Source: Nitrospirota bacterium (lineage in GTDB: Bacteria; Nitrospirota; JACRHL01). Taken from it: 64,000 nucleotides of DNA. The stretch covers positions 321,178 to 385,177 of the forward strand of contig JACRHL010000003.1 in the NCBI GenBank assembly GCA_016212085.1. The letters are read 5' to 3'. The position numbers were made by a program, and so were the translations under genes. Below are positions 1 through 64,000 of the stretch, in pieces. The notes under the pieces were generated by a model. That model made no database searches and was not told where the DNA came from. It saw only the letters and a program-made list of their open reading frames with translations. Positions within the stretch are counted from its first letter, which is position 1. Each line of letters begins with the position of its first letter.

Positions 1-17
1 GCCCGCTCCATTTTGGT

Positions 18-75
18 CTGACCCCGGCGGCCCCGGCGCCATCTTGAGATGGCGCGCCGGGGCCGTTTCGTTTCC
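18..75 (+). terminator. GC-rich stem-loop plus T-rich tract upstream of cobU (possible attenuator or riboswitch expression platform)
   Basis: Imperfect hairpin ccccggcgccatc / ttgag / atggcgcgccgggg followed by gtttcgtttcc. Any aptamer would lie 5' of the window. Confidence 0.25.
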
Positions 76-90
76 GGCGGGAGGGAAATC

Positions 91-627
91 ATGCGCACGT
101 TGGTGTTGGGGGGAACCCGGTCCGGCAAGAGCCTCTATGCGGAATCCCTGCTCGATGGCGCGCCACGGGTGCGCTACGTGGCCACCCTGCGGCCGGACGA
201 TGTGGAGTGCGTGCAGCGCATCCGCCGCCATCGGGAACGCCGCCCGCACGGCTGGGAGCTGGTGGAGGCCGGCCCCCACCTGGGCGCCGCCCTGGACGGC
301 CTGGCGCCCGACACGTCGGTGCTGGTGGACGGCATCACCCTGTGGCTGGCCGCCCTGCTGGACGACGGGGCCGCGGCGGCCAACCCGGAGCCGGCCGTGG
401 AAATGGCGGTGGCCCGGCTGACGGCCCTGCCCAGCGTGGTCATCGTCGCCGACGACGTGGGCGGCGGCCTGGTGCCCGAGAGCGCCCTGGCGCGCCGCTT
501 CCGCGACCTGGCCGGCGAGTTGAACCAGCGCCTGGCCGCCGCCTGCGACCGGGTGGTGCTGGTCACCGCCGGGCTGCCGCTGGTATTGAAGGGGCCGCCG
601 CCCCACACCGCCCACAAGGAGGAATGA
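91..627 (+). CDS. cobU: adenosylcobinamide kinase / adenosylcobinamide-phosphate guanylyltransferase
   Basis: P-loop LVLGGTRSGKS near N-terminus; ATG at 91 preceded by gggaggg; stop overlaps cobT start (ATGA). Confidence 0.85.
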   Translation: MRTLVLGGTRSGKSLYAESLLDGAPRVRYVATLRPDDVECVQRIRRHRERRPHGWELVEAGPHLGAALDGLAPDTSVLVDGITLWLAALLDDGAAAANPEPAVEMAVARLTALPSVVIVADDVGGGLVPESALARRFRDLAGELNQRLAAACDRVVLVTAGLPLVLKGPPPHTAHKEE

Positions 628-1700
628 CCGTGCCGCAACCGCCCGACGGGCTGCTCGCCCGCACCCTGGCCGCCATCACCCCGGTGGGGGACACGTTCAC
701 GCCCCTGGCCGCCGCCCGCCAGAACAGCCTCACCAAGCCGCCCGGCAGCCTGGGGATGCTGGAGCGGCTGGGGAGCCAGGTGTGCCGCATCCAGCGCACC
801 GTCACCCCGTCGGTGGCCAGGAAGACGGTGCTGGTGTTCGCCGCCGACCACGGCGTGGCGCGCGAGGGGGTGAGCGCCTACCCGCCGGAGGTGACGCCGC
901 AGATGGTGCTCAACTTCCTGTCCGGCGGCGCCGCCATCAACGTGCTGGCGCGCCACGCGGGTGCCCGCGTGGTGGTGGTGGACATGGGGGTGGATCACGA
1001 CTTTCCGGCGGACACCAAGGGCCTCACCATCCGCAAGGTCCGCCGCGGCACCGACACCATCACCCGTGGCCCGGCCATGAGCCGCGCCGAGGCCGTGACG
1101 GCGGTGGAGGCGGGCATCGAGGTGGCCGCCGCCGCCATCGCCGACGGGGCCGAGCTGCTCGCCACCGGCGACATGGGCATCGGCAACACCACCCCCAGCG
1201 CCGCCATCACCGCCTGCCTCACCGGCAGGGCGCCGGACCGGGTGACCGGGCGCGGCACCGGCCTGGACGACGCGGGGCTGGCGGCCAAGGTCAAGGCGGT
1301 GGAGCGCGCCTTCGCCGCCAACATCCCGGACCCCACCGATCCGCTGGGGGTGCTGGCGGCCCTGGGCGGCTTCGAGATCGGCGCCATCTGCGGCGCCATG
1401 CTGGGGGCCGCCGCCCTGCGCGTGCCGGTGGTGGTGGACGGTTTCATCTCCGGCGCCGGGGCGCTGCTGGCGGCGGCCCTGAACCCGGACGCGGCGGGCT
1501 ACATGATCGCCGGGCACCGCTCCGTGGAGCCGGGGCATCAGGTCCAGCTCGACCACCTGGGCCTGGCCCCGGTGCTGACCCTGGACATGCGCCTGGGGGA
1601 GGGCAGCGGCGCCGTGCTGGCCATGCACGTGGTGGAGGCGGCGGTGCGCGTCATCAACGAGATGGCCACGTTCGCCGAGGCCGGGGTGAGCGGGCGCTAG
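624..1700 (+). CDS. cobT: nicotinate-nucleotide--dimethylbenzimidazole phosphoribosyltransferase
   Basis: 359-aa ORF with CobT-like motifs (GDMGIGNTT, MRLGEGSGA); translationally coupled to cobU. Confidence 0.9.
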   Translation: MTVPQPPDGLLARTLAAITPVGDTFTPLAAARQNSLTKPPGSLGMLERLGSQVCRIQRTVTPSVARKTVLVFAADHGVAREGVSAYPPEVTPQMVLNFLSGGAAINVLARHAGARVVVVDMGVDHDFPADTKGLTIRKVRRGTDTITRGPAMSRAEAVTAVEAGIEVAAAAIADGAELLATGDMGIGNTTPSAAITACLTGRAPDRVTGRGTGLDDAGLAAKVKAVERAFAANIPDPTDPLGVLAALGGFEIGAICGAMLGAAALRVPVVVDGFISGAGALLAAALNPDAAGYMIAGHRSVEPGHQVQLDHLGLAPVLTLDMRLGEGSGAVLAMHVVEAAVRVINEMATFAEAGVSGR

Positions 1701-1704
1701 CGTC

Positions 1705-2472
1705 ATGGTGATCGCCTTCAGGGATCTGCTGGCGGCGGTGCTGGACGCGCTGCGTTTCCTCACCCGGTTGCCGGTTCCCACCCCCCAACCCGGAGCGGAG
1801 GGGGGGGGCGCCCCGCACCCGTGGACCATGGCCATGTTCCCCGTGGTGGGGCTGTTCCTGGGGGCAATCCTGTGGAGCGCCAGCGCCGTGTTCGAGCGGC
1901 TGCTGCCGCACGGGGTGGTGGACCTGCTGCTGCTGGGATTGCTGGCGCTGCTTTCCGGCGCCATCCACTGGGACGGCCTCATCGACACGGCGGACGCCCT
2001 GGGCGTCCCCGCCGCGCGCCGCGCGGAGGTCCTGCGCGACGTGCACGCCGGCAGTTTCGGGGTGGTGGCGCTGGCGTTCGTGCTGGGCATCCAGTGGGCG
2101 GCGCTGGCCTCCCTGTCCGGCTGGCTGCACGGGGCCGCGCTGCTGCTGTTCCCCCTGTGGGGGCGCTGGCTGATGGTGGCGGTAAGCTGGAACATGGCCG
2201 ACCTGCGCCAGGGCGGCGGACTCGCCGGGGCCTTCCTGAGCCACCTGGACCGCCGCCAGCTGGCGTGGGCCAGCGGCGGCAGCGCCGTGTTGTCGGTGCT
2301 GCTGCTGGGGCTGATCGGCGGTGTGCTGCTGTGCGCCTTGCTGGCCCTGGCCGCGTGGGGGCTGCGGATCGGCTACCGGCGCCTGTTCGGCGGCCTGTCC
2401 GGCGACCCCATCGGCGCCGCCTGCGTGCTGGGCGAGGCGGCCGCGCTGGTGGTACTGGCCGGGCTTGGCTAG
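1705..2472 (+). CDS. cobS: adenosylcobinamide-GDP ribazoletransferase (cobalamin synthase)
   Basis: 255-aa polytopic membrane protein directly after cobT; CobS-like hydrophobic profile; ends with TAG at 2470-2472. Confidence 0.85.
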   Translation: MVIAFRDLLAAVLDALRFLTRLPVPTPQPGAEGGGAPHPWTMAMFPVVGLFLGAILWSASAVFERLLPHGVVDLLLLGLLALLSGAIHWDGLIDTADALGVPAARRAEVLRDVHAGSFGVVALAFVLGIQWAALASLSGWLHGAALLLFPLWGRWLMVAVSWNMADLRQGGGLAGAFLSHLDRRQLAWASGGSAVLSVLLLGLIGGVLLCALLALAAWGLRIGYRRLFGGLSGDPIGAACVLGEAAALVVLAGLG

Positions 2473-2741
2473 GGCCTGTCAGCACAAAGGCAAGGGCGGC
2501 GACGGAACCCATTTTTTTTGCAGACCGAGGCGCGGCGCGCTGGCCGTACCGGCCGTACGGGCAAGCGCTGCAACGCAGGGTTGCGAAAAAATGGGCCGTC
2601 CCTTCGGGTTGCGCCCCGAACGGCCCCATGCCGCGTTGCACGTCGCTCATTTAGCGTAGGCTAAACCACGCTTCCGCGCGCCTTGCCTGGTGCCGTTCGG
2701 GGCGCAACGCCGCGCTTGCCATTTGTGTTGACAGGCCCTAG
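2469..2741. mobile_element. 265-bp inverted-repeat-bounded element (family C) between CTAG duplications
   Basis: Terminal inverted repeats GGCCTGTCAGCACAAAGGCAAG / CTTGCCATTTGTGTTGACAGGCC; flanked by CTAG at 2469-2472 and 2738-2741, which supply the TAG stops of convergent cobS and the deacetylase gene; internal palindromes incl. cccttcggg. Confidence 0.4.
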
Positions 2742-3691
2742 GGCCCTTGGCCGCTCAGGGCGGCCACGTGCGCGTTCACGCTGGCCGCCAGGGCATCCAG
2801 GTCGTACCCCCCCTCCAGTACCGTCACCAGGCGGCCGCCGCACAGGCGGGCGGCCAGGTCGCGCACCAGCAGCGTCATCCGCCCGAAACCGTCCGCGCTC
2901 ACGCGCATGTGCGCCAGGGGGTCGTCAAGGTGGGCGTCGAACCCGGCGGACACCAGGATGAAGTGGGGCCGGAACCGTTCCGCCGCCGGCAGCAGCACCC
3001 GTTCCAGTTCGTTCAGGTAATCCACGTCGCCACACCCCGCGGCCATGGGGCAGTTGACGGTGGTCCCCTCCCCCGCCCCGGCGCCGCGCTCGTCGGCGGC
3101 GCCGCTGCCCGGATAGAACGGATACTGGTGGATGGAGTAGTAGAGCACGCTGGGGTCGGTCCAGAAGGCCGCCTGGGTGCCGTTGCCGTGGTGCACGTCC
3201 CAGTCCACGATCAGCACCCGTTCCAGGCCGTGCCTGCGTTGCAGGTAGCGGGCGCCGATGGCCACGTTGTTGTACAGGCAGAAACCCATGGCACGGTTCG
3301 GCTCCGCGTGGTGGCCGGGCGGCCGCACCAGGCAGAAGGCGTTGTCCAGCTCCCCCGCCACCACCCGGTCGATGGCGGCCAGCACCCCGCCGGCGGCCTT
3401 CCGCGCGGCCTGCCGCGAGCCGGGCGAGACCGGCGTGTCCGGGTCCAGGTAAACGTTGCCACCCCACGCCATGCCCGCCGCCGCCTCGACCCGCGCCAGG
3501 TGCGACGGCGTGTGCACCAGCCCCAGCCAGGCCGCCTCCGCGTCGTACGGGCTGACCGGCGTCAACGCCGGCCGCAGGCCGCTGCGGTCCAGCCCGGCGA
3601 GCACGGCGCGCAGCCGGTCCGGGCACTCCGGGTGCATGGCCCCGGTGTCGTGGTTCAGGTAGGCGGGGTGGTAGACCAGTCCGGTGCGCAT
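2738..3691 (-). CDS. histone deacetylase-family protein (acetoin utilisation AcuC / acetylpolyamine amidohydrolase-like)
   Basis: 317 aa; motifs CLVRPPGHHAE, DWDVHHGNGTQ, SAGFDAH typical of the HDAC/arginase-fold deacetylase family; RBS ggaagg. Confidence 0.85.
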   Translation of the reverse strand: MRTGLVYHPAYLNHDTGAMHPECPDRLRAVLAGLDRSGLRPALTPVSPYDAEAAWLGLVHTPSHLARVEAAAGMAWGGNVYLDPDTPVSPGSRQAARKAAGGVLAAIDRVVAGELDNAFCLVRPPGHHAEPNRAMGFCLYNNVAIGARYLQRRHGLERVLIVDWDVHHGNGTQAAFWTDPSVLYYSIHQYPFYPGSGAADERGAGAGEGTTVNCPMAAGCGDVDYLNELERVLLPAAERFRPHFILVSAGFDAHLDDPLAHMRVSADGFGRMTLLVRDLAARLCGGRLVTVLEGGYDLDALAASVNAHVAALSGQGP

Positions 3692-3765
3692 GACGCCTTC
3701 CTCGTCCGGCGGCCGCCCCCGGCGCCCTTGTGTCCGGGGCGCCGAAGTGGGAGGCTGTTGCGGTG

Positions 3766-4731
3766 ATGGCGCATTCTACACCCGAGCGCGTGCTGGTCGC
3801 CGGCGCGGGCGCCCTGGGCTCCGTGTTCGGCGGCTTCCTGGCCCGGGCCGGGCTGGACGTGACCCTGCTCGGCCGCGCCCCGCTGATGGCCGCCATCGAA
3901 CGGGGCGGGCTGACCGTCACCGGCCTGTGGGGCACCCACCATGTGGACCGCTTGCGGGTGGCCACCGACGCCGCGCACCTCGCCGGCCCGTTCGACACCA
4001 TCCTGCTGTGCGTGAAGTCGTGGGACACGCTGCCCGTCATGCGCGCCCTGGCGCCGCTGTTGGCCGTGGACGGGCTGGCGGTATCGGTGCAGAACGGCCT
4101 GGGCAACGTGGAGGCGCTGGCCGCCGCCGTGGGCCCGGAACGGGCCGCCGGCGCGCGGGTGATCTTTGGCGCCGAGGTCACCGCCCCCGGCCGGGTGGCG
4201 GTGACCGTGTACGCGGCGCCGGTGCTGATCGGCACCCTGGACGGCACGGCCACGCCCGCCCAGCGCGCCCGGATCGACGGGCTGGTGGCGGCCCTGGGCC
4301 GCACCCCCATCCCCACCGAATCCACCCCGCGCCTGCTGCCGGCCCTGTGGGCCAAGGTGCTGTACAACGCGGCCCTCAACCCCCTGGGCGCGCTGCTGGG
4401 CGTGCCCTACGGCGAGCTGGCGGACAGCCCGCACACGCGGGCGGTGATGGACCGGGTGGTGGCGGAGGCGCTCCAGGTGGCGCGGGCGATACCGGTGGGC
4501 CTGCCGTGGGACACGGCGGCGGATTATTTGCAGGTGTTTTACGGCGAGCTGGTGCCGGCCACCGCCCGCCACCGGTCGTCCATGTTGCAGGACCTGGAGC
4601 GCGGCCGGCCCACGGAGGTGGACGCCATCAACGGCCAGGTGGTGGCCGCCGGCACGCGCCTGGGCATCCCCACCCCGGTGAACGCCGCCCTGGCGGACAT
4701 GATCCGCTTCCGCGCCGGAAGGCCCGGCTGA
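3766..4731 (+). CDS. panE: 2-dehydropantoate 2-reductase
   Basis: N-terminal Rossmann motif VLVAGAGALGS; ApbA/PanE-like length; ATG 3766 chosen over upstream GTG 3730. Confidence 0.8.
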   Translation: MAHSTPERVLVAGAGALGSVFGGFLARAGLDVTLLGRAPLMAAIERGGLTVTGLWGTHHVDRLRVATDAAHLAGPFDTILLCVKSWDTLPVMRALAPLLAVDGLAVSVQNGLGNVEALAAAVGPERAAGARVIFGAEVTAPGRVAVTVYAAPVLIGTLDGTATPAQRARIDGLVAALGRTPIPTESTPRLLPALWAKVLYNAALNPLGALLGVPYGELADSPHTRAVMDRVVAEALQVARAIPVGLPWDTAADYLQVFYGELVPATARHRSSMLQDLERGRPTEVDAINGQVVAAGTRLGIPTPVNAALADMIRFRAGRPG

Positions 4732-4737
4732 ACCCCG

Positions 4738-7155
4738 CTACCTGAGGTCGATGTAGTAGACCCGGCCGACACGCCGGAGCAGGAAATCCGAACCCGCCAC
4801 CAGCTCGCCGCCACCGCTCACGTACAGCCGCTTGGCGGGCAGGCCGCCCACGCTGCCCACGCCCACCGCCGCCATGGCGGTGATGCCGTCCACCGCGTTG
4901 TTGGGGAACAGGGGCAGGCGGCCCCAATCGCCAAAGCCGCCGGTGCTCGGGTTGATGCCCAGGTAATACACCTCGCGGTTGCCGCTCACCATGTCATCCC
5001 CCCCCACCACGATCAGCCGGTCGTCGCCGGGGATGTTCACCATGGCGTGGAACTCCAGCGCGCGCGGCAGCGGCGGGCCGGCCATCCAGTCGATGGCAAA
5101 GTCGCCGGTGGCGGGGTTCAGGGTGACGTACCACACCTCGTCCAGCACCTGGTCGGCGGCAAACTCGTCGGCGCCGGCGGAACCGCCGGAGATCACCAGC
5201 CGGTTGCCCACCACCGCCGCGGCGTGCTTGTTGCGCGGGCTGGGCAGGGGCAAGGGCATCTGCGACCAGCCGGTCAGGCGGCCGTCGGGCAGGATCTCGG
5301 CGCGGAAGATCTCCTCCCGGTTGCGCCCCACCTTCTGGCCGTTGCGCTCCGCCCAGCCCCAGCCGCCCAGCACGTACAGCCAGTTGCCGTAGCGCACCAT
5401 GGCGGGGCGGTAGGCGCCGGGCACGTCCACCATGGTCGCGCCACCCGACGGCGCCAGGGACACCGACGGCAGCGGCGGCCCCTCCACCCAGCCATCAACG
5501 CCACCGTTGGCGGGATCCACCCGGGCGATGAGGGTGCGTTCGGAAAAGCGCGTGAGGGTATTGCCGTTGGCCGTCGCACTGCCGCCGTTGATATCGGCCA
5601 CGCCGGTGATGCCCGTGTCGATCTGGGCGTCGATGCCGCCCACCACGTACAGGTGGGTGTCGGTGCCCACCATGGCATGGCCGTGCACCTGGTAGCGCAC
5701 GTAGTAGTCGTGCCGGTTCGGCAGTCCGGTGATGGTGGGGCGGCTGATGCACGCCACCGGAGCACCCGGCTGAAGCTGGGATACATCCGTGCAGCCGGCC
5801 TTCTCGGTGGCGCCGGGCTCGTCCGCCAGGCGCCAGATGGCCATGCAGGCGGGCCAGGTGTCGACCTGGTCGCCGGTGGTGCACGGGTTGAGCACGGTCT
5901 GGTTGACCGCATCGCTCACGTCGGAACGGTCCCAGGAGCGGAACAGCGGGTCGGAACTGAAGATATCGGGCTGATTGGTGGCCATGTGAGCGCGGGCGAC
6001 CTGCTCCTTGGGGCCGCCGTTGCCGTAGCCGCCGGTGTAGAACAGGTGGTCGCCCACGGCGGCCATGGCGTGCTGGGCGGTGGCGTCGGGCATGATCGGC
6101 TTCCCCGCCAGGTCCTTCGCCTCGTTCCACGGGCTGGACACGGTGGGGTCGTAGCGCAGCACGGTCACCAAGACCGCTGGACCGATGTATGTCTGCCCCA
6201 GGTAGGTGGCCCGGGCGGTCACGTTCAGCCTGCCCTCCGCCACGCCGGTGAGCGTGACCCGGCCGGAATCGAGGGGGTCCACATCCAGGGTGACGAGGCC
6301 GGCAGGGCTGGCCACCCACTGCACGTCGGCGGGCAGCACCTGGCCGGTTTCCAGGCTCTTCAAGCGGGCGAACAGGTCGCGCGTCTCGCCGGCGATCATG
6401 GTTGCCGAGGTGGCCGACATCTGCACCTCGGGGGGCGGCGGCGAACTGCCGTTCACCCCGCGCACGATCAGCTGCACCGCGACCCGGGAATTGGCGGTGC
6501 CGGCACCCATCGGCGCCACGGTGATGGTGGCGATGCCGGCGCTGACGCCGCTGATCAGCCCCGATTGATCCAGGATGCTCGCGATGTTGGAGTGGGAGCT
6601 GGCCCACGACAGGGGCACCTCCGGGATCACCTGGCCGGACTGGTTGTACGCGGTGGCGGTCATCTGGATGCGATAGCCCTCGGCCACGATCGGCTGCGGC
6701 GGAAACACGCTCACTGTGGCCACCGCGCGGTCCGATGTGGTGCCGCCCGTGAAGGTGACGGTCGACACGCCCGGGGCCACCGCCACGGGGGCGGAGCGCG
6801 CCTTGGCCTGGCCGGTGATGCCGGAGAGGCTTGCGCTGACGGTCACCGTGCCGACGGTGCTGGGGCTGGTGGAACGCAGACGGCCCTGGTTGTCGACGGT
6901 GGCCAGCAGGGTGTCCGACGATTGCCAACCGAAGGTGGCGCCGGAGACCGCGTCACCGCAGGCGTTGTAGGCCTGGGCGGTCATCTGGAACGGGGCGCTG
7001 CTGGGCACCACCACCGGGTCGTGCGGGTACACGCGCACCTCGGCCACGTCGGTGCTGACGGAGCACGCCTGCAACCCGTCGATGTTGCCGAAGCCGTCCC
7101 CACAGGCGGCCAGCGGCAGCAGAGTTCCCAATATCAGTAAACGGCGTAACAACAT
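4738..7155 (-). CDS. large lipoprotein with Ig-like (BIG2-type) domains and Kelch/beta-propeller repeats
   Basis: Signal peptide plus lipobox (LLPLAACG); repeated Ig-like segments; several GG-rich propeller-like repeats (VVGG, VLGGWG, VISGG). Start ATG 7155 (alternative GTG 7179). Confidence 0.7.
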   Translation of the reverse strand: MLLRRLLILGTLLPLAACGDGFGNIDGLQACSVSTDVAEVRVYPHDPVVVPSSAPFQMTAQAYNACGDAVSGATFGWQSSDTLLATVDNQGRLRSTSPSTVGTVTVSASLSGITGQAKARSAPVAVAPGVSTVTFTGGTTSDRAVATVSVFPPQPIVAEGYRIQMTATAYNQSGQVIPEVPLSWASSHSNIASILDQSGLISGVSAGIATITVAPMGAGTANSRVAVQLIVRGVNGSSPPPPEVQMSATSATMIAGETRDLFARLKSLETGQVLPADVQWVASPAGLVTLDVDPLDSGRVTLTGVAEGRLNVTARATYLGQTYIGPAVLVTVLRYDPTVSSPWNEAKDLAGKPIMPDATAQHAMAAVGDHLFYTGGYGNGGPKEQVARAHMATNQPDIFSSDPLFRSWDRSDVSDAVNQTVLNPCTTGDQVDTWPACMAIWRLADEPGATEKAGCTDVSQLQPGAPVACISRPTITGLPNRHDYYVRYQVHGHAMVGTDTHLYVVGGIDAQIDTGITGVADINGGSATANGNTLTRFSERTLIARVDPANGGVDGWVEGPPLPSVSLAPSGGATMVDVPGAYRPAMVRYGNWLYVLGGWGWAERNGQKVGRNREEIFRAEILPDGRLTGWSQMPLPLPSPRNKHAAAVVGNRLVISGGSAGADEFAADQVLDEVWYVTLNPATGDFAIDWMAGPPLPRALEFHAMVNIPGDDRLIVVGGDDMVSGNREVYYLGINPSTGGFGDWGRLPLFPNNAVDGITAMAAVGVGSVGGLPAKRLYVSGGGELVAGSDFLLRRVGRVYYIDLR

Positions 7156-7273
7156 GAAGAAACAGGCGCACCCTTGCACCGACGCGCGGCCCGGAAACCC
7201 GCGTTACGGCGTTCGCTTTCCCCGACGACGGGAATTTACAGCAATTTCCGCGCCAGCGTGGTCCGGCGGGCCG

Positions 7274-7987
7274 TCACGGCGCGCGGCGCGGCAGGTCGGC
7301 GCCGAAGTGGCGGCGCAGATAGCCCTGCGCCAGCGCCGCCAGGCGGCGCGCCGAATCCGGCGCGAGCGAGCGCCAGGCGCCGTCCTCCAGGGCGGCGGCG
7401 CACAGGGCGGCATGCCCCCGGGGGGGCATCGCCAGGTCGCCATCCGCCCGGCACAGGGCGCACACCATGCCCCCCGGCAGCATGCGGAATCCCGTCAGAT
7501 CGCCAGGAGTCCGGCACGCCACGCAGCACCCCAGCTCCGGCGCCACGCCGGCCACGAGGGTGAGCCGCCACAGGAAGCGCGCCACCACCGGGGCCACCGC
7601 ATCGGCGGGGCGCGCCAGCCCCACCAGGGTGTGGTGCAGCAGGCGGTACAGAACCCGGCCGTCCCCCTCGCGGCCCAGGGCACCCGCCCAGGCGCACACC
7701 AGCCCGGCCCCCAGCATGCTGGGCAGGTCGGCCCGCAGGGCGGGCAGGTCGCGCACCCGGTCCGCCGCCTCCACCCGGTACAGCCCGTCGCCCCGCCCAG
7801 GCGCCAGCACCACCCGGCACACGCCGAACGGTTCCAGGGCGCCGCCCAGGGGCCCGCGCGGCAGGCAGACGCCGCGCGCCACCGCGCGCATGCGCCCGTG
7901 GGCCGGGGTGATCAGCGTCACCAGCCGGTCGGCGCCGGACAGGTGGCGCTGGCCCACGTTGATGGCGGCGGTGTCGATCCAGGTCAT
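7274..7987 (-). CDS. recO: DNA repair protein RecO
   Basis: 237 aa; C-terminal zinc-finger-like CxxC...CxxC (CCVACRTPG...CALCRADG); position downstream of era region. Confidence 0.75.
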   Translation of the reverse strand: MTWIDTAAINVGQRHLSGADRLVTLITPAHGRMRAVARGVCLPRGPLGGALEPFGVCRVVLAPGRGDGLYRVEAADRVRDLPALRADLPSMLGAGLVCAWAGALGREGDGRVLYRLLHHTLVGLARPADAVAPVVARFLWRLTLVAGVAPELGCCVACRTPGDLTGFRMLPGGMVCALCRADGDLAMPPRGHAALCAAALEDGAWRSLAPDSARRLAALAQGYLRRHFGADLPRRAP

Positions 7988-7994
7988 GCCCGCG

Positions 7995-9386
7995 TCACGG
8001 GGCCGGGGGCGCGCCGTGCCGGACCAGCATGAGGGTGGCCATGCCCAGGTAGATGATCAGGCCGGTCAGATCGTTGATGGTGGTCACCAGGGGGCCGGAG
8101 GAGATGGCCGGGTCGATGCGCAGGCGCTGGAACAGCACCGGGGCCAGGGTGCCGGTGATCACCGCCACGCAGCTCGCGGAAAACAGCGACAGCCCCACCA
8201 CCGCGCCCAGCCACGGGTTGTGCCAGAGCAGGGCCACGCCCCCCACCAGGGTGCCGCACGTCAGCCCCACCAGCGCCCCCACGCGCAGCTCGCGCAGGAA
8301 CACACGGCGCACGTCGCTCGGCTCGATGGCGCCGGTGGCCAGGCCACGCACCACGATGGTGGACGACTGCAACCCCAGGCTGCCGCCCAGGGCCATGCTG
8401 ACCGGGATGAACGCCGCCAGCACCAGCATCGCCTCCAGGGTTCCCGAAAAATGCGTCAGCAGCGCGGCGCCGGCGATGCCGCCGGCCACGTTCACCAGCA
8501 GCCACGGCATGCGCAGGCGGTAGGCGCGCAGGCTGCCCACCGACAGGATGTACTGCCCCTCGCCGCCGGTGCCGGACATCTTGAGCATGTCCTCCGTGGC
8601 CTCCTCGCGGATCACGTCGATCACGTCGTCCACGGTGATGATGCCCACCAGCCGATCGTCCGGGTCCACCACCGGCACCGCCAGCAGGTTGTAGCGGGCG
8701 GTGAGGCGCGCCACCGCCTCCTGGTCCATGAACACCCCGGCCTTGATCACCGGCGCGTGCATGATGTCGCCCAGGCGCGCCGACGGCGGCACGGTGAGCA
8801 GGTCGCGCAGCGACAGCACCCCCTTCAGCACCCCGCCCGCGTCCACCACGTACAGGTAGAACACCATCTCCGCGTCGGCGGCGTGCTCCTGGAGGTAGCT
8901 GATGACCGTCTGCGCGTCCGTGTCCTCGGGGAAGGCCAGGAACTGGGGGGTCATGATGCCGCCGGCGGTCTCCGCCGGGTAGCCCATCAGGTCGGCCACG
9001 CCGCCAGAGTGCTCCTCGGACATCTCCTCCAGCAGGTATGTGGCCATGTCCGCCGGCAGCAGGCCCATGAGGTCGGCGGCGTCGTCCGTGTCCAACCCGT
9101 GGAGGATGTCGATCTGCTCGGCGCGCGTCAGCTCGGTGAACACGGCCACGGCGGAGTTCGGGTCCAGCTCGCTGATCACCCCGGCGCGGCGCTCGGCTCC
9201 GGCCACCAGGCCGAACACGATGCGCTTCTCCGACGGGTCGTCCAGGTGGCGGAGGGCCTTGGCCACCTCCACCGGGTACATCTTGTTGACCATCTTGGTC
9301 AGGTTGCGCACGGCGCCGCGCCGCAGCAGGCGGTGCACGGCGTCCAGGATCAGGACGTTGCGCTGGGACAGCTCGTTGACGGACAC
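7995..9386 (-). CDS. mgtE: magnesium transporter MgtE
   Basis: N-terminal cytosolic domain, tandem CBS-like region and C-terminal TM domain; GTG start at 9386 with GGGGG 5 nt upstream (track ORF starts further upstream in GC-noise). Confidence 0.8.
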   Translation of the reverse strand: MSVNELSQRNVLILDAVHRLLRRGAVRNLTKMVNKMYPVEVAKALRHLDDPSEKRIVFGLVAGAERRAGVISELDPNSAVAVFTELTRAEQIDILHGLDTDDAADLMGLLPADMATYLLEEMSEEHSGGVADLMGYPAETAGGIMTPQFLAFPEDTDAQTVISYLQEHAADAEMVFYLYVVDAGGVLKGVLSLRDLLTVPPSARLGDIMHAPVIKAGVFMDQEAVARLTARYNLLAVPVVDPDDRLVGIITVDDVIDVIREEATEDMLKMSGTGGEGQYILSVGSLRAYRLRMPWLLVNVAGGIAGAALLTHFSGTLEAMLVLAAFIPVSMALGGSLGLQSSTIVVRGLATGAIEPSDVRRVFLRELRVGALVGLTCGTLVGGVALLWHNPWLGAVVGLSLFSASCVAVITGTLAPVLFQRLRIDPAISSGPLVTTINDLTGLIIYLGMATLMLVRHGAPPAP

Positions 9387-9561
9387 GGAACCCCCAATGG
9401 GTGTTTCCAGGGTGAAAAAAAGCCGTGCTCCCCCTCCCCCGGCACAAGGATGTGTCCGGGGGCGTGAGGAAGGCAAGCGCGCCGGGGCCGGCCCGGAAAC
9501 CGCGCGCGCCGTGATGTCACACCGGCGTGGGCCCGCAAAGGCCCCCCCGCCGGGGAGGATG

Positions 9562-10464
9562 TCAGCTACGGTAGCCCATCTCCCGCAGGAACTGCGTGTC
9601 CTTGCGCCAGTTGGGCTGCACCTTCACGAACAGGCGCAGGTGCACCGGCTGGCCGGTCACCTGCTCCATCTGCGCGCGCGCCGCCTGGCCCAGGGCCTTG
9701 ATGCGGGCACCCCCCTTGCCGATGAGGATGCCCTTCTGGGAGTCGCGTTCCACGTAGATGGTGGCCCACACCCGGTCGCCGTCGTCCCCCTCCTGGTACT
9801 TGTCCACCGACACCGCCACCGCGTAGGGGATCTCCTCGGCGCATTGCAGGATGACCTGCTCGCGCACCAGCTCGCACACCAGGTCACGCAGGGTCTGGTC
9901 GGTGATCTCGTCGTCCGGGTAATAGGCGGGCCCCTCCGGCAGGCGCGCCAGGACCGGCGGCAGCAGGGTGGTGGCCGCCGCCGGCTCCAGGGCGCAGACG
10001 GTCACCATCTCGGCGAACGGCCCCAGCGCCGTGTAGGCGGCGCGGCGGGCGGCGCGGGCCGCCTCGGGCACCGTATCCCACTTGTTCAGGGCCAGGATCA
10101 CCGGCACCCCGGCGGCCAGGGCGCGCGCGGCCACCAGGTTGTCCCCCTCGCCGGGGTCGCGGCCGGCGTCCACCAGCATCACCACCACGTCCACCTCGGT
10201 CAGGGCCCCCTCCGCCGCCCGCACCATGGACTCGTTGAGGGCGAACTTGGGCTTGTGGAAGCCCGGCGTGTCGAGGAACACGATCTGGCTGCCGGGCAGG
10301 GTGAGCACGCCGCGGATGATGCGCCGGGTGGTTTGCGGCAGCGGCGTGGCGATGGCGATCTTCTCGCCCAGCAGGCGGTTGAGCAGGGTCGACTTGCCCA
10401 CGTTGGGGCACCCGGCCAGGGCCACGAAGCCGGAGCGGAAGCCGGGGGATGGAGAGGTTGTCAC
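9562..10464 (-). CDS. era: GTPase Era
   Basis: G1 motif AGCPNVGKST, DTPG, NKWD; C-terminal KH domain (GILIGKGGARIK). GTG start at 10464 preceded by GGAG; 300 aa. Confidence 0.85.
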   Translation of the reverse strand: MTTSPSPGFRSGFVALAGCPNVGKSTLLNRLLGEKIAIATPLPQTTRRIIRGVLTLPGSQIVFLDTPGFHKPKFALNESMVRAAEGALTEVDVVVMLVDAGRDPGEGDNLVAARALAAGVPVILALNKWDTVPEAARAARRAAYTALGPFAEMVTVCALEPAAATTLLPPVLARLPEGPAYYPDDEITDQTLRDLVCELVREQVILQCAEEIPYAVAVSVDKYQEGDDGDRVWATIYVERDSQKGILIGKGGARIKALGQAARAQMEQVTGQPVHLRLFVKVQPNWRKDTQFLREMGYRS

Positions 10465-10492
10465 GGTACGATCGGGCTCCGCTGGAGTGGCG

Positions 10493-12604
10493 TCAGGTGG
10501 CGGGAAAGGACAGCACGAACACCGCGCCGGCGGGGTCGCCACGCTCGACGTGGATGCGGCCGTGGTGCTCCTCCATGATACGCGATACGATGGCCAAACC
10601 CAGGCCGGTTCCCCCCTCGCGCCTGGAAAAATAGGGCTGGAATACCCGGCTCTCCTCGCCCTCGGCGACACCGGGGCCGGTGTCGGCCACGCGGATCTCG
10701 GCCCGGCCGTCGGGCACCACCCGGCCGGTCACGCGCACCTCGCCGCGTCCCCCCATCACCTGGATGGCGTTCTCGAACAGGTTCGTGAACACCCGGCGCA
10801 TCTGCTTCTTGTCGATCGCCAACTGGCCCACCGGGCCCGCATCGACCCGGATGGCCACGCCCGGATAGGCCTGCCGGTAGAGCCCGGCCACCTCGCCCAC
10901 CAGCCCCCAGATGTCGTCCGTCGCCAGGTTCACCTCGGGCATGCGCGCGAACTGGGAGAATTCGTCCACCAGGCGCTTGAGCCCGCCCACCTCCTCCAGG
11001 ATGGTGTTGGCCGTCTCCTCCACCACGTCGGGCAGCGGCTGACCGTCGCGGCTGTAGCGGCGCTTCAGGCGCTGCACCGAAAGCTGGATGGGGGTGAGCG
11101 GGTTCTTGATCTCGTGGGCCAGGCGCTGGGCCACCTCGCGCCAGGCGGCCTCCTTCTGCACCCGGATCAGCTCGGTCATGTCCGAGAACACCAGCACCTG
11201 GCCCAGGTTGGCGCCGTCCGGCCCCAGCACGCGGCGGGCGTGCACCTGCAAGGTGCGCGGACGGCCGTGACGCACCAGGTGCAGCTCCTGCTCCCGGTCG
11301 CGCTCGCCGGCGTGCAGCGGGCCGATCAACCCGGCGACCGGGGCCAGTTCCGGGTCGGCGAAGGCCTCGGCGAAGCCACGCCCCTTCACCCGCTCCGGGT
11401 CCAGCGACAGGATGTTGGCCGCGGCGCGGTTGAACAGGCTCACCCGCCCCGCCGGGTCGAGGGCGATCACGCCCGTGTCGGCGTTCACCAGGATCGCCTC
11501 CATGTAGGCCCGGCGCTCCTCCAGCTCCCGGTTGCTGGCGGTGAGGGAGCGGTTGGCGTGGGTGAGCTCGTCCTTGTTGCGGGCCAGTTGGGCGGTCATG
11601 GTGTTGAAGCCGTCCACCAGCTCGCCCACCTCGTCCCGGCTGGCGGGGCGCAGTTGCACCGCCAGGTTGCCGGCGGCCACCTCGCGGGTGCCGGCAACCA
11701 GGTTGAGCACCGGCGTGGTGATGCCGCGCGCGATGTAGAACCCGAACCAGGAGGCGGAAAACAGGATCACCAGGGCGATGAGCAGGAACGACAGCCGGTA
11801 GCCCTTCTTGATGGGTTCCTTGTAGGCGGCCAGTTGGGAGAAGTTCTCGTAATCCGCCGTGATCTGGCGCAGGGTGGCGATGGCGGCGGCGGGGATGGTG
11901 CGCTCCGCCACCAGGTAGCCCCAGTCGCCCAGGGGCACCCCGGCGCGCACCAGCTCGCCCCCGGCCACGGCCACGGTCTCGGTGCCGTCCGGCGGCGGCG
12001 GGGGCGTGCCCACGGTGCCCGCCGCCACCACCCGGTCGCGCGCCGGGCCATACATCACCGCCAGCCCGGACAGGCCCCACGCCCCGCGCTGGCGCTCCAG
12101 CCATTCCGAAAGCGCCGCCCGGTCCGGCGATGGCCCGCGCCGTTCGGCCATGGCCGCCAGGATCGCCGCGTCGGCCCCCACCCGCTCGTGCATCTCGCGG
12201 TAGCGCTCGCGGGCCACCTCCACCGCGCCCTGCATGGCCCCCTCGATCTGCGGCGAGAACCAGCCGTTGACGCTGTCCGTCAGCAGCCCCGAGGCGACCA
12301 CGAACATGAGCGCGGTGGGGATCAGCGAGAACCCCAGGAACGCCGCCACCAGCCGCGTGCGCAGACTCGACAGGCGCCCCTCCTCGAACACCCACTTGAG
12401 CAGGTTGCGCGACAGCACCAGGCCGACCAGCACCACCAGGATCAGGTTGATGTTGACCAGGGTCACCACCAGGATGTTGCTGCCACCCTGCCCGTGAATG
12501 CGCGACAGCAGGGCGAGCGAACCCGCCAGCACCAGCAGCAGGGCAACGATGCCCGCCTTGGCGAGGCCGCTCGCGCGGCGCGGCGCGCCGGCCGGCTCGG
12601 TCAC
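10493..12604 (-). CDS. sensor histidine kinase (NtrY-like: TM-HAMP-PAS-HisKA-HATPase)
   Basis: H-box AHEIKNPLTPIQLS, N/G-box segments (FENAIQV, DTGPGV, GGTGLGLAIV); GTG start 12604 overlaps upstream stop (GTGA). Confidence 0.8.
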   Translation of the reverse strand: MTEPAGAPRRASGLAKAGIVALLLVLAGSLALLSRIHGQGGSNILVVTLVNINLILVVLVGLVLSRNLLKWVFEEGRLSSLRTRLVAAFLGFSLIPTALMFVVASGLLTDSVNGWFSPQIEGAMQGAVEVARERYREMHERVGADAAILAAMAERRGPSPDRAALSEWLERQRGAWGLSGLAVMYGPARDRVVAAGTVGTPPPPPDGTETVAVAGGELVRAGVPLGDWGYLVAERTIPAAAIATLRQITADYENFSQLAAYKEPIKKGYRLSFLLIALVILFSASWFGFYIARGITTPVLNLVAGTREVAAGNLAVQLRPASRDEVGELVDGFNTMTAQLARNKDELTHANRSLTASNRELEERRAYMEAILVNADTGVIALDPAGRVSLFNRAAANILSLDPERVKGRGFAEAFADPELAPVAGLIGPLHAGERDREQELHLVRHGRPRTLQVHARRVLGPDGANLGQVLVFSDMTELIRVQKEAAWREVAQRLAHEIKNPLTPIQLSVQRLKRRYSRDGQPLPDVVEETANTILEEVGGLKRLVDEFSQFARMPEVNLATDDIWGLVGEVAGLYRQAYPGVAIRVDAGPVGQLAIDKKQMRRVFTNLFENAIQVMGGRGEVRVTGRVVPDGRAEIRVADTGPGVAEGEESRVFQPYFSRREGGTGLGLAIVSRIMEEHHGRIHVERGDPAGAVFVLSFPAT

Positions 12605-13179
12605 GGCCGCGGTTCCAGGTTGGCGGAGCGCGCCCAGGGGGTTTCGAACGCCAGCACCGGGATGAAGAAGAACACGTAATCCAGGTAGAACGGCTGGCGC
12701 ACCGCCCGCATCTCCGCCTTGACCGCCGCGTACAGGGTGCCCGGATAGGCGGTGGGGGGCACCACCAGCGGCACGCCGTCCACCCGCGCGACGATCTCCA
12801 GCGCCTCCGCGTAGCTGGGCACCTTCCGTTCCGTCACGTGGCCGCCGGGCTGCACGTGGCGGAGGTGGTACCAGCCGTCCAGTGTGTCGTACTTGATGGT
12901 GTAGCGCACCGTCGCCGCCGTCACCTCCTCGTCGAAGAAGCGGCGGTGGCGGCGTCGCACGGTGACCGTGTAGAACAGGTCCTTGGGCACGCCGCGCCGG
13001 ATCTGCTCCACCACCTCCCTCGGAAAGCCGCCTTCGAGGGTGGCGGACACGGTCACCACCCCGCGCTCCATGCGCGCGGTCACGGCGCCGATGCGCCCCT
13101 CCGGCTCCGCCCGGACCGGCGTCGCCAGCGCCGTGACCAGGGCCAGCAGCGCCCACGCCAGGATGCGCGCGCCGGTCAT
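12601..13179 (-). CDS. DUF4390-like secreted protein
   Basis: 192 aa with N-terminal signal peptide; directly upstream of and coupled to the sensor kinase, an arrangement remembered from beta/gammaproteobacteria. Confidence 0.65.
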   Translation of the reverse strand: MTGARILAWALLALVTALATPVRAEPEGRIGAVTARMERGVVTVSATLEGGFPREVVEQIRRGVPKDLFYTVTVRRRHRRFFDEEVTAATVRYTIKYDTLDGWYHLRHVQPGGHVTERKVPSYAEALEIVARVDGVPLVVPPTAYPGTLYAAVKAEMRAVRQPFYLDYVFFFIPVLAFETPWARSANLEPRP

Positions 13180-14432
13180 GCGCCAAACTCCGCCAGGGCA
13201 CGCTCCAGCGCCCGGTCCGCCGTCTCGCCGTACACGGCCAGGAAGGCGCGCTCGAAGGGGCCGTCGTCCACCCTGTTCAGCAGGTCCGCCAGGCGGAACA
13301 TGCCGAAACGCGCGATCAGCGACCGCACCAGCACGTACGACTGGGCATAGGCCCGGTCGGCGCGCTCCGCGGACAGCCCCATGAAGGAGCCGGCGATGGT
13401 GTTCAGGGGAACGGTGTCACCCCCCCTGGCCAGGATGTCGCGCGCCCAGCGCTCCAACTGCGACTGCTCCAGGTTGAGGGCCACCCCCTCGTGCAGCCAG
13501 GTGGGGATGTGGCGCCGCCCCAGCAGGGAGGCGAGCGCCGCGTGCACGTATTCGTGGGTGACCACCCGGCGCAGGCTGGCGGGGTCCTGGTCGGCGCCGG
13601 AGATGGGCAGGCGCACCCGGCCGTCGTAGATGCCGCCCGCCCACTGGGGGCTGCGGGTCACGTCGCGGAAGGCCTGTTCCGTATAGAGGATCGCCTCGAT
13701 CATGCCGTCCGGATAGTACCCCAACGCCAGGCCCACGCTCGAATAGGCCTCCTCCAGCATGTCCAGCACCCGCTCCGCCAGATAGCCCTGGGCGGGGCCC
13801 TCGAAGCGGGCGCGGAAGTGCCGGGTCTCGCCCAGAAAAAAGCGCCGGTCCGTGTTCAGGTCGTGGCGGGCGGTCTCCAGCAGGGGGGCCAGGGTGGGGT
13901 CGAAATCCAGGGTCTGGGCCCGCTCCCACGCCTCCACCGCGCCGCCCAGGTCACCATCGGCGCGCAGCAGCTCGCCCAGCAGGCGCAGGGGCGACGCCTG
14001 GTCCGGCAGGGCCGCCGCCGCCTGATGGGCCATGAGCAGCGCCTCGCCGTCCTTCCCCAGCCGGTGCCAGCTGAGGGCGAGGCCGAACAGGGCATCCGCC
14101 GGGCCGCCATCCACCGCCGCCTGGAAGTGACCGGCCGCGTCCTCGTAGTGCGCTTCCCGGTAGGCGCGCCAGCCGTCGGAGGCGTGGGCGGCCAGTTCCG
14201 GCCAGTCATCCACCGGCGCCTCGGGGGCCGGCGCGGTGGCGGGCGCGCGGGGCGCCACGGTCGCGGAGCGCACCACGGCCACCTCGACGGGGCCGGTCAC
14301 GGGGCCGGGCGCGGATTGGGAAACGGAGGGTGTGGACGCGGGCGGCACGGGCGGCGCCACGTCACGCGGGCGCGCCATCCACACGGCGGCGCCCACCATG
14401 AGCAGGGCGATCAGCAGGCCCAGGCGGGCCAT
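13176..14432 (-). CDS. membrane-anchored TPR-repeat protein with HExxH metallopeptidase-like motif
   Basis: N-terminal TM helix, Pro/Ala-rich linker, TPR-like helices, THEYVHAAL (HExxH) motif; ATGA overlap with downstream gene. Confidence 0.6.
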   Translation of the reverse strand: MARLGLLIALLMVGAAVWMARPRDVAPPVPPASTPSVSQSAPGPVTGPVEVAVVRSATVAPRAPATAPAPEAPVDDWPELAAHASDGWRAYREAHYEDAAGHFQAAVDGGPADALFGLALSWHRLGKDGEALLMAHQAAAALPDQASPLRLLGELLRADGDLGGAVEAWERAQTLDFDPTLAPLLETARHDLNTDRRFFLGETRHFRARFEGPAQGYLAERVLDMLEEAYSSVGLALGYYPDGMIEAILYTEQAFRDVTRSPQWAGGIYDGRVRLPISGADQDPASLRRVVTHEYVHAALASLLGRRHIPTWLHEGVALNLEQSQLERWARDILARGGDTVPLNTIAGSFMGLSAERADRAYAQSYVLVRSLIARFGMFRLADLLNRVDDGPFERAFLAVYGETADRALERALAEFGA

Positions 14433-14436
14433 GGTC

Positions 14437-15981
14437 CTATTCCCACTCGATGGTGGCGGGGGGTTTCGAGGAGATGTCGTAGCATACCCGGTTCACGCCA
14501 CGCACCTCGTTGATGATGCGGTTCGAGATGGTGCCCAGCAGTTCGTAGGGCAGGTGCACCCAGTCGGCGGTCATGCCGTCCACCGAGTGCACGGCGCGCA
14601 GCACCACCACGTTCTCGTAGGTGCGCTCGTCGCCCATCACGCCCACGGTCTTGGTGGGCAGGAGCACCGCGAACGATTGCCAGATGCGCTCGTACAGCCC
14701 GGCGGCCTTGATCTCCTCGAGCACGATGGCGTCCGCCTTCTGGAGCAGCGCCACCCGCTCCGGGGTGACCTCCTCCAGGATGCGGATGGCCAGGCCGGGC
14801 CCGGGGAACGGCTGACGCTGGATGATCTCCATGGGCACGCCCAGCTCGCGGCCGATGGCGCGCACCTCGTCCTTGAACAGCTCGCGGAACGGCTCGACCA
14901 GGGTGAACTTGAGGTCCTCCGGCAGGCCACCCACGTTGTGGTGGGTCTTGATGGTGGCCGACGGGCCCTTGGCGGAGACGCTCTCGATCACGTCCGGATA
15001 CAGGGTGCCCTGCACCAGGAAGCCCACGCCGGTCATGCGCTCGGCGTGGTGGTCGAACACCTCGATGAAGGTGTTGCCGATGATCTTGCGCTTCCGCTCC
15101 GGGTCGGAAACCCCCTTCAGCTTGCCCAGGAAGCGGTCCGCCTCGTCGGCGAACACCAGGTTCATGCCCATGTGGTCGCGGAAGGTGGCCACCACCTTCT
15201 CCGCCTCGCCCGTGCGCAGCAGGCCGTTGTTCACGAAGACGCAGGTGAGCTGGTCGCCGATGGCCTTGTGCACCAGCACCGCCGCCACCGACGAATCCAC
15301 CCCGCCGGACAGGGCGCAGATCACCTTGCCGCCGCCCACCTGCTCGCGGATGCGGGCGATCTCGGTCTCGACGAAGCCCGCCATGGTCCAGGTGGGCTTG
15401 CAGCCGCACACGTTGTAGGCGAAGTTCTCGAGCATGGCGCGCCCCTCGGCGGTGTGCACCACCTCCGGGTGGAATTGCAGGCCGTACACCCGGCGCGCCA
15501 GGTCGGCAAAGGCGGCCACCGGGGCGTTGTCCGTGTGGGCGATGGTGGTAAAGCCCTCGGGCTGGCGCGCGATGCGGTCGCCATGGCTCATCCACACCAG
15601 GGTTTCGGCGCCCAGGCCGTCGAATAGGCCGGCGGGCTGGTCGATGCGAAGCTCGGCGCGGCCAAACTCCCGGTGGCTGGCCGGTTCCACCTTGCCGCCG
15701 AAGTGCTGGGTGATGAGCTGCATGCCGTAGCAGATGCCCAGCACCGGGATGCCCAGCTCGAACACCCGGGGGTCCGGGTGCGGCGCCCCCGGGGCGTAGA
15801 CGCTCGCCGGGCCGCCGGACAGGATCAAACCCTTGGGGTTGTGGGCCCGGATCTCCCCGATGGGGACGTTGAACGGCAGGATCTCCGAATACACGCTCGA
15901 CTCGCGGACGCGGCGCGCGATGAGCTGGGTGACCTGGGAGCCGAAGTCGAGGATCAGGATGTTGTCTTCGTGGACGGACAT
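14437..15981 (-). CDS. guaA: GMP synthase (glutamine-hydrolysing)
   Basis: GATase catalytic Cys (GICYGMQ), PP-loop SGGVDSS, conserved C-terminal dimerisation region ending IEWE. Confidence 0.95.
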
Positions 15982-16048
15982 GGGGCCGCTGCCAATCAAA
16001 CGGGGTGGAAGGTGAATCCCCCGGCAACGGCCGGGACGCGCCGGCCCC

Positions 16049-17515
16049 CTAGGGCTCGCGCTGGTAGTTGGGCGCCTCCTTGGTGATGATCACGTCGTGG
16101 GCGTGGGACTCGATCAGGCCCGAGTGGGTGAGCCGCACGAAGCGGCCGTTGGCCTTCAGCTCGGCAACGGTGCGGCAGCCCGCATAGCCCATGCCGGCGC
16201 GCAGGCCGCCCACCAGCTGGTAGATCACGTCGCTCACCTTGCCCTTGTAGGGCACGCGCCCCTCGATGCCCTCGGGCACCAGCTTGTGGGTCTCGACCGT
16301 GTCCTGAAAATAGCGGTCACGGCTGCTGCCGCGCTCCATGGCGCCCAGGGAGCCCATGCCCCGGTACGACTTGTAGCTGCGGCCCTGGTAGAGGATCACC
16401 TCGCCGGGCGACTCGTCGGTGCCGGCGAAGTAGCCGCCCAGCATCACGCAGTCGGCCCCGCCGACGATGGCCTTGGTCACGTCGCCGGAGTATTTGATGC
16501 CGCCGTCGCCGATCACCGGCACGCCCAGCGGGCCGCACACCTTGGCGGCGTTGGCGATGGCGGTGAGCTGCGGCATGCCGCAGCCGGACACCATGCGCGT
16601 GGTGCAGATGGAGCCGGGCCCCACCCCCACCTTGACGCCGTCGGCCCCGGCCTTCACCAGCGCCTCCGCCGCCTCGGCGGTGGCGATGTTGCCGCCCACC
16701 ACCTGCAACGACGGGTAGGCCGCCTTGATCTCGCGCACCCGCTCCAGCACCTTGATGGAGTGGCCGTGGGCGGTGTCGACCACCACCAGGTCCACCCCGG
16801 CGTTCACCAGGGCCTGCACCCGGCTCATGGTGTCGGCCCCCACGCCCACCGCCGCGCCCACCCGCAGGCGGCCCCGGGAGTCCTTGCAGGCGTTGGGGTA
16901 CTGGATGCGCTTCTCCACGTCCTTGATGGTGAACAGGCCCATGAGCATGCCGTCGGCATCCACCACCGGCAGTTTTTCGATGCGGTGCCGGTGCAGGGTG
17001 GCCTTGGCCTCGTCGAGGCTGATGCCCACCGGCGCGGTGACCAGGTTCTTGGCGGTCATGATGTCGCCCACGGGGACGCTCATGTTCTCCTCGAACTGGA
17101 GGTCGCGGCGGGTCAGGATACCCACCAGCCGGCCCTCCACGGTGATCGGGATGCCGGAGATGCCGTGCTGGCTCATCACCGCCACCGCCTCGCCGATGGG
17201 CCGGTTGGGACCGACGGTGATGGGGTCCACCACCATGCCGCCCTCGGACTTCTTGACCTTCTCCACCTCGGCGGCCTGGTGGCGGATGGAGCCGGCGCGG
17301 TGAACGATGCCCATGCCGCCGTTCTGGGCCAGGCCGATGGCCATGGCCGCCTCGGTGATGGTGTCCATGGCGGCGGACAGCACGGGAACGTTGAGGGTGA
17401 TGTCGCGGGTCACCTGGGTGGCGGTGTTCACGTCCTGCGGCACCACCTCGGAGCGGGCCGGGATGACCACCACGTCGTCGAAGGTAAGGCCGGTTTCGAT
17501 GGAATCGTGCAACAT
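16049..17515 (-). CDS. guaB: IMP dehydrogenase
   Basis: CBS pair plus TIM barrel with catalytic [11 protein letters not shown] motif; 488 aa. Confidence 0.95.
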
Positions 17516-17765
17516 AGGCTCTTGTAACCCGGGTCCGGGGTGTCGGAAATGTCGGAATGGGGCGCGCGGGCGCTGTCGGGTCCGCCGGGCCTTGCGGAAG
17601 ACCCCGGCTTAAGAGGGGAATTATTACCGTAACAGGCAGGGACCGTCAAGGACGGCGCGCCCTTGCGCCACCCGGCCGGGGCGCTTATAGTGGGCTTGCC
17701 GCGCGCCCCCAAAAACACCCCCGGAGCGGGGCGCATCCCCCCGGTTCAGCCCCCAGGTTCTGCCC

Positions 17766-18170
17766 ATGACCGACGGATTCTATTACGCGATACTCATATC
17801 CTGGCTGCTGTCGTTCCTGTTCTACGGCCTCGCCGGAGGGCTGATCAAGGCCCGCACGGTCGGCCGCACGCCGCACATCATGCTCACCGTGGGCGGCTTC
17901 ATGACCGACTTCGTCGCCTACTTCTTCCAGACCCAGCACCTGGTGATCCTGGCGGCCACCGTGCCCGGCTTCGCCCTGGACCCGGCGCTGCGCGGCTGGC
18001 AGACCGTGGCGACAAACCTGTCCATGGCCATGTATTGCGTGACGGCGATGTTCGGCTTCGCGCGCGTTGTCGGGTGGCACGGCGTGGGCCGCTGGCACGT
18101 GCCCGTGGCGCTGCTGTTCGTGGTCAACCTGGTGACGGCGCGGACCCTCTACTGGCGGCTGATTAACTAG
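17766..18170 (+). CDS. hypothetical small membrane protein
   Basis: 134-aa ORF with 3-4 predicted TM helices; ends with TAG inside the CTAG that flanks the downstream repeat; no recognised family. Confidence 0.4.
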   Translation: MTDGFYYAILISWLLSFLFYGLAGGLIKARTVGRTPHIMLTVGGFMTDFVAYFFQTQHLVILAATVPGFALDPALRGWQTVATNLSMAMYCVTAMFGFARVVGWHGVGRWHVPVALLFVVNLVTARTLYWRLIN

Positions 18171-18335
18171 CAGACTGTTGAAAAAGTCCTTCCATGGACT
18201 TTCTCAACTCGAAACCGGCAAAGCGCGGTTTCCCGGTTTCTCCGGATTGCAGGCGCTGACGCGCTCGCAATCCGCCGGCACATCCCTGTGCCGGACGCAG
18301 ACATGCCGAAAAACGGTGTTTTAACCGCCTGCTAG
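18167..18335. mobile_element. hairpin-rich mosaic repeat element, family A (copy 1), flanked by CTAG/CTAG
   Basis: Core 18171-18331 begins CAGACTGTTGAAAAAGTCC...GGACTTTCTCAAC (perfect hairpin), further hairpins inside; CTAG at 18167-18170 and 18332-18335 provide TAG stops to the convergent flanking genes. Confidence 0.6.
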
Positions 18336-19630
18336 CCGCGCTCCAGGCGGCGCGAGACGGCGTGGGCCGCCTCCCACACCGTCTCGCTCAGGGTGGGGTG
18401 CGGAAACACCGCCGCCGCCAGGTCGTGAACGGTCATCCCGGCCCGGATGCAGGCCCCCAGCAGGCCCGCCAGATCGGTCACCCCCGCCCCCGCGAGCTGG
18501 GCGCCCGCCAGCCGCCCCGCCCCGTCCGCCACCAGCCGCACGCCGCCCGCCACCTGGCCGGTCACCACCGCCATGCCGTTGGCGCGGAAGATGGCCTCGC
18601 CGGTCACCCGGTCCGGCCCGGCGCCCACCCCCACCGAGGCCAGTTGCGGATGGGTGTAGATGCACGCCGGGATCAGCATCGCGTCCAGCGGCGCCGGGTT
18701 CCTGCCCGCCAGCCACTCGGCGGCGATGCGCCCCTGGGCATGGGCCCGATGGGCAAGCAGCGGCGGGCCGCTCAGGTCGCCGATGGCGAGCACCCCGTCC
18801 ACGGCGGTGCGGCCGTGACCATCCACCGGGATGCCCCACGGTTGCGGATCGAGGCCCACGGCGTCCAGCCCCAGGCCGCTCAGGTTGGGATCCCGCCCCA
18901 CCGCCACCAGCACCTGGTCCGCCGCCAGTTCCCGCTCCCCGTCCGGGCCCGCCACGCGCAGGGCGATGCCCTCCGCCGTCACCGTGGCGGCGGTGACGGC
19001 CGCGCCGCACAGCATGTCGATGCCGGCGGCGCCGAATGCCCGCTCCAGGTGTCTGGCCAGCCACGGGTCCTCACCGGGAAGCAGGCGCTCGCGGGCCTCG
19101 ACCAGGGTCACCCGCGCGCCACGGGCGCGGAAGATCTCGGCGAACTCCACCCCCACCGCCCCGGCACCGATCACGACCAGGTGGCCGGGAACGGCCCCCG
19201 GCGCCACCGCGTGGTCGCTGGACAGCACGCGCGCGCCGTCGAACGGCAGGCCGGCCAGGGGGCGCGGCCGGGAGCCGGTGGCGAGCACCACATGGCGGAA
19301 ACGCACCTCCCCGTGCCCGGCCACATCGGCCACGCCGGGGCCGGCCAGGCGCGCGGCGCCGGGCAGCACGGCGACCTTTTTCAACAACTGGGCGATCCCC
19401 CGGCGCAGGGCGGCAATGGCCGCGTCGTTCATGGCCACCCGCTCCGCCAGCGCCACACCGGCGCCGGCCAGCAGCCCCTTGGTGGGGATGCAGCCCCGGT
19501 TCAGGCACACGCCGCCCAGCTCCGCCGGCTCCGCCAGCGCCACGCGCAGGCCCAGCTCCGCCGCGCGCGCCGCGCAGGCGTAGCCACCGGGGCCGCCGCC
19601 CACCACCAGCAGGTCGAAGCGATCAGCCAC
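18332..19630 (-). CDS. FAD-dependent pyridine nucleotide-disulfide oxidoreductase (dihydrolipoyl dehydrogenase family)
   Basis: DLLVVGGGPGGY FAD motif, redox-active GGVCLNRGCIPTK disulfide, NAD site VVIGAGAVG; GTG start 19630 after GGAGGG. Confidence 0.75.
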   Translation of the reverse strand: MADRFDLLVVGGGPGGYACAARAAELGLRVALAEPAELGGVCLNRGCIPTKGLLAGAGVALAERVAMNDAAIAALRRGIAQLLKKVAVLPGAARLAGPGVADVAGHGEVRFRHVVLATGSRPRPLAGLPFDGARVLSSDHAVAPGAVPGHLVVIGAGAVGVEFAEIFRARGARVTLVEARERLLPGEDPWLARHLERAFGAAGIDMLCGAAVTAATVTAEGIALRVAGPDGERELAADQVLVAVGRDPNLSGLGLDAVGLDPQPWGIPVDGHGRTAVDGVLAIGDLSGPPLLAHRAHAQGRIAAEWLAGRNPAPLDAMLIPACIYTHPQLASVGVGAGPDRVTGEAIFRANGMAVVTGQVAGGVRLVADGAGRLAGAQLAGAGVTDLAGLLGACIRAGMTVHDLAAAVFPHPTLSETVWEAAHAVSRRLERG

Positions 19631-20222
19631 CGTTCCCTCCCCGTTGCAGGATGCCGGTCCTGAGCAGCATTTCCGCCATGGCTTCATACCCGGCGGGCGC
19701 CGGGTGCGCCACGTCCGCCAGCAGGCCGGCGCCGACCGTGCCATCCGCCGACCGGAAGGCCCGGTCGAAGGGCACCACGCGCACATGGCGGGTGCCCGCC
19801 AGCGTGTTCACGAACTGCCGGTACCCCGCCAAGATCCGCTCGCAGCGCGCGTCCAGGAACGGCGGCGGCATGCCGATCACCGGCACCACCCCGGCGTTGG
19901 CCAGGGCTTCCACCATGGCCCCCAGGTCGGCGGCCATGTCCGGCACCGGGCGCCCCAGGGCGGCGTCGTTGGTGCCGCCGGTGACGATGCACGCCACCGG
20001 CCGCGCCGCCAGCACCCGGCCCAGGCGGGCGCGCATGCCGGCCAGGGTATCGCCGTTCACCCCCATGTTGATGATCTCCACCCCGCTGGCCCGCGCCGCC
20101 AGCGCCACCCACGACGCATGCGTGCCCTCCGGGAAACCCCAGGTGATGGAGTCGCCCAGCGCCACGAAGCGGTGCCGGGTGGCGCCCGCCGCGTCGTTTT
20201 CGCTGCTGACCGGGTGGTACAT
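19623..20222 (-). CDS. SGNH/GDSL-family hydrolase
   Basis: GDSIT block near N-terminus, later GTND; ATG 20222 chosen (track start 20258 is TTG). Confidence 0.6.
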   Translation of the reverse strand: MYHPVSSENDAAGATRHRFVALGDSITWGFPEGTHASWVALAARASGVEIINMGVNGDTLAGMRARLGRVLAARPVACIVTGGTNDAALGRPVPDMAADLGAMVEALANAGVVPVIGMPPPFLDARCERILAGYRQFVNTLAGTRHVRVVPFDRAFRSADGTVGAGLLADVAHPAPAGYEAMAEMLLRTGILQRGGNGG

Positions 20223-20329
20223 GGCGCTACTGTACGGCGCCCGCGCGCGGGGCGTCAAAGCCCGCCAGGAACGGACATGGCGCGCTCACCCTGGCCCGAC
20301 CGCGCGGGGCCGGGGTACACTTGCTCCCC

Positions 20330-21220
20330 ATGGGACCGCCTCGCCAGACACCGGGAACCGACCACGCGGCGCTTCGCGAGCACCGGGCCCACCCGCGCGC
20401 CTTTCACGAGAACCGCTACGTGTACGCCGTGCTGTCGCGGCGCTCCGGCGGCATCTCCATCGGCGTCAACCTGAACCCGGACAAGCGCTGCAACTTCGAC
20501 TGCATCTACTGCCAGGTGGACCGCCGGTGCATGCCGCCGCCGGAGCCGGTGAACCTGGAACAACTGCGCGACGAGCTGGAGGGCGTCCTGGCCGCCGCCG
20601 CCCGCGGCGACCTGTACGCCGAGGCGCGCTTCCGCGACCTGCCGCCCCCCCTGAGACAGGTGCGCGACATCGCCCTGTCCGGCGACGGCGAGCCCACCCA
20701 GTGCACCCGTTTCGAGCGGGTGGCCGAGGTGGTCACCGAACTGGCCGCCCGCCACGCCACGCCACCGCTGCCGGTGGTGCTGATCACCAACGCCACCGGC
20801 CTGAACCGGAGCCGGGTGGTGCGCGGGGTGGACCGCATCATGGCCGGCGGCGGCGCCATCTGGGCCAAGCTCGACGCGGGCACGGCGGAGCGCTACGCGC
20901 GCATCTGCGGCCACCGGGTGCCGTTCCGGAAGGTGCTGGACAACCTGGCGGCCACCGCGCGCCGCCACCCCGTCACCCTGCAAACCTGCCTGTTCAACCT
21001 GGAGGGCAGCCCCCCGCCGGACGGGGAGATCGACGCCTACGCGAAACAGCTCGCCAAAATATTGGCGAATGACGGTCAAATCCTTGGCATCCAGCTTTAC
21101 ACGGTGGCCAGAAAACCGGCGGAATCCTGCGTGACCGCCCTCGACGCGTCCACCCTGGACGCCATCGCCGCCCGCATCGGCGCGGCCCTGCCCACGGTGC
21201 CGCTGCACGTTTATCCATAG
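20330..21220 (+). CDS. radical SAM domain protein
   Basis: CNFDCIYC (CxxxCxxC) about 50 aa from start, preceded by SRRSGGISIGVNLNP; start uncertain (ATG 20330 vs TTG 20321). Confidence 0.7.
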   Translation: MGPPRQTPGTDHAALREHRAHPRAFHENRYVYAVLSRRSGGISIGVNLNPDKRCNFDCIYCQVDRRCMPPPEPVNLEQLRDELEGVLAAAARGDLYAEARFRDLPPPLRQVRDIALSGDGEPTQCTRFERVAEVVTELAARHATPPLPVVLITNATGLNRSRVVRGVDRIMAGGGAIWAKLDAGTAERYARICGHRVPFRKVLDNLAATARRHPVTLQTCLFNLEGSPPPDGEIDAYAKQLAKILANDGQILGIQLYTVARKPAESCVTALDASTLDAIAARIGAALPTVPLHVYP

Positions 21221-21385
21221 CAGGATGTTGAAAAAGTCCCTCCATGGACTTTTTCAACTCGAAAACGGCAAAGCGTGGTTTCCCGTTCTCTCCGGGTTTC
21301 AAGCGCTTGCGCGCCTGAAACCCGCCGGTACCTCCCTGTACCGGGCGCAGGCTGTTGAAAAAGTCCCTCCATGGACTTTTTCCAA
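21218..21385. mobile_element. hairpin-rich mosaic repeat element, family A (copy 2)
   Basis: Begins immediately after radical-SAM TAG stop: TAG|CAGGATGTTGAAAAAGTCCCTCCATGGACTTTTTCAAC...; same hairpin repeated at its 3' end; TAG/ATAG at both ends. Confidence 0.55.
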
Positions 21386-21507
21386 TAGACCGGCCCGTGA
21401 CCGGCGCCCGGCGGCGCCGCCGGCGCGGGGTTGGCGCAGGGTTGGCACGGGAAATGCTATTCCTAACCTTTCGGGAGGGACAAAACCGCCCCCCGGAAGG
21501 AATCGTC

Positions 21508-21591
21508 ATGAATCGGCACATGCTCAAATCGGGTCTGGCGCTGCCCGCGTTCTACGCGGCGGTGGGCGCCCTGATCACCTTTCTCGCCTGA
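21508..21591 (+). CDS. possible 27-aa hydrophobic small protein
   Basis: ATG 21508 with ggaaggaa RBS 5 nt upstream; MNRHMLKSGLALPAFYAAVGALITFLA; sits between two repeat elements upstream of dnaE. Confidence 0.25.
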   Translation: MNRHMLKSGLALPAFYAAVGALITFLA

Positions 21592-21658
21592 CGCACCCCC
21601 CCCCCGCGCCGGCAGGCCGGGCACGGTGTACCAATCCGTACACTGTGTACACCGTGGT

Positions 21659-21801
21659 GGGCACCTCTAAAAACCTGCTACGCGGTTCGATTGCTGCGTT
21701 GGGCGGTGCTCGAACCCTCTCCTATCACCATGATATGTCTCGGGTTCTGTGCTCCGGCCACCTTGCACTCGAACCGCTCGCAACGGTTTTTAGAGGTGCC
21801 C
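21659..21801. mobile_element. 143-bp MITE, family B (intergenic copy upstream of dnaE)
   Basis: TIRs GGGCACCTCTAAAAACC / GGTTTTTAGAGGTGCCC; 4-bp direct duplication TGGT on both sides. Confidence 0.7.
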
Positions 21802-21952
21802 TGGTGCACCCGTCACGGCCACGTTCCGGCCGCCCATCGAACAGGCACGCCACCCGGACGCCGCCCGCGCCGGGTGATCCCCCCGTGGCGACGGACGCCG
21901 CGGCTCGGCTAGAATGGGGGCAACCCGCAACCCGTTGTCACCCCGGACCGCC

Positions 21953-25579
<3,627 letters not shown>

Positions 25580-25620
25580 CGGTTTGGGGTATGTTTTTCC
25601 TCCCAACCTTGCCGGAGTGA

Positions 25621-26574
25621 ATGGTGCGCCAATACCTGGATTTCGAGAAACCCATCGCCGACATCCACGAGCAGATCGAGTCCCTGCGCGCGTCCGGCGC
25701 CGCCCCCGGCACCCACGACAAGGAGCTTGAGCGCCTCACCAAGAAGGCCCACTCCCTCGAGGTGGACATCTACGGCAAGCTCTCCCCCTGGCAGCAGACG
25801 CAACTGGCGCGCCACCCGGAGCGCCCCTCCATGCTCGACTACGTGGAAAAGTTCGTGGAGGGCTTCCTGGAACTGCACGGCGACCGCGCCTATCGGGACG
25901 ATCCGGCCATCGTCGGCGGCATCGGCCGTATCGGCACGCGCGAGGTGGTGATCATCGGCAACCAGAAGGGCCGCACCCTCAAGACCCGCGTCATCCGCAA
26001 CTTCGGCATGGCCAACCCGGAGGGGTACCGCAAGGCCCTGCGCCTGATGCACATGGCCGAGCGCTTCAAGAAGCCCGTGGTCTGCTTTGTCGACACCCCC
26101 GGCGCCTACCCCGGCATGGGCGCCGAGGAGCGCGGCCAGTCCGAGGCCATCGCCCGCAACCTGATGGAGATGGGCCGGCTCAAGGTGCCCATCGTGGTGG
26201 TCATCATCGGCGAGGGCGGCTCCGGCGGCGCCCTGGCGGTGGGCGTGGGCGACCGCATCCTGATGCTCGAGAACTCCGTCTACTCCGTCATCTCCCCCGA
26301 GGGGTGCGCGGCCATCCTGTGGAAGGACGGCACCAAGACCGCCACCGCCGCCGAGGCCCTGAAGGTGACCGCCAAGGATCTGTTGGCGCTGAAGGTGATC
26401 GACGAGATCCTGCCCGAGCCCCTGGGCGGCGGCCACCACGACGTGACCCAGATGTCCACCACCATCCGCACCGCCATCGTGCGCCACCTGGACCAGCTCG
26501 AGAAGATGTCCGAGAAGGAGCGCACCGAGGCCAGGTACCAGAAGTTCCGCGCCATGGGCGTGTACGAGGGCTAG
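25621..26574 (+). CDS. accA: acetyl-CoA carboxylase carboxyltransferase subunit alpha
   Basis: 317 aa colinear with remembered AccA (DFEKPIA, FDDPAIVGG-like, GEGGSGGALA); RBS ggag. Confidence 0.95.
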   Translation: MVRQYLDFEKPIADIHEQIESLRASGAAPGTHDKELERLTKKAHSLEVDIYGKLSPWQQTQLARHPERPSMLDYVEKFVEGFLELHGDRAYRDDPAIVGGIGRIGTREVVIIGNQKGRTLKTRVIRNFGMANPEGYRKALRLMHMAERFKKPVVCFVDTPGAYPGMGAEERGQSEAIARNLMEMGRLKVPIVVVIIGEGGSGGALAVGVGDRILMLENSVYSVISPEGCAAILWKDGTKTATAAEALKVTAKDLLALKVIDEILPEPLGGGHHDVTQMSTTIRTAIVRHLDQLEKMSEKERTEARYQKFRAMGVYEG

Positions 26575-26652
26575 ACCGCTGGACGGTACAGACCGAGACG
26601 CCCCCCGAGACGACGCCCCGCCCGGCGCCCCCGCGCCCCAGCCCCCCCGGTC

Positions 26653-26742
26653 CGCCGGCAGCCTGCCGGACAATTCCCTGCCCGACGGCAGCCCGCCGGA
26701 TGATTCGTTTTCCGACGGCAGCCTGCCGTTCGGGCCCCTGCG
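26653..26742 (+). repeat. three tandem 30-bp direct repeats, each with a near-palindrome GGCAGCCTGCC
   Basis: Units cgccggcagcctgccggacaattccctgcc / cgacggcagcccgccggatgattcgttttc / cgacggcagcctgccgttcgggcccctgcg. Confidence 0.6.
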
Positions 26743-26947
26743 CTACCGCATCGACCGCCGCGAGATCGCCTATTTAAGCTCCCTGTTCGAGTCCTACGAG
26801 GACCTGGGCGCCATCCGTACCCTGGACCCGGTGGCGGCGATCATCGAGGTTCTGTATGCTCCGGATTGCTACGCGGACGTGGTGGCGTTGATGACGGCGC
26901 TGGAGGGGGAGGTGGAGAGCCTGGAACGGATGCCACCGCTCCCGTAG
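26738..26947 (+). CDS. small conserved-looking ORF (DUF4911-like) lacking a canonical start codon
   Basis: Protein-like translation ...YRIDRREIAYLSSLFESYEDLGAIRTLDPVAAIIEVLYAPDCYADVVALMTALEGE...; no in-frame ATG/GTG/TTG upstream; CTG at 26738 proposed; family assignment from memory only. Confidence 0.3.
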   Translation: MRYRIDRREIAYLSSLFESYEDLGAIRTLDPVAAIIEVLYAPDCYADVVALMTALEGEVESLERMPPLP

Positions 26948-26968
26948 GCTGGCGCTGAATGAAATGAA

Positions 26969-27023
26969 GCCCAACGGTTCGGGGTTGCCGACGAACCATG
27001 AACGGGAAACGGGGGTGTTGGGC
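26969..27023 (+). other. attC-like site (candidate): GCCCAAC ... GTTGGGC
   Basis: Perfectly complementary 7-mers matching integron core consensus RYYYAAC / GTTRRRY, 41 bp apart, at the left boundary of the low-GC island. Confidence 0.3.
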
Positions 27024-27089
27024 TTCGCGTTGCATGCGCCAGAAGCTCGTCGATACAACGCTCCAATCGCCTGGGGATGGGAGATGGTC

Positions 27090-27815
27090 ATGAAGAAACT
27101 TGAAATTAAGAACTGGGACGGATTTTCGGGCAAGATCAGCGAAATTGAAAAGGATGCCTCGGAAAACAGCAACGCCATTCGGCTATTCCGAGGGGTTACC
27201 GATCATCAACATAACCTAGTCCCGAAAATCGGGAGACCCGGCGCGCGGAAGAATCCGGCAGATGGGACGCAACTGTCCCATTGCAAGGATGAAGAGCGTA
27301 AGATGTTGGAACTGTTCAAGAGGACGGCTCTTCCATACCTTCCATATCAGCCCAGGAATGATCTGGAGTGGCTTGCCGTTGCCCAACACCACGGAGCGCC
27401 GACCCGCCTGATTGACTGGACGGAAAGTCCCCTGGTTGCAGCGTATTTCGCGATGGAGAAGGCTGGCACGGAGGGGCAGCCGGCGATCTACGTGCTTTCC
27501 GGGACTGCGGAAGCCCCGGAGAAACTAGTTGACGAAAAGCCGGATGTCTTCTCCTGGACCGAGACGTACTGCTACCGTCCGCCACACATCAGTCCCCGTA
27601 TCCAAGTTCAGCGGAGCGTGTTCACCATACACCATTGTCCTTCGTCGGAGTTCAATCCAGATAACCTTGAAAAATGGGTGTTCCCGAAAGGTCCAACGTG
27701 CTTCGAGATCAAACGCATACTTGATCGTGTGGGCTTTAACCGAGCATCCCTATATCCAGATTTACAGGGGTTGGCAGAACACGTCGGATGGTGCTACAAG
27801 TGGGGCCGCTTCTAG
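27090..27815 (+). CDS. FRG-domain protein
   Basis: LFRGVTDHQHNLVPKIGR and AQHHGAPTRLIDWTESPLVAAYFA motifs characteristic of the FRG domain; ~47% GC versus ~70% background; ATG 27090 with gggag RBS. Confidence 0.7.
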   Translation: MKKLEIKNWDGFSGKISEIEKDASENSNAIRLFRGVTDHQHNLVPKIGRPGARKNPADGTQLSHCKDEERKMLELFKRTALPYLPYQPRNDLEWLAVAQHHGAPTRLIDWTESPLVAAYFAMEKAGTEGQPAIYVLSGTAEAPEKLVDEKPDVFSWTETYCYRPPHISPRIQVQRSVFTIHHCPSSEFNPDNLEKWVFPKGPTCFEIKRILDRVGFNRASLYPDLQGLAEHVGWCYKWGRF

Positions 27816-27880
27816 TGGCAAGTTGGGGTTCGCTCCGCTCTGCCAAACTTATATAGCTTTTCCAACTGGGAAACCGTGCT

Positions 27881-28276
27881 TTGAACATCCACGCAATCAC
27901 CGTCTCAGCCGTTAGGATCGCTCTAGCTGCTCTCATGTGCGGCGGATTGGCATCTTGCGTCCATACACGAAGTATCACCTACGAAACGACCGACAGGCCG
28001 CCGAAGCCACAAGACCGATTGATCGGGATCGTGGACTCCCAAACCGTTACTAGGCCATTCACGATCATCGGTGTTGTAGAAGGAAACGCCGGGAAGCTGC
28101 ATAGTGTCGTGGATACGTTGGAAAACCTCAAGCGTGCGGCTCGGCGGATGGGCGGCGACGCCTTGATGGATATTCAACACGGGCCCAAGGGGGGTGTGGC
28201 AGTGCCCTTCGGAAGCGGCTATGCCTATGGGAATTTAAGGGAAATCTGGTCAGCGAAAGTGATTATCTGGCAGTAG
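27881..28276 (+). CDS. putative lipoprotein (hypothetical)
   Basis: Signal peptide with lipobox LASC; ~55% GC; TTG start at 27881 (uncertain); weak resemblance to the YbjQ-like fold only. Confidence 0.4.
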   Translation: MNIHAITVSAVRIALAALMCGGLASCVHTRSITYETTDRPPKPQDRLIGIVDSQTVTRPFTIIGVVEGNAGKLHSVVDTLENLKRAARRMGGDALMDIQHGPKGGVAVPFGSGYAYGNLREIWSAKVIIWQ

Positions 28277-28279
28277 CCC

Positions 28280-28347
28280 GTTGGGCAGAGCAACGCGAAG
28301 CCAAACGCCACGGTGGCCACCCGTGGCACTCCGGGAAGGCGTTGGGC
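28280..28347 (+). other. attC-like repeats at right boundary of low-GC island
   Basis: GTTGGGC (28280-28286), GCCAAAC (28300-28306), palindrome gccacggtggccacccgtggc, GTTGGGC (28341-28347); the 17-mer GTTGGGCTTCGCGTTGC recurs inverted relative to the left boundary. Confidence 0.3.
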
Positions 28348-28451
28348 TTCGCTACACTCTTCCCAACCTACAATTCGCGCTCTATGGGCGCGCCGATTTC
28401 CCCCTCATAGACGTCCGGTTTTGCGCCGAACCCGGAGACACCCAACCTCCC

Positions 28452-29147
28452 CTAAGGCATCGAATAAACGGTTGGGTCTTCCTGCCCTGCCTCCACAAAT
28501 CCCCTCCTCCGCAAAATGCAGCTATCGCACTGCCCGCACGCCCGGCCCTTCTCGTCCGGGTCGTAGCAGCTATGGGTCAGGCCGTAGTCCACCCCCAGGC
28601 GGATTCCCTCCCGGATGATGTCCGCCTTGGTCATGCGGATCAGGGGGGCGTGGATGGTGAAGCGGCCGCCCTCGGCGCCGGCCTTGGTGGCCAGGTTGGC
28701 CAGGTTCTCGAAGGCGCCCAGGAATTCCGGCCGGCAGTCCGGGTAGCCCGAGTAGTCGATGGCGTTGGCGCCCACGAAGATGTGGAACGCGCCCAGCACC
28801 TCGGCATAGGCCAGGGCCAGGGCCAGGAACACCGTGTTGCGCGCGGGCACGTAGGTGACCGGGATGTCGTCCCCCATGTGTTCGGCGCTGCGGCCCTTGG
28901 GCACGTCTATCGCGTCCGTCAGGGCGGAGCCGCCCAGGTCGCTCAAGTCCACCCGCACCGTCTTGTGGGCCAGGGCGCCCCCGGCCGCCGCCACCTTCCG
29001 CGCCGCCGCCAGTTCCACCCGGTGGCGCTGGCCATAGTCGAAGCTGATGGCGTAGGGGGCGTAGCCCTGGGCCTTCGCCATGGCCAGCACCGTGGCCGAA
29101 TCCAGGCCGCCGCTCACCAGCACCACCGCCTTCCGGACACCTTCCAA
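28452..29147 (-). CDS. queC: 7-cyano-7-deazaguanine synthase
   Basis: N-terminal [14 protein letters not shown]-loop, C-terminal Zn-binding CGQCDSC; proposed TTG start 29147 lies inside the adjacent MITE terminus. Confidence 0.8.
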
Positions 29148-29277
29148 AACCTGCCGCGCGCCCCGATCGCTGCGTTGGGCGGTGCCCGGCCCCTCGCCTA
29201 TCGGCTTGACATGTCTCGGGGCCTGCGCTCCGTCCGCCTTGCGCTCGGGGCGCTCGCCACGGTTTCCGATGGTGCCC
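29135..29277. mobile_element. 143-bp MITE, family B (degenerate copy at queC 5' end)
   Basis: Degenerate TIRs GGACACCTTCCAAAACC / GGTTTCCGATGGTGCCC; internal sequence matches other copies (ccgagacatgtc, gcgatcggggcgcgc). Confidence 0.6.
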
Positions 29278-29457
29278 GTCTGTCCCGTGTTCATGGGGGC
29301 GATTTTGGGCACGGGGGCGTGATCCGTCAAGCCACGCCCGGCGCCGGAACCGGCGCGGGGGCGTGGCACCGGGCCCGTGGTTGGGATACACTGGCCCCTT
29401 TCCGCGTTCCGCGCCGGGGGACACCTCCCGCCACCATATGGATGTGAGCCAACGCCC

Positions 29458-30459
29458 GTGACCACAGCGAACCCCCTTGCCGACGCCCTCCACGCATTCG
29501 CCGACGCCGTGCCGTACCGCGCCACCGGCGCCGAGACCGTGCCCCTGGCCGAGGCCGCCGGCCGCGTGCTGGCCGCGACCCTGACCGCCCCGGAGGACGC
29601 CCCGCCCTACCACCGCGCCATCGTGGAGGGCTTCGCCATACACCTGGCGGACACCAAGGAGGCATCGGCGGAGCATCCGGTGATCCTCAGGATCGTGGGC
29701 CGGGTGAATCCGGGCGACGCGGAGTTCCCGCTGTTCCATACCGGCGAGGCCGTCCAGGTGGCCACCGGCTCCATCATGCCCGACGGCCCCTTTGCCGTGG
29801 CGCGCATGTTCGAGGTGACGGTGCACGGCGGCACGGTCAGCCTGTCGCGCCCCTTCCCGCCGCGCTTCTTCATCGAGGAGAAGGGGTGCGACCACACCCA
29901 GGGCAGCCCCGTCGTCTCCGCCGGCACCCGCCTGGGCCCCGTCCACATCGGCACCATCGCCAGCCTGGGCATCGACACGGTGACGGTGGCCCGCCGCCCG
30001 CGCGTGGCCATCTTCTCGTCCGGCGACGAGGTGATCCCCCACACCTCCCCCATGCGCCCCGGCGCCATCCGCGACGGCAACCAGCCCATGCTGGCCGCCG
30101 CCGTGGCCCAGGCGGGCGCCATTCCCGCGCCCCGGGGCATCATGGGCGACGATTTCGACGGCTTCGTGGCCGCCGTGAAGGCCGCCCTGGCGGACAGCGA
30201 CATGGTGCTGATCTCCGGCGGCACCGCCGTGGGCGGGCGCGATTTTATTTCCGACCTGGTGAAGGCCGTGGGCACGCTGGTGGTGGACGGCGTGCCCATG
30301 CGATCCGGCCGGCCGCTCATCATGGGCGTGGCCGACGGAAAACCGCTGGTGTGCGTGGCGGGCCACCCGCCGGAGGCGCTGCGCGGCTTCGGGCTGTTCG
30401 GCATGGCCGCCCTGACCCGCCTCACCGGCCACGACGCCCCCCTGCCCGCCGACGGCTGA
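29458..30459 (+). CDS. MoeA-like molybdopterin-binding protein (N-terminal and MoCF-binding domains only)
   Basis: MoeA-type motifs ([28 protein letters not shown]); ~333 aa, shorter than canonical MoeA; GTG start uncertain. Confidence 0.6.
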
Positions 30460-30720
30460 CCGCCCCCCGGCCGGGCGGCCGAAAGGCGCATATTTTCGGC
30501 ATTTTACAGTCCTTGACCTCGCCCGGCGGCCTTCCGATGATGAAGGGGTAAGTCGCCGGCATGGACGCTGGCGGCGCAAAACGCTTGTTCGGAGTTCGGT
30601 CATGCTTGACCGATTGCGCACCCGCCTCTACCTTTCCTGGCACCACCCGGCCCGGCGCCGGGCCGCTTGCACCCGCCACGGGGCCGTCCGCCCCGGTCCG
30701 CCCACTTCCGGAGACCCTGC

Positions 30721-32394
30721 ATGACCATGATCAGTCACGACGTTGTGATTGTCGGCGCCGGCCTGACCGGCATGCGCGCCGCCATCGAGATGGGTCCGGG
30801 CGTGGACGTGGCGGTGATCTCCAAGGTGCATCCGGTGCGCTCCCACTCCGGCGCCGCCCAGGGGGGCATCAACGCCGCCCTGCGCGAGGAGGACTCGTGG
30901 GAGAGCCACGCCTACGACACGGTAAAGGGCAGCGACTACCTGGGCGACCAGGACGCCATCGAGATCATGTGCCGCGAGGCCCCGTCGGACATCCGCCAGA
31001 TGGAGCACTGGGGGGTGATCTTCTCCCGCGCCGACGACCGGCGCATCGCCCAGCGCCCGTTTGGCGGCGCCGGCTACCCGCGCACCTGCTACGCCGCCGA
31101 CCGCACCGGCCACGCCCTGCTGCACGCCATGTACGAGCAGGTGATGAAGCGCCGGGTGAAAGTGTACACGGAGTGGTTCCTCACCTCGCTGATCGTGGAG
31201 AACGGCGAGTGCCAGGGCGTCACCGTGCTCGACATGGCCTCGGGCGAGCTGGTGGCGGTGCGCGCCAAGGCGGTGGTGTTCGCCACCGGCGGCTACGGCC
31301 GGGTATACCTGACCAGCTCCAACGGCCTGGTCAACACCGGTGACGGCATGGCGGTGGCCTACCGCGCCGGCGCCCCGCTGATGGACATGGAGTTCGTGCA
31401 GTTCCACCCCACCACCCTCAAGTCGAACGGGGTGCTGATCACCGAGGGCAGCCGCGGCGAGGGTGGCATCCTCATCAACGCCAAGGGCGAGCGCTTCATG
31501 AGCAAATACGCCCCCAACGCCATGGAGCTGGCCAGCCGCGACGTGGTCTCCCGCTCGGAGCAGACCGAGATCAACGAGGGGCGCGGGGTGGACGGCTGCG
31601 TGCTGCTCGACCTGCGCCACCTGGGACGCGACAAGATCCTGGAGCGGCTGCCGCAGATCCGCGACCTGGCCATCAAGTTCGCCGGCACCGATCCCATCGA
31701 GGTGCCCATCCCGGTGCGCCCCGGCGCCCACTATTCCATGGGCGGCATCAAGGTCGACGTGGACGGCGCCACCCCCATGCCGGGCCTGTTCGCCGGCGGC
31801 GAGTGCGCCTGCGTGTCGGTGCACGGCGCCAACCGCCTGGGCGGCAACTCCCTGCTGGAGACCATCGTGTTCGGGCGCCGCGCCGGCACCGCCGTGAACC
31901 GCTACATCACCGGGCGCGCCATGCCCATCCCCGGCGACCACCACCTGGCGGCCCAGCGGGACCGCATCCACACCCTCATGTCCCGTTCCGGCGGGGAGCG
32001 CGGCAACCTGCTGCGCCACGAGCTGGGCACGGTCATGAACACCGACGTGGGCGTGTTCCGCGACGAGAAGGGCCTGATGGAGGCGGTGGCCAAGGCGCGC
32101 GAGATCAACGACCGCGCCCAAAGCCTCTGGGTCATGGACAAGTCGCGGGTGTTCAACACCGACCTGACCGAGGCCCTGGAGATGCAGAACGTGGCCGAGC
32201 TGGCGCAGACCATCGCCGCCGGCGCCCTGGCCCGCAAGGAGTGCCGCGGCGCCCACTACCGCAACGACCACCCGGGGCGCGACGACGCGAACTGGATGAA
32301 GCACACCCTGGCCCGGTGGACGCCCGACGGCCCCGAGCTGTCCTATTCGGCGGTGACGGTCACCAAATACCAGCCCCAGGAACGCAAATACTGA
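30721..32394 (+). CDS. sdhA: succinate dehydrogenase / fumarate reductase flavoprotein subunit
   Basis: FAD motif [10 protein letters not shown], covalent-FAD region SHSGAAQGG, catalytic HPTT and RxGxxS blocks; RBS ggag. Confidence 0.9.
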
Positions 32395-32417
32395 GCGACC
32401 CGTTTTAAGGACCCGTC

Positions 32418-33374
32418 ATGCGCATTGAAATCGAGATCGAGCGCTCCAACCCGGCGGAGGGGCAACCGGCCCGCTTCGAGACCTTCCGCGTCGAGGTGCC
32501 GCGCCACATCACCGTGCTCGACACCCTCATCAAGCTCAAGAACGAGGTGGACGGCTCCATCACCTTCCGCCGCTCCTGCCGCAGCGCCATCTGCGGCTCG
32601 TGCGCCATGCGCATCAACGGCCGTTCGGGCCTGGCCTGCGACACCCTGGTGGAGGACGAACTGCACCGCTTCGGCCACCTGCGCGTGCAGCCCCTGGCGC
32701 ACATGCCGGTGATGCGCGACCTGGCGGTGGACATGCAGCCGTTCTGGAACCGGGTGGAGGCGGTCAACCCGTGGGTGGAAACGGCCCCGGAGCGCGAGCC
32801 CGCGTGGCCCGTGGAGCGCGAGACGCTCATGGACCAGGCCGCCGTGGACGAGATGGACGACACCTCCAAGTGCATCATGTGCATGGCGTGCTTCTCCGCC
32901 TGCGAGGTTTCCGACGTGGACACCCGCTTCCTGGGCCCGGCGGCCCTGGCCAAGGCCTACCGGGTGGTGGCCGACCCGCGTGACGAGCGCAAGCAGGAAC
33001 GCCTGACGGCGTTGAACGAGGTGGGCGGCTACTGGGATTGCACCCGCTGCAACCAGTGCGTGCAGGCCTGCCCCAAGGACGTGAAGCCCATGGAGGCGAT
33101 CGTCCACCTGCGCCGCGAGGCCATCAACGCCGGCCTCACCAACACCGCCGGCAGCCGCCACATCACCGAGTTCATCAAGATCGTGCGCTCGGAAGGGCGC
33201 CTGAACGAAGGGCGCATGCCGCTCAAGATGGTGCTGAGCGATCCGAAAAAGCTGCTCTCGGTGCTGCCGCTGGCGGTGGACATGCTGCGCCACGGCAAAC
33301 TGCCCTCCCCCATCCACCCGCCCATTCCGCGGGTGAAGGAGGTTCGGCGCATCATGGACAAGAAGGCCAAATAA
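32418..33374 (+). CDS. sdhB: succinate dehydrogenase / fumarate reductase iron-sulfur subunit
   Basis: 2Fe-2S motif CRSAICGSC and 4Fe-4S/3Fe-4S clusters (CIMCMACFSAC, CTRCNQCVQACP); extended C-terminus. Confidence 0.9.
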   Translation: MRIEIEIERSNPAEGQPARFETFRVEVPRHITVLDTLIKLKNEVDGSITFRRSCRSAICGSCAMRINGRSGLACDTLVEDELHRFGHLRVQPLAHMPVMRDLAVDMQPFWNRVEAVNPWVETAPEREPAWPVERETLMDQAAVDEMDDTSKCIMCMACFSACEVSDVDTRFLGPAALAKAYRVVADPRDERKQERLTALNEVGGYWDCTRCNQCVQACPKDVKPMEAIVHLRREAINAGLTNTAGSRHITEFIKIVRSEGRLNEGRMPLKMVLSDPKKLLSVLPLAVDMLRHGKLPSPIHPPIPRVKEVRRIMDKKAK

Positions 33375-33375
33375 C

Positions 33376-34257
33376 ATGAAGCTGAAGTACGCATACTATA
33401 CGGGCTGCGCCGCCAAGGGCGTGTGCCCCGAGCTGGACCAGGCCACCCAGGCGGTGGCCCGCGCCCTGGACATCGAGCTGATCGAGCTCACCGCCGCGTC
33501 GTGCTGCGGCGCCGGCGTGATCGGCGAGCTGGAGTACGATACCCAGCTGGCCATGAACGCCCGCAACCTGGCCATGGCCGAGCAGCTCGGCCTCAACATG
33601 ATGACCATCTGCGGCACCTGCCAGGGGGTGATCTCCCGCGCCAACGTGGCGTTGCAGCACACCGCCACCCGCGACCGCATCAACCAGGGCCTGATCGGCA
33701 ACGGCGGCATCTACAAGGGCACCACCGGCGTGCTGCACCTGCTGTGGGTGCTGGTGAAGGAGTTCGGCCTGGCGCGGCTGGAGCAGGCGGTGACCCACCC
33801 GCTCACCGGCCTTAGGGTCGGGCCGTTCTACGGCTGCTACATCCTGCGCCCGTCCGAATACCTGGGTTTCGACGACCCCTACAACCCGCGCAGCCTGGAG
33901 GGGGTGATCCGCGCCCTGGGCGCGGAGCCGGTGGACTATTCCGGCCGCACCAAGTGCTGCGGCTTCCCCATCGTGCTGGAGAACGAGTCCAACGCCATGA
34001 AGATGGTGGGCGCCCACCTGCTGGAGGCGAAGGGCAACGGCGCCGACTGCCTGGTGACCCCCTGCCCCCTGTGCCACATGAACCTGGACCTGTACCAGGG
34101 CAAGGCGGAGCAGGAGATGCACCGCAAGATCGGCCTGCCCATCCTGCACCTGCCGCAACTGGTGGGCCTGGCCCTGGGCCTGGGGCCCGAGGCGCTGGGC
34201 CTGCGCCGGAACATGGTGGACGCCATGCAACTGGCCGCCGACGTGGGGGCCACCTAG
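33376..34257 (+). CDS. CCG-domain (HdrB-like) third subunit of a non-classical succinate dehydrogenase/fumarate reductase
   Basis: Two cysteine-rich CCG motifs (ASCCGAG, KCCGFP) plus CPLC; no predicted TM anchor. Confidence 0.8.
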   Translation: MKLKYAYYTGCAAKGVCPELDQATQAVARALDIELIELTAASCCGAGVIGELEYDTQLAMNARNLAMAEQLGLNMMTICGTCQGVISRANVALQHTATRDRINQGLIGNGGIYKGTTGVLHLLWVLVKEFGLARLEQAVTHPLTGLRVGPFYGCYILRPSEYLGFDDPYNPRSLEGVIRALGAEPVDYSGRTKCCGFPIVLENESNAMKMVGAHLLEAKGNGADCLVTPCPLCHMNLDLYQGKAEQEMHRKIGLPILHLPQLVGLALGLGPEALGLRRNMVDAMQLAADVGAT

Positions 34258-34281
34258 CTGCGCTTGCCGCGAGCGTTGTCG

Positions 34282-34446
34282 GGGCACCTCTATTAACCGT
34301 CGCGCGCGCCCCCTGGTGCCAGGTGCCCCGAGCGGAGCGGCACCGTTACGCCGCGCGGAACCCGAGACATATCCGGGTGATGGGCGAGGGTTCGAGCACC
34401 GCTGGGCGCGGCAATCGGGGCGCGCGGCAGGTTGATAGAGGTGCCC
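34282..34446. mobile_element. 165-bp MITE, family B (copy with internal expansion)
   Basis: TIRs GGGCACCTCTATTAACC / GGTTGATAGAGGTGCCC; no matching target duplication; abuts transposase remnant. Confidence 0.7.
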
Positions 34447-34610
34447 AGGCGTTTGGCGTCCGACACGGGCGTGCCACCGAACTTGTTGCGCCAGAGGTAA
34501 CAGCTCGCCTCCGAGAACCCGTGCCGCCGGCACAAGTCCTTCACCGGCATTCCGGCATCGGCCTCGCGCAGAAAACCGGTGATCTGCTCTTCCGAAAACC
34601 GCTTCTTCAT
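34447..34610 (-). pseudogene. IS3-family transposase OrfA N-terminal fragment (truncated by MITE)
   Basis: MKKRFSEEQITGFLREADAGMPVKDLCRRHGFSEASCYLWRNKFGG...DAKRL (HTH region of IS3/IS911-type OrfA) with GGAG RBS; reading frame then runs into the repeat. Confidence 0.55.
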
Positions 34611-34881
34611 GTCCAATCTCCTTCCGGTTCAGGGATTGGGCTCTCAATCGGGGCGCTACTGAAAGAGGGGGAGACGTCGGTCCGGAGACGTGTTGCGCCC
34701 CATGCCGCCAATCGGATGAAATAACGGACTGGCAATCCGATGTTCATGGTTGTGGGCAGGCGGGCGGTGTCTCGATCCGGTGGCTTCCGGGCCGACTCCG
34801 CCGTTGTCAGAGGGCGATTGGTGAGTCGGCGTCATCTGGCCGCGCGGCCCTTTGGCTGAAGAATTCAGGAGATGTTTCGTG

Positions 34882-35922
34882 ATGCACGACGTGGTGCAAG
34901 ACTATTACGGGCGGCAGTTGCGGTCTTCCGAAGACCTCAAAACCTCTGCCTGCTGCGATCCGACGCGGGTTCCCGCTTGGCTGAAACCGCTGCTGGCCAA
35001 CATCCACGAGGAGGTGCTGGAGCGTTACTACGGCTGCGGCCTGATCTGCCCGCCCCTTCTGGAGGGGTTGACCGTGCTGGACCTGGGCTGCGGCAGCGGG
35101 CGCGACGTGTACGCCCTGGCCCAACTGGTGGGGCCGACGGGGCGCGTGGTGGGCGTGGACATGACGGAGGAGCAGCTTGCCGTGGCGCGCCGCCACTAGG
35201 CACATCACGCGGAGCTGTTCGGCTTTTCCAACGTGGCATTCGAGCACGGCTTCATCGAACGCCTCGACGCGCTGGACCTGCCGGCGGGCGGGTTCGACGT
35301 GATCGTTTCCAACTGCGTGGTGAACCTGTCGCCGGACAAGGATGCGGTGCTGGCCGGCGTGCACCGGCTGCTCAAGCCGGGCGGCGAGTTCTATTTTTCC
35401 GACGTGTACGCGGACCGGCGCGTGCCGGACGCGGTGCGGAACGATCCGGTGTTGTATGGCGAATGCCTGGGCGGCGCCCTGTACTGGAACGACTTCCTGC
35501 GCGCCGCCCACCGGGCCGGGTTCGCCGACCCCCGGTTGCAGGAGGACCGGCCCCTGGCGGTGACGGATCCGGAACTGGCGGAGCGGGCCGCTGGTGTCAA
35601 CTTCCACGCGGCCACCTGGCGCCTGTTCAAGCTGGACGGGTTGGAGACCGCCTGCGAGGATTACGGCCAGGCGGTGGTCTACCGGGGTACCGTGCCCGGT
35701 CACCCCAACCGCTTCGCGCTCGACAAGCATCACGACATCCAGACCGGCCGGGTGTTCCCCGTGTGCGGCAACACCTGGCGCATGCTGGCCGATACGCGCT
35801 TTGCGCCGCATTTCGCGTTCATCGGGGATTTTTCGCGTCACCACGGCCTGTTCGAGGGGTGTGGCGGAGGCATCCCGTTCGACCGCGCCGCCCCGCCGGA
35901 CACGCAAAAAGGGTGCTGTTGA
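34882..35922 (+). pseudogene. arsM: arsenite S-adenosylmethionine methyltransferase with in-frame TAG
   Basis: N-terminal Cys pair (TSACCDPT), SAM motif VLDLGCGSGRD, C-terminal Cys; single in-frame amber codon at 35197-35199 (ARRH*AHHAELF), frame otherwise continuous. Confidence 0.65.
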
Positions 35923-36010
35923 TGGCGTGGCGGCGGGCAGCGGTGGCGCCAATGACCGGAACGGTGAACAGGCCGTCGCGCCCACCGGCCCTCACCGGCG
36001 GGTGCGGCCC

Positions 36011-36250
36011 GTGACGCCCTTCCTGCGCGCCGCGTTCCGGCGCCCCACCGTCCTTGGCGCCATCCAGGTGTCGGTGGTGGTGGGGAGCATGCTGAACGTC
36101 ATCAACCAGGGTGAGGCGTGGCTCCACGGCGCGTCCGTCTCCGTGGGGCACCTGATCCTCAATTATCTGGTCCCGTACGGCGTGGCGACGTTCAGCGCGG
36201 CGCGCACCGAGCTGCGCCGCTGCCCACCGGACGAGGAGGGGCATTCATGA
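36011..36250 (+). CDS. NrtS-like small membrane protein (putative nitrate/nitrite transporter family)
   Basis: ~80 aa; FLRAAFRRPTVLGAIQVSVVVGSMLNVINQGEAW...LNYLVPYGVATF resembles the NrtS family from memory; GTG start. Confidence 0.4.
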   Translation: MTPFLRAAFRRPTVLGAIQVSVVVGSMLNVINQGEAWLHGASVSVGHLILNYLVPYGVATFSAARTELRRCPPDEEGHS

Positions 36251-37054
36251 CCATCGGCCCGCGTCGTCCCAGTTCAGCGAATGATGGTCGAACCCGTGCT
36301 CCAGGGTCGGCTTGACCACCGCGAAGTAGGGTGACACGTCAAAGTCCCGGGGGGTGAACAGGCTGTGGTGGCGGACTCGCAGTACCTCCTCCACGCATCC
36401 CCGGCAGCCGGGGCGATCCGCGTCCTTCCGGCCCACCAGGGGAAGAATGGGATAGCGGATCGACTGGAACGCCTGGGCGATGAGGGTGGAGCAGATGGCG
36501 CGGGTGGGATCGCCGCCGCCCAGGGCCAGCATGCGACGCCGGAAGCGTCCGGGAACGGGCGGGGTGGGGAACAGGTAACGCGCCAGGTCCACGACGTTGC
36601 GCAGATCGTAGCGGTCGCCGATGCGGGCGATGACGAATGCGGTCACCCGCCGCACTTCCGCCGGCGTCAGGCCGATCGGCCGGCAGATGCGGGTGGGCCG
36701 ATCGGCAAAGGCGGCGATGCCCACGGCACGCACGCCGTCCAGCGGATCCGCCTCCACGAACAGGCATGACGGCTTTCCGCCTGCCTCGGCCAGGTGGGTT
36801 CCCACGAACAGGGCCGCGTGGGTCCAGGTGGACTGGGTGAGGTAGCTGATGGCGGCGCTCAGGCGCGTGCCCCCCTCCACCAGCAGCACGTCGCCCGGCC
36901 TAAGGCAGGCCAGCAGCAACTCCGGCGGGGTGGGGCGCCCCGTGCCGTCCGTGTGCACCGGACGCGTGAGGAAGCGCGCCAGTCGTGTCCCGATCTGTTC
37001 CAGGATGCCGTTCACGGGCGGAGGGGCCGGGTGGGGGGAGGTGGCGCCCCCCAC
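36245..37054 (-). CDS. YiiX/YebB-like permuted papain-fold hydrolase (putative)
   Basis: GDVLLVEGGTRLSAAISYLTQSTWTHAALFVG block resembles the permuted NlpC/P60-like YiiX family; GTG start. Confidence 0.5.
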   Translation of the reverse strand: MGGATSPHPAPPPVNGILEQIGTRLARFLTRPVHTDGTGRPTPPELLLACLRPGDVLLVEGGTRLSAAISYLTQSTWTHAALFVGTHLAEAGGKPSCLFVEADPLDGVRAVGIAAFADRPTRICRPIGLTPAEVRRVTAFVIARIGDRYDLRNVVDLARYLFPTPPVPGRFRRRMLALGGGDPTRAICSTLIAQAFQSIRYPILPLVGRKDADRPGCRGCVEEVLRVRHHSLFTPRDFDVSPYFAVVKPTLEHGFDHHSLNWDDAGRWS

Positions 37055-37068
37055 CCGGCGGGACGCCG

Positions 37069-37626
37069 CTAAGCCGGCGTCCAGGCCTCATCCGCGAAGG
37101 CGGCGTCCACCGGCGTGCCCAGCAGGCGGTTGGCGTAGTTGCTCAACGTCTTCTGGGTCACGCCCACCACCACCTCCAGCGCCTGGGCCGGGGTGTAGCC
37201 TGCGGCCAGGAAGGCCTTGTGCTCGGCCGAGTCCGCCACATGGCCGCGCTCCCGCACCACGGCACGGGCGAAATCCGCCAGGGCGGCCAGCTTGGGGTCC
37301 GCCAGGGCGCCACCGCAGCGCATGGCGTCCACCACCGGGTCCGGAGCCCCGGCCATCTTGCGGGCGATCATGGAATGGGCGGCCACGCAGTAGGGGCAGC
37401 CGTTGTCGACGCTGGTGGCCAGTAGCACCACCTGGCGCTCGACCGGCGTCAGGCTGGTGCCCTCGAAGGCGTCCGCCACGGCCAGATAGGCGCCCAGGGC
37501 GGCGGGTGCGTTGGCCAGCCCGGCAATCAGGTTCGGGACGAAGCCGAACTTCCCCTTGACGGCCTGCAAAACGGGGCGGACCGCCTCCGGGGCGGTTTCC
37601 TGGGTGTGAAACGGGTAGGTGCTCAT
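37069..37626 (-). CDS. carboxymuconolactone decarboxylase-family protein (AhpD-like)
   Basis: Two CMD-like halves with CPYCVAAH motif; strong RBS aggagaa before ATG 37626. Confidence 0.8.
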   Translation of the reverse strand: MSTYPFHTQETAPEAVRPVLQAVKGKFGFVPNLIAGLANAPAALGAYLAVADAFEGTSLTPVERQVVLLATSVDNGCPYCVAAHSMIARKMAGAPDPVVDAMRCGGALADPKLAALADFARAVVRERGHVADSAEHKAFLAAGYTPAQALEVVVGVTQKTLSNYANRLLGTPVDAAFADEAWTPA

Positions 37627-37639
37627 GGATTCTCCTTTC

Positions 37640-38197
37640 CTAGAACGGGCTGCAGGTACCGGCCGGTTTCCGCGCCGACGGCTGGCAGGCGCATGGGTGC
37701 GAAGCGGCGGCCGACGGCGGAATCACCCCCTCGCGGGCGGTCTGGTGCAGAACCGGCGCGGCCTCCACCGCCTGGGCCAGCCCCGCCAGGACGCGTTCCA
37801 TCATTCCCCCCATCATGCGGCGCATCATCATCACGTCCATGAGCCAGCCCAGCGGGCCGAACCGCACCGTGTAGTCCAGGATCATGTAGGCTTCGGCGCC
37901 GCCCGCCGCGTCGCGCACGCCGAGGGTGGCGAAGGCGCGGGAGAGGGGCATGGAACTGTCGAATATCTCCACGCGGTAGCCCTCGCCCTCGTTCCAGGCC
38001 ACCACCCGCTCGCGCAGGAAGTTGCCATCCTTCAGGTCACAGCGGCGCACGGCGCCGATGCCGCACGCTTCCGCTGTCTCCTGATGCACCGCGCTCAGCA
38101 GCGGATGGAAGCGGTGGATGTTGGTGTAGTCGGAAATCCAGCGCCACACGTCCGCTCGGGGAGCGTCGACATGGCGGGAGCGGGTGATCTGTCCCAT
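37640..38197 (-). CDS. SRPBCC-family protein (polyketide cyclase/START-like)
   Basis: HVDAPRADVWRWISDYTNIHRFHP N-terminal signature typical of SRPBCC ligand-binding fold; ATG 38197 with agga RBS. Confidence 0.65.
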   Translation of the reverse strand: MGQITRSRHVDAPRADVWRWISDYTNIHRFHPLLSAVHQETAEACGIGAVRRCDLKDGNFLRERVVAWNEGEGYRVEIFDSSMPLSRAFATLGVRDAAGGAEAYMILDYTVRFGPLGWLMDVMMMRRMMGGMMERVLAGLAQAVEAAPVLHQTAREGVIPPSAAASHPCACQPSARKPAGTCSPF

Positions 38198-38339
38198 GGC
38201 CGATCCTGTGAAAATAGGTTGTACGGAGCACCCCGGCATGCCCTGGCCGAAAGACGCGACGGGTATTTCCGACGCGGGCTCTCTCCAACGGGTGCGACAG
38301 ATCGGTTAACACCCGGCGCCCTCTTCCTATTCCCGCCGC

Positions 38340-38540
38340 TCAGGCGTGAGGCCCGCGTAGCGGGCAAGTGCGGATTCCCAACACCCGGTACAGCGGACAC
38401 CAACCCGCCAGCGCCGTGCCCAGGAGAATCACCCCGATCCACCCCCAAGGGGTCTGCGGCCCCACGAACACGATGCTGACCAGTCCGATCCCCAGGATTG
38501 CGCGGGCGGCGCGATCCAATGTTCCAACGTTCTTGTTCAT
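38340..38540 (-). CDS. DUF2892-family small inner-membrane protein
   Basis: 66 aa; NVGTLDRAARAILGIGLV...GWCPLYRVLGIRTC pattern; perfect AGGAGG RBS. Confidence 0.7.
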   Translation of the reverse strand: MNKNVGTLDRAARAILGIGLVSIVFVGPQTPWGWIGVILLGTALAGWCPLYRVLGIRTCPLRGPHA

Positions 38541-38557
38541 CGGTATCACCTCCTGGA

Positions 38558-38690
38558 GTTCCCATGCAGTGTGTTGCAAAAGCTCTTCCCCGGCTTGTTC
38601 AACTCGAAACCGGAAAAGCGTGGTTTTCCGGTTTCTCCGGCGCCAGAAAAGCCTCTCACACGGATTGTCACCCTGCGGATGCGGGCGGGT
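38558..38690. repeat. partial family A repeat element
   Basis: ttgttcaactcgaaaccggaaaagcgtggttttccggtttctccgg closely matches the central hairpin module of the other family A copies. Confidence 0.45.
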
Positions 38691-38701
38691 CTGTAGCATC
38701 G

Positions 38702-39355
38702 CTACATTGCGGCCTGGTGCCGCGCCAGGGATTCGGCATCGACGATGTGAACCCCGCCACGGAACAGCCGCACCCATCCGTTTCGTTCATACTCCTTCAA
38801 CAGCCGGCTGACGACCTCCCGGACCGTGCCAAGCTCCACCGCCAGTTGGGCGTGGGTGGCGTGAACGGTGTCATCTCCGTCACGCCCTTCCAGCAGTTTG
38901 CGGGCCAGGCGTACATGGGTGCGCTCGAAGGCCAGTTCCTGGACCCGGCGCATCAGCCCGGCCATCCGGTCGCCGATCTGAGCGAAGACGAACCGTCGGA
39001 ATCCGACAGAATCCGCGAGCAAACGGTTGAAGACGTCCCGCGGCATGACGGCGGCGCGAACCTCCCCTTCGGCGATGCCCTGGGCGGGGTAGTCGGTCTC
39101 GCCCAGGAGGCAGGCGGTGGTCAGGGTGCAGGTCTGTCCCGAGCCCACGCGATACAGCACCACCTCCCGACCCTCGTGGCTCAGGCTGGTGACCGTTACC
39201 GAACCGGACACCACGAACAGGTAGTTCCGGCATGGGTCACCGCACTGGAAGATGGCGGCTCCGGGAGGAAGCGTGATCTCCCTGACCTGGGCCAAGGCGG
39301 CCTTCCATTCGGCGTCATTCAGCGTGCGCAGGGTGGTGAACGCGTTGAACCACAT
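38702..39355 (-). CDS. Crp/Fnr-family transcriptional regulator
   Basis: cNMP-binding beta-barrel N-terminus and C-terminal HTH (THAQLAVELGTVREVVSRLL); GGAGG RBS before ATG 39355. Confidence 0.8.
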   Translation of the reverse strand: MWFNAFTTLRTLNDAEWKAALAQVREITLPPGAAIFQCGDPCRNYLFVVSGSVTVTSLSHEGREVVLYRVGSGQTCTLTTACLLGETDYPAQGIAEGEVRAAVMPRDVFNRLLADSVGFRRFVFAQIGDRMAGLMRRVQELAFERTHVRLARKLLEGRDGDDTVHATHAQLAVELGTVREVVSRLLKEYERNGWVRLFRGGVHIVDAESLARHQAAM

Positions 39356-39436
39356 GCCTCGACCTCCACGATGCCGTTGACCTGTCGGCACGTCCCCGCT
39401 TGCCGGGATGGAGCATGGGGCCGCGCCGGTAAACAT

Positions 39437-39581
39437 GGGCACCTCTATTAACCGTCGCGAGCGCCCCGAGCGCAAGGCGGACTTAAGCGGAGAACCCGAG
39501 ACATATCATGGTGATAGGAGAGGGTTCGAGCACCGCTTAGGCGCAGCAATCGGGGCGCACAGCAGGTTAATAGAGGTGCCC
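39437..39581. mobile_element. 145-bp MITE, family B
   Basis: TIRs GGGCACCTCTATTAACC / GGTTAATAGAGGTGCCC; 4-bp duplication ACAT on both sides. Confidence 0.75.
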
Positions 39582-39713
39582 ACATGTGCCAGCCTCAATT
39601 TTGAGGATACCCCCCCTCCAATCGGCCACTCCATTCCCGGCCGGGTCGGAAATAGACCGCGCCCTCCCAATTGTTCACGGAGGTGAGTGCCCCACCCGGA
39701 GACGAGGCGCCGA

Positions 39714-40412
39714 ATGACTGGACCGATCCCCCTGCTTGAGAACCTGTACGACGTGCTGCCCTCCTACCTGGTGGGCATCGGCGCCGTGGTGTCCGCCGCC
39801 GTGTGCGGCGCGGCCATCGGCTGGGACCGGGAGCGCCTGAAAAAACCCGCCGGGCTCACCACCATGGCGCTGATCTGCGTGGGGGCGGCCATCTACACCC
39901 AGGCGTCCCTGCTGCTGGGGGGCGACGCGAACGACCCGGCGCGTGTGGCGGCCCAGATCGTCACCGGCATCGGCTTCCTGGGGGGCGGCGTCATCCTGCG
40001 CGAGCGGGGCCGGGTGAGCGGGATCACCACCGCCGCCACCATCTGGGCGGTCGCGGCGGTGGGCATCGTGCTGGGTGCGGGCTATCTGGCGGGCGGACTT
40101 GGCCTTACCGCCCTGGTGCTGGGCATCCTGACCGGGGTCAAGCGGCTGGAGCATGCCATCCTGGGCCCCTGCGCCGTGGGCGCGCTGGAGGTGGCCTTCG
40201 CGCCGGACGGCGGCCGGGCCGAGCTGACCCTGCGCGCCATCCTGGACCAATACGGGATCGACGACGGCGCCTACCGCTTCACGGACCTGGCGGACGGCGA
40301 GCGCGTCCTCACGCTCAGCTACTGCCCCGTGCACCGGCACCACCGGGGCGTCGCCGCCGAACTGGCCGCCCATCCGGCTGTGCGGCGCATGGCGTCCGGG
40401 GTGTCACCTTGA
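39714..40412 (+). CDS. MgtC/SapB-family membrane protein
   Basis: N-terminal polytopic region with GAAIGWDRE and TAATIWAVAAVG motifs; alternative GTG start 39687. Confidence 0.75.
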   Translation: MTGPIPLLENLYDVLPSYLVGIGAVVSAAVCGAAIGWDRERLKKPAGLTTMALICVGAAIYTQASLLLGGDANDPARVAAQIVTGIGFLGGGVILRERGRVSGITTAATIWAVAAVGIVLGAGYLAGGLGLTALVLGILTGVKRLEHAILGPCAVGALEVAFAPDGGRAELTLRAILDQYGIDDGAYRFTDLADGERVLTLSYCPVHRHHRGVAAELAAHPAVRRMASGVSP

Positions 40413-40435
40413 TCCGGGTTTGGGGTCCATTTGCC

Positions 40436-41344
40436 ATGACGGCAGCGCTGCTTGCGCTGACCGTCGGGGCGGCGTTGGCCGAGCAACGGAACGACTTCGA
40501 CCTGACCGGCGCGCTGGTGCCGCCGGAACATATCGTGTCCGGCGGCCCGCCCCGTGACGGCATTCCCGCCATCGATCGGCCGCGCCTTGTCACGGCCGGC
40601 CATGCCGGTTTCCTGAAACCGGCCGACCGGGTGCTGGGGCTGGCGCTGGACGGCGAGACCCGCGCCTACCCCATCGCCATCCTCAACTGGCACGAGATTG
40701 TCAACGATACGGTAGCCGGCCGCCCCGTGGTCATAACCTATTGCCCCTTGTGTGGCACCGGCATGGCCTTTGATGCCACCGTGGCCGGCAGGGCGCGCCG
40801 CTTCGGCGTCTCGGGGCTGCTTTACAACAGCGACGTGCTGCTGTATGACCGCGAGAGCGAATCCCTCTGGTCGCAGATCCTGGGCCGGGCGGTCAGCGGC
40901 CCCCTGAAGGGCGAATCCCTCGCCCCGATCCCCCTGGCCCATACCACCTGGGGCGACTGGCGGCGGCGCCACCCGGACACGGCGGTGCTCTCCACCAACA
41001 CGGGGTACGCCCGCGACTACGGGCGGGCCCCCTACGCGGGCTATGCGGACAGCCCGGTGGTGTACTTCCCCACCGGTGCCGTGGACCGGCGCTACCATCC
41101 AAAGGAGCTGGTGCTCGGGGTGGCGATTGGCGGCGTGTCCAAGGCCTATCCGTTCTCCGAACTGGAGCGGGCGGAGGGAACGGTCACCGACACGCTCGCG
41201 GGCCGCACGCTGACCGTGGTGTTCGACGCCGGGAACCAGACGGCCCGGGCGCTGGACGGGGACCGGGAGATTCCCTCGGTCATCGCGTTCTGGTTCGCCT
41301 GGCACGCCTTCCATCCCGAAGGGGCGGTATTCACCGCCCCATAG
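40436..41344 (+). CDS. DUF3179-domain secreted protein
   Basis: Signal peptide; GIPAIDRP...YCPLCGTG...YNSDVLLYDRESESLWSQ pattern remembered for DUF3179. Confidence 0.6.
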   Translation: MTAALLALTVGAALAEQRNDFDLTGALVPPEHIVSGGPPRDGIPAIDRPRLVTAGHAGFLKPADRVLGLALDGETRAYPIAILNWHEIVNDTVAGRPVVITYCPLCGTGMAFDATVAGRARRFGVSGLLYNSDVLLYDRESESLWSQILGRAVSGPLKGESLAPIPLAHTTWGDWRRRHPDTAVLSTNTGYARDYGRAPYAGYADSPVVYFPTGAVDRRYHPKELVLGVAIGGVSKAYPFSELERAEGTVTDTLAGRTLTVVFDAGNQTARALDGDREIPSVIAFWFAWHAFHPEGAVFTAP

Positions 41345-41370
41345 CGGGTTACAGGGCGGTTGCCGTTCCG

Positions 41371-42561
41371 TCAGAACGCCGTGCCCGCGAACAGCCACAG
41401 CTTGTCCGTGTCGGTGCCGAAATCGTCGGCGTTGTAGGTGGCGTATGCCACGCCGACCGTGTGGGGACCGAACGCGCGGGTGGCCTGGAGGTCGGTCTCC
41501 ATGCCATAGTCGGTGCCGCCGGAGTCGGACGTGAAGACATGGTGCACGCAGGTCAGCTTCAGCCCGGATACCGCACCATTCAGGGTGACCATCAGGTCCG
41601 CCAGGCCGCCGGGCGGCGTGGTCAGGAACTGGTCCGCCCAGCCGTTGAAGGCGTGCTTGGTGGCCAGGGGCGTCTGGAAGGCGTCGGTGCCGTCACCCTC
41701 CAGCACCTCGTACCCCACCTTCACCCCCGAGCCGTTCATGGAACCGGACACCTCGGCGAGCCAATAGCTCGTGTCGCCGATGCCGGAACCGGCGAACTCA
41801 GACAGGTCCGCATACTCGGCCGTGGCGCCGAAAAGGATGGCCCCCAGCGGGTAACTGCCCGCGTAGCGGAGCCCGACCGTCTGGCTGCCCGTGGCGGGCG
41901 CGCCATCGTCGTTGACGAAGTAGCCGTATGCCGTGGCCACGCCCGCTCCGGGGACATGCCACGCCACGTTGGCCAGATGGCTGTCGTGCCGGGTATCCCG
42001 GAAGGTGACGTCGTTCACCCGCCACAGGTAGGCGTAGGTGGCCCGCACCGACGCGGACGGTACGACGTCCAGGCGGACCGCGTCGTAGGTCTGTTCGTTC
42101 TGGCGGAACCCCACGTTGCCGACGAAGCGGCCGTCGCCAAGGACGATGCGCTGGCGTCCGACGGTGGCGTCGACGCCGTATGCGGACGCCATCAGCGCCG
42201 CCCGGTTCAACTCGGTGCCGGCGGGGTCGGCCACCACCGGCCGGCCTGCCTTGCCGTTGGTGGTGCTGTTGTATTCGTCGCCCTCCACGGTGGCGACGTT
42301 CTCGAACTCCACCACGGCCCGCGCGCCATGGAACGCCCCGGTGGTGTAGCCGAGCCGGGTGCGCAGGGTGGAGGCCTGCGCCGTGTCGGCGATCCCGTCC
42401 TGGTCCACCGTTTCGTACCGGTAGCGCAGGTCGAGGCTGGGGGTTCCGCCACGGATGGCGTCCGTCAGCCCGCCTGCGCCGGCGGGCGCCGCGAAGGCCG
42501 TGGATATTCCCGCCACCATGGCGATCAGGGCCGGAAGGGATTGACGCGGATCACGGTTCAT
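41371..42561 (-). CDS. outer-membrane beta-barrel protein (porin/DUF1302-like)
   Basis: Signal peptide, alternating amphipathic beta-strands, C-terminal aromatic residue (…LFAGTAF); GGGAG RBS before ATG 42561. Confidence 0.6.
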   Translation of the reverse strand: MNRDPRQSLPALIAMVAGISTAFAAPAGAGGLTDAIRGGTPSLDLRYRYETVDQDGIADTAQASTLRTRLGYTTGAFHGARAVVEFENVATVEGDEYNSTTNGKAGRPVVADPAGTELNRAALMASAYGVDATVGRQRIVLGDGRFVGNVGFRQNEQTYDAVRLDVVPSASVRATYAYLWRVNDVTFRDTRHDSHLANVAWHVPGAGVATAYGYFVNDDGAPATGSQTVGLRYAGSYPLGAILFGATAEYADLSEFAGSGIGDTSYWLAEVSGSMNGSGVKVGYEVLEGDGTDAFQTPLATKHAFNGWADQFLTTPPGGLADLMVTLNGAVSGLKLTCVHHVFTSDSGGTDYGMETDLQATRAFGPHTVGVAYATYNADDFGTDTDKLWLFAGTAF

Positions 42562-42583
42562 GGCTCGTCTCCCTGGCGAATGG

Positions 42584-43459
42584 TTACGGTCGTTGGCGAA
42601 AGCGTTTGAGGCCGTCCTGCATGGTTCGTTCCGAAAAGAAGCGGTCCGGCAGGCCGGCATTGACCCGGACATCGCCCATTTCCAGGGTCGTGGCGTCGCC
42701 GGAGCGGGTGTCGCGCGCGGCGACCCGGTCCCACACCCAGACGCCGTCCACCTGTCGCCAGGTGAACGCGACCTCCTTCCACGTGCCGTCCGGCCTCAGG
42801 TAGCGGGTGAGCAGCGGCAGCGCATCGCTCCGCGATACCCACGTACGCACCTTGGCATAGGGTGACTCGGCATCTGTCGGGACGCTGTCGATCACCTCGG
42901 CAAGCTGGCCGGAAACCACCTCGGTTCCCGTGGTCTGGTGGCCGCCCAGGGCGGAGGCGCGCATTTCCAGCTCGGTCCGCCTCAGCACGGAGGCATCGAA
43001 GGGATCGGTCTCGGCGGTGCCGTGACCGTGCGTGTGGCGGTGCGGTTGCGTCATCCGGCGCACGGTCCGCAATTCGGGGATGTACAGCCACGCCTCCTCG
43101 CCACCGGTGGTCTGGAACCACCCCATGTAGGCGAACCCCTTGGCGGTGGCGGGCTCCTCGCTGAAGAAGATGGCCTTGGAGGTATATTTCGAGCCCGCCG
43201 GATAGGGCTTCCAGAACATGACGTACACCAGCCGCCGGGGCGCCTCGCCGGGCCGGGAGGTGGTGAACGTCAGGCGCGCCTCGATGTCGCCGGCCGCGCG
43301 CGTGGCGGCGGACCGCGCCATCCAATCCGCCGCCCCCGTCCCCTCGGAAAGGGCCGGGGAAGCGGTCAGCGCCGCGGCGATTGCCGCCCACATGGCGACC
43401 GTGCGGGCGGTCGCCATGTGGGCGCGTCCGGGCATGCTCCGTCCCAGCCAGCCGCGCAT
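42584..43459 (-). CDS. LolA-like outer-membrane lipoprotein-sorting-family protein (DUF1329-like)
   Basis: Secreted ~290-aa protein with LolA-like beta-rich profile; start ambiguous (43459 / 43417 / 43393); abuts upstream cytochrome stop. Confidence 0.5.
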   Translation of the reverse strand: MRGWLGRSMPGRAHMATARTVAMWAAIAAALTASPALSEGTGAADWMARSAATRAAGDIEARLTFTTSRPGEAPRRLVYVMFWKPYPAGSKYTSKAIFFSEEPATAKGFAYMGWFQTTGGEEAWLYIPELRTVRRMTQPHRHTHGHGTAETDPFDASVLRRTELEMRASALGGHQTTGTEVVSGQLAEVIDSVPTDAESPYAKVRTWVSRSDALPLLTRYLRPDGTWKEVAFTWRQVDGVWVWDRVAARDTRSGDATTLEMGDVRVNAGLPDRFFSERTMQDGLKRFRQRP

Positions 43460-43461
43460 GC

Positions 43462-44103
43462 TCAGCGGAGGGTGTGCAGGTAGGCGGCCACCGCCGCGCG
43501 GGCGCGGTCATCCATCGGGAAGGTGGGCATGAAGGTGCCCGGCTTGATGGCCTGGGGATCCTTGAGCCACGTGGCCTCCCATTCCGGGTAGATTTTGGCG
43601 CCGACGCGGGTGAGGTCCGGGTAGCGGCTGCGCCCCTCCGTCCCGATGCGGTGGCAGGCGCGGCAGTCGAATGCGCCAACCAGGCGCTCCCCGGCCACCT
43701 CGGGAGACGGTGCGGCGGCGACGATGGCGCGATGGTCCACCGGTGTCGCCAGGCTGCTCAGGTAGGCGATCAGGTCGGCCAGTTCCTGGTCCGACTCCCA
43801 CTCGAAGGTGGGCATGTCGGTGCCGGGAACCACCAGGCTCGGATCGCGCAGCCAGTTCTCGATCCATTCGGGTTTTCTGCGCACGGCCAGTTGGGTCAGA
43901 TCGGGGCCGACCTGCCCCCCCTTGTGACGGATCGAATGACAGCCCTTGCAGGCCCGTTGGGTGAACACCTTCTCGCCTTCGGCCACCCGTCCGGGGGGCA
44001 GGCCGTCGTCATCATCCGCCGCCCATGCCGGATTGGCGAGGGCGAACAGCGCGAGGGCCATCATCAACGCGGGCGTGAATCCTATCCAGCGCTTGAAACT
44101 CAT
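43462..44103 (-). CDS. dihaem c-type cytochrome
   Basis: Signal peptide; two CxxCH sites (CKGCH, CRACH), each followed by a conserved Met-containing segment. Confidence 0.8.
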   Translation of the reverse strand: MSFKRWIGFTPALMMALALFALANPAWAADDDDGLPPGRVAEGEKVFTQRACKGCHSIRHKGGQVGPDLTQLAVRRKPEWIENWLRDPSLVVPGTDMPTFEWESDQELADLIAYLSSLATPVDHRAIVAAAPSPEVAGERLVGAFDCRACHRIGTEGRSRYPDLTRVGAKIYPEWEATWLKDPQAIKPGTFMPTFPMDDRARAAVAAYLHTLR

Positions 44104-44375
44104 TGTGTACATCCTCTTTGGATCGTGACGCGTGGTGGACCACCCTCCGGGCATCGCGTCGCGACGGATGCCAGGCGTGGCCCAACCCTGTTCCCGCCGG
44201 ACCGGGTGGGAGACGCGGGGAGGGGAATCCCGGCCCGGCGGGATGGACCGGCGGAGACCGAATGCGCGGATCGGGATGGAGGGCGATCCGCGCGCCGCCG
44301 GTCCAGGACCGCGCCCGGACAGCGCGCGACGACTGCGTGCGTGGCGCTGCCCGGACACGGATCCAACCCAGGCCG

Positions 44376-44936
44376 TTACATCGCGCCCGGTACCGGCGTC
44401 GGCACGGTCTTGGCACCACCCGGATCGACCTTCTTGCCGCTGGCGAAGGAGGTCACGTAGGCCGCCAGATCCACCGCCGCCTGGGAATTGCGGTCGAGCG
44501 GATCACCCTTGAGGAAGCTCATGATGCACATGTTGTCCATGCCCATCAGGTCCACCACCGCCTTCATGGGGCCGGCCGGCTTCGGGAAATGGCTGGCGGC
44601 GGTCTTCAGCGTGGGGATCGCGACCTTCATGGTCATGCCCTTCCACTCCATGTCCGCCGCGCCGCCGATGGTGTTGCCGCCGGGGTGGCAACTGGCGCAG
44701 CTCTGCCCCGTCTTGTTGTGGCCCAGGGAGGTGTCGTTGAACAGCACCTTGCCCCGCTCCACGGATGCCTTGAGGGTGTCCGGCTCCATGGTCATCATCA
44801 TGGTCATCATGGCCTTGATCTCGTCGGGGGGCAGGTAGGGGTCCATCCCGCCCTCGGCGAAGGCCAGCCAGGCGGGGCCGGCGAGTGCGGCCGTCAGGGT
44901 GGCGCCCAGTACGAGTCGTTTGTAAATCGGCTTCAT
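44376..44936 (-). CDS. monohaem c-type cytochrome
   Basis: Signal peptide; haem site CASCH preceded by GKVLFND (peroxidase/TsdA-like context); RBS ggaggag. Confidence 0.75.
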   Translation of the reverse strand: MKPIYKRLVLGATLTAALAGPAWLAFAEGGMDPYLPPDEIKAMMTMMMTMEPDTLKASVERGKVLFNDTSLGHNKTGQSCASCHPGGNTIGGAADMEWKGMTMKVAIPTLKTAASHFPKPAGPMKAVVDLMGMDNMCIMSFLKGDPLDRNSQAAVDLAAYVTSFASGKKVDPGGAKTVPTPVPGAM

Positions 44937-44976
44937 CTCCATCTCCTCCATGCTGGGAATCCCGGCCGGGATGGCC

Positions 44977-45109
44977 GGGCGACTAAAAACTACTGCGCGG
45001 CTCGATTGCCGCGTTGGGCGGTGCCCGCACTCTCTCCACGAGATGTCTCGGGTCATGCGCTCCGTCCGCCTTGTGCCCGAACCATTCGCGTCGGTTGTTG
45101 GCGGTACCC
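44977..45109. mobile_element. 133-bp MITE, family B (degenerate copy)
   Basis: Degenerate termini GGGCGACTAAAAAC / GGTTGTTGGCGGTACCC; internal match to family core. Confidence 0.55.
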
Positions 45110-45160
45110 GATACGACACGGATGGTCGCACCGATGGAGGTTGCGGGACCGTAAGCGGGC

Positions 45161-45868
45161 TTACGTTTCGGCACGAAACACCTCAAGCGCGCCGCGATCG
45201 AGAATCCGGATGCTGCGCCGGTCGAAGGAGACCACACCCTGGCTCCGGAACGCGCCCATGGTGAGGCTGACGGTCTCGCGCGTGGAGGCGATGAGGCTGG
45301 CCATTTCCTGATGGCTGAGGCCGGGCCGCAGCTCGATGTCGTTCCCGGCCGGCCGGCCCATCTGGTCGGCCAGTTCCAGGAGCAGGTCGGCCAGGCGCGC
45401 GGAGACATCCTTGAACAGGAGGCGCTCGATACGGTTCTCGAAGCGCCGGAGGCGCAAACCGATGAGCTTGGTCAACCGGATGGACAGGGCCGGCCGGGCC
45501 GCCATCATGGCGGCGAAATCCTCACCGCGGATGATGCATATGGCCGCGTTGTCCATCGCGAACGCGTGGGACTCATGGGTTCCGGCGTTCATGGCCGCCA
45601 CCTCGCCGAAGATCTCCCCCGGCCCGAGGATCGCCAGGGTCAGTTCGCGCCCATCGGGGAGCAGTCGGGAGATCTTGATCCGTCCGGCCTTGAGGAGGTA
45701 GACGTGCTCGCCCGGCTCCCCCGCCCCGTAGATGCATTCATGCCGCGCCACGGATGCCATGCGGGTGATCTCGCCCATGGCCTTGAGCTCGTCAACGCCC
45801 AGGTCGGCGAACAACTGAATCTGCTTGAGGAACCAGATCTTCGTGAGGGGGGATAGCACTGTCTGCAT
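45161..45868 (-). CDS. Crp/Fnr-family transcriptional regulator
   Basis: cNMP-binding domain (GEPGEHVYLLKAGRIKISR) and C-terminal HTH; upstream of the cytochrome operon. Confidence 0.8.
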   Translation of the reverse strand: MQTVLSPLTKIWFLKQIQLFADLGVDELKAMGEITRMASVARHECIYGAGEPGEHVYLLKAGRIKISRLLPDGRELTLAILGPGEIFGEVAAMNAGTHESHAFAMDNAAICIIRGEDFAAMMAARPALSIRLTKLIGLRLRRFENRIERLLFKDVSARLADLLLELADQMGRPAGNDIELRPGLSHQEMASLIASTRETVSLTMGAFRSQGVVSFDRRSIRILDRGALEVFRAET

Positions 45869-46150
45869 AGAGATCGGCTCTCGACCAGGACATCGAATCG
45901 AATGGAAAACCGCAAAGACAACCTCTTGCCATAAACAGCGGGCCACCTGTCGCTTATTCCGACTGAACCGCGTGGCTTGGCGCGGCACCATGACGCGGCC
46001 GCACCCCGTCGAAAGGGAGGGGGCCGCCCGAATGGAAGAAATTCGCCGCCACGGCGGATTAATGGAACCAGGGCGTCGCACGGCGCTTGGATCCAGGGAC
46101 TGTTCGGAACGTGAGGGCACCCGACCGTGGCGCATACCCCATCGCCCCCC

Positions 46151-47011
46151 ATGCCATCGGACAAGGCCATATTCCGGCCGATGCTGACCCTGGCCGCGAT
46201 GGTCGCGTTTGCCGCCAATTCGGTATTGTGCCGGCTGGCGCTCACCGAGACGGACATCGGCCCCGCCGCCTTCACCGCCACGCGCCTCGCCACCGGCGCC
46301 ATCGTGCTGTGGATCGTTCTGGCATTGCGCGGCCGACCGAGGGGGGCCGCGGGAAGCCGTGCCGGCGCTATCTTCCTGTTCTGTTATGCCGCGGCATTTT
46401 CCTTTGCCTACGTCGATCTGCCGACCGGCACCGGAGCGTTGCTCCTGTTCGGCGCGGTCCAGTTGACCATGATCGTCTGGGGAATCCGGAGCGGCGAGCG
46501 CCTGAACCGTGTCCAGGCGGGGGGGCTTCTCGCGGCGTCAGGGGGCCTGGTATGGCTTCTAATGCCGGGAATCTCCGCCCCGCCGGTGGGGACCGCCATG
46601 ACCATGTTTGGCGCCGGCGTGGCCTGGGGCGCCTATTCGTTGTTGGGGCGGGGGACGGGCGATCCCCTGGCGGCCACGGGCGGCAACTTTCTGCTTGCGC
46701 TGGCACCGGCGCTGGCATTGGTGGTCACGGCGTGGCCGCATCCGCGGTGGGACGGGTTGGGCATGGTCTATGCCGCGCTGTCCGGTGGCGTGGCCTCGGG
46801 GCTCGGCTATGCGGTCTGGTATGCGGCCCTGCGCGGGCTGTCGGCCACGCGGGCGGCCACGGTGCAACTGTCGGTCCCCCTGATCGCCGCGGTTGGCGGG
46901 GTGCTGTTCCTGTCCGAACCATTCACGGCGCGCCTCGCCGTCGCTTCGGTTCTCATTCTTGGTGGCATCGCGCTGGTGGCGGTCACGCGAGGAGGTGTCG
47001 GCAAGCCTTGA
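46151..47011 (+). CDS. DMT-superfamily (EamA-like) transporter
   Basis: Ten predicted TM helices in two EamA-like halves; start uncertain (46127 GTG / 46151 ATG / 46181 ATG). Confidence 0.65.
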   Translation: MPSDKAIFRPMLTLAAMVAFAANSVLCRLALTETDIGPAAFTATRLATGAIVLWIVLALRGRPRGAAGSRAGAIFLFCYAAAFSFAYVDLPTGTGALLLFGAVQLTMIVWGIRSGERLNRVQAGGLLAASGGLVWLLMPGISAPPVGTAMTMFGAGVAWGAYSLLGRGTGDPLAATGGNFLLALAPALALVVTAWPHPRWDGLGMVYAALSGGVASGLGYAVWYAALRGLSATRAATVQLSVPLIAAVGGVLFLSEPFTARLAVASVLILGGIALVAVTRGGVGKP

Positions 47012-47128
47012 GCACCGTGGGAACGCTGGAAGAGGCCGAACATCCCTCTCCGTATTCCGTCCGGACCTGGCCGGCGCCCGAGCCGTGCCCCATTGACCAG
47101 ACTCCACACGCAATAAAGGCCGTTCGGG

Positions 47129-47323
47129 CTATTGGCCGAGTTGGCGTGGCGGGCACGGCGTGCTGCCGAACGAGCAGAACACGCAGCAATCCCCCTGGCG
47201 GGGCCGCAGCATGGTTCCGCAGCCCGTGCACCGGTAGAAGAACTGGCACGCGTCCGTGGGCATGGCCTCGGTTTTCCGGTGTCCGCAATGGGGGCAGGTG
47301 AGGGTGGAACTCAGGATCGGCAC
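47129..47323 (-). CDS. small cysteine-rich protein (CPHCG ... GDCCVFCS), putative metal-binding
   Basis: 64 aa with 8 Cys; GTG start preceded by AGGAGGAA; last gene of the mer-type operon. Confidence 0.5.
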   Translation of the reverse strand: MPILSSTLTCPHCGHRKTEAMPTDACQFFYRCTGCGTMLRPRQGDCCVFCSFGSTPCPPRQLGQ

Positions 47324-47523
47324 GACGGTTTCCTCCTGATCAGGGCCCATGCGATCATGCCCACGAAGCATGCCAGGGCCGGCAGCAACACGTAGTTCAG
47401 CCACCCCACCCACGCCGACAGGCCCAAGGCGCCCAGCAGGATCACCAGCGCGGGCGTGAAGCAGCAGACGGCGGCGAGGGTGGTGCCGGCGATTCCGGTC
47501 CCGAGCAGTCTCTTGTCCGTCAT
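47311..47523 (-). CDS. merF: mercury transporter MerF-like
   Basis: 70 aa, two TM helices, vicinal Cys (LAAVCCFTPALVILLG), C-terminal Cys; ATG overlaps merB stop (ATGA). Confidence 0.75.
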   Translation of the reverse strand: MTDKRLLGTGIAGTTLAAVCCFTPALVILLGALGLSAWVGWLNYVLLPALACFVGMIAWALIRRKPSCRS

Positions 47524-48302
47524 CGTGATGTCCTTCGCGGGTTGGATGCAAGGGTTGAAAGCGGCGCCAGGAGCGGCGCGAAGATGGCCTTGCCGACCTG
47601 GAGCCCCTCGTCGATGGAGAGGCGCACACCCGGCGCGCCCCCTGGTTGAGATTGGCGCCAGGATACGAGGTGCTCGTCGGAGCAGAAGAACGCCAGCGCC
47701 GGGCAGAGGGTGTCGGCGGCACAGCCGCCGGTGTTCCTCGCCCCCGCCCAGACCACGGCGCCCTCGGGCGCCACGGCCTCCAGGGTAGCGCCCCGGTCTC
47801 GGGTGGTGACATGGACGGCCGCGCCGCAAGTGGCGCAGGCCGAGTCGATGGCGGTGTCTGTGCGATACATGGCCCCGGCGCCCAGGGCGTCGATGGCGCA
47901 CATGGCGTTCAGCACCTGGCCGCCCAGCCGTACCCGGTGCCCGGTTTCCCGGTCCCGGAACGGGTAGGCCCCCGTCACGTCGCCGTGTGCGTCCAGCACC
48001 ACCAGGTCGCGCCCTTCCAGTTGCCGCAGCAGGCGGCGTACCTCGTCCAGCGGCAGGTCGGCGGCGAGGTGTTCGACGGAAGGGGCACGGCCCCGATCCG
48101 CATAGCCATCGAGCACGGCCCGCCGCACGCGGTCCTCCGCCTCCCCCATGCCGGTCCAGCACCGTTCGGCGTCGAATGCGGCGAGGATCGCGGCCAGTGC
48201 CCGACGGGCCGCCTCCGAGGTGATTGCCGACCAATCCGGGAAGGTCACGCCGGGTCCGATGGAGATTTCGAGGGGGGTCCGGGTGGGTCGCGGTATGTCC
48301 AT
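47520..48302 (-). CDS. merB: organomercurial lyase
   Basis: Catalytic-region match (NAMCAIDALG with Cys/Asp, later Cys cluster); ~45-aa N-terminal extension; GGAGG RBS before ATG 48302. Confidence 0.7.
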   Translation of the reverse strand: MDIPRPTRTPLEISIGPGVTFPDWSAITSEAARRALAAILAAFDAERCWTGMGEAEDRVRRAVLDGYADRGRAPSVEHLAADLPLDEVRRLLRQLEGRDLVVLDAHGDVTGAYPFRDRETGHRVRLGGQVLNAMCAIDALGAGAMYRTDTAIDSACATCGAAVHVTTRDRGATLEAVAPEGAVVWAGARNTGGCAADTLCPALAFFCSDEHLVSWRQSQPGGAPGVRLSIDEGLQVGKAIFAPLLAPLSTLASNPRRTSR

Positions 48303-48322
48303 GCGCTGGCCCTCCATGCTCA

Positions 48323-48465
48323 GGGCACCTCTATTAACCGTCGCGAGCGCTCCGATTGCAAGGCGGACGGAGCGGAGAACCCGAGACATATCTGGGTGAT
48401 AGGCGAGGGTTCGAGCACCGCCCAACGCAGCAATCGGAGCGCGCAGTAGGTTAATAGAGGTGCCC
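48323..48465. mobile_element. 143-bp MITE, family B (inside mer operon, between merP and merB)
   Basis: TIRs GGGCACCTCTATTAACC / GGTTAATAGAGGTGCCC; 4-bp duplication CTCA on both sides. Confidence 0.75.
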
Positions 48466-48466
48466 C

Positions 48467-48748
48467 TCACTCGACCGGCCGCGAGGGGTAGCCGGCGTTG
48501 GTCGTCGCCCGGGTGAGGGCCCCCACGTCCGTGAGCACATCGTCGAACGTCACCACGGCTTGCTTGTGCAACAGGGACACCTTGACCGCCTTCACGCCGG
48601 GAACATGGGAAAGGGCCTTTTTCACGGTGATCGGGCAGGTGACGCAGGTCATCCGCTCCACCCCCAGGGTGACGGTCCGCTCCGTCGCGATGGCGTTTCC
48701 GGTGGACACCAGGAGAGCGACGGCCACCAGGATCGGTACAAGCTTCAT
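48467..48748 (-). CDS. merP: periplasmic mercury-binding protein
   Basis: Signal peptide plus HMA motif GMTCVTCPITVKKAL; 93 aa; AGGAGGG RBS. Confidence 0.85.
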   Translation of the reverse strand: MKLVPILVAVALLVSTGNAIATERTVTLGVERMTCVTCPITVKKALSHVPGVKAVKVSLLHKQAVVTFDDVLTDVGALTRATTNAGYPSRPVE

Positions 48749-48768
48749 CGGATCGTCCCTCCTTCCGT

Positions 48769-49155
48769 TCAGACACCCCCGTACAGGGGGGCCAGGTAGG
48801 GCAGCGCCAGGATCGCCAGCACCAGTAGCGCCGCGCTCCACAAGGCAATCTTCACCATCCGCCCGGAACCGGGCCGGGTGCACTCCCCCTCCGGCCCGCA
48901 GGCGGCCGCCGGCTTCCGGTAGGCGAGCCGGAACCCGGCGGCGAGCAGGACGACGGTCAGGGCCATGAAGTAGGGCTGGTACGGCGCCAGGGCCGTCAGC
49001 CCGCCCATCCAGGCGCCGCCCAACCCCAGGCTTACCAGCACCAGCGGCAGGATGCAGCAGGACGAGGCGGCGAGTGCCCCCAGCACGGCGCCGCCGGCGA
49101 CCACGCCGCGCCGGGCATGACCGCCGCCAATGTGCTCTCCACCCGCGTCCTTCAC
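48769..49155 (-). CDS. merT: mercuric ion transport protein
   Basis: First TM helix with vicinal Cys (LAASSCCILPLVLVSLG), second Cys pair (CGPEGEC); GTG start 49155 overlaps upstream stop (GTGA); alternative ATG 49218. Confidence 0.7.
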   Translation of the reverse strand: MKDAGGEHIGGGHARRGVVAGGAVLGALAASSCCILPLVLVSLGLGGAWMGGLTALAPYQPYFMALTVVLLAAGFRLAYRKPAAACGPEGECTRPGSGRMVKIALWSAALLVLAILALPYLAPLYGGV

Positions 49156-49418
49156 AGCGCCCGACCGACGCCCGCGGCTCGCAACCGCGCCTCGTCCACC
49201 CCCGCGCCCGCACAGCATTGGGCCAGGCGGCCATCCACCGCCACCGCCGGGAGCGCCCGCACCCCCAGATCGGCCGCCTTCGCCGCCACGGCGGGTGCGC
49301 GCATGTCCAGCACGCTCACCGCGCACGCGGGGCAGGCGAGCCGCTCCACGAGGCGGACCGCCTCCTCGCACACGGGGCACCCGGCGCTGAATACCTCGAC
49401 CCTGCGTTTGTCGGTCAT
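49152..49418 (-). CDS. thioredoxin-fold protein with CPxC active site
   Basis: 88 aa; RVEVFSAGCPVCEEA...LPAVAVDGRL resembles small thioredoxin-family proteins; GGAGGAA RBS; first gene after the mer promoter. Confidence 0.6.
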   Translation of the reverse strand: MTDKRRVEVFSAGCPVCEEAVRLVERLACPACAVSVLDMRAPAVAAKAADLGVRALPAVAVDGRLAQCCAGAGVDEARLRAAGVGRAL

Positions 49419-49518
49419 CGTTCTTCCTCCCGACTTGCGTGGCCGCCGCCCCCGGAAAACGGGTTTGGCGGCCGTGCGGTTCCATACCTGGCAGGGGCCG
49501 CGTGCCCCCTCTTCTGCT

Positions 49519-49549
49519 ACGATAGAACCTGTAGTGGCTACAGGTTCAA
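49519..49549 (-). promoter_or_regulatory. MerR-type promoter/operator: -35 TTGAAC, 19-bp spacer containing dyad, -10 TATCGT
   Basis: On the minus strand TTGAAC-(19 bp)-TATCGT; the spacer holds the perfect inverted repeat GAACCTGTAG-tgg-CTACAGGTTC (49525-49547); lies between divergent merR and the mer operon. Confidence 0.6.
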
Positions 49550-49566
49550 GGGGGGAGCGGAAAAAA

Positions 49567-49989
49567 ATGGGCACGGAAGCGGATTCGGTCTGTTCCATCG
49601 GGGCGCTGGCGGCGCGTACCGGCGTCAACGCGGAGACGATCCGCTACTACGAGCGGATCGGGCTGTTGCCCCGGCCGCGGCGCACGGACGGCGGACATCG
49701 CCTGTACGACCACGGCCAGCGCAAGCGGCTCGTCTTCATCCGGCGGGCGCGGGAGCTGGGCTTCTCGGTGGAAGAGGTGCGGGAACTGCTACGGCTGGTG
49801 GACGGCGGCGATCACACCTGCGCCGAGGTGAAATCCGTCACCGTGCGTCATCTGGCCGACGTGCGCCGGAAGCTCGCGGATCTCGGGAAGCTGGAGCGGA
49901 CCTTGGGCACGATCTCCGCGCGCTGCGCGGGCGGACTGGTGCCGGACTGCCCCATCCTGGATGCGCTGTTCGAGGACGGGCTTGGCTAG
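49567..49989 (+). CDS. merR: Hg(II)-responsive transcriptional regulator MerR
   Basis: N-terminal HTH (IGALAARTGVNAETIRYYERIGLL), metal-binding Cys triad (HTCAEV ... CAGGLVPDCP); GGGGAG RBS. Confidence 0.85.
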   Translation: MGTEADSVCSIGALAARTGVNAETIRYYERIGLLPRPRRTDGGHRLYDHGQRKRLVFIRRARELGFSVEEVRELLRLVDGGDHTCAEVKSVTVRHLADVRRKLADLGKLERTLGTISARCAGGLVPDCPILDALFEDGLG

Positions 49990-50155
49990 CAGGTTGTTGA
50001 AAAACGGCGTTTTTCGGCATGACTGCGTCCGGTACCGGGAGGTACCGGCGGATTTCACGCGGGCAAGCGCCTGGAATCCGGAGAAACCGGGAAACCGCGC
50101 TGTTCCGGCTTCAAGTTGAAAAAGGCCACGGATGGACTTCTTCAACATCCCGCCG
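49986..50155. mobile_element. hairpin-rich mosaic repeat element, family A (copy 4, opposite orientation)
   Basis: Starts at merR stop: CTAG|CAGGTTGTTGAAAAACGG...; ~80% identical to the reverse complement of copy 1. Confidence 0.55.
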
Positions 50156-50160
50156 GACCA

Positions 50161-51024
50161 TCAGCCGGGCGAATCCGCCTTAAGCCACGCGGCCAGGTCG
50201 GCGAACACCGCCCGGCGCTCCGTTTCCAGCAACACCTCGTGGAACATCTCCGGGTATTCCCGGTAGGTGGCCGCCGGGCAGCGGGCGCACCACGCCCGCG
50301 CCGCCGCCGGCGCCACCACCCGGTCGGCGCCCGCCTGCAAACACAACAGCGGCAGGTCCACGTCGGCGGCGTGGGCGTTCACGAACGCCATCTCGCGGCA
50401 CACCTCCGTGAACCAGCGCACGTTCACCCACTTGAAGATGAGCGGGTCGGCACGGCGCCGCGCCTCCTGCTCCGGGTCGTGGCTGTTGGCGTAATCGCCG
50501 CCCCCGGCGGGTAGCGACAGCCACGGCAACGCGCCGCTGACCAGCTCCCCCAGGCGCCGCCGCAGGGGCGGCACCGGCAGGCGGATCGCAAGCAGCGGCG
50601 AGGTGACGGCCACCCGCTCCACCCCCCAGCGCGCCAGCGCCGCGGGGCGCCGGATCAGGGACGACAGCGCCACCAGGCCGCCGGTGCTGTGGCCGAGCAG
50701 GGCCCAGCGCGCCACCCCGGAGCGTTCGCGGGCGGTGGCCAGGGCCTGGTGCAGGTCGTCCAGATACTCCTCGAAACGCCCGAGGCGGCCACGCAGGCCG
50801 CTGGAGCGGCCATGGCCACGCGGGTCCATGGCCCACACGGCCAGGCCCCGGCCCGCGAAGAACGCGAACAGCTCGCCGTAGCGCTCCAGGTGGTCGGTAT
50901 AGCCGGGCAGCAGGAACAGGCCGCGGCCGGCGCCGTCCGGGGTGATGCCGGCCAGGTGCAGGCGGGCGCCCGGAACGGGCAGGGTCAGGTGCTGGGTGCC
51001 CTCGGGAAGGGGGCGGGGGGTCAC
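50161..51024 (-). CDS. alpha/beta-hydrolase (lysophospholipase/monoacylglycerol lipase-like)
   Basis: Nucleophile elbow GHSTGG, HGRSSG oxyanion region; GTG start 51024 overlaps upstream stop (GTGA). Confidence 0.75.
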   Translation of the reverse strand: MTPRPLPEGTQHLTLPVPGARLHLAGITPDGAGRGLFLLPGYTDHLERYGELFAFFAGRGLAVWAMDPRGHGRSSGLRGRLGRFEEYLDDLHQALATARERSGVARWALLGHSTGGLVALSSLIRRPAALARWGVERVAVTSPLLAIRLPVPPLRRRLGELVSGALPWLSLPAGGGDYANSHDPEQEARRRADPLIFKWVNVRWFTEVCREMAFVNAHAADVDLPLLCLQAGADRVVAPAAARAWCARCPAATYREYPEMFHEVLLETERRAVFADLAAWLKADSPG

Positions 51025-52352
51025 AGCTCGGGCAGCAGGGCCGTCTTGTTCCGAGTGGCCACGGCGGCCACGGTGGCGGCCCCCGGCGTGGCCGCCGCCT
51101 CCTCCAGGCGCGCGAGGGCGAGGCGCGCCTCATCCCACGCCAGGTCGAAGTCGGCGGATGAGGCCAGGCCGACGGCCTCGGCCACGGGGGTGTAATCCAG
51201 GCTCAACGGATCGATGGCGCGGCCGTCGCGGTAGAGGCCGTAGTGCAGATGGGCGCCCGTGGAGGCGCCGGAGTTGCCCACGTAGCCGATCACCTGCCCC
51301 TGGGTGACGCGGGTGCCCCGGGTGATGCCGTTGGCAAAGCGGGACAGGTGGGCGTAGGCGGTACGGTACACGCCGTTGTGGCGCAGCATGACCAGCCGGC
51401 CGTTGTCGCCCTTCCAGCCGGAGAAGATCACCTCGCCGTCGCCGGCGGCGCGCACCGGGGTGCCGTAGGCGGCCACGAAATCCACCCCGTAGTGGGGCCG
51501 CACGACGCCGTACACCGGGTGGCGGCGCGCGTGACTGAAACGCGACGAGACGTAGCTGTAGTCCACCGGCGCCGGCAACAGGGTGGCGCGCAGCGCACGC
51601 CCGTCCGGGTCGTAGTACTCCCCGTCGAAATAGACGCTCTCGAGCACCCGGCTGCCGGCGTTGATCCGCGCGTAGCGCACGGCGCCATAGTGGTCGAACT
51701 CGCCATCGCGCCACACCGCGTCGGCCAGGATGTGGAACGTGTCGCCGGGGCGGACGTCGCGGTTGAAGTCGATGCGCCAGGCGAACACGTCCTGCATCCG
51801 GCGGATCAACTCGGCGCCGCCGCGCTTGCCGATCAGGCTGGCGAACAGCGAACTGCGCGCGGTGCCGGAAAAGATGGCCTGGCGCGTCTCGTAGCGGATC
51901 TCGGCCTTGTCGGCCACGTAGCCGAACGGGGTGACCGAGATGCGCACCAGGCGCGTGGCGGAGAGATCGATTTCGAGCTGCTTGAACCGGCCGTTCCCGT
52001 CCAGGCGGATGCAATAGCCCTGCCCGGAGCGCACCTGGCTCAGGTTCAGGTAGGGCTTGGCGGCGCGGGCCACCTGGGCCACCGCGCCCTTGTCCAGCCC
52101 GTAGCGGGAGAGCAGGTTGTGGACGCTCTGGCCCTTGCGGATCTGGCCGCGGATGATCTCGTCGGGGCTGGTCACCAGCGCCAACGGTTCCGGGGTGACC
52201 TCGAAAACGGGATAGGCCACGGTGGCCTCCACGTCGCGCACGTGGATGAACATGCCGCCCCAGATCCCGCCGCCGACCGCAAGGGCGGCGACGGCCAACA
52301 GGGAACTCCGGAGCCACCCCTTGCGCGACGTTTGGTTGGCGGACGTGCTCAT
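51021..52352 (-). CDS. M23-family peptidoglycan metalloendopeptidase (MepM/YebA-like)
   Basis: N-terminal TM, OapA/LysM-like region, C-terminal M23 motifs (HYGVDF ... GNSGASTGAHLHYGL). Confidence 0.8.
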   Translation of the reverse strand: MSTSANQTSRKGWLRSSLLAVAALAVGGGIWGGMFIHVRDVEATVAYPVFEVTPEPLALVTSPDEIIRGQIRKGQSVHNLLSRYGLDKGAVAQVARAAKPYLNLSQVRSGQGYCIRLDGNGRFKQLEIDLSATRLVRISVTPFGYVADKAEIRYETRQAIFSGTARSSLFASLIGKRGGAELIRRMQDVFAWRIDFNRDVRPGDTFHILADAVWRDGEFDHYGAVRYARINAGSRVLESVYFDGEYYDPDGRALRATLLPAPVDYSYVSSRFSHARRHPVYGVVRPHYGVDFVAAYGTPVRAAGDGEVIFSGWKGDNGRLVMLRHNGVYRTAYAHLSRFANGITRGTRVTQGQVIGYVGNSGASTGAHLHYGLYRDGRAIDPLSLDYTPVAEAVGLASSADFDLAWDEARLALARLEEAAATPGAATVAAVATRNKTALLPEL

Positions 52353-52521
52353 GCGGCGGTAATCACCTTACCCGGCCGCGACACGGCGCGGCGATCTTCC
52401 CTGATCGGAACGGCAAATTTCGGGGCAAGGCCCGTTTGGACCACGCGTGCGTTCCGAGATATTACAGGCTTCTTCGGCAAATGATCCAATTTTTTTAAGG
52501 GGGAAGGGCGACAAAATAATG

Positions 52522-53535
52522 TCACAGGTGCGTGCGATACCAGTCGATGGCCTTGGCCAGGCCGCCGGCCACGTCGTCCGTCACCCGGTAGCCCAGGCCC
52601 TTCCGGATCTTGCCGATGTCGGCTTGGCTGTGGCGCACGTCGCCGGGGCGCGGCGGGCCGTACACGGGCGAAAGCTCCGCCACCTGGGGCAGGTGCGGGG
52701 CCAGCAACCCGCGCAACTCGCGGTACAGCACGTTGAGGGTGACCCGCTCGCCGCAGGCCACGTTGTAAACCGTGTTGGCGGAGGCCTCCGGCGCGGTGGC
52801 CGCCAGCAGGTTGGCCTGCACCACGTTGTCGATGTAGGTGAAATCCCGCGACTGCTCGCCATCGCCATGGATGGTGGGCGCCTGCCCCTTGAGCAGGGCC
52901 GACACGAACAGCGGCATCACCGCCGCGTAGGCGGAGTCCGGGTCCTGACGGCGGCCGAACACGTTGAAGTAGCGCAGCCCCACCGTGGACAGGCCGTAGC
53001 AGGTGGCGAACACCTGGGCGTACAGCTCGTTCACATGCTTGGTGACCGCATAGGGCGACAGGGGCCGGCCGATGCGCTCCTCCACCTTGGGCAGGGTGGG
53101 CTCGTCGCCATAGGTTGCGGACGATGCGGCGTACACCACCCGCTTCACCCCCGCGTCACGCGCCGCCACGAACACGTTGAGGGTGCCGCCCACGTTCACC
53201 TGGTCGCTGGTGATGGGGTCCTCGATGGAGCGCGGCACCGAGCCCAGCGCCGCCTGGTGCAGCACATAGTCGATGCCGTCCATGGCCGCCCGGCAGGTGT
53301 CCAGGTTGCGGATGTCGCCGAGGATGAACTCGTAGCCGGCGCCGGCGCCGGGCAGCGCCGCCAGCTCGTCCAGGTTTTCCTGCTTGCCGGTGGACATGTC
53401 GTCCAGCCCGCGCACGAAAAAACCATCCAGCACCAGGGCCTCCACCAGGGCGGAGCCGATGAAGCCGGCGGAACCGGTCACCAGGAAGCGGCTGCCCCTG
53501 GGAACGCGCACCCAATCGGGAATGAACGACGGCAT
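52522..53535 (-). CDS. NAD-dependent sugar-nucleotide epimerase (UDP-GlcNAc/Glc 4-epimerase family)
   Basis: Rossmann [10 protein letters not shown], catalytic YxxxK (YAVTKHV); perfect AGGAGG RBS before ATG 53535. Confidence 0.85.
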
Positions 53536-53645
53536 CTTGTCCTCCTTGACTTCCACCCCCACGGGGTTACCCACGTGCCACGCGCGCCGGCGCGCCGACG
53601 CACACCAACCACCGGGGCGGTGCGCCTCTTATCGGCGGCCCCGCG

Positions 53646-54641
53646 TCAATTCCCAAAGGGCACGATGCCCATGGCGTCGTACACCTCGTCCAGGGTGGCG
53701 CGGGCCACCTGCTGGGCGCGCCTGGAGCCCTCGATCAGCACCGCCTCCACCGCCGCGTTGTCCCGTGCGATGGCCTGGCGCCGCTCGTGGATGGGCGTGA
53801 AGGTGATGTCCAGGAAGGCGTTCAGGCGCTTCTTGCAGTCGATGCAGCCGATCCCGGCGCCGCGGCAGCCGGCCGCCATCTCGTCCCGCGTGGCGCGGTC
53901 GGAAAACACCTTGTGCAGGTCGAACACGGGGCACACGTCCGGGTTGCCCGGGTCGGTTCGGCGCACCCGCGCCGGGTCGGTGACCATGGTGCGCACCTTG
54001 TCCCAGCGCTGGGCCGGCGAGTCGGACAGGAACACCGCGTTGCCGTACGACTTGCTCATCTTGCGCCCGTCCAGGCCGGGCAGCTTGGGGGCCTCGGTGA
54101 GGGGCGTCTCCGGGATCGGGAACACCTCGCGGTACAGGTGGTTGAAACGCCGGGCGATCTCCCGCGTCAGCTCCACGTGGGGCAACTGATCGACGCCCAC
54201 CGGCACCGCCTGCGGCTTGTAGATGAGGATGTCCGCCGCCTGGAGCACCGGGTAGCCCAGGAAGCCGTAGGTGGTCAGGTCGCGGTCGGCGATGTTGGCC
54301 TGCTGGTCCTTGTAGGTGGGGTTGCGCTCCAGCCACGCGAGCGGCGTGATCATCGAGAACAGCACGTGCAGCACCGCGTGCTCCGGCACCCGCGACTGCT
54401 GGAAGATGACGCACCGTTCGGGGTCGAGGCCGGCGGCCATCCAGTCCACCAGCATCTCGCGGCAATAGTCGCGGATGGGCGCGGTGTTCTCGTAATTGGT
54501 GGACAGGGCGTGCCAGTCCGCCACGAAAAAATAGGCGTCATAGCTGTCCTGGAATTTCACCCAGTTGGCCAGGGCGCCCATGTAGTTGCCCAGGTGCAGC
54601 CGGCCACTGGGCTGCATGCCGCTAAGCGTTCGTTTCCTCAC
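53646..54641 (-). CDS. trpS: tryptophan--tRNA ligase
   Basis: Class-I HIGH (LHLGNYMGA) and KMSKS motifs; colinear with remembered TrpS; GTG start with GGAAG RBS. Confidence 0.9.
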
Positions 54642-55027
54642 CGGTGTGCTTCCTCAACTGTATCCCTGGCGGCCGGGGCCCCATCACCCGCCCGTCGCCA
54701 CCCCGATCCCGAAAATTTTCGTGTATTATTACACGTTCCCGGAACGATTCCCCAACCCGTGCCGTTGGGGAGATGCATGCCGCGCGCCCGGCCGGACTCG
54801 GACAACGGAATGTCCGATCCGGCGCCGGCGCCGTTCAAGATTGCACGGTCGGCGCCCGTATTCGCGACGGGCGGCGGGCCCGCCGCCCGCGCTGCGCGGC
54901 CGGTCCGGCACCTCGCCGGACCCCGAACCGGGGTGGCATCCCCATTGCTATAACACTGCACCCGGTTCCCGGCCGGCCAGGATGGCCACCAGGGAATCCC
55001 TTCTCAAGGAAACGCCGCAAGGACGCC

Positions 55028-57121
55028 ATGCCGCCGCTTCACGCCACATCCTTCCCCGTCGTCGGCCCTCCATCACGGGCACGGAGGGGGGTGTATTTTT
55101 TTCCGGCGGGTGGCGGCATTTTGGCATTGCTGCTGATCCTATTGTTGCCGGCGCCCCTGTGGGCCGCCTCCATCAGCCTGACCTGGAGCCCCAATCCGGA
55201 GCCGGACCTGGGCGGCTACATCGCCTCGTACGGTATCGCGAAGGGCAGCTACACGGCCCACCAGGATTTTGGCGGCGCCACCCAGGGCAGCCTGAACGGG
55301 CTGACGCCGGGGCAGACCTATTACGTCGCCCTCAAGGCCTACGACCAGAACGGCAACCAGAGTGCCTATTCGGACGAGATCCGGCTCACCGCGCCACTGG
55401 TGGATGACACGCCGCCCACCCTGGTGACGGTGACCACCCCCAACCCCACCACCGTGCTGGTCACCTTCTCCGAGCCGGTGGACCCGTTGCTGGCGGCGGA
55501 CCCGGCCCACTACCTCATCGACGGCATCGTGCAGCCGGTCTCGGCGGTGCCGGGGGCGGACGGCCTCACGGTGCGGCTGACCACCTTCGTGCAGTTGCAC
55601 GGCCAATCCCATGCGGTTCAGGTTAACGGCGTGGCGGACGCGGCCGGCAACCCCATCGTGACCATAAGCCGCGCCTACACGGTGGACCTGGGGCTGAGCG
55701 TGACCGTTTCGGCCCCGGCGGGCCATGCGGTGGCGCCGCTGCTCGCCGGCACCTCCCTGTATGGCGATGCGGACGTGCCGGTGGCCGATGTGGCGCCGGA
55801 ACTCACCGGGGCCATGCTGGTGCAAACCCTTCAGGCGGACCGGGCCGGCACCGGCACCGACCTCCTGCACCTGTCCGTGGACCGGGACGCCCTGCTGTTC
55901 GTGGCCTACGACCCCCTGGCCGCCACCCCGCCGGACTGGCTCACCGGCGCCTTCGTCCCGGCGGGGGCGGGGCCGGCGGGCGCCGGCGGCGCGCCGCTGG
56001 CCCTGTGGGCGCGCAACATCCCTGCGGGCGGCATCATGCTGGGCGGCAACGGCGGCCCCGGCGCCGTGAACCCCGGCGATCAGTACGCCGTGCTGGCACT
56101 GCCCATGGGCACGGAAACCACCCCCTGGGACGCGGACGGCGACACCATGCCGGACACCTGGGAGCAGACCGTCGGGCTGGACCCCGCGCGCTTCGACGCC
56201 CATGCGGACGCCAACGGCGACGGCCTCACGAACCTCCAGGCCATGTGGCTGGGAGCCGACCCGCTGGCGTCCCCCGCCGGCCCGGCCCCGGCGGGCAACC
56301 GCGCCCCGCTGGCGCTGCTGGACGACACGGTGGTGGCCACCGCCGGCCAGCCGCTGACCCTGGACGGCGGCGCCAGCGCCGACCCGGATGGCAACCCCCT
56401 GTCCTTCGGCTGGGCGCAGGCCGCCGGAACCGCCGTGGACCTGACCGGGCAGGGCACGGCCACCGCCACCTTCACGCCCGCCGCCGCCGGACTGTACATA
56501 TTCCGCCTGACCGTGTCCGACGGCCACGCGGCGGGCGCCACCACCGTGTACGTGGAGGTCTACGACAGCGTCGTCACCAGCCTGCCCGCGGCCACCGAGG
56601 GCTCCCTGGCCGTCACCCAGGGCACGCTGGCGGGTGCCGCCCTGGACCTGTTCCCGGGCGCCCTGGACAAGCCGCGCCAGATCGCCATCGGCGAACGGGC
56701 GCTGCCGGCGCCCCTGCCCGCCGGGCACGAGGCGGCGGGGCCGGTGCTGCACTTCTCCCCCTCCGGCGTGACGCTGCTGACGGCGGGCGTGGTGCAGGTG
56801 CCATACGCCCCGCCCGGGGACGCGGAACCGCTGGACACGGTGCGGGTACTCATGTGGTACGACCCCGCCCTGGGCGCCTGGACGGAACTGGCCGGCGCCG
56901 CGCAGGACGCCGACACGCTGGATGCGGCGGTGGACCGCCTGGGCACCTTCGTGGTGAGCAAGACCCGGCTCACCACGTCCGGGGCCGGGGGGGGGTGCAG
57001 CGTGCTGGCCACGGCCCCGACGGGCCCGGCGGACGCGGCCCCCCTGTTGCTGCTGCTGGCGCTGATCGCCTTGCGCTGGATATGGCACCGGGCGCGCCGC
57101 CTGGCCGCCCGCCAACCCTGA
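55028..57121 (+). CDS. secreted multidomain protein (FN3, Ig-like, Ca-binding DxDxDG repeats, PKD) with C-terminal Cys/Gly-hydrophobic-Arg anchor
   Basis: Signal peptide; FN3-like [30 protein letters not shown] repeats, PKD-like block; C-terminus [41 protein letters not shown]. Confidence 0.7.
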
Positions 57122-57173
57122 CCCGCCGCCCGGCCCGCCGCGCCATCGCCCGACGGCGCGTTTCAACCGCCCG

Positions 57174-57611
57174 CTAGAACTTGTGCTTGGTGATGGCGCG
57201 GTACAGCACCAGGAGCAGGAAGAAGGTCATCACCACCACCTCGATGCCGAGGATGAAGTAGCTCATCTTCTTGTCCCGGCGGTGGCGCTCCGCGTCCAGG
57301 TCGCCCGGCTGGTTGGGGGGCGGCTTGACCGGGCCGGCCTGGCGCGCCCGCTCCTGGGTGGCGCCCCGGCCCACGGAAACCCAGCGCACCCGGTCGTACT
57401 CGCCCTTGCTGACGGGGTCCCTCAGCACCGCGTAGGCGCGGTTGATCTCCTTGCAACGCTCCGTGGCCCACTCCTTGTCCGGGTGCAGGTCGGGGTGGCA
57501 CGTCTTGGCCAGGCGCTTGTGGGCCCGGGCGATGTCGTCCGCGCTGGCGCCGGGGGACAGGTCGAACAGGACATAGTAGTCGTTGTTCGGATCGTAGTGG
57601 ATCTCGCTCAC
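57174..57611 (-). CDS. J-domain (DnaJ-like) protein with C-terminal transmembrane helix
   Basis: DYYVLFDL...CHPDLHPDK...INRAYAVLRD (HPD motif), C-terminal TM YFILGIEVVVMTFFLLLVLY; GTG start with ggaaagg RBS; 26 nt downstream of VWA gene. Confidence 0.65.
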   Translation of the reverse strand: MSEIHYDPNNDYYVLFDLSPGASADDIARAHKRLAKTCHPDLHPDKEWATERCKEINRAYAVLRDPVSKGEYDRVRWVSVGRGATQERARQAGPVKPPPNQPGDLDAERHRRDKKMSYFILGIEVVVMTFFLLLVLYRAITKHKF

Positions 57612-57636
57612 GCGGGCCCTTTCCGGCAAAGCCGCC

Positions 57637-58827
57637 TCAGCCCATGCCGCCGGCGGTGAGCAGGGGGATCTTCTTGGCGTCGGAGAGCGCCTCGAACTCC
57701 GACTCCAGCACCCGCACCTCGGCCACCGGGGTGAACTTGCCGCCGGTGACCTCGGCGATGCGCCTGAGCAGCGGCTCGTCATAGCTGACCCGGTTGCGGG
57801 CGTCCTCGCGGCCCACGCCGATGGTATCGATCACCACGCCCATCATCTTGGCCTTGAAGGCCAGCTCCAGCACCAGGTCGCTGCCGGTGGTGGTGGGGCA
57901 GCCGTCGGAGAGCAGAATGGCGCGGCGCAGGCCGCCGGCGTCCGCCAGCAGCTCCAGCGTGTATTCCAGCCCCTCGAACATGGCGGTGCGGCCATAGGGG
58001 GAGAGGCGTCCGGCACGGGCACGCAGGCGCGGGAAGTCGTCGGACGGCTCGCACACCAGTTCGCACGCCTCGCCAAACGTGACCAGCCCCACCAGGTCGT
58101 GCTCGCGGGCCCGCGCCTTGCTTTGCAGCAACCGGTCGATGGCCTCGCGGGTGGCCCGCATCTTACTGGCGCGGAAACCCAGCGCCTCGTCCATGCTGCC
58201 GGATGCGTCGATGAGCAGCACCAGGGTTTCGTAGGGGACGATCTCGATCAGGTCGCCGATGGCCACCTGGAGCATGCCGCGCGCCATGGGGTTGAGGCGC
58301 GCCACCGCCTCGTCCCCATGGGCACCGGCCTCCACCCGGGCCGGCACCTGGGTGACGCCCGCCTTGATGTTCACGTAGTCGCCCACGGACAGGCCCAGGT
58401 TGTCGCGCATGCGGTGCGACAGGCGCACCAGCGGCTCCGCGTCGTGCTCGTCGCCCTTGATGGCGGACGCCACCTCGAGGGGGATCGCCGAGCTGGAGAT
58501 GGGGGTGGTGTTGATGAACGCCTGCACCGTGTGGCCCAGTTCCGCCCCGAGCAGGATGCGGGCGCGGGGATTGAGGCGGATCAGGTCCTTGCCATCGTCG
58601 GTGCGGGCCGAGATCGCCACCCGGCAGTTGACCGAGCGGCCGCCGTAACTCACCTTGAGCACGCTCCCCGCCACCACGTTCAAGCGCTTGCGCAACGATT
58701 CACACAGCCGGGCCTTGGGGATGCGGTCATCCGCGTCCTCGCGGAATCCCGCCGCGACCGTCAGCGCTGCCTCGGGCGGCGCGAGCGCGCTCCCCCGCCG
58801 GCCGGAAAACACCTGCAGAAATTTCAT
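57637..58827 (-). CDS. VWA-domain protein with two N-terminal Cdc48-N/AbrB-like beta-barrel domains
   Basis: MIDAS DASGSM ... SDG ... DTIGVG in C-terminal half; tandem N-terminal repeats (RLNPRARILLGAELGHTV / RLNPMARGMLQVAIGDLI); GGAG RBS. Confidence 0.75.
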   Translation of the reverse strand: MKFLQVFSGRRGSALAPPEAALTVAAGFREDADDRIPKARLCESLRKRLNVVAGSVLKVSYGGRSVNCRVAISARTDDGKDLIRLNPRARILLGAELGHTVQAFINTTPISSSAIPLEVASAIKGDEHDAEPLVRLSHRMRDNLGLSVGDYVNIKAGVTQVPARVEAGAHGDEAVARLNPMARGMLQVAIGDLIEIVPYETLVLLIDASGSMDEALGFRASKMRATREAIDRLLQSKARAREHDLVGLVTFGEACELVCEPSDDFPRLRARAGRLSPYGRTAMFEGLEYTLELLADAGGLRRAILLSDGCPTTTGSDLVLELAFKAKMMGVVIDTIGVGREDARNRVSYDEPLLRRIAEVTGGKFTPVAEVRVLESEFEALSDAKKIPLLTAGGMG

Positions 58828-59107
58828 GGGCGCTCCACTCGGGCGATGTATGCCCGATTTTAGGGATTGCCGCGTAAGGAGTCAAAACCCCCCGTCCACC
58901 CCGGCCGCCGGCGGGGGGCGATCCCGGGGAAATTGTTTTCCCCGGCGGGGGAACGCCACTTCCCATCGGGATGCGGGCCGGCGGCCGGGGCCGGGGGATA
59001 AAGGTCATAAAATGGTGTTTTTCAAGGCGTTTTTATCCGCGCCTGGAACGGCCCGGTGCTTGCTTCCCTCCATTGTAAACAATGTGTCCCCAAGAGATCG
59101 GTTGCAT

Positions 59108-59380
59108 ATGATGCGTTTGTCGTTGTTGCCCGGCACCCGTCCGCGGGACGGGAGGGGCCAGTCACCCGTGCGGCCCTGCCCTCGATCCCCCCTGCCGCCC
59201 ACCGTGCGGAAGGCGCTTGCCATCACCGCCCTGGCCGCCGCCGCGGCCCTTGGCACCGTGGCCCTGCCGCTGGCCATGAACCAGGGGGTGCCGCCGGCGC
59301 CGTCCTCGGCCTATCGGGACGCGGCGCCCGGCCAGCATACGGTGGTCCTGCACGCGGACGGCACCCTGTCCGTCTGGTAA
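59108..59380 (+). CDS. hypothetical small secreted/membrane protein
   Basis: 90-aa ORF with central hydrophobic segment (ITALAAAAALGTVALPL); no family recognised; weak support. Confidence 0.25.
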   Translation: MMRLSLLPGTRPRDGRGQSPVRPCPRSPLPPTVRKALAITALAAAAALGTVALPLAMNQGVPPAPSSAYRDAAPGQHTVVLHADGTLSVW

Positions 59381-59488
59381 CCCGGCCCCGGGCCCGCCGG
59401 CCGGCCCGCATCCCGGCTCCCCTCGCATTACGGGCCGCCGTTCGCCGATAATGGGTCGACGGCGTCCTGCCGCCGGTTTGGAGTTCCC

Positions 59489-60112
59489 ATGCGCGACGAC
59501 CCCTTTGCCCCACCTCCCGGCCACCGTCCGGCGCCGTTCACGCCGGCGGGCCTGTACCTGCCCCCCGGCGCCCCTCCGGCGGGACGGGCCGCCGTGGCGC
59601 CGCGCCGTCCGCCCGGCGACGCGGGCTACCCGTTCGATCCGGTGCGGGACACGGCGGTGCCGCGCCCGGCCGGCTTCTTCCGGCGCGCCCTGGCCTTCAT
59701 GGCCGACCTGCTGGTGGTGGAATTCATGGCGGTCATGCTGGGCAGCGTGGCCACCATGGGGCAACTGCTGTCCGGCGACGGGGTGGTGGTGGCGGAGAGC
59801 GCGCAGGAAACCTCGGTGATGTTCGCCGCCCAGGCGTTTCCGCTGCTCGGGTTCTGCTACTTCTTCTTTTTCACCGCCTACGGCGGCCGCACCCCCGGCA
59901 AGATGCTGCTGGGGATGCGCGTGGCCACCGTCGATGGCGAGGCCCCCGGCTGGCGGCGCTCCCTGGCGCGCACCCTGTGCTACCTGCTGTCGGTGCTCAC
60001 CTGGGGCATCGGCTTCCTGCTGGCCATGGGCCCCGCCAAGCGCGCGCTGCACGACCGGCTGACCGGCACCCGGGTGGTGCTCACCACCCCGCCCGCGGCG
60101 GCGCCCGGATGA
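59489..60112 (+). CDS. RDD-family membrane protein
   Basis: Pro-rich N-terminus then RDD-type TM core (FFRRALAFMADLLVV ... GRTPGKMLLGMRV); GGAG RBS. Confidence 0.75.
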   Translation: MRDDPFAPPPGHRPAPFTPAGLYLPPGAPPAGRAAVAPRRPPGDAGYPFDPVRDTAVPRPAGFFRRALAFMADLLVVEFMAVMLGSVATMGQLLSGDGVVVAESAQETSVMFAAQAFPLLGFCYFFFFTAYGGRTPGKMLLGMRVATVDGEAPGWRRSLARTLCYLLSVLTWGIGFLLAMGPAKRALHDRLTGTRVVLTTPPAAAPG

Positions 60113-60723
60113 CGCGCCGCGCCGCCGCGCTGCTGCCGGTGGCGCTGCTGCTTGTGCTGGGCGGCGTCGCGTCGGCGATGGAGTGGTTCGACGCCCTGCT
60201 GGCGCGCGTCAACGGCAATCCGTTGCTGCTCAGCGAGGTGAGCGCCGGCGAGGTGCTGTTCCGCTCCGGCAGGCCGGTGCCGGAGCTTTCCCCGGAAGCG
60301 CGCGCGGCCGCCCTGGACCACGCCATCGACCGCCGCCTGCTGCTGGCCGAGGCGGAGCGCTTCGGCGTGGCGCGGCCGCCCGACGCGGCGGTGGCCGACG
60401 GGCTGCGCCAGATCACCCCGCGCCTGGACGGTAACGGCTGGTGGCTGGACCGGGAGACCATCGCGGCCGCCGTGCACGACCAGTTGTGGGTGGATGCGTT
60501 CATCGCCGCCCGCATCCGCGCCTTCGTCCTGATCCGTGACGACGCGGTCACCCGCGAGGTGGCGAAGCAGAACGGGCCGCTCCCCGGCGAAACCGGCCAG
60601 GAAGCGATGGCGCGGGTGCGGCATGATCTGGAGGAACGGGAGACCGCCGTGCGTCTGGCGCGCTATCTGGAGCGGCTGCGCTCCCGCGCGGAGATCCGCC
60701 GCTACCCCGTCGACCTGCCCTGA
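60109..60723 (+). CDS. SurA N-terminal-domain-like periplasmic chaperone protein
   Basis: Signal peptide; VNGNPLLLSEV ... helical chaperone-like region; ATGA overlap with RDD gene. Confidence 0.55.
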   Translation: MTRRAAALLPVALLLVLGGVASAMEWFDALLARVNGNPLLLSEVSAGEVLFRSGRPVPELSPEARAAALDHAIDRRLLLAEAERFGVARPPDAAVADGLRQITPRLDGNGWWLDRETIAAAVHDQLWVDAFIAARIRAFVLIRDDAVTREVAKQNGPLPGETGQEAMARVRHDLEERETAVRLARYLERLRSRAEIRRYPVDLP

Positions 60724-60741
60724 CCCGCCGGGCGGCGAACG

Positions 60742-61158
60742 CTACACGCAGTCCCAGAACAGGGCGTTGGTGTGCCCGGAATCCGACTCGCCGGTGTTCC
60801 GGTACAGCAGGAAGTGGAGCACCTCGTGCTTCCACACATAGGGGCTGCCCAGCTTGATGGTGTTGGGCGTGACGAACTCGCCGCTGCATCCGGCCTCGTA
60901 CCAGCGGCACGGGAACTGGGGCTGCATCATCACCACGGTAAGCTCCTCGTACAGGCCTTCCGTAAAGCCGGTGCAGGCCTTCGTCTCGTTGAAGCTGGTT
61001 TCCAGGTATTCGGCCAGGGTGGCGTCGGTAAACAGGCCCGGGGGGTTGGCCTTGGGCATGCCGCCGCCGGTCAGATCCGCGCCACCACAACTCGCCAGTA
61101 TCAGCAGACCGGCCGCCGCCAGGCAGGCGCGCAACCAGATCCGGAGTATTCCGGGCAT
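60742..61158 (-). CDS. hypothetical Cys-containing lipoprotein
   Basis: Lipobox LLILASCGG; 138 aa with 5 further Cys; GAGGAA RBS. Confidence 0.55.
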   Translation of the reverse strand: MPGILRIWLRACLAAAGLLILASCGGADLTGGGMPKANPPGLFTDATLAEYLETSFNETKACTGFTEGLYEELTVVMMQPQFPCRWYEAGCSGEFVTPNTIKLGSPYVWKHEVLHFLLYRNTGESDSGHTNALFWDCV

Positions 61159-61324
61159 GCGATTCCTCAATCCGAGCACCACGGGATAGTGTCATTTTTT
61201 TGTCGGTTTCCGGGCCGGATTCCTTAACCTCCTTTTTTGCGGGACGGCATCCGCCACTCCCCTGTGGACCGTCCCGGCGGTCCCTGCTAACCTGAACGGA
61301 TCGACCAGTCAGTCAGGACCCGCC

Positions 61325-62731
61325 TTGATCCACACCGAAACCCACGACATCGCCACCCTGGCGCCATTCCTCAAGGACCTGGTGCGCCACATGGAGCGGC
61401 GCGTCCCCTACGCCGCCGTGCTGGTCACCGACGAGGCCGGCGAGCGCGTGCGCACCGCCACCACCGAGGAGCAGGTGGGCGAGGCGCCGCCGTCGCGCGG
61501 GGCCGTCGTCACCGTGCATACCGGCCGCGCCACGGTGGAGGCGGCGGTGGACGTGCTGACCGAGGAGGCGCTGGCGGAAGCCGCCGAGCAGGCGATGGCC
61601 CGCGCCGCGCAGGCGGGGCTGCTGGACGGGGGCGTGGCGCCGGATCCGGGCCCGGTCATGGACCACGACTTCGCCACGCCGGAGGAGACGCCCTACGCGG
61701 CGGTGCCCCTGGCGGACAAGGTGGCCCGCGCCCGCGCCCTGCGCGACCAGGCCCACGCGGCGGACGGCCGGGTGGTGAACGCCTTCGGCATGATCTCCCA
61801 CACCCGCTCCCGCGAGTTGTTCGTCAACCGCAACAAGCGGCTGTTCCAGGACCTGCGCCGCACCCAGGCGGTGGTGGGGGTGACGGTGAGCGTGGACGGC
61901 GCGGCGGCGGCCCTGATGGACGGCCGCGGCCGCCGCGGCGGCTGGGAGGCGGCGGCCCTGCCCGACGGGCTGGTGCCGCGACTGGTGGCGGACTGCGCGC
62001 GCATCGCCGGTGCGCCGCGCCTGAAGGCCGGTTACTACGACTGCATCTTCTCGCCGGAGTTCTCCGGCATCTTCGCCCACGAGGCGTTCGGCCACGGCAC
62101 CGAGGCCGACATGTTCGTGAAGAAGCGCTCCAAGGGCGAGGAATACCTGGGCAAGCCCGTGGCCGCGCCGCAGGTGACCCTGTTCGACGACCCGGACCTG
62201 CCGGACGCGGCGGCCAGCTACTTCTTCGACCACGAGGGGCAGCTTGCAAGCCGCACCCAGATCATCGAGAAGGGCGTCCTGGTGCGCCCCATCACCGACA
62301 TGCACACCGCCCACGCCCTGGGCCTGCCGCGCACCGCCAACGGCCGCCGCGAGTCGTTCGCGCGCAAGGCCTATACGCGCATGAGCAACACCTTCTTCGG
62401 CCCCGGCCACCACGATTTTGGCGACATGCTGGCGGACATCGAATATGGCTTCTACCTGGAGCGCCCATCCAACGGCATGGAGGACCCCAAGAGCTGGGGC
62501 ATCCAGCTGGAGGGGCACATGGCGTCGGAGATCATGAACGGCAAGCTCACCGGCCGCATATTCTCCCCGGTGATCGTCACCGGCTACGTGCCGGAGCTGC
62601 TCACCTCCATCACCATGGTGGGGCGCGAGGTCGAGATCACCGGCCTGGGCATGTGCGGCAAGGGCTACAAGGAGTGGGTCAAGGTGACCGACGGCGGCCC
62701 CTGCCTGCGCCTCAAGGCGCGCCTGGCATGA
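61325..62731 (+). CDS. tldD: TldD-family metallopeptidase
   Basis: HExxxH-type motif FAHEAFGHG and C-terminal GxC motif (GLGMCGKG); TTG start at 61325 uncertain. Confidence 0.75.
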   Translation: MIHTETHDIATLAPFLKDLVRHMERRVPYAAVLVTDEAGERVRTATTEEQVGEAPPSRGAVVTVHTGRATVEAAVDVLTEEALAEAAEQAMARAAQAGLLDGGVAPDPGPVMDHDFATPEETPYAAVPLADKVARARALRDQAHAADGRVVNAFGMISHTRSRELFVNRNKRLFQDLRRTQAVVGVTVSVDGAAAALMDGRGRRGGWEAAALPDGLVPRLVADCARIAGAPRLKAGYYDCIFSPEFSGIFAHEAFGHGTEADMFVKKRSKGEEYLGKPVAAPQVTLFDDPDLPDAAASYFFDHEGQLASRTQIIEKGVLVRPITDMHTAHALGLPRTANGRRESFARKAYTRMSNTFFGPGHHDFGDMLADIEYGFYLERPSNGMEDPKSWGIQLEGHMASEIMNGKLTGRIFSPVIVTGYVPELLTSITMVGREVEITGLGMCGKGYKEWVKVTDGGPCLRLKARLA

Positions 62732-64000
62732 GCCTGGACGCCATCACCCGCGCCCTGTCCGCCGCCCCCGGCGTGGCCGCCTGGCATGTGTGCGAGCGGG
62801 TGCTCACCAGCCATCAGCACTACCGGGTGTTCAAGGCGGTGGAAGCGGAGCGGAGCGCGCGCATGCGCACCGTGCAGATCACCCTGCACACGGCCGGCAC
62901 CCGCGACGGCCAGCCGGTCATCGGCGAGGCCACCATCACCCTCACCGGCGACGCCACGGAGATTCCCGCCCAGCGCCTGCGCGAGGCGGTGGCCCAGGCC
63001 ACCCTGGTGGCCAACCCCGCCTACACCCTGCCCGGCCGGGCGGCGGTGCCGGACATGGCCCTGGCCGATCCGGACATCGTCACCGACCCGTGGGCGGTGA
63101 TCGCCGACCTGACCGCCCAGATGGACGCGGGCGCGGGCGCCACCCCCATCTGCGCGTCGGAACTGTTCGCCGACGTGCAAACCCTGACCGTGGTCACCTC
63201 CGGCGGCTTTTCCGGCCGCTACACGGGCACGGAGCTGTTCGCCGAGTTCGTGTTGCTGGCGGAGGATGGAAAAAACAGCGTGGAGTGCCACGGCATGCGC
63301 CGCGCGCGCCGCCCCGCGGAACTGGAGCTGGCCCCCGCCCTGGCCCGCCACGCGGGCTGGACGGCGGACCGGCTGCGCGCCACCCTGCCCGCCACCGCCA
63401 CCCTGCCCGTGGTGTTCGGCGAGGAGGCCCTCGATTCCCTGTTCGACACCTTCGTGGCTCACGCGGGGGGCCGCGCCCGTTTCGAGGGCTGGTCGCGCCT
63501 GGCGGAGGGCAAGCCCCTGATCGCCGACCTGGCCGGCGAGGCGCTCTCCATCGCCGTGGACGCCACCCTGCCGTGGCGCCTGTCGAGCCGCCCGTTCGAC
63601 ATGGAGGGGCAGGTGAACCACCGGGTGGACATCGTGCAGGACGGCCGCTTCGAGCGGCGGGTGGCCTCCAAGCGCTATGCGGACTATCTGGGGATCGCGG
63701 CCACCGGCAGCGGCGGCAGCGTGGTGGTGGCGACCGGCGCCACCCCAATGGCCGAACTACTGGCGGGCGGCCCCGTGCTGCACGCCCTGCGCTTCTCCAC
63801 CTTCCACCCCAATCCGGTGACCGGGGCGTTCTCCGGCGAGCTGCGCACCGCCTACCTGGTGGGGGCGGACGGCAGGGCCACGCCGGTGTGCGGCGGCAGC
63901 GTGAGCGGCAACGTGTGGGAGGCGTTCAGGAACGCACGACTGTCCAGGGAGCGGACCGTGCGGCCGGGATACGACGGCCCGGCGGGGGTGCGCCTGCACG
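62728..64000 (+). CDS. PmbA/TldE-family protein (partial, continues beyond window)
   Basis: ATG 62728 overlaps tldD stop (ATGA); open frame to end of window; TldD/PmbA-family C-terminal region without HExxH. Confidence 0.65.
   Translation, partial: MSLDAITRALSAAPGVAAWHVCERVLTSHQHYRVFKAVEAERSARMRTVQITLHTAGTRDGQPVIGEATITLTGDATEIPAQRLREAVAQATLVANPAYTLPGRAAVPDMALADPDIVTDPWAVIADLTAQMDAGAGATPICASELFADVQTLTVVTSGGFSGRYTGTELFAEFVLLAEDGKNSVECHGMRRARRPAELELAPALARHAGWTADRLRATLPATATLPVVFGEEALDSLFDTFVAHAGGRARFEGWSRLAEGKPLIADLAGEALSIAVDATLPWRLSSRPFDMEGQVNHRVDIVQDGRFERRVASKRYADYLGIAATGSGGSVVVATGATPMAELLAGGPVLHALRFSTFHPNPVTGAFSGELRTAYLVGADGRATPVCGGSVSGNVWEAFRNARLSRERTVRPGYDGPAGVRLH

Follow-up and report, generated by a model that had tools for sequence, protein, structure and literature searches.

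Positions 2469-2741 of the window (the whole stretch of 64,000 nucleotides analysed here) hold an inverted-repeat block of 273 bases, which is very probably a non-autonomous, non-coding MITE of 267 nt carrying terminal inverted repeats of the IS5 family (IS427-like). It is a new and unnamed element of a well-known kind, the IS5-family-derived MITE, in other words ordinary mobile DNA that has made a clean insertion. Indeed, it is shorter than about 500 bp and devoid of transposase, it carries terminal repeats, its ends are shared with an insertion sequence (IS), its target duplication is of the parental type, and a clean empty site exists. A MITE had already been suggested in the first-pass annotation, and it is the empty site, the IS5-type ends, the type of duplication and the lack of coding capacity that now support this idea.

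The element, its target and its empty site

The block is bounded by a CTAG on each side (2469-2472 and 2738-2741). Its two extremities, CTAGGGCCTGTCAGCACAAA at 2469-2488 and TTTGTGTTGACAGGCCCTAG at 2722-2741, are complementary at 19 of 20 positions, and this terminal inverted repeat, as read off the sequence, reaches about 33 nt if one indel is allowed. When up to one mismatch is tolerated, the longest inverted repeat measures 21 nt; in 100 shuffles of the region 2300-2900 the same measure averaged 11.9 nt, with 17 nt as the highest value. The left CTAG holds the stop codon of cobS (TAG, 2470-2472) and the right one that of a gene of the histone-deacetylase family (complement of 2738-2740); the two products correspond to PF02654 (CobS) and PF00850 (Hist_deacetyl). 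In the list of features that follows, L069 is the contig bearing the empty site, and the other L numbers designate loci recovered in our searches.

1705-2472, + strand: cobS (adenosylcobinamide-GDP ribazoletransferase); ORF translation, PF02654 on homologues and exact protein
2470-2471, no strand: left TA duplicate; single ggCTAGgt at the L069 empty site, TA on both sides of 38/38 complete IS copies
2472-2738, no strand: MITE proper, 267 nt, GGGCC...GGCCC; absent from L069 (alignment)
2472-2500, + strand: left terminal inverted repeat GGGCCTGTCAGCACAAA and linker GGCAAGGGCGGC; 15/17 match to the IS end GGGCCTGTTAACACAAA
2501-2600, - strand: hairpin module, copy 1, core reversed; nhmmer E = 2.9e-14, covariance model R1 59.1 bits, fold
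2600-2608, + strand: junction mini-hairpin CCCTTCGGG, C-UUCG-G type; sequence and fold, similar CTTCGG junction in L141 and L087
2608-2708, + strand: hairpin module, copy 2, core forward, GCGTTGC...CGTCGCTCATTTAGC-GTAG-GCTAAAC...CGCGCCTTGCCTGG; nhmmer E = 4.7e-18, R1 89.7 bits, -58 kcal/mol when folded alone
2709-2738, - strand: right terminal inverted repeat, read on the - strand GGGCCTGTCAACACAAATGGCAAGCGCGGC; 17-nt identity to the IS5-type end of L140, 16/17 to the Polaromonas IS end
2739-2740, no strand: right TA duplicate; L069 empty site, TA flanks of IS copies
2738-3691, - strand: histone-deacetylase-family gene; ORF, PF00850

The features pointed out in the first-pass annotation are thus all confirmed: the inverted repeats (19/20 bases), the flanking CTAGs with the cobS and deacetylase stops (ORF coordinates, PF02654 and PF00850), the stable hairpins, whose fold is far more stable than that of shuffled sequence on both strands, and the cccttcggg tetraloop, which occupies 2600-2608, where the two arms meet.

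The target of the insertion is the CTAG made by the overlapping TAG stops of the convergent cobS and deacetylase genes, which share its central TA. The first G of the element together with the left TA rebuilds the cobS TAG, and its last C together with the right TA rebuilds the deacetylase stop; with G as the first and C as the last base of the element, TA+G and C+TA recreate a CTAG at either junction. Neither protein loses its stop or changes in length, and coding is unaffected by the insertion.

The empty site was found with the closest CobS homologue (P0001, 95% identical), which sits on L069, a 2,661-nt Logan contig. Positions 1-2205 of this contig align to window 272-2476 with 97.7% identity, and positions 2198-2661 align to window 2738-3201 with 99.1% identity. 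There, cobS and the deacetylase gene overlap by 4 bp in a single CTAG, with nothing between them (ggattggCTAGgtccc, in the context ...ggattggCTAGgtcccttgg...), and the pre-insertion site ...GGC-TA-GGG... is this very CTAG. Relative to L069, the window has 269 extra bases exactly at the overlap, namely the 267-nt element and the duplicated TA. The element is an insertion relative to this strain, which is about 98% identical, and filled and empty sites differing by exactly the element and a TA make this a clean case. The alternative, that the element was precisely excised from L069 instead of being inserted here, may also account for the difference and would equally show mobility. The C-termini of both proteins have the same length as in L069 and vary by flanking SNPs only (...AGLG vs ...AGIG and ...GQGP vs ...GQGT). 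In the comparison with the cobS 3' region of relatives, proposed at first pass, the element is not conserved with cobS and is absent from L069, which goes against one half of the refuting condition given there. CobS relatives at 56-59% identity are labelled Leptospirillia or Nitrospirota MAGs, so that the source organism, which is uncultured, can be placed only loosely in taxonomy.

The filled allele is also found elsewhere. Both junctions are 100% identical in four independent Logan contigs from three samples, of which L196-L198 carry the left end and L199 the right end. We conclude that the filled allele is real because these contigs, from three further samples, carry the left and right ends at 100% identity. 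An assembly artefact was accordingly rejected, as the junctions recur at 100% in three samples and the same architecture is seen in homologous elements elsewhere. The four short-read contigs (window 1-2571 and 2714-6691) all break off within the element (at 2562 or 2571 on the left, at 2714 on the right) and leave 2572-2713 uncovered; these breaks may reflect a repeat, or a poor coverage of the very stable G+C-rich hairpin.

The duplicated sequence is TA. In the related IS described below, TA flanks both sides of all 38 complete copies, in a C-TA-G context for 29 of 37; six copies lie in a C-TA-A or T-TA-G context (e.g. L084, L091). Such mixed contexts cannot arise from a duplication of 4 bp; the outer G and C are thus part of the element. 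The CTAG duplication proposed in the first-pass annotation was rejected on these grounds: what is duplicated is the TA inside a preferred CTAG target. We also rejected as a duplication the 8-bp direct repeat CTAGGGCC (2469-2476 and 2738-2745), which would destroy the terminal symmetry of the element and is further contradicted by L069, which has CTAGGTCC, and by the related elements, which all begin with GGGCC after the TA.

CTAG occurs 19 times in the 64-kb window, where 62 occurrences are expected from dinucleotide frequencies (Markov) and 177 from base composition, and five of these 19 flank MITE ends. The G+C content of the window is 70%, and TA itself stands at about half of its expectation (769 vs 1443). 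The great rarity of CTAG at 70% G+C would leave TAG stop codons among the few preferred targets, which would explain the location of the element. In a genome so rich in G+C, an element targeting TA/CTAG would in this way be funnelled onto TAG stops, and it can insert between two overlapping convergent genes with both proteins left unchanged.

Two other repeat families are present in the window. Family A, with ends GGGCACCTCTATTAACC, comprises seven foldback repeats of about 145 nt each; the repeats of Family B measure about 155-165 nt, have GCAG(A/G)NTGTTGAAAAAG as ends and are flanked by CTA-...-TAG.

Family A copies: 21659-21801, 24463-24605, 29135-29277, 34282-34446, 39437-39581, 44978-45109, 48323-48465
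Family B copies: 18168-18322, 21218-21350, 21347-21389, 38573-38640, 50001-50167

Three Family A copies show direct repeats of 4 bp that differ in sequence (TGGT, ACAT, CTCA), and we therefore consider Family A as a second MITE family, with a different type of transposase. Its link to the hairpin module stays unproven: one copy gave a weak 26 bits with the covariance model, and the Family A nhmmer profile misses the modules. Family B looks like another MITE-like family duplicating TA and targeting CTAG.

Terminal repeats shared with an IS5-family insertion sequence

The origin of the ends was sought in plasmids at low stringency, using 34 nt of the right end as query and accepting E values up to 10. 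This query landed on the exact termini of 826-bp elements of Polaromonas sp. JS666 and Variovorax sp. SRS16 plasmids, annotated as 'IS5 family transposase', whose ends are TA followed by GGGCCTGTTAACACAAATG and TA followed by GGGCGTGTTAACACTAATTG. The match (E = 0.9) is weak alone, and the argument stands because of its exact terminal position and of the metagenome scan reported below. The plasmid IS protein is read across an A8 slippery run from two frameshifted ORFs, and it matches Pfam DUF4096 and DDE_Tnp_1 as well as NCBIfam transpos_IS5_3 (238 bits). The whole element, for its part, had no match in plasmids (blastn, 'distant' mode), and a literature search for the end sequence returned only unrelated primer matches.

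Scanning metagenomes with TAGGGCCTGTYARCACAAA gave 120 loci, of which about 80 have an IS5-type transposase directly inside the repeat, with many complete copies. The matching IS is widespread and measures 811-833 bp. The ends of the window element agree with the IS ends at 15-17 of 17 positions and show one or two differences in 17 from the commonest IS end; the C-variant of the right end, GGGCCTGTCAACACAAA, adjoins a more distant, decayed IS5-type transposase in L140. In the IS5/IS427 group, elements of 832-865 bp are bordered by a 2-bp direct repeat and contain frameshifted ORFs (PMC3281130). Judged from its size, its 2-bp repeat and its frameshift, the matching IS looks like a member of this group.

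The collection of genomes was scanned with the 17-nt end GGGCCTGTCARCACAAA. Most of the 68 loci obtained were single and chance-like, and no transposase was found beside these single ends. Paired, TA-flanked ends were present in L001, a 265-nt element of a Chromatiales MAG, 73% identical over 159 nt, and in L053 (Woeseiaceae), L018, L060 and L068 (Desulfovibrio MAGs) and L034 (Tepidicella). The small element of L034 is an internal deletion of the IS that has kept the coding sequence for the 32 C-terminal residues of the transposase. Taken over all searches, the same ends and TA flanks occur in deletion derivatives or MITEs at L001, L018, L034, L053, L087, L141, L145 and L129. Another set of loci (L018, L022, L035, L040, L060, L066, L068 and L085, from Desulfovibrio MAGs and one metagenome contig) forms a separate MITE lineage with the same end (GGGCCTGTCAACACAAATTTTAC...) and an unrelated interior, and several right ends of this lineage are preceded by CA, not TA.

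A transposase of this IS type, encoded in another part of the genome and acting in trans, would bind both ends of the element, excise or copy it, and integrate it at a TA with a duplication of this dinucleotide, CTAG being the preferred context. The element has no coding capacity of its own, and tblastn with the IS5-type transposase gave no match within its 267 nt. The same tblastn search found no such transposase anywhere in the 64-kb window, where we found no second copy of the element either; the single copy and the missing matching transposase in the window count against the MITE reading.

A perfect TTGACA, facing outward, is present in the right terminal repeat (2728-2733). No matching -10 follows it at the present site; elsewhere, ends carrying such a TTGACA can build hybrid promoters at insertion sites.

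The fold, the interior module and the rival readings

Each half of the element consists of a terminal repeat joined through a short linker to a single hairpin module of about 100 nt, and the two halves are placed head to head. The predicted fold is a Y, with an outer stem and two hairpins of about 100 nt each; for the 273 nt, its free energy is -176.3 kcal/mol on the + strand (z = -11.2) and -174.1 kcal/mol on the - strand (z = -10.4). Runs of T and A sit within the stems. The head-to-head pair of modules and the small CTTCGG hairpin would account for this very stable Y fold on either strand, and an effect on the host, as a barrier between the convergent transcripts or as a stabiliser of 3' ends, is possible.

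Within the window, the module is present in two copies only, both inside this element. It recurs in related MITEs, twice in each of L001, L053 and L087, once in each of L141, L145 and L129, and also in L014 and L020/L110. Moreover, it exists without terminal repeats in L070 (two modules), at 2364-2463 of L053, in L172 and in L176; it is carried in IS5-type MITEs and is also found solo just after stop codons. Its conservation extends from the Nitrospirota-like genome, with 70% G+C, to MAGs of Chromatiales and Woeseiaceae. In L070, whose CobS is 60% identical, the two modules are in tandem at 5781-5975, directly after the cobS stop and with no terminal repeats, so that the module has reached the end of cobS independently there; in another relative, L072, cobS is followed by just a 62-nt spacer.

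An alignment of ten modules shows a conserved core, TGC-N-GCGTTG ... CGCTCC-N-CGCCTTGC, around an apical TTTRG/CYAAA hairpin. In the consensus hairpin, changes on both sides that preserve pairing are seen for 21 of the 26 pairs, and G.U and A.C mismatches are about equal, so that neither strand is favoured. Conservation of this degree exceeds the needs of a selfish MITE, and for that reason the conserved and compensating hairpins of the interior were counted against the MITE reading; they are the only part that this reading does not explain. One proposal, which we regard as unlikely, is that the module is a functionally constrained and widespread REP-like structured repeat, acting as a cruciform or hairpin bound by a protein or acting in both transcripts, for which the MITE would be one vehicle. 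The presence of a common module in related MITEs of distant phyla is a wider point that merits a genome-wide census.

Another reading would make the ~100-nt module the active unit itself, a REP/REPIN-like sequence spread by another enzyme (e.g. a RAYT-type tyrosine transposase) or kept by selection, with the IS-type ends as a mere vehicle. The modules without terminal repeat (the tandem after cobS in L070, L053 2364-2463, L172 and L176) speak in its favour, as do the stems that stay paired through double changes and the inner stem of the module (ATGCGGCGT...CGCCTT), which may resemble the E. coli REP consensus. However, the borders of the insertion studied here coincide exactly with the terminal repeats and the TA duplicates and do not follow those of the modules, and the only two modules of the window are both inside the element. 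A tblastn search for a RAYT-like gene in the window and the loci gave no match, a weak negative as the query sequence was approximate. On balance this reading appears very unlikely.

We consider it highly improbable that the block is a structured small RNA gene, or a cis-acting RNA of the cobS or deacetylase mRNA, in which the inverted repeats would be RNA helices. The very stable fold (z of about -11), the UUCG-type junction loop and the compensatory changes in 21 of 26 module pairs would suit such an RNA. But the two strands fold equally well with balanced G.U and A.C mismatches, the extremities and their flanking TAs are of transposon type, and a strain that is about 98% identical, with both genes intact, lacks the element. 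Furthermore, the Rfam scan suggested at first pass (Rfam 15, whole window) matched no RNA family at gathering score, and gave only chance-level microRNA matches at E up to 10, and no promoter-like or terminator-like site was found on either strand of 2300-2900; an intrinsic (bidirectional) terminator, with a G+C-rich hairpin followed by a T run, was likewise not found there on either strand. The small RNA named as the alternative in the first-pass annotation is therefore unsupported by the Rfam and promoter/terminator results, the strand symmetry and the absence from L069, and blocks of this kind are best masked in annotation as mobile DNA and not recorded as small RNA genes or terminators. 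As to the type of MITE, the IS630 family likewise duplicates TA and prefers CTAG, and the TA duplication within CTAG would fit a MITE of IS630/Tc1-mariner type. This is nevertheless extremely improbable, as the ends coincide with those of IS5-family elements (DUF4096 and DDE_Tnp_1, NCBIfam transpos_IS5_3) and no IS630-type transposase lies beside any of the approximately 190 ends, all adjoining transposases being of the IS5 family.

Comparison with known small elements

The IS5-derived MITE described here can be set beside several known systems. The Correia elements of Neisseria are small, often intergenic sequences with terminal repeats and a TA duplication; they form long hairpins in transcripts, and promoter, IHF-site and RNase III effects are documented for them. 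These elements are not known to have an IS parent. The window element is like them in size, terminal repeats and TA duplication, but unrelated to them in sequence and host. REP, BIME and REPIN sequences are intergenic hairpins, often located just past stop codons, whose stems are kept by compensatory change. REP/REPIN units are short palindromes associated with a RAYT transposase and are devoid of transposon-type terminal repeats and of target duplication, whereas the window element has both.

With the insertion sequences of the IS427 group (such as IS1248, ISPpa2 and ISPpa6; PMC3281130) and the 826-bp plasmid IS, the element shares the end TA followed by GGGCCTGT(C/T)A(A/G)CACAAA and the 2-bp duplication. 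The length and the frameshifted-ORF layout of the group (PMC3281130) fit the matching IS, not the window element, which differs from the 826-bp IS by having no transposase, a length of 267 nt instead of about 826 bp, and an unrelated interior. MITEPsy1 of Pseudomonas syringae is an IS5-family-derived MITE of 100 nt whose transposition was shown by experiment (PMC3189936); for the window element, we infer mobility from the empty site. MITEPsy1 differs in that it duplicates 4 nt, ends in GGAAGGTCTGAAAAAGCC, is only 100 nt long and has no paired hairpin modules (PMC3189936). Like the window element, MITEPsy1 is a non-autonomous derivative of the IS5 family with ends copied from an IS and a preference for CTAG (or YTAA) targets (PMC3189936).

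Follow-up and report, generated by a model that had tools for sequence, protein, structure and literature searches.

Hairpin-rich repeats next to stop codons in a Nitrospirota genome: a probable MITE family with the ends and YTAR target of an IS5-family lineage

Why should a short, non-coding repeat begin exactly where a gene ends? The 64-kb stretch of DNA analysed here (referred to as a whole as the window) has a G+C content of 70% and belongs to an uncultured Nitrospirae MAG. A sequence-only reading of it had pointed out hairpin-rich repeats, here termed family A, that begin directly after TAG stop codons, and our analysis agrees with this for all three full copies. The same reading proposed that these repeats are insertions with a preference for CTAG and a 4-bp duplication, that they are funnelled to stop codons because CTAG is otherwise rare, and that their hairpins could act as bidirectional terminators. 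We therefore asked what kind of element family A is, which target it uses, and whether its position at stop codons and its hairpins reflect the way it inserts or a use by the host.

Copies in the window, their flanks and their structure

Family A is represented in the window by three copies of ~160 bp and one partial copy, and a profile search of the 64 kb found no copy beyond these four. Copies 1-3 are 161-165 bp long, non-coding and without an ORF of their own. An internal 28-nt motif has four matches in the window against 0.00 expected, and GTTGAAAAAGTCC has 22 matches at up to 3 mismatches against 4.4 expected.

Copy 1 is a 161-bp element on the plus strand (18171-18331) and lies between two CTAGs. 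The left CTAG (18167-18170) contains the TAG stop (18168-18170) of an ORF for a hypothetical protein (17766-18170, plus strand), which has an uncertain start and no Pfam match. The right CTAG (18332-18335) supplies, at 18332-18334, the reverse-complement TAG stop of a convergent gene for a FAD-dependent pyridine nucleotide-disulphide oxidoreductase of 432 aa (18332-19630, minus strand). The arrangement first noticed, in which each CTAG gives a TAG stop to one of two convergent genes, was confirmed. Under the 4-bp duplication model taken from relatives in other genomes, the two CTAGs would be the left and right copies of the target-site duplication. The oxidoreductase is 100% identical to a database protein from a "Nitrospirae bacterium", and its next best relatives share ~65% protein identity with it. 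Its C-terminus lies no more than 3 residues from the point at which its homologues end, so the insertion of copy 1 caused no truncation.

Copy 2 (21221-21384, plus strand) abuts the TAG stop (21218-21220) of a radical-SAM-like gene (20321-21220, plus strand). The 4-mer before it (21217-21220) is ATAG, not CTAG, and a second ATAG at 21385-21388, directly after the element, may be the other copy of its duplication. A Logan contig of this region (SRR12113394; window positions 18271-21376) ends inside copy 1 and inside copy 2, as expected because repeats break short-read assembly.

Copy 3 (49990-50153, 164 bp, minus strand) is inverted with respect to copies 1 and 2. It adjoins an intact CTAG copy of the duplication (49986-49989), which holds the TAG stop (49987-49989) of a MerR-family regulator gene on the plus strand; the longest ORF of this gene spans 49117-49989, and the gene itself probably starts downstream of 49117. 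Where the second duplication copy would be expected (50154-50157), the sequence is CCGG, which is two AT-to-GC transitions away from CTAG and serves as the stop of no gene. An intact CTAG that serves as a stop, opposite a decayed CCGG that does not, would fit selection acting on the stop alone. Only copy 1 retains CTAG on both sides. Copy 3 adjoins a mercury-related cluster (47520-49989) that comprises a MerB-like alkylmercury lyase domain, an HMA domain protein and the MerR-family regulator.

The partial copy that had been suspected at 38558-38690 is real. Copy 4 spans 38566-38690 on the plus strand, with an nhmmer match at 38567-38660 and weaker similarity up to ~38690. The first two hairpins of the family (H1 and H2, described below) are recognisable in it, its right end is gone, and its left flank is CATG rather than YTAR. 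It occupies the interval that separates the stop of a Crp-like gene (38702) from the start of the next minus-strand gene. All but one of the four window copies lie directly against the 3' end of one or more genes. Contrary to the sequence-only reading, copy 3 ends at 50153 rather than 50155.

Alignment of the four copies yielded a 16-bp consensus for the terminal inverted repeat (TIR), CAGGNTGTTGAAAAAG; copies 1 and 3 carry it at each end, and dozens of relatives share it. The left TIR of copy 1 (CAGACTGTTGAAAAAG, 18171-18186) has one mismatch to the consensus, and its right TIR, which reads CAGGCGGTTAAAACAC in reverse complement (18316-18331), departs from it at 4 of 16 positions. Copy 2 carries a perfect left TIR (CAGGATGTTGAAAAAG) and has no proper right TIR: where its right end should be, the left-end hairpin H1 appears a second time in direct orientation (21348-21384). 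In copy 3, the end at 49990 reads CAGGTTGTTGAAAAAC (one mismatch), and the end at 50153, in reverse complement, reads CGGGATGTTGAAGAAG (two mismatches). The window copies are mutually 73-84% identical with worn ends; they are probably old insertions that, because of their age and decayed ends, are no longer mobile.

The elements are built largely of hairpins. Copies 1 and 2 form a row of four or five hairpins and have folding z-scores of -7.6 to -7.9 relative to dinucleotide-shuffled sequences. In copy 1, these are H1 (18177-18208), H2 (18211-18240), H3 (18243-18274), H4 (18275-18294) and a degenerate H5 (18314-18327). H1 consists of the left repeat paired with an internal inverted copy (GTTGAAAAAGTCC / GGACTTTTTCAAC), H5 likewise of the right repeat paired with its own internal copy, and H2, H3 and H4 are G+C-rich stems. 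Rfam 15 returned no match to family A at the gathering threshold, and only matches far below the threshold in E-value mode.

The window holds further repeats. A second, more abundant MITE-like family of ~143-165 bp, with the TIRs GGGCACCTCTATTAACCG, has copies at 21659-21801, 24463-24606, 29135-29277, 34282-34446, 39437-39581, 44985-45109 and 48323-48465. Three of them have identical 4-bp direct flanks (TGGT, ACAT and CTCA), which suggests that this family makes a 4-bp duplication without YTAR preference. One copy of it lies in the same intergenic region upstream of dnaE as copy 2 of family A. Three tandem 30-bp units, 75-78% identical, are found at 26651-26750, just downstream of a gene that ends at 26574. 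An island of low G+C content (26774-28300; 54% against 70% for the window) contains an FRG-domain ORF (26964-27815) and 5 of the 19 CTAGs of the window; it is probably foreign DNA.

Target site, duplication and full-length relatives

To define the target, we turned to relatives of family A in other genomes. Species-representative genomes were scanned with the terminal repeat alone (CAGNNTGTTGAAAAAGTCC), which gave at least 120 loci; among the matches listed, many come from Nitrospira and other Nitrospirota, groundwater Deltaproteobacteria (Desulfobacterota), Sedimenticola and others. YTAR stands directly before the TIR in 74 of the 123 genome matches listed, against a background of 0.48% at the same loci (p ~1e-137). 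Within this group, the 4-mer before CAG is CTAG in 26 cases, CTAA in 22, TTAG in 16 and TTAA in 10. Moreover, 40 of the 74 two-ended elements at the listed genome loci have identical 4-bp flanks, and many of the others have flanks that differ by one base. Among these 40, 25 have non-palindromic direct repeats (CTAA..CTAA, TTAG..TTAG, CTAT..CTAT, GTAA..GTAA and CTTC..CTTC) and none has inverted ones. Non-palindromic 4-mers that are repeated directly and never inverted in these genomes show a true 4-bp duplication and an element that starts at CAG. A metagenome scan with YTARCAGGNTGTTGAAAAAG, in which the YTAR flank was kept and TCC was dropped, returned 120 loci; these include 51 two-ended MITEs of 79-353 bp, 29 of which have identical 4-bp flanks. 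Of the original proposal of a CTAG target with a 4-bp duplication, the duplication therefore stands on the direct flanks, and the target has to be widened from CTAG to YTAR.

The direct flanks also bear on a MITE of the IS630/Tc1-mariner type, which would insert at the TA of CTAG, duplicate TA only and own the flanking G and C as its terminal bases. IS630 is cited as preferring TA within 5'-CTAG-3' (Tenzen and Ohtsubo 1991, cited in PMC2170065), a preference that matches the flanks of copy 1. Copy 1 taken alone can be read equally well as C-TA-[GCAG...CTGC]-TA-G and as CTAG-[CAG...CTG]-CTAG, and the ATAG of copy 2 is compatible with duplication of TA only. However, the base that precedes CAG may be A, G or T in relatives, and it recurs as a direct repeat at the opposite end, with direct outnumbering inverted non-palindromic 4-mers by 25 to 0 in genomes and by 12+2 to 1+1 in metagenomes. 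A TA duplication of the IS630 style, considered for its CTAG preference, was ruled out on these non-palindromic direct repeats, and the full-length partner described below encodes an IS5-family rather than an IS630-family transposase; we regard this origin as extremely improbable.

We sought a transposase partner by several routes. In the window, Pfam searches of the ORFs, including those of the low-G+C island, found no transposase and no autonomous element with the same ends. The first 120 listed genome loci comprised MITEs only, and neither clustering of their ORFs nor tblastn with the InsH protein of E. coli IS5 found a partner there; the ORFs inside one-ended genome matches yielded none either. 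In metagenomes, 20 two-ended, full-length elements of 1265-1535 bp carry the same 16-nt ends as family A, and 13 of these 20 have identical 4-bp flanks, mostly CTAG. Their ORF of ~365-385 aa contains the Pfam domains DUF772 and DDE_Tnp_1 and scores 273 bits, against a cut-off of 140, with the NCBIfam model NF033581 ("IS5 family transposase"). This is also the best model for InsH of E. coli IS5, which scores 364 bits; the two proteins share ~25% identity over 107 residues.

A homologous protein annotated as IS5 family transposase is found in 316 plasmid records, predominantly those of rhizobia, Burkholderia and Azospirillum. For example, Sinorhizobium meliloti pSymA (CP140947.1, positions 425-1941 of our locus L260) has a 1517-bp element of the form CTAG|CAGGCTGTTGAAAAAG…CTTCTTCAACAGCCTG|CTAG. 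This element lies just downstream of a gene annotated as an ISRm4-3 family transposase (positions 1-309 of the same locus), and it carries a second small ORF, for a hypothetical protein of 114 aa, after its transposase gene.

Only the terminal 16-22 nt of family A align with these full-length insertion sequences. Therefore, family A is not a simple deletion derivative of them: the ends are common to both, and the body is not. The internal 28-nt motif had no match in collections of genome and metagenome contigs that do not include the source genome or its close relatives. A blastn search of plasmids with copy 2 gave chance matches only, and a scan of viral contigs gave 17 matches, all of them coding-sequence coincidences in related phages. 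A literal search of literature text found no occurrence of TGTTGAAAAAGTCC.

The terminal sequence is shared beyond family A. Several MITE subfamilies whose cores are unrelated begin with the same 19-nt end (loci L003, L009, L012, L020, L026, L043, L077, L092, L120 and others). One subfamily is of a Nitrospira type (…GTCCGCCAGCTTTGTTCTCGCATCGCTCAGAGGCTCAACGTAC…), another is of a Deltaproteobacteria type, and in a third, from Desulfovibrionales, a further TIR-like repeat, GGCTGTTCAAAAAT, lies immediately inside the terminal one.

The full-length relatives also weigh against a single-strand remnant of the IS200/IS605 (PATE) type, which would be guided by hairpins and inserted 3' of TAG or CTAG without duplication. 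Such an origin would account for elements that are built of hairpins, subterminal ones included, and that each start right after a fixed short motif. Yet family A and its relatives have true TIRs and direct 4-bp flank repeats, and the full-length relatives encode a DDE transposase, not Y1/TnpA or TnpB, which leaves this reading hardly any probability. Other candidates were set aside as well. IS701, ISH3 and ISAs1, compared by means of published tables of ends and duplications (PMC2266710), were dropped once the IS5-family partner was found, and Chunjie, a MITE of Geobacter, has 9-bp direct repeats and is hence a different element.

Taken together, family A is most probably (probability about 0.88) a MITE with the ends and the 4-bp YTAR target of an IS5-family insertion sequence lineage, for which a duplication at stop codons is expected and harmless. 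As is characteristic of bacterial MITEs, it is short and non-coding, has TIRs and a fixed-length duplication, and is present in multiple dispersed copies. As is characteristic of the IS5 family, its duplication is a 4-bp YTAR and its ends are those of an element with an IS5-family DDE transposase. It was presumably mobilised in trans by the transposase of such a partner. Within the window, this mobile-element reading is limited in that both duplication copies are intact in copy 1 only, that copy 2 has lost its right TIR and that copy 4 is incomplete.

Insertion at stop codons and the role of the hairpins

We propose the following mechanism for insertion. An IS5-family DDE transposase (DUF772 and DDE_Tnp_1), supplied in trans, would bind both ends, as its family membership suggests. 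It would cut YTAR with a 4-base stagger, and repair of the gaps would duplicate the four bases. YTAR reads TAA or TAG on both strands, so that a stop codon of this kind preceded by C or T is a target site. Because TAR lies inside the target, an association with stop codons follows; because the duplication keeps the original stop in place, insertions at stops are harmless and persist. The sequence upstream of each copy, stop included, would stay unchanged, and both stops beside copy 1 would be native. Before copy 1 arrived, the two convergent genes may have had one palindromic CTAG in common (…ATT AAC TAG / CTA GCC…; empty site ...ATTAACTAGCCGCGC...). Since the insertion duplicated CTAG, each gene would have kept its own TAG, with 161 bp of hairpins between them. 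We infer both this state before insertion and the filtering of insertions by selection.

Is the position at stop codons more than the target would predict? CTAG is depleted in the window (19 in 64 kb; observed/expected 0.33), as had been claimed. Of these 19 CTAG sites 12, and of the 55 YTAR sites 15, are stops of ORFs with coding-like G+C at codon positions. All three datable window copies are on such stops, compared with 12 of the 52 other YTAR sites (p = 0.017), a small sample compared post hoc. Of 49 elements in other genomes, only 12 touch the stop of an ORF that has 100 codons or more, and control YTAR sites do so in 15.6% of cases (odds ratio 1.75, p = 0.11); the rise of stop-codon overlap with host GC that was predicted is absent in these 49 relatives. 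TAG is an unusually frequent stop for a genome of 70% G+C, with 20 of 50 crude gene calls in the window ending in TAG, 26 in TGA and 4 in TAA.

These numbers leave room for coincidence, in which any YTAR is targeted and the hits simply mirror the distribution of CTAG in the genome. As 12 of the 19 window CTAGs are already stops, three CTAG insertions would all fall on stops with a probability of ~0.25, and the excess elsewhere is neither significant nor accompanied by a GC trend. Set against this are the window comparison with all YTAR sites and the consideration that selection would remove insertions within coding sequences, so that some enrichment at stops is expected. We give coincidence slightly less than an even chance. 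Under the IS5-family reading, insertion at a stop codon is a recurrent and expected outcome of the YTAR target, not a rule, and funnelling of insertions to stop codons is plausible but weak.

The proposal that the hairpins act as bidirectional terminators found no support. A scan for consensus terminators called none inside family A elements, and no T-rich tail follows any strong hairpin (dG of -10 to -26 kcal/mol), with at most 3 T in 8 nt. Runs of T occur only within the stems of H1 and H5, which have the form A5-GTCC…GGAC-T5 with a 4-bp G+C core. Since no strong hairpin is followed by a U-tract, the terminator idea is unsupported.

The hairpins are nevertheless conserved as structures. In other genomes, 23 elements have the H1-H5 layout of family A, and 17 of them were aligned. 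In this alignment, standard pairs make up 86.7% of pair cells, compared with 37-52% once the partners are slid 1-3 columns out of register; changes on both sides are seen in 30 of 57 pairs, against 7-20 in the slid controls; and the score for covariation is 0.295, compared with 0.06-0.12. In 500 shuffles, the observed value was never attained on four of five measures, and it was attained once for further pair types. The stem sequences of H2-H4 are wholly different between hosts, with their positions and lengths kept. The five-hairpin core is therefore kept by compensatory changes across phyla. This conservation could reflect a cis-requirement for transposition, a use at the level of the host, or palindrome-templated repair.

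A use by the host would give the stop-codon sites a different meaning: the transposon would have been kept because its hairpin array serves as a transcription barrier or as a protector of mRNA 3' ends, in the manner of REP/BIME. The compensatory changes in all five hairpins across distant genomes, the position of three of the four window copies at gene 3' ends and the A5-GTCC-loop-GGAC-T5 layout of H1 are all in keeping with it. But the strong hairpins are without a U-tract and no terminator-like site was called, the hairpins could equally be explained by a need in transposition or by palindrome-templated repair, and most copies in other genomes lie away from stop codons. We consider such host use doubtful. 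A broader possibility, to which we give only a little more credence and which is still unlikely, is a multi-phylum MITE lineage whose hairpins are under selection and function either in transposition or as an RNA 3'-end or transcription-barrier module. If true, family A would be more than the inert debris of an IS5-like element, with a lineage that extends over Nitrospirota, Gammaproteobacteria (Sedimenticola), Desulfobacterota and others.

Significance and comparison with known systems

As an IS5-family MITE, family A is real but ordinary; its conserved five-hairpin core is the less usual feature. Its value is mostly for annotation, as it explains a class of intergenic repeats and the contig breaks associated with them in an uncultured, 70%-GC Nitrospirae genome. 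It also offers a concrete case of a transposon that, with a stop codon in its target, can settle at the ends of genes without harming them. Beyond this, the implications are modest: many unrelated MITE cores in many phyla carry one and the same 16-nt IS5-type end.

The closest known systems are the full-length IS5-family insertion sequences of the S. meliloti pSymA type, which have the same terminal 16 nt and the same duplication of the 4-bp flank as family A. They are 1.27-1.53 kb long and encode a transposase, whereas family A is ~160 bp and non-coding. MITEPsy1, likewise small and non-coding, and its presumed IS5-family parent ISPsy2, from Pseudomonas syringae pv. phaseolicola, have a 4-nt duplication of CTAG or YTAA and the TIR GGAAGGTCTGAAAAAGCC (PMC3189936). 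Positions 9-16 of this TIR (TGAAAAAG) are identical to family A, and the terminal 8 nt are GGAAGGTC in MITEPsy1 against CAGGNTGT in family A. Additionally, MITEPsy1 is 100 bp long and has a narrow host range, and a five-hairpin core is not described for it.

IS5 itself has YTAR as its target and a 4-bp duplication (PMC5009759). The real ends of E. coli IS5, read from an E. coli plasmid, are GGAAGGTGCGAACAAGTCCCT, and from position 10 to position 21 the left end of IS5 (GAACAAGTCCCT) agrees with family A (GAAAAAGTCCCT, within the family A end CAGGATGTTGAAAAAGTCCCT) in 11 of the 12 bases. The outermost 9 nt are not the same (GGAAGGTGC in IS5, CAGGATGTT in family A). InsH and the transposase of the family A partner fall under the same NCBIfam model, at the low identity given above.

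MITEs derived from IS630/Tc1-mariner elements, such as Correia and RUP, are also short intergenic elements with TIRs (PMC10969869). They duplicate TA only, whereas the relatives of family A duplicate four bases. REP/BIME and ERIC-type repeats resemble family A in being hairpin-rich and placed after genes, and they can stabilise the upstream mRNA. REP units, however, are 20-40 nt long, are linked to RAYT transposases and have neither TIRs nor a target duplication, whereas family A has both.

Follow-up and report, generated by a model that had tools for sequence, protein, structure and literature searches.

An intact DUF4911 gene downstream of accA in a Nitrospirota bacterium, with a probable CTG start and an in-frame tandem repeat near its 5' end

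Introduction

In Escherichia coli, the efficiency of CUG, AUC, AUU and AUA as start codons is about 1-2% of that of AUG, and infC and pcnB, which start at AUU, are the only confirmed natural cases of near-cognate starts (bioRxiv 10.1101/063800). Initiation at CTG is therefore possible, but weak. To our knowledge, very few bacterial genes have been confirmed to start at CTG or ATC. Because standard gene callers recognise no start codons other than ATG, GTG and TTG, such genes are truncated or missed.

The locus described here resembles these genes in carrying a near-cognate codon where its coding sequence would begin, and it also invites comparison with translationally coupled gene pairs, with in-frame repeat expansions that arise by slipped-strand mispairing, and with the small proteins of Pfam family PF16256 (DUF4911), a domain of which no mention was found in the searched library of papers. 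It lies in a 64,000-nucleotide stretch of the Nitrospirota assembly GCA_016212085.1 (the whole of which is referred to as the window), immediately downstream of accA. Evidence is presented below that the gene is intact, that its tandem repeat belongs to its own coding sequence, and that its translation probably starts at a CTG codon close to the accA stop.

Results

A small gene downstream of accA encodes a complete DUF4911 domain

The upstream gene, accA (25621-26574, plus strand), encodes the alpha subunit of acetyl-CoA carboxylase carboxyltransferase (Pfam ACCA, E = 2e-143), its product being 100% identical to the NCBI MAG protein P0024, which is encoded on a contig of 448,149 bp, and it ends in GAG GGC TAG with the stop codon at 26572-26574. 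Frame 2, which is open from position 26447 within accA, continues to a TAG at 26945-26947, and a codon scan of this frame from 26447 to 26831 found no canonical start. The sole in-frame ATG, GTG or TTG in the list of open reading frames is the GTG at 26831, which would yield a product of 38 amino acids; this codon was rejected as a start because half of the Pfam domain would be lost.

The C-terminal 69 codons of the reading frame comprise a full DUF4911 domain (26744-26914, plus strand), which is matched by PF16256 over profile positions 1-57 of 57 with E = 1.9e-13 and a score of 50.7 bits, the gathering cut-off being 29.3 bits; no NCBIfam model matches the product. In the AlphaFold model a disordered N-terminus (pLDDT of about 50) precedes a beta-alpha-beta-beta-alpha(-beta) core with pLDDT values of 70-88, and the DUF4911 core is accordingly predicted to be ferredoxin-like. 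A Foldseek search of the PDB returned generic ferredoxin-like HMA domains only (best E = 0.045) and was not informative.

A protein search recovered 23 DUF4911 proteins, nearly all of them from Nitrospirota-type metagenome contigs, and the identity of the window protein to the DUF4911 proteins of other Nitrospirota MAGs is 64-83%. The best hit of this search is the same reading frame as annotated at NCBI, MBI5136036.1 (P0001, "MAG: Nitrospirae bacterium"; 448-kb contig), a protein of 122 amino acids that begins MDGTDRD and whose start is annotated at CTG 26579. The coding sequence proposed here, on the basis of the translated frame, the Pfam match and the NCBI protein, has the same extent, namely 122 codons plus stop at 26579-26947 on the plus strand. 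The homologues have lengths of 68-104 amino acids, and the surplus in the window protein is an N-terminal extension that contains the repeat. An earlier, sequence-only reading of this locus had described a protein-like frame devoid of a canonical start, a description that is upheld by the scan of frame 2 and by the complete PF16256 match to its translation. The DUF4911 gene downstream of accA, in the same orientation as accA, is a real and intact small gene.

The gene belongs to an accA-linked clade and is under purifying selection

The gene order dnaE-accA-DUF4911 recurs in several of the related contigs (designated L001-L004, L025 and L036), and both this order and a conserved motif at 26702-26740 place the window gene in an accA-linked Nitrospirota clade of DUF4911 genes. 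The distant homologue L022 has an NAD kinase and a MiaB-like radical-SAM enzyme as neighbours in place of accA, so that linkage to accA is specific to the clade. Judged by AccA, the closest relative is L025/L026 (84% identity). Sequences of the same species were found neither among GTDB representative genomes nor among JGI metagenome contigs nor in the protein collection, where P0001 forms a singleton cluster. Compared with the other small proteins of PF16256, with which it shares the full-length domain match and, in the Nitrospirota, the gene order, the window protein differs in having the longest N-terminal extension, a tandem triplication within it, and no canonical start.

The conserved motif, D-S-F-S-D-G-S-L-P-F-G-P-L (DSFSDGSLPFGPL; 26702-26740, plus strand), was recognised in homologue alignments. 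All close homologues carry the corresponding D-[SAT]-L-S-D-x-S-L-P-x-G-P-L ahead of the Pfam domain; its S, P, G, P and L are nearly invariant in the 23 homologues, and its D, S, L, P, G, P and L are invariant in an alignment of 16 sequences. Since the motif is conserved and in frame, the start of translation must lie upstream of 26702.

Selection was assessed by a three-taxon Nei-Gojobori comparison of the window with L009 and L007 over 73 aligned codons. The window branch has dN = 0.036 and dS = 0.328, and its ratio of 0.11 is the lowest of the three, those of L009 and L007 being 0.44 and 0.51, respectively. Because of this low ratio, and because the window protein also keeps every residue that is invariant across the 23 homologues, the gene has been under purifying selection for all, or at least most, of the time since its lineage separated. 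The marks of a pseudogene, a broken frame and relaxed selection, are thus absent from the window gene, in which the reading frame and the domain are intact and dN/dS is 0.11.

The tandem repeat lies within the coding sequence

Between accA and the DUF4911 domain, Tandem Repeats Finder (TRF) identified a 30-bp tandem repeat of 2.6 copies (26652-26728, plus strand; period 30, 80% matches, score 98), in frame and with 10 codons per unit, the units starting near 26652, 26682 and 26712; a separate repeat search placed three in-register copies at 26651, 26681 and 26711. The identity at a lag of 30 nt is 38 of 47 positions, the highest value among 500 composition-preserving shuffles being 32. Over 30 nt, the identity between copies 1 and 2 is 73%, and copy 3 matches them in its first 18 nt only. 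Each copy contains a palindromic core: CGGCAGCCTGCCG at 26656-26668 in copy 1 (found by the repeat and motif searches), CGGCAGCCCGCCG, with one mismatch, at 26686-26698 in copy 2 (motif search), and CGGCAGCCTGCCG again at 26716-26728 in copy 3, where it forms part of the codons GAC GGC AGC CTG CCG (D-G-S-L-P) of the conserved motif. The three palindromic 30-bp direct repeats seen in the earlier reading are therefore real.

The repeat translates in frame as SLPDN-SLPDG-SPPDD-SFSDG-SLPFG, and relatives possess only the last two of these pentapeptide units (D-SLSDA-SLPFG). The motif DSFSDGSLPFGPL coincides with repeat copy 3, and as this copy encodes the conserved N-terminal motif, the repeat unit has its origin in the 5' coding sequence of the gene itself. 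The composition is also of coding type, since the GC fractions at the three codon positions of frame 2 over 26651-26743 are 0.68/0.61/0.87, as compared with 0.67/0.40/0.87 in the DUF4911 domain and 0.66/0.41/0.96 in accA. In L009, the protein of which is 82% identical, the 15 nt GAC GGC AGC CTG CCG are present once, within the coding sequence, and other relatives encode the same peptide by the non-palindromic codons GAC GCC TCC CTC CCC. Judged from these codons, the palindrome is a by-product of GGC-AGC-CTG-CCG (G-S-L-P), a codon accident that was spread by duplication, as indicated by the single coding copy in L009 and the non-palindromic codons in the others.

The sequence-only reading had also considered the repeats as binding sites of a regulator, and more broadly they might function at the level of DNA or RNA, as an operator array bound by a dimeric regulator or as a structured leader. 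The arrangement itself is suggestive of such an array, with two perfect palindromes of 13-15 nt lying 60 bp apart and an imperfect one between them, and one relative, L028, carries a different tandem array after accA, in which 34-bp units each contain a small palindrome. Nevertheless, in addition to the coding origin of the palindrome, its single occurrence in the L009 coding sequence and its replacement by non-palindromic codons in other relatives, several observations make an element of this kind very improbable. Elsewhere in the 64-kb window the palindrome has one hit only, with one mismatch, which does not exceed chance; no promoter-like or terminator-like site was found between accA and the gene; the predicted RNA folding of the repeat region is no better than that of shuffled sequences (z = -0.27); and a search of Rfam with the repeat region gave no match at E <= 1. 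The proposal of regulator binding sites is therefore not sustained.

The codons of the repeat instead lead to the conclusion that it represents an old in-frame tandem expansion of a segment from the 5' part of the gene's coding sequence, located in the disordered N-terminal part of the protein and probably generated by replication slippage. It resembles in-frame expansions by slipped-strand mispairing in its period, a multiple of three, in the divergence of its copies (73-80% identity) and in its location in a disordered, low-complexity segment. Unlike the tracts of hypermutable phase variation, however, it comprises only 2.6 copies, which have already diverged. The suggestion that the repeats had expanded into the 5' end of the gene and destroyed it is thus half right: there is an expansion, in frame and drawn from the gene's own 5' segment, but the gene was not destroyed, as the intact domain and the dN/dS of 0.11 attest. 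The exact history of the duplication, including the identity of the copied unit and the way in which the proximal start (see below) was lost, can be reconstructed along several paths, and closer relatives would be required to choose among them.

Repeat copies 1 and 2 form part of a Pro/Asp/Ala-rich N-terminal extension (26582-26701, plus strand) that is predicted to be disordered (AlphaFold pLDDT of about 50 for residues 1-50). At about 55 amino acids, and with its internal tandem triplication, this extension is the longest in the homologue set; no relative shares one of this length, and relatives have shorter extensions of like composition after distal GTG, TTG or CTG starts. The frame-2 product includes DGTDRDAPR directly after the proposed start and the SLPDNSLPDGSPPDDSFSDGSLPFGPLR region. 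Over 26575-26650 the GC fractions by codon position are 0.96/0.72/0.81, without a clear frame-2 codon signature, and this segment is so rich in C that all frames stay open.

Start codons vary among relatives at two recurrent positions

A comparison of start codons across 21 distinct lineages revealed two recurrent positions. The proximal position is the codon directly before D-x-L-S-D, and is occupied by ATG in L013, L035 and L004, by TTG in L029-31 and by ATC in L016 and L018, with ATC also present there in L015, L032 and L034. The distal position lies 0-26 nt past the accA stop (8 nt or less in most lineages), is followed by a short Pro-rich linker, and is occupied by GTG in L002, L036, L037, L003, L011 and L034, by TTG in L032 and by CTG in the window, L025/26, L009 and L015/17. 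A further observation is that some relatives have more distant starts, 12-240 nt past the accA stop.

At the proximal position the window has GAT. At the distal position it has CTG 26579-26581 (plus strand), 4 nt past the accA stop, which is the start annotated for MBI5136036.1 and corresponds in position to the GTG of L002, L036 and L037 and to the TTG of L032. The surrounding sequence, TAG-ACCG-CTG-GAC in the window, is closely paralleled by TAA-ACCC-GTG-GCG-GAC in L037, by a stop, 4 nt and GTG-GCG-GAC in L002 and L036, by TAA-CCC-CTG-ACC-GAC in L025, and by CTG-ACG-GAC, CTG-ACC and TTG-ACC in L009, L015 and L032, respectively; the CTG of L025, L009 and L015 lies 3-8 nt past the accA stop. 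In five of the 21 lineages (the window, L025/26, L016, L018 and L015/17), the motif is preceded by no canonical start in its frame. L025/26 has the motif in frame and a CTG 3 nt past the accA stop, and the stretch from that stop to the motif contains no canonical start; the L025/26 sequence was recovered twice in identical form, as an NCBI MAG contig and as a Logan contig, so that an assembly error is an unlikely cause of the missing start.

Near-cognate codons in frame and upstream of the motif are limited to CTG 26579, CTG 26663 and CTG 26678, and among the in-frame candidates only CTG 26579 has a good Shine-Dalgarno (SD) match. The SD-like GAGGG is embedded in the last accA codons (E-G) at 26566-26570 on the plus strand, 8 nt upstream of CTG 26579, and its duplex with a generic anti-SD sequence, not the organism's own, is calculated at -6.4 kcal/mol, as compared with -6.1 kcal/mol for the start of accA itself and about -2 to -3 kcal/mol for the other in-frame CTGs. 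A purine-rich GAGGG, GAAGG or GAGGA terminates accA in nearly all relatives examined, a recurrence across the clade that fits an SD sequence embedded in accA. All of the non-canonical candidate starts in relatives have SD-like sequences (-4.6 to -7.5 kcal/mol with the generic anti-SD), and several of the canonical proximal ATG and TTG starts have none.

Four other CTG codons within or after the repeats, at 26663, 26678, 26723 and 26738, are likewise in frame and might serve as the start instead, the first of them having some resemblance in context to a start in a relative (CTG 26663-CCG-GAC-AAT-TCC-CTG against ATG-CCG-GGT-GAC-GCC-CTT, or M-P-x-D-x-L, in L009). This is improbable, as none of the four has an SD-like sequence (-2.1 to -3.2 kcal/mol with the generic anti-SD), initiation at 26723 or 26738 would remove the conserved motif in part or in whole, and the repeat extends over the 9 nt that precede CTG 26663, which shows this codon to be a paralogue of the internal S-L-P leucine codon rather than a mutated ATG. 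The rare CTG start considered in the sequence-only reading hence finds support as to the codon and not as to the position: 26738, the position that it implied, would cost the protein its conserved motif, and CTG 26579 is the likely site. Programmed frameshifting or readthrough from accA was also considered and was rejected, the DUF4911 frame relative to accA being 0, +1 or +2 across the relatives.

On the comparative evidence, translation of the DUF4911 gene thus starts at CTG 26579 with a probability of roughly 0.6, probably coupled to that of accA. The pair resembles known translationally coupled pairs in the 4 nt from stop to start, in the SD-like GAGGG within the last two accA codons and in having no intervening promoter or terminator, and the stop-plus-4-nt geometry is common to L016, L002, L036 and L037, the start in L025 being 3 nt past the stop. 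Unlike such pairs, accA and the DUF4911 gene are suggested to be coupled by geometry alone. NCBI chose the same CTG independently, and its 122-residue call is defensible.

An out-of-frame ATG lies at the proximal start position of the relatives

A normal ATG in another frame had been named in the earlier reading as a way in which the apparent lack of a start might be explained, and an ATG does exist, although out of frame, at 26700-26702 (plus strand, frame 0), so that this point is borne out only in a weak way. It occupies the proximal start position of the relatives, being one base off frame at exactly the codon where L013, L035 and L004 have ATG, L029 has TTG and L016 and L018 have ATC. The local sequence is CCGCCGG-ATG-ATTCG, and a single additional G would convert the assembled GGATGATTCG at 26698-26705 to GGATGGATTCG and would restore ATG GAT TCG (M-D-S) to the frame of the gene. 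It may accordingly be supposed that the ancestral start was ATG 26700 (ATG GAT TCG TTT TCC GAC), that a single G has since been deleted in the organism, in which case the gene would be a pseudogene of very recent origin, or has been dropped by the assembly, and that repeat copies 1 and 2 are non-coding upstream duplicates.

The ATG in itself fits such a frameshift about as naturally as it fits a start at CTG 26579. With the inserted G the product would begin M-D-S-F-S-D, and the relatives' proximal start codons are likewise followed by GAC or GAT and then TCC, as in TTG GAT TCC of L029 and ATC GAC TCC of L018 (cf. ATG GAC ACC in L013). Moreover, a chance NAT-G at the proximal position is uncommon at a GC3 of 0.96, and the poor SD match of ATG 26700 (-2.1 kcal/mol) is no objection, as the relatives' proximal ATGs also lack an SD. 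Nevertheless, the gene shows no decay, with its dN/dS of 0.11 and its full set of invariant residues, so that a true deletion would have to be very recent, and the site of the supposed deletion is not a homopolymer. Frame 2 aligns without gaps across the position (P-P-D-D-S-F-S-D against P-P-V-D-S-L-S-D in L007). Also significant is the observation that the closest relative, L025, equally has no canonical start, and there no frameshift is available to supply one. Finally, a lost G leaves unexplained both the in-frame CTG with its SD 4 nt past the accA stop, which matches the GTG starts of relatives, and the repeat period that is a multiple of three. Taken together, a frameshift at an ancestral ATG is a minority reading, though one of appreciable weight. 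Initiation at ATG 26700 followed by -1 slippage on TTTT was considered as well and is unlikely, there being only four T's, a P-site codon that cannot re-pair and no stimulatory structure.

Discussion

If CTG 26579 is the start, the locus would be accounted for as follows. Translation would begin at this codon, 4 nt past the accA stop, to give a product of 122 amino acids, and would use the GAGGG in the last codons of accA, probably by translational coupling. The first 55 or so residues would form a disordered Pro/Asp-rich extension, followed by the clade-specific DSFSDGSLPFGPL and then by the ferredoxin-like DUF4911 domain. Through tandem expansion the protein would have gained two further, degenerate copies of the motif's S-L-P-D-G portion. 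The window lineage would have lost the proximal start, the codon of which is now GAT, and would thus have retained the distal start alone, in the form of CTG instead of GTG or TTG.

Compared with infC and pcnB, the window gene is alike in the near-cognate codon at its start and in the weak expression to be expected from it, and it is like other genes with non-canonical starts in that CTG or ATC stands where other lineages have ATG, GTG or TTG. It differs in that the codon, which the comparison with relatives suggests is used, is CTG (and ATC in some relatives) rather than AUU, in that the start codon of the DUF4911 gene varies within the clade among GTG, TTG, CTG, ATG and ATC, and in that nothing in the gene indicates IF3-dependent autoregulation. 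The oddities of the gene therefore most likely amount to a rare but known kind of near-cognate start, at CTG and probably coupled to accA, together with an ordinary in-frame duplication in a disordered tail, a view with which the NCBI annotation agrees.

For annotation, the implication is that the window DUF4911 gene should not be labelled a pseudogene. Existing calls in the relatives illustrate the difficulty, the called product of L025 being without the conserved motif and the call in L029 being placed at an internal ATG. The locus also illustrates how a gene can survive the reshaping of its 5' end by in-frame tandem duplication, and with its relatives it offers a compact set of loci for comparative tests of non-canonical initiation and of translational coupling to accA.

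The most interesting point arises at the level of the family, in which the start codon wanders among ATG, GTG, TTG, CTG and ATC, a canonical start being absent altogether from about a quarter of the lineages. Should these weak starts be kept by selection and not by drift, they would represent natural, phylogenetically recurrent examples of bacterial genes initiated at CTG and ATC. It may tentatively be proposed, as a possibility rather than as the expected outcome, that the DUF4911 protein of this Nitrospirota clade is held deliberately low and coupled to accA by means of weak start codons (distal GTG, TTG or CTG; proximal ATG, TTG or ATC). If that is true, the weak, coupled starts might tie the dosage of the DUF4911 protein to that of acetyl-CoA carboxylase.

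Start codons and repeats at the accA-DUF4911 junction

The absence of a canonical start codon (ATG, GTG or TTG) from the expected position of the DUF4911 gene extends to several related Nitrospirota lineages. ATC occupies the start position in contigs L016 (185-187), L018 (867-869) and L015/17, and CTG in L025 (3461-3463) and L015/17, with ATG, TTG or GTG found in other lineages; the coordinates for L015/17 are L015 281-283 / L017 1525-1527. No canonical in-frame start is present in L016, L018, L015/17 or L025 upstream of the conserved motif (D-x-L-S-D-x-S-L-P-x-G-P-L), and the products of such genes are therefore truncated by gene callers. Accordingly, the protein called in L025 is shortened to 76 residues, beginning at a TTG that encodes the leucine of G-P-L. 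The called product is also shortened in L029, a lineage with a TTG start, where it begins at an internal ATG and comprises 68 residues.

Additional short direct repeats lie in the C-rich, G-poor segment that follows the accA stop codon in the window (26590-26649): CCGAGACGCCCC precedes CCGAGACGACGCCCC, and there is also a CCCCGCGC tract with a period of 8 (26621-26649; 3.6 copies, TRF score 37). If untranslated, this C-rich and apparently weakly structured segment would resemble a Rho utilisation site. A different tandem array lies directly after the accA stop codon in L028 (1131-1278; AccA 81% identical), where at least 4.4 copies of a 34-bp unit, GCCGACCCGTACGACGGGCAACGATAACGCTGGC, with 95% matches, reach the contig end, each unit enclosing a small palindrome, CCCGTACGACGGG. 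This array is presumably non-coding, because 34 is not divisible by 3. Degenerate remnants of it are found in the 236-nt spacer of L027, and the accA-DUF4911 junction seems to be repeat-prone in several lineages.

A low-GC stretch downstream of the DUF4911 gene

Directly 3' of the DUF4911 stop codon, the GC content falls to 50-58% over approximately 26950-28450, compared with about 70% for the window. Within it lies an ORF for an FRG-domain protein (26964-27815; Pfam FRG E = 8e-26), the likely start of which is the ATG at 27090, preceded by a strong Shine-Dalgarno sequence, together with a small putative lipoprotein-like ORF (27881-28276). The corresponding place in relatives holds glyoxalase or globin genes, and the low-GC stretch therefore looks like an inserted island. 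At its boundary, shortly 3' of the DUF4911 stop codon, is a perfect 10-nt inverted repeat (26966-26975 / 27017-27026; GAAGCCCAAC / GTTGGGCTTC) with a spacing of 41 nt.

Dispersed repeats, with copies of one family inside genes

Seven copies of a palindromic element of about 145 nt are dispersed through the 64-kb window, at 21654-21803 (-), 24463-24607 (+, within dnaE), 29135-29287 (-), 34282-34447 (+), 39437-39581 (+), 44985-45109 (-) and 48321-48470 (+). The element is MITE- or REP-like, with terminal inverted repeats of 17 nt (GGGCACCTCTATTAACC ... GGTTAATAGAGGTGCCC), and forms a single long hairpin, within which compensatory changes are observed between copies, 12 pairs being altered on both sides. 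It has no match in Rfam. A second dispersed family, of 130-167 nt and 81-91% identity, shares the motif GTTGAAAAAGTCC..CCATGGACTTTTTCAAC and is found in both orientations (18156-18322, 21218-21350, 21347-21389, 38594-38640 and 50001-50167).

The palindromic element is also found within coding sequence. The copy in the essential gene dnaE (21914-25579) is in frame and adds about 48 residues (GGTSIDRRERSECKADGAQDPRHVQWMGEGPSTAQRSNRGAQQVDRGH) in a variable loop, and is absent from dnaE of L025, the closest relative. In a queC-like ORF (28452-29525, -), the apparent N-terminal part comes from another copy. The element is reminiscent of the Rickettsia palindromic elements, which insert into coding genes.

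What the first reader, a model, noticed from the sequence alone, without database searches (positions are those of the whole stretch)
26950..28370. Low-GC two-gene island (FRG-domain protein + lipoprotein) bounded by attC-like inverted repeats
A ~1.3-kb stretch at ~47-55% GC sits in a ~70% GC chromosome between accA and queC. It carries an FRG-domain ORF (a poorly characterised family; a defence or conflict role is my inference) and a small lipoprotein. Both ends carry the same 17-mer GTTGGGCTTCGCGTTGC in inverted orientation, with 7-mers matching integron attC cores (GCCCAAC...GTTGGGC left; GCCAAAC...GTTGGGC right). This looks like a horizontally delivered cassette, possibly an integron-type cassette without a nearby integrase, carrying an uncharacterised two-gene module. 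Caveat: GTTGGG/CCCAAC motifs also occur elsewhere in the window.
Basis: partly seen in the sequence, partly recalled or inferred. Interest (0 to 1): 0.8.

Follow-up and report, generated by a model that had tools for sequence, protein, structure and literature searches.

The report
Foreign two-gene islet flanked by REP repeats
A 1.4-kb stretch of foreign, low-GC DNA in a Nitrospirota genome carries a candidate anti-phage enzyme gene and an unrelated small lipoprotein gene, and its "attC-like" flanking repeats are copies of a known family of bacterial extragenic palindromes (REP/REPIN), not integron recombination sites, so the locus is fairly ordinary.

Summary
Positions 26,950-28,450 are the lowest-GC part of the window (GC3 0.62-0.64, against 0.87-0.96 in neighbouring genes). 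They encode an FRG-domain protein and a lipoprotein and carry the reported inverted 17-mer (the right copy has one mismatch).

The attC reading does not hold. The repeats are five copies of one 27-31-nt unit, GTAGGTTGGGC...GCGAAGCCCAAC. They form two hairpin doublets (26944-27042 and 28280-28371) and one singlet (27822-27848). It is spread over many contigs in Pseudomonas, Methylomonas and Ca. Methylophosphatis, often beside housekeeping genes. It is also the published REP of Coxiella burnetii, which is associated with a RAYT transposase. The "attC cores" are simply the REP stem.

In this window the unit occurs only in the islet. The host's own dispersed repeats belong to two different families.

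The two genes are never neighbours elsewhere. FRG matches PADLOC candidate PDC-S15, and its model has an ADP-ribosyltransferase-like fold. Its closest homologs sit in integron cassette contexts, one of them beside a decayed integron integrase. Relatives carry different cargo at this spot.

Verdict: a small horizontally acquired islet with passenger REP elements. Interest is low to moderate.

The parts
26702..26947 (+). Host DUF4911 gene (conserved core and C-terminus), which forms the left border of the islet. Its TAG stop (26945-26947) overlaps the GTAG of the first REP.
   Evidence: The C-terminus ...SLERMPPLP aligns with DUF4911 proteins of relatives L010, L012 and L014. Relatives show PF16256 at the same position. 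GC3 is 0.87.
26944..27042 (.). Left REPIN-type doublet. Arm E is 26944-26975: GTAGGCTGGCGCTGAATGAAATGAAGCCCAAC. A 41-nt spacer follows. Arm A is 27017-27042: GTTGGGCTTCGCGTTGCATGCGCCAG.
   Evidence: The 22-mer GCTGAATGAAATGAAGCCCAAC of arm E is 100% identical to a REP copy in Ca. Nitrotoga (L052) and 22/23 identical to Methylomonas (L119). The 17-mer of arm A equals the REP variant found in L024, L047, L054, L055 and L068. The inner stem is GAAGCCCAAC/GTTGGGCTTC and the outer stem is CTGGCGC/GCGCCAG. DNA fold energy is -25.7 kcal/mol, z -2.7.
27090..27815 (+). Stand-alone FRG-domain protein (241 aa; NCBI MBI5136037.1). It is a predicted ADP-ribosyltransferase-superfamily enzyme and a candidate single-gene anti-phage effector.
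27822..27848 (.). Lone REP unit B (GTTGGGGTTCGCTCCGCTCTGCCAAAC) in the 65-nt spacer between the two genes.
   Evidence: Exact match to the 27-nt family pattern. 22/23 identical to Methylomonas copies and 25/27 to L086. No partner arm, and the fold is not better than shuffles (z -0.5).
27881..28276 (+). Small lipoprotein (131 aa, TTG start) of an uncharacterised ~128-aa family, unrelated to FRG.
   Evidence: Only 22 database hits (one of them a self match); the lipobox Cys is nearly invariant. No Pfam, PADLOC or PHROG match. Model pLDDT 78. Weak Foldseek similarity to the DUF74/YbjQ fold (3qkb, E 3e-3), SrfN and FvfA.
28280..28371 (.). Right REPIN-type doublet. Arm C is 28280-28306: GTTGGGCAGAGCAACGCGAAGCCAAAC. 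A 34-nt spacer follows. Arm D is 28341-28371: GTTGGGCTTCGCTACACTCTTCCCAACCTAC. A GTAG lies at 28273-28276 and overlaps the lipoprotein stop codon.
   Evidence: Both arms match the 27-nt pattern exactly. Arm D differs from the 31-nt consensus at 1 of 27 specified positions. The ~90-nt hairpin folds at -28.6 kcal/mol (98-nt segment, z -4.6) and -30.9 kcal/mol (111-nt segment, z -4.7); 0 of 200 shuffles fold as well. It has 134 blastn-short hits among the fetched REP loci.
28452..29171 (-). Host queC, which forms the right border and converges on the lipoprotein gene.
   Evidence: Pfam QueC PF06508, E 3e-75. GC3 0.90. queC-moeA is conserved in relative L010.

Best explanation
The locus is a small (~1.4 kb) horizontally acquired islet. 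It sits in a variable spot between the conserved dnaE-accA-DUF4911 block and queC of a 70%-GC Nitrospirota MAG.

It carries two independent accessory genes:
(i) A stand-alone FRG-domain protein. This is a member of the ADP-ribosyltransferase superfamily and of PADLOC candidate PDC-S15. It most likely acts as a single-gene, NAD+-consuming or ADP-ribosylating anti-phage effector (inferred, not shown).
(ii) An exported small lipoprotein with a YbjQ/DUF74-like fold and unknown role.

The inverted repeats are not recombination sites of an integron. They are five copies of the REP family GTAGGTTGGGC-N-GCGAAGCCCAAC, arranged as two REPIN-type hairpin doublets and one singlet, one in each of the three intergenic spacers. 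This is a class of REP linked to RAYT (REP-associated tyrosine transposases). The 'attC cores' GCCCAAC/GTTGGGC are the REP's own stem. The shared 17-mer is a common loop variant of the family.

The REPs are confined to the islet, are mutually diverged, and belong to a family that in this scan was abundant only in Proteobacteria. They therefore most likely came in as passengers with the foreign DNA from a REP-bearing donor (inferred). They now do what extragenic hairpins usually do, namely end or stabilise transcripts between genes (inferred).
For: REP identity:
- The 27-nt pattern derived from the window copies gives 3 exact hits in the window, against 0.02 expected.
These are dispersed over many contigs in Pseudomonas sp. 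BN417, BN102 and BN411, Ca. Methylophosphatis and Methylomonas, as inverted doublets about 20 nt apart, as tandem arrays of 120-140 nt, and as singlets. The extended consensus ends in CCTAC (GTAG on the other strand).
- Nunvar et al. 2010 list GTAGGTTGGGCTGAGCTTGCGAAGCCCAAC as the RAYT-associated REP of Coxiella burnetii (PMC2817692).
- The window arms match specific family variants at 22/22 and 17/17.
- The REPIN definition is two inverted REPs plus a spacer (PMC3337134). Both flanks fold that way.
- In six of the ten flanking proteins scanned from low-copy genomes, the neighbours are recognisable housekeeping or ordinary chromosomal genes (MgsA, Lnt, T2SS-F, E2 acyltransferase and others); no integrase or cassette-type gene appeared.

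Foreign islet:
- GC and GC3 are far below host values.
- Relatives have other genes there, and L010 has its own low-GC insert at the same spot.
- The best FRG homolog is 64% identical and the best lipoprotein homolog 63%.

REPs tied to the islet:
- No other copy occurs in the window, even allowing 9 of 27 mismatches.
- The host's own repeat families H1 (7 copies) and H2 (4 copies) fill other spacers.
- No REP-like unit is found in about 48 kb from relatives.

Independent genes: no co-occurrence in L003-L009 or L136-L143.

FRG function: PDC-S15, ART-like fold, and the literature (PMC9503650).
Against: - Only 64 kb of this genome could be read, so the REP family might be common elsewhere in it, with a resident RAYT.
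- The left REP's GTAG overlaps the stop codon of a host gene whose C-terminus looks native. That fits a REPIN that inserted in situ at least as well as one imported with the islet.
- No donor with near-identical DNA is known.
- None of the examined FRG or lipoprotein homolog loci carries this REP.
- RAYT association of this exact family rests on one published table, not on a test here. The one Y1 transposase found in the fetched loci (L129) is not flanked by the REP.
Confidence: 0.6

Rival explanations
1. The REPs are resident elements of this Nitrospirota genome, a generic REP/REPIN population maintained by its own RAYT. They colonised the spacers of the islet after it arrived. The islet is still foreign, but the repeats say nothing about its origin.
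For: REPINs are described as moving within a genome and being inherited vertically (bioRxiv 10.1101/2024.10.14.618302 and 10.1101/2021.07.10.451892, abstracts). The left REP abuts and overlaps the native stop codon of the host DUF4911 gene. Each doublet is internally consistent, with outer stems E/A and C/D that pair within the doublet, as expected for REPINs inserted as whole units.
Against: All five units lie in the three islet spacers. None lies in the other ~62 kb, even at 9 of 27 mismatches, although other spacers hold 11 copies of two different host repeat families. No Y1 transposase is found in the window (a weak test). No copy is found in about 48 kb of relatives. The copies are diverged from each other and from the consensus, unlike an active population.
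Confidence: 0.22
2. One reading: one or two integron-type gene cassettes, or a cluster of attC sites lacking an integrase (CALIN). These were delivered by IntI-mediated recombination at G|TTGGGC, and the hairpins are attC sites.
For: The closest FRG homologs sit in integron cassette contexts: L007-L009 beside an intI pseudogene (TIGR02249, E 3e-53 and 2e-27) and near a canonical attC (GTCTAAC..GTTAGGC); L006 and L136 with GTTAGGC 50-56 nt upstream and GCCTAAC downstream. In the window GTTGGGC lies 73 nt upstream of the FRG start. The left site is the only strictly complementary RYYYAAC/GTTRRRY pair within 45-150 nt in 64 kb. A 15-nt direct repeat GG[T/C]GTTGGGCTTCGC lies 1324 bp apart.
Against: - The 7-mers are embedded in 22-31-nt matches to a REP family that is dispersed in other genomes, not arrayed.
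- Pairing continues 5-20 nt outside the 'R boxes'.
- There is no L''/L' stem with an unpaired spacer. In the left site the bases after R'' fold on themselves.
- The right R'' (GCCAAAC) violates RYYYAAC, and that site would be only 48 nt long.
- The middle copy is a lone half-site, so FRG has no attC of its own.
- No intI is in the window.
- A crossover model (ancestral E-D site plus incoming C-A site) is contradicted. The outer stems pair E with A (7/7) and C with D, not across the junctions.
Confidence: 0.06
3. The two REPINs are the working ends of a composite mobile unit. The segment 26944-28371 moved as a block, either by a Y1 (RAYT/IS200-type) transposase acting on the terminal hairpins or by recombination between REPs.
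For: Hairpin elements of one family sit at both ends in mirror arrangement. The 25-nt terminal inverted match (27009-27033 / 28290-28314) is 84% complementary. Y1 transposases recognise subterminal hairpins (abstract of PMC6006769).
Against: No transposase is in or near the islet. No second copy of the unit is known anywhere. The REP family flanks ordinary genes elsewhere, and no cargo-carrying REPIN pairs were seen in the low-copy loci whose neighbours were annotated. The inverted match is fully explained by both flanks being palindromic members of one family. No target-site duplication could be defined.
Confidence: 0.05
4. FRG and the lipoprotein form a functional two-gene system, for example a toxin or effector with a partner or immunity protein.
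Against: No co-occurrence was found. FRG homologs have unrelated neighbours in L006, L007-9 and L136. Lipoprotein homologs have no FRG neighbour in L003-5, L137-140 or L141-143. The lipoprotein is exported, so it cannot neutralise a cytoplasmic enzyme. PADLOC treats PDC-S15 as a single-gene candidate (from my own knowledge of the PDC-S naming; not checked here). A REP unit separates the genes.
Confidence: 0.04

Closest known systems
REP / REPIN elements associated with RAYT transposases (Nunvar et al. 2010; Bertels & Rainey 2011), specifically the class GTAGGTTGGGC...GCGAAGCCCAAC reported for Coxiella burnetii
   Same: The sequence matches the family consensus, with exact 27-nt pattern matches and 17- and 22-nt identities to copies in other genomes. 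Arms E and D carry the terminal GTAG/CTAC. The units are imperfect palindromes in extragenic positions directly after stop codons. They are arranged as inverted doublets with a spacer, which fold into long hairpins.
   Different: Here there are only five copies, clustered in one 1.4-kb foreign islet of a Nitrospirota genome, rather than tens to hundreds dispersed in a proteobacterial genome. No RAYT was seen. Two arms (E and A) have a changed, mutually compensating outer stem (CTGGCGC/GCGCCAG), and arms A and B lack GTAG.
Integron gene cassettes, attC sites and CALINs (clusters of attC sites lacking an integrase)
   Same: A short promoter-poor foreign segment with small co-oriented ORFs. Hairpins contain GCCCAAC/GTTGGGC, which fit RYYYAAC/GTTRRRY. 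The FRG subfamily sits in integron cassette contexts elsewhere (L006, L007, L136).
   Different: The hairpins lack attC architecture: the R boxes are not at the outer end, and there is no L box, spacer or extrahelical-base pattern. The right R'' is off-consensus and that site is too short. One copy is a lone half-site. No intI is present. The same sequence is a dispersed REP in other genomes.
PADLOC phage-defence candidate PDC-S15 / Frg clade of the ADP-ribosyltransferase superfamily (Iyer, Burroughs, Anantharaman, Aravind 2022)
   Same: A nearly full-length match to the PDC-S15 model, Pfam FRG, and an ART-like predicted fold. It is a stand-alone single gene on mobile or accessory DNA.
   Different: No experimental defence phenotype or enzymology exists for this protein, or for any FRG protein in the papers read here. 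It is not embedded in a recognisable defence island.
BIMEs (bacterial interspersed mosaic elements) of enterobacteria
   Same: REPs in alternating orientation between convergent or tandem genes, and likely roles as transcript-end hairpins.
   Different: A different REP sequence class. No evidence here for the IHF or gyrase-binding motifs that define BIME subtypes.
YbjQ/DUF74 and YdgH/BhsA/SrfN-type small alpha/beta proteins
   Same: The lipoprotein model has a similar small beta-sheet-plus-helix fold (Foldseek probability 1.0 but E only 3e-3; TM 0.45-0.59).
   Different: No sequence-level family match. It is lipidated and exported, and the function is unknown.

Membership tests
Integron attC site / gene cassette | Complementary core sites R'' (RYYYAAC) and R' (GTTRRRY) about 50-150 nt apart | tested here: inconclusive
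   Left site: GCCCAAC/GTTGGGC, 55 nt, 7/7 complementary. It is the only such pair in 64 kb. Right site: GCCAAAC fails RYYYAAC at position 4, and the site would be 48 nt. The same 7-mers are part of every copy of the REP consensus.
Integron attC site / gene cassette | Folded-strand architecture: the R-box stem lies at the outer end, followed by an unpaired central spacer, an L''/L' stem with extrahelical bases, and a variable terminal loop | tested here: not met
   Pairing extends outward beyond the R boxes: GAA/TTC plus CTGGCGC/GCGCCAG on the left, and GCGAA/TTCGC plus GTTGGGCAGAG/CTCTTCCCAAC on the right. On the left, the bases after R'' form a local hairpin (GGTTCG..CGAACC) and do not pair with the R' side. 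On the right, the R stem runs straight into GCC/GGC. This is judged against the textbook attC description (own knowledge), not against a model.
Integron attC site / gene cassette | One complete attC downstream of each cassette ORF, all in one orientation | tested here: not met
   The element after FRG (27822-27848) is a single 27-nt unit without a partner arm, and its fold is no better than shuffles (z -0.5).
Integron attC site / gene cassette | Integron integrase nearby, or a larger attC cluster | tested here: not met
   tblastn with the IntI fragments of L007 finds nothing in the window (best E 0.29). No other RYYYAAC/GTTRRRY pair is present in the window. The rest of the genome could not be read.
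Integron attC site / gene cassette | Score above threshold with an attC covariance model (IntegronFinder) | not testable with these tools
   No attC model was available. The Rfam scan of the window at gathering thresholds returned no match to any family.
REP / REPIN (RAYT-associated) | Sequence membership in a described REP class | tested here: met
   Three exact matches to the 27-nt pattern, against 0.02 expected. The published Coxiella REP is GTAGGTTGGGCTGAGCTTGCGAAGCCCAAC. Arm-level identities of 22/22 and 17/17.
REP / REPIN (RAYT-associated) | Short imperfect palindrome with a conserved terminal GTAG | tested here: met
   GTAGG is present at arm E (26944) and arm D (CCTAC, 28367-28371). 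Arm C has GTAG 3 nt away (28273-28276). Arms A and B lack it.
REP / REPIN (RAYT-associated) | Extragenic location and inverted doublets with a spacer that fold into a hairpin | tested here: met
   All units lie in the three intergenic spacers. The doublets are 26944-27042 (-25.7 kcal/mol, z -2.7) and 28280-28371 (-30.9 kcal/mol, z -4.7).
REP / REPIN (RAYT-associated) | Many dispersed copies in the same genome | tested here: not met
   Within the 64 kb the copies are confined to the islet, with no further copy at up to 9 of 27 mismatches. The remaining genome is not available, so this bears on the origin of the copies, not on what they are.
REP / REPIN (RAYT-associated) | A cognate RAYT (Y1 transposase) gene in the genome | not testable with these tools
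   No Y1 transposase is found in the window by tblastn with the L129 Y1_Tnp protein.
FRG domain / PADLOC PDC-S15 | Profile match above the curated threshold over most of the protein | tested here: met
   PF08867: 91.6 bits against a cut-off of 25. PDLC04938: E 2e-66, covering residues 1-237 of 241.
FRG domain / PADLOC PDC-S15 | ADP-ribosyltransferase-superfamily fold | tested here: met
FRG domain / PADLOC PDC-S15 | Anti-phage activity or NADase / ADP-ribosylation activity | not testable with these tools
   This needs experiments. No solved structure of the family exists.
Bacterial lipoprotein | N-terminal signal peptide ending in a lipobox L-x-[GAS]-C | tested here: met
   The N-terminus is MNIHAITVSAVRIALAALMCGGLASC. 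The Cys column is nearly invariant (at least 90%) in the 22-sequence alignment of the family.

The most novel reading that the evidence does not exclude
The two REPINs are not passive passengers but the functional ends of a REPIN-bounded cargo unit. In this reading, a Y1/RAYT-type enzyme or REP-to-REP recombination moved the FRG-lipoprotein block, hairpins included, from a proteobacterium into a Nitrospirota chromosome. REPINs would then be able to ferry defence genes between phyla, against the current view that REPIN populations are inherited only vertically.
Probability: 0.06. Interest if true: 0.7.

Novelty: new member of a known kind. Interest (0 to 1): 0.25.

Why it matters
The main value is corrective. 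A tempting 'orphan integron cassette' turns out to be a REP-flanked scrap of foreign DNA, and the attC-like 7-mers are intrinsic to a widespread REP consensus. Anyone screening for attC sites by core motifs, and possibly attC models too, could be misled by this family.

Three smaller points may interest specialists:
1. REP/REPIN copies of a family that this scan found in high copy number only in Proteobacteria sit inside a horizontally acquired islet in Nitrospirota. They might serve as a fingerprint of the donor lineage. They would also be an example of REPs crossing phyla as passengers, even though REPINs are held to be vertically inherited.
2. The FRG / PDC-S15 subfamily recurs in integron cassette contexts. 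This adds to the picture of integrons as stores of defence candidates.
3. The DUF4911-queC interval is a recurrent landing spot for low-GC DNA in this lineage.

Tried and rejected
1. attC reading. A strict search for complementary RYYYAAC/GTTRRRY pairs found only the left site in the window. The folds then showed a non-attC architecture. Rejected once the genome scan and the literature identified the unit as a REP.

2. Campbell-type or IntI-type crossover model (ancestral hairpin E-D in the chromosome, hairpin C-A on an incoming circle, exchange within GTTGGGCTTCGC). Attractive because arm A matches arm C at 16/17 while arm D diverges after 12 nt. Rejected because the outer stems pair E with A (CTGGCGC/GCGCCAG, 7/7) and C with D. 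Also, GCGTTGC is simply a common loop variant of the family.

3. Two-gene module. Rejected by the lack of co-occurrence. The 235-aa neighbour of lipoprotein homologs in L003-5 is not an FRG protein.

4. Empty-site comparison. No relative has an empty DUF4911-queC junction. They carry other genes, and none of their flanks resembles the repeats.

5. REP association with cassettes or islands in low-copy genomes (Chamaesiphon, Anammoxibacter, Poribacteria, Pseudoalteromonas, Mariprofundaceae). Some copies lie at GC shifts, but the annotated neighbours are ordinary chromosomal genes. Not pursued.

6. Finding a RAYT next to the REP in the fetched loci. Only one Y1_Tnp ORF was found (L129, E 2e-6), and it lies 3 kb from the REP and is not flanked by it. 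Inconclusive.

7. Rfam (gathering thresholds) found nothing in the window. The promoter/terminator scan gave nothing above chance. PDB sequence searches were empty.

8. Metagenome scan, not run. The protein searches already show that neither the host (accA at 100% identity only in NCBI) nor any donor with more than 66% identity is present in those collections. Exact-pattern scans for an empty site or a donor would therefore very likely be futile.

9. Building an attC covariance model from the few attC sites seen in L006, L007 and L136. Judged too weak to be informative and not done.
Full report
**What is in the sequence**

The window is 70% GC. Between about 26,950 and 28,450 the 200-nt GC falls to 0.49-0.58. 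The lowest-GC 1.4-kb stretch of the 64 kb lies here (0.554; mean 0.699, sd 0.031). Third-codon-position GC is 0.62 and 0.64 for the two ORFs, against 0.87-0.96 for dnaE, accA, DUF4911, queC and the moeA-like gene.

The gene order is:
- dnaE, 21914-25579
- accA, 25621-26574
- a DUF4911 gene ending at 26947
- the FRG ORF, 27090-27815
- a 131-aa ORF, 27881-28276
- queC on the minus strand, 28452-29171
- a moeA-like gene

. FRG is confirmed: PF08867, E 6e-26. The 131-aa ORF has a signal peptide and the lipobox LASC, and the lipobox Cys is nearly invariant across its 21 homologs. Contigs assembled independently from other runs are 100% identical across both junctions, so the arrangement is real.

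The proteins are NCBI MBI5136035.1 (accA) and MBI5136037.1 (FRG), from a 'Nitrospirae/Nitrospirota bacterium' MAG.

**The repeats**

The 17-mer is exact at 27017-27033. Its inverted copy at 28290-28306 has one mismatch. No other match exists in the window.

Reading further, I found that the 17-mer is part of a 27-nt unit, GTTGGGCTTCGC-NNNNC-TCTGCCCAAC. This unit occurs three times in full (27822-27848, 28280-28306 inverted, 28341-28367), where 0.02 matches are expected by chance. It also occurs twice in altered form (arm E at 26944-26975 and arm A at 27017-27042).

The units form a 99-nt hairpin doublet on the left, a lone unit between the two genes, and a 92-nt hairpin doublet on the right. 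Fold energies are -25.7 and -30.9 kcal/mol, with z scores of -2.7 and -4.7.

**What the repeats are**

It returned 120 stretches of DNA holding 148 strict copies. The pattern carries about 40 bits of information, so less than one chance hit is expected (my own estimate).

The copies are dispersed:
- 25 fetched stretches from Pseudomonas sp. BN417
- 15 each from Pseudomonas sp. BN102 and BN411
- 17 from Ca. Methylophosphatis roskildensis
- 7 from one Methylomonas MAG
- single or few copies in Nitrotoga, Chamaesiphon, Poribacteria, Anammoxibacter, Mariprofundaceae and others

Aligned, they give GTAGGTTGGGCAGAGCGAAGCGAAGCCCAAC, about 20 nt of spacer, then GTTGGGCTTCGCTTCGCTCTGCCCAACCTAC. That is two inverted palindromic units, each ending in GTAG. 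They also occur as singlets and as tandem arrays with a 120-140-nt period.

This is the definition of REP sequences organised as REPINs (PMC3337134). Nunvar et al. 2010 list GTAGGTTGGGCTGAGCTTGCGAAGCCCAAC as the REP associated with the RAYT transposase of Coxiella burnetii (PMC2817692).

The window copies match particular variants exactly:
- The 22-mer of arm E is identical to a Nitrotoga copy.
- Arm D differs from the 31-nt consensus at one position.

. In the low-copy genomes, the flanking proteins that could be annotated are ordinary chromosomal genes such as MgsA, Lnt, T2SS-F and a 2-oxoacid dehydrogenase E2.

**Why they are not attC sites**

GCCCAAC and GTTGGGC fit RYYYAAC and GTTRRRY, and the left pair is the only such complementary pair in the window. 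But these 7-mers are the stem of every copy of the REP.

The hairpins also fail the attC architecture:
- They pair well beyond the supposed R boxes.
- They lack an L-box stem and central spacer.
- The right R'' (GCCAAAC) is off-consensus, and that site would be only 48 nt long.
- The element after FRG is a lone half-site.

. No integron integrase is in the window.

I also tested a crossover model. In it, an incoming circle with hairpin C-A recombines with a chromosomal hairpin E-D. The outer stems contradict it: E pairs with A through a private, compensating CTGGCGC/GCGCCAG stem, and C pairs with D. An attC covariance model was not available, so that formal test remains open.

**Are the REPs host or foreign?**

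In the window the family is confined to the three spacers of the islet, even when 9 of 27 mismatches are allowed. The other spacers carry two different host repeat families:
- H1, about 145 nt with terminal inverted repeats, 7 copies
- H2, 4 copies

. About 48 kb from four relatives holds no REP-like unit. The five copies are diverged from one another.

This favours passengers that arrived with the foreign DNA from a REP-bearing donor; in this scan the family was abundant only in Proteobacteria. Against this, the GTAG of the left REP overlaps the stop codon of a host gene whose C-terminus aligns with relatives to its end. That would also fit insertion in situ. Only a scan of the whole MAG can decide. 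I put import at roughly twice the likelihood of residency.

**The genes**

FRG:
- The next-best homolog is only 64% identical.
- It matches PADLOC candidate PDC-S15 over its full length, E 2e-66.
- This agrees with Iyer et al. 2022, who place Frg in the ART superfamily as a predicted NADase-type immune effector (PMC9503650).
- Invariant residues in 40 homologs include R34-G35 of the FRG motif, H100, R106, D109-W110 and Q174.
- No solved structure or assay exists. The NAD+-dependent defence mechanism is therefore inference.

Its closest homologs sit in integron cassette contexts:
- L007-L009, beside an intI pseudogene that hits the integron-integrase model TIGR02249, with a canonical attC in the same array
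- L006 and L136, with GTTAGGC upstream and GCCTAAC downstream

.

The lipoprotein:
- It belongs to a small family (21 homologs found).
- It has no profile match in Pfam, PADLOC or PHROGs.
- Its model resembles DUF74/YbjQ, SrfN and FvfA only weakly.
- Its homologs sit next to a DDE transposase (L003), next to a tyrosine recombinase that is not an IntI (L137), or in an array with RM, SIR2, SieB and AbiGi genes (L141).
- They never sit next to FRG, and FRG homologs have no constant neighbour.

The pair is therefore two independent accessory genes, not a module.

**Context in relatives**

The dnaE-accA-DUF4911 block is conserved at 73-84% accA identity. What follows differs:
- L010 has a glyoxalase and a low-GC PMT_2 glycosyltransferase (GC 0.49 against 0.645) before queC-moeA.
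- L012 has TetR, ODP and MarR genes.
- L014 has an M48 peptidase.

. The interval is a recurrent landing spot, and no empty site is available for comparison.

**Verdict**

It is wrong on its most exciting point, the attC sites and an orphan integron cassette carrying a two-gene module.

The locus combines known kinds of things: REP/REPIN elements, an FRG / PDC-S15 candidate and a small lipoprotein. The residual interest lies in REPs riding on transferred DNA across phyla, and in this REP family as a possible look-alike for attC cores. I score interest at 0.25.

Noticed in passing
window 24463-24606 (inside dnaE); other copies at 21654-21803, 29135-29287, 34282-34447, 39427-39583, 44985-45109, 48321-48470: A host repeat family of about 145 nt with terminal inverted repeats (GGGCACCTCTATTAACC...GGTTAATAGAGGTGCCC) has 7 copies in 64 kb. 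One copy (144 nt, 48 codons) lies in frame inside dnaE and lengthens a loop that is short and variable in relatives (1221 aa against 1160-1180 aa). This resembles Rickettsia palindromic elements inserted in genes. It has no Rfam match.
   Followed up: partly
window 18156-18322, 21218-21389, 38594-38640, 50001-50167: A second host dispersed repeat family (130-167 nt, 81-91% identity between copies, both orientations), unrelated to the REP at the islet.
   Followed up: no
window 26576-26947: The DUF4911 reading frame is open from the accA stop onward, but it has no ATG, GTG or TTG upstream of the last 38 codons. Upstream of the conserved core lie three 30-nt tandem repeats (26651-26750) that encode proline/aspartate-rich repeats absent from relatives. 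One gene caller skipped the gene.
   Followed up: partly
L010:8340-9914 (closest relative, accA 84% identical): A low-GC (0.49 against 0.645) PMT_2 glycosyltransferase gene sits next to queC, in the same DUF4911-queC interval that holds the islet in the window. The interval therefore looks like a hot spot for foreign DNA in this lineage.
   Followed up: partly
L141:1-8600 and L143 (loci of lipoprotein homolog P0128): A co-oriented array: RM methylase and BsuBI/PstI endonuclease, a SIR2_2 protein, DUF4760, the lipoprotein homolog, two unknown genes, SieB and AbiGi. A repeated intergenic module of about 100 nt (TTGACAAATGAGCAAATGATGCCGCAGATTGAATTGAAGA...) precedes several of the genes. It is not attC-like by eye.
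   Followed up: no
loci L016-L135 (genome scan): The 27-nt REP core is nearly identical across very distant bacteria: Pseudomonas, Methylomonas, Ca. Methylophosphatis, Nitrotoga, Chamaesiphon, Poribacteria, Anammoxibacter and Mariprofundaceae. This is unusual for REPs, which are usually lineage-specific. In some low-copy genomes the copy lies at a local GC shift (L044, L046, L106).
   Followed up: partly
L007:4586-7310 (Gammaproteobacteria MAG GCA_975305705.1): A decayed integron. intI is split into two ORFs (TIGR02249 positions 2-75 and 83-217). It is followed by cassettes that encode a 131-aa repeat-rich secreted protein, the FRG homolog and an 82-aa lipoprotein, and the array ends with a canonical 90-nt attC (GTCTAAC...GTTAGGC).
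   Followed up: partly
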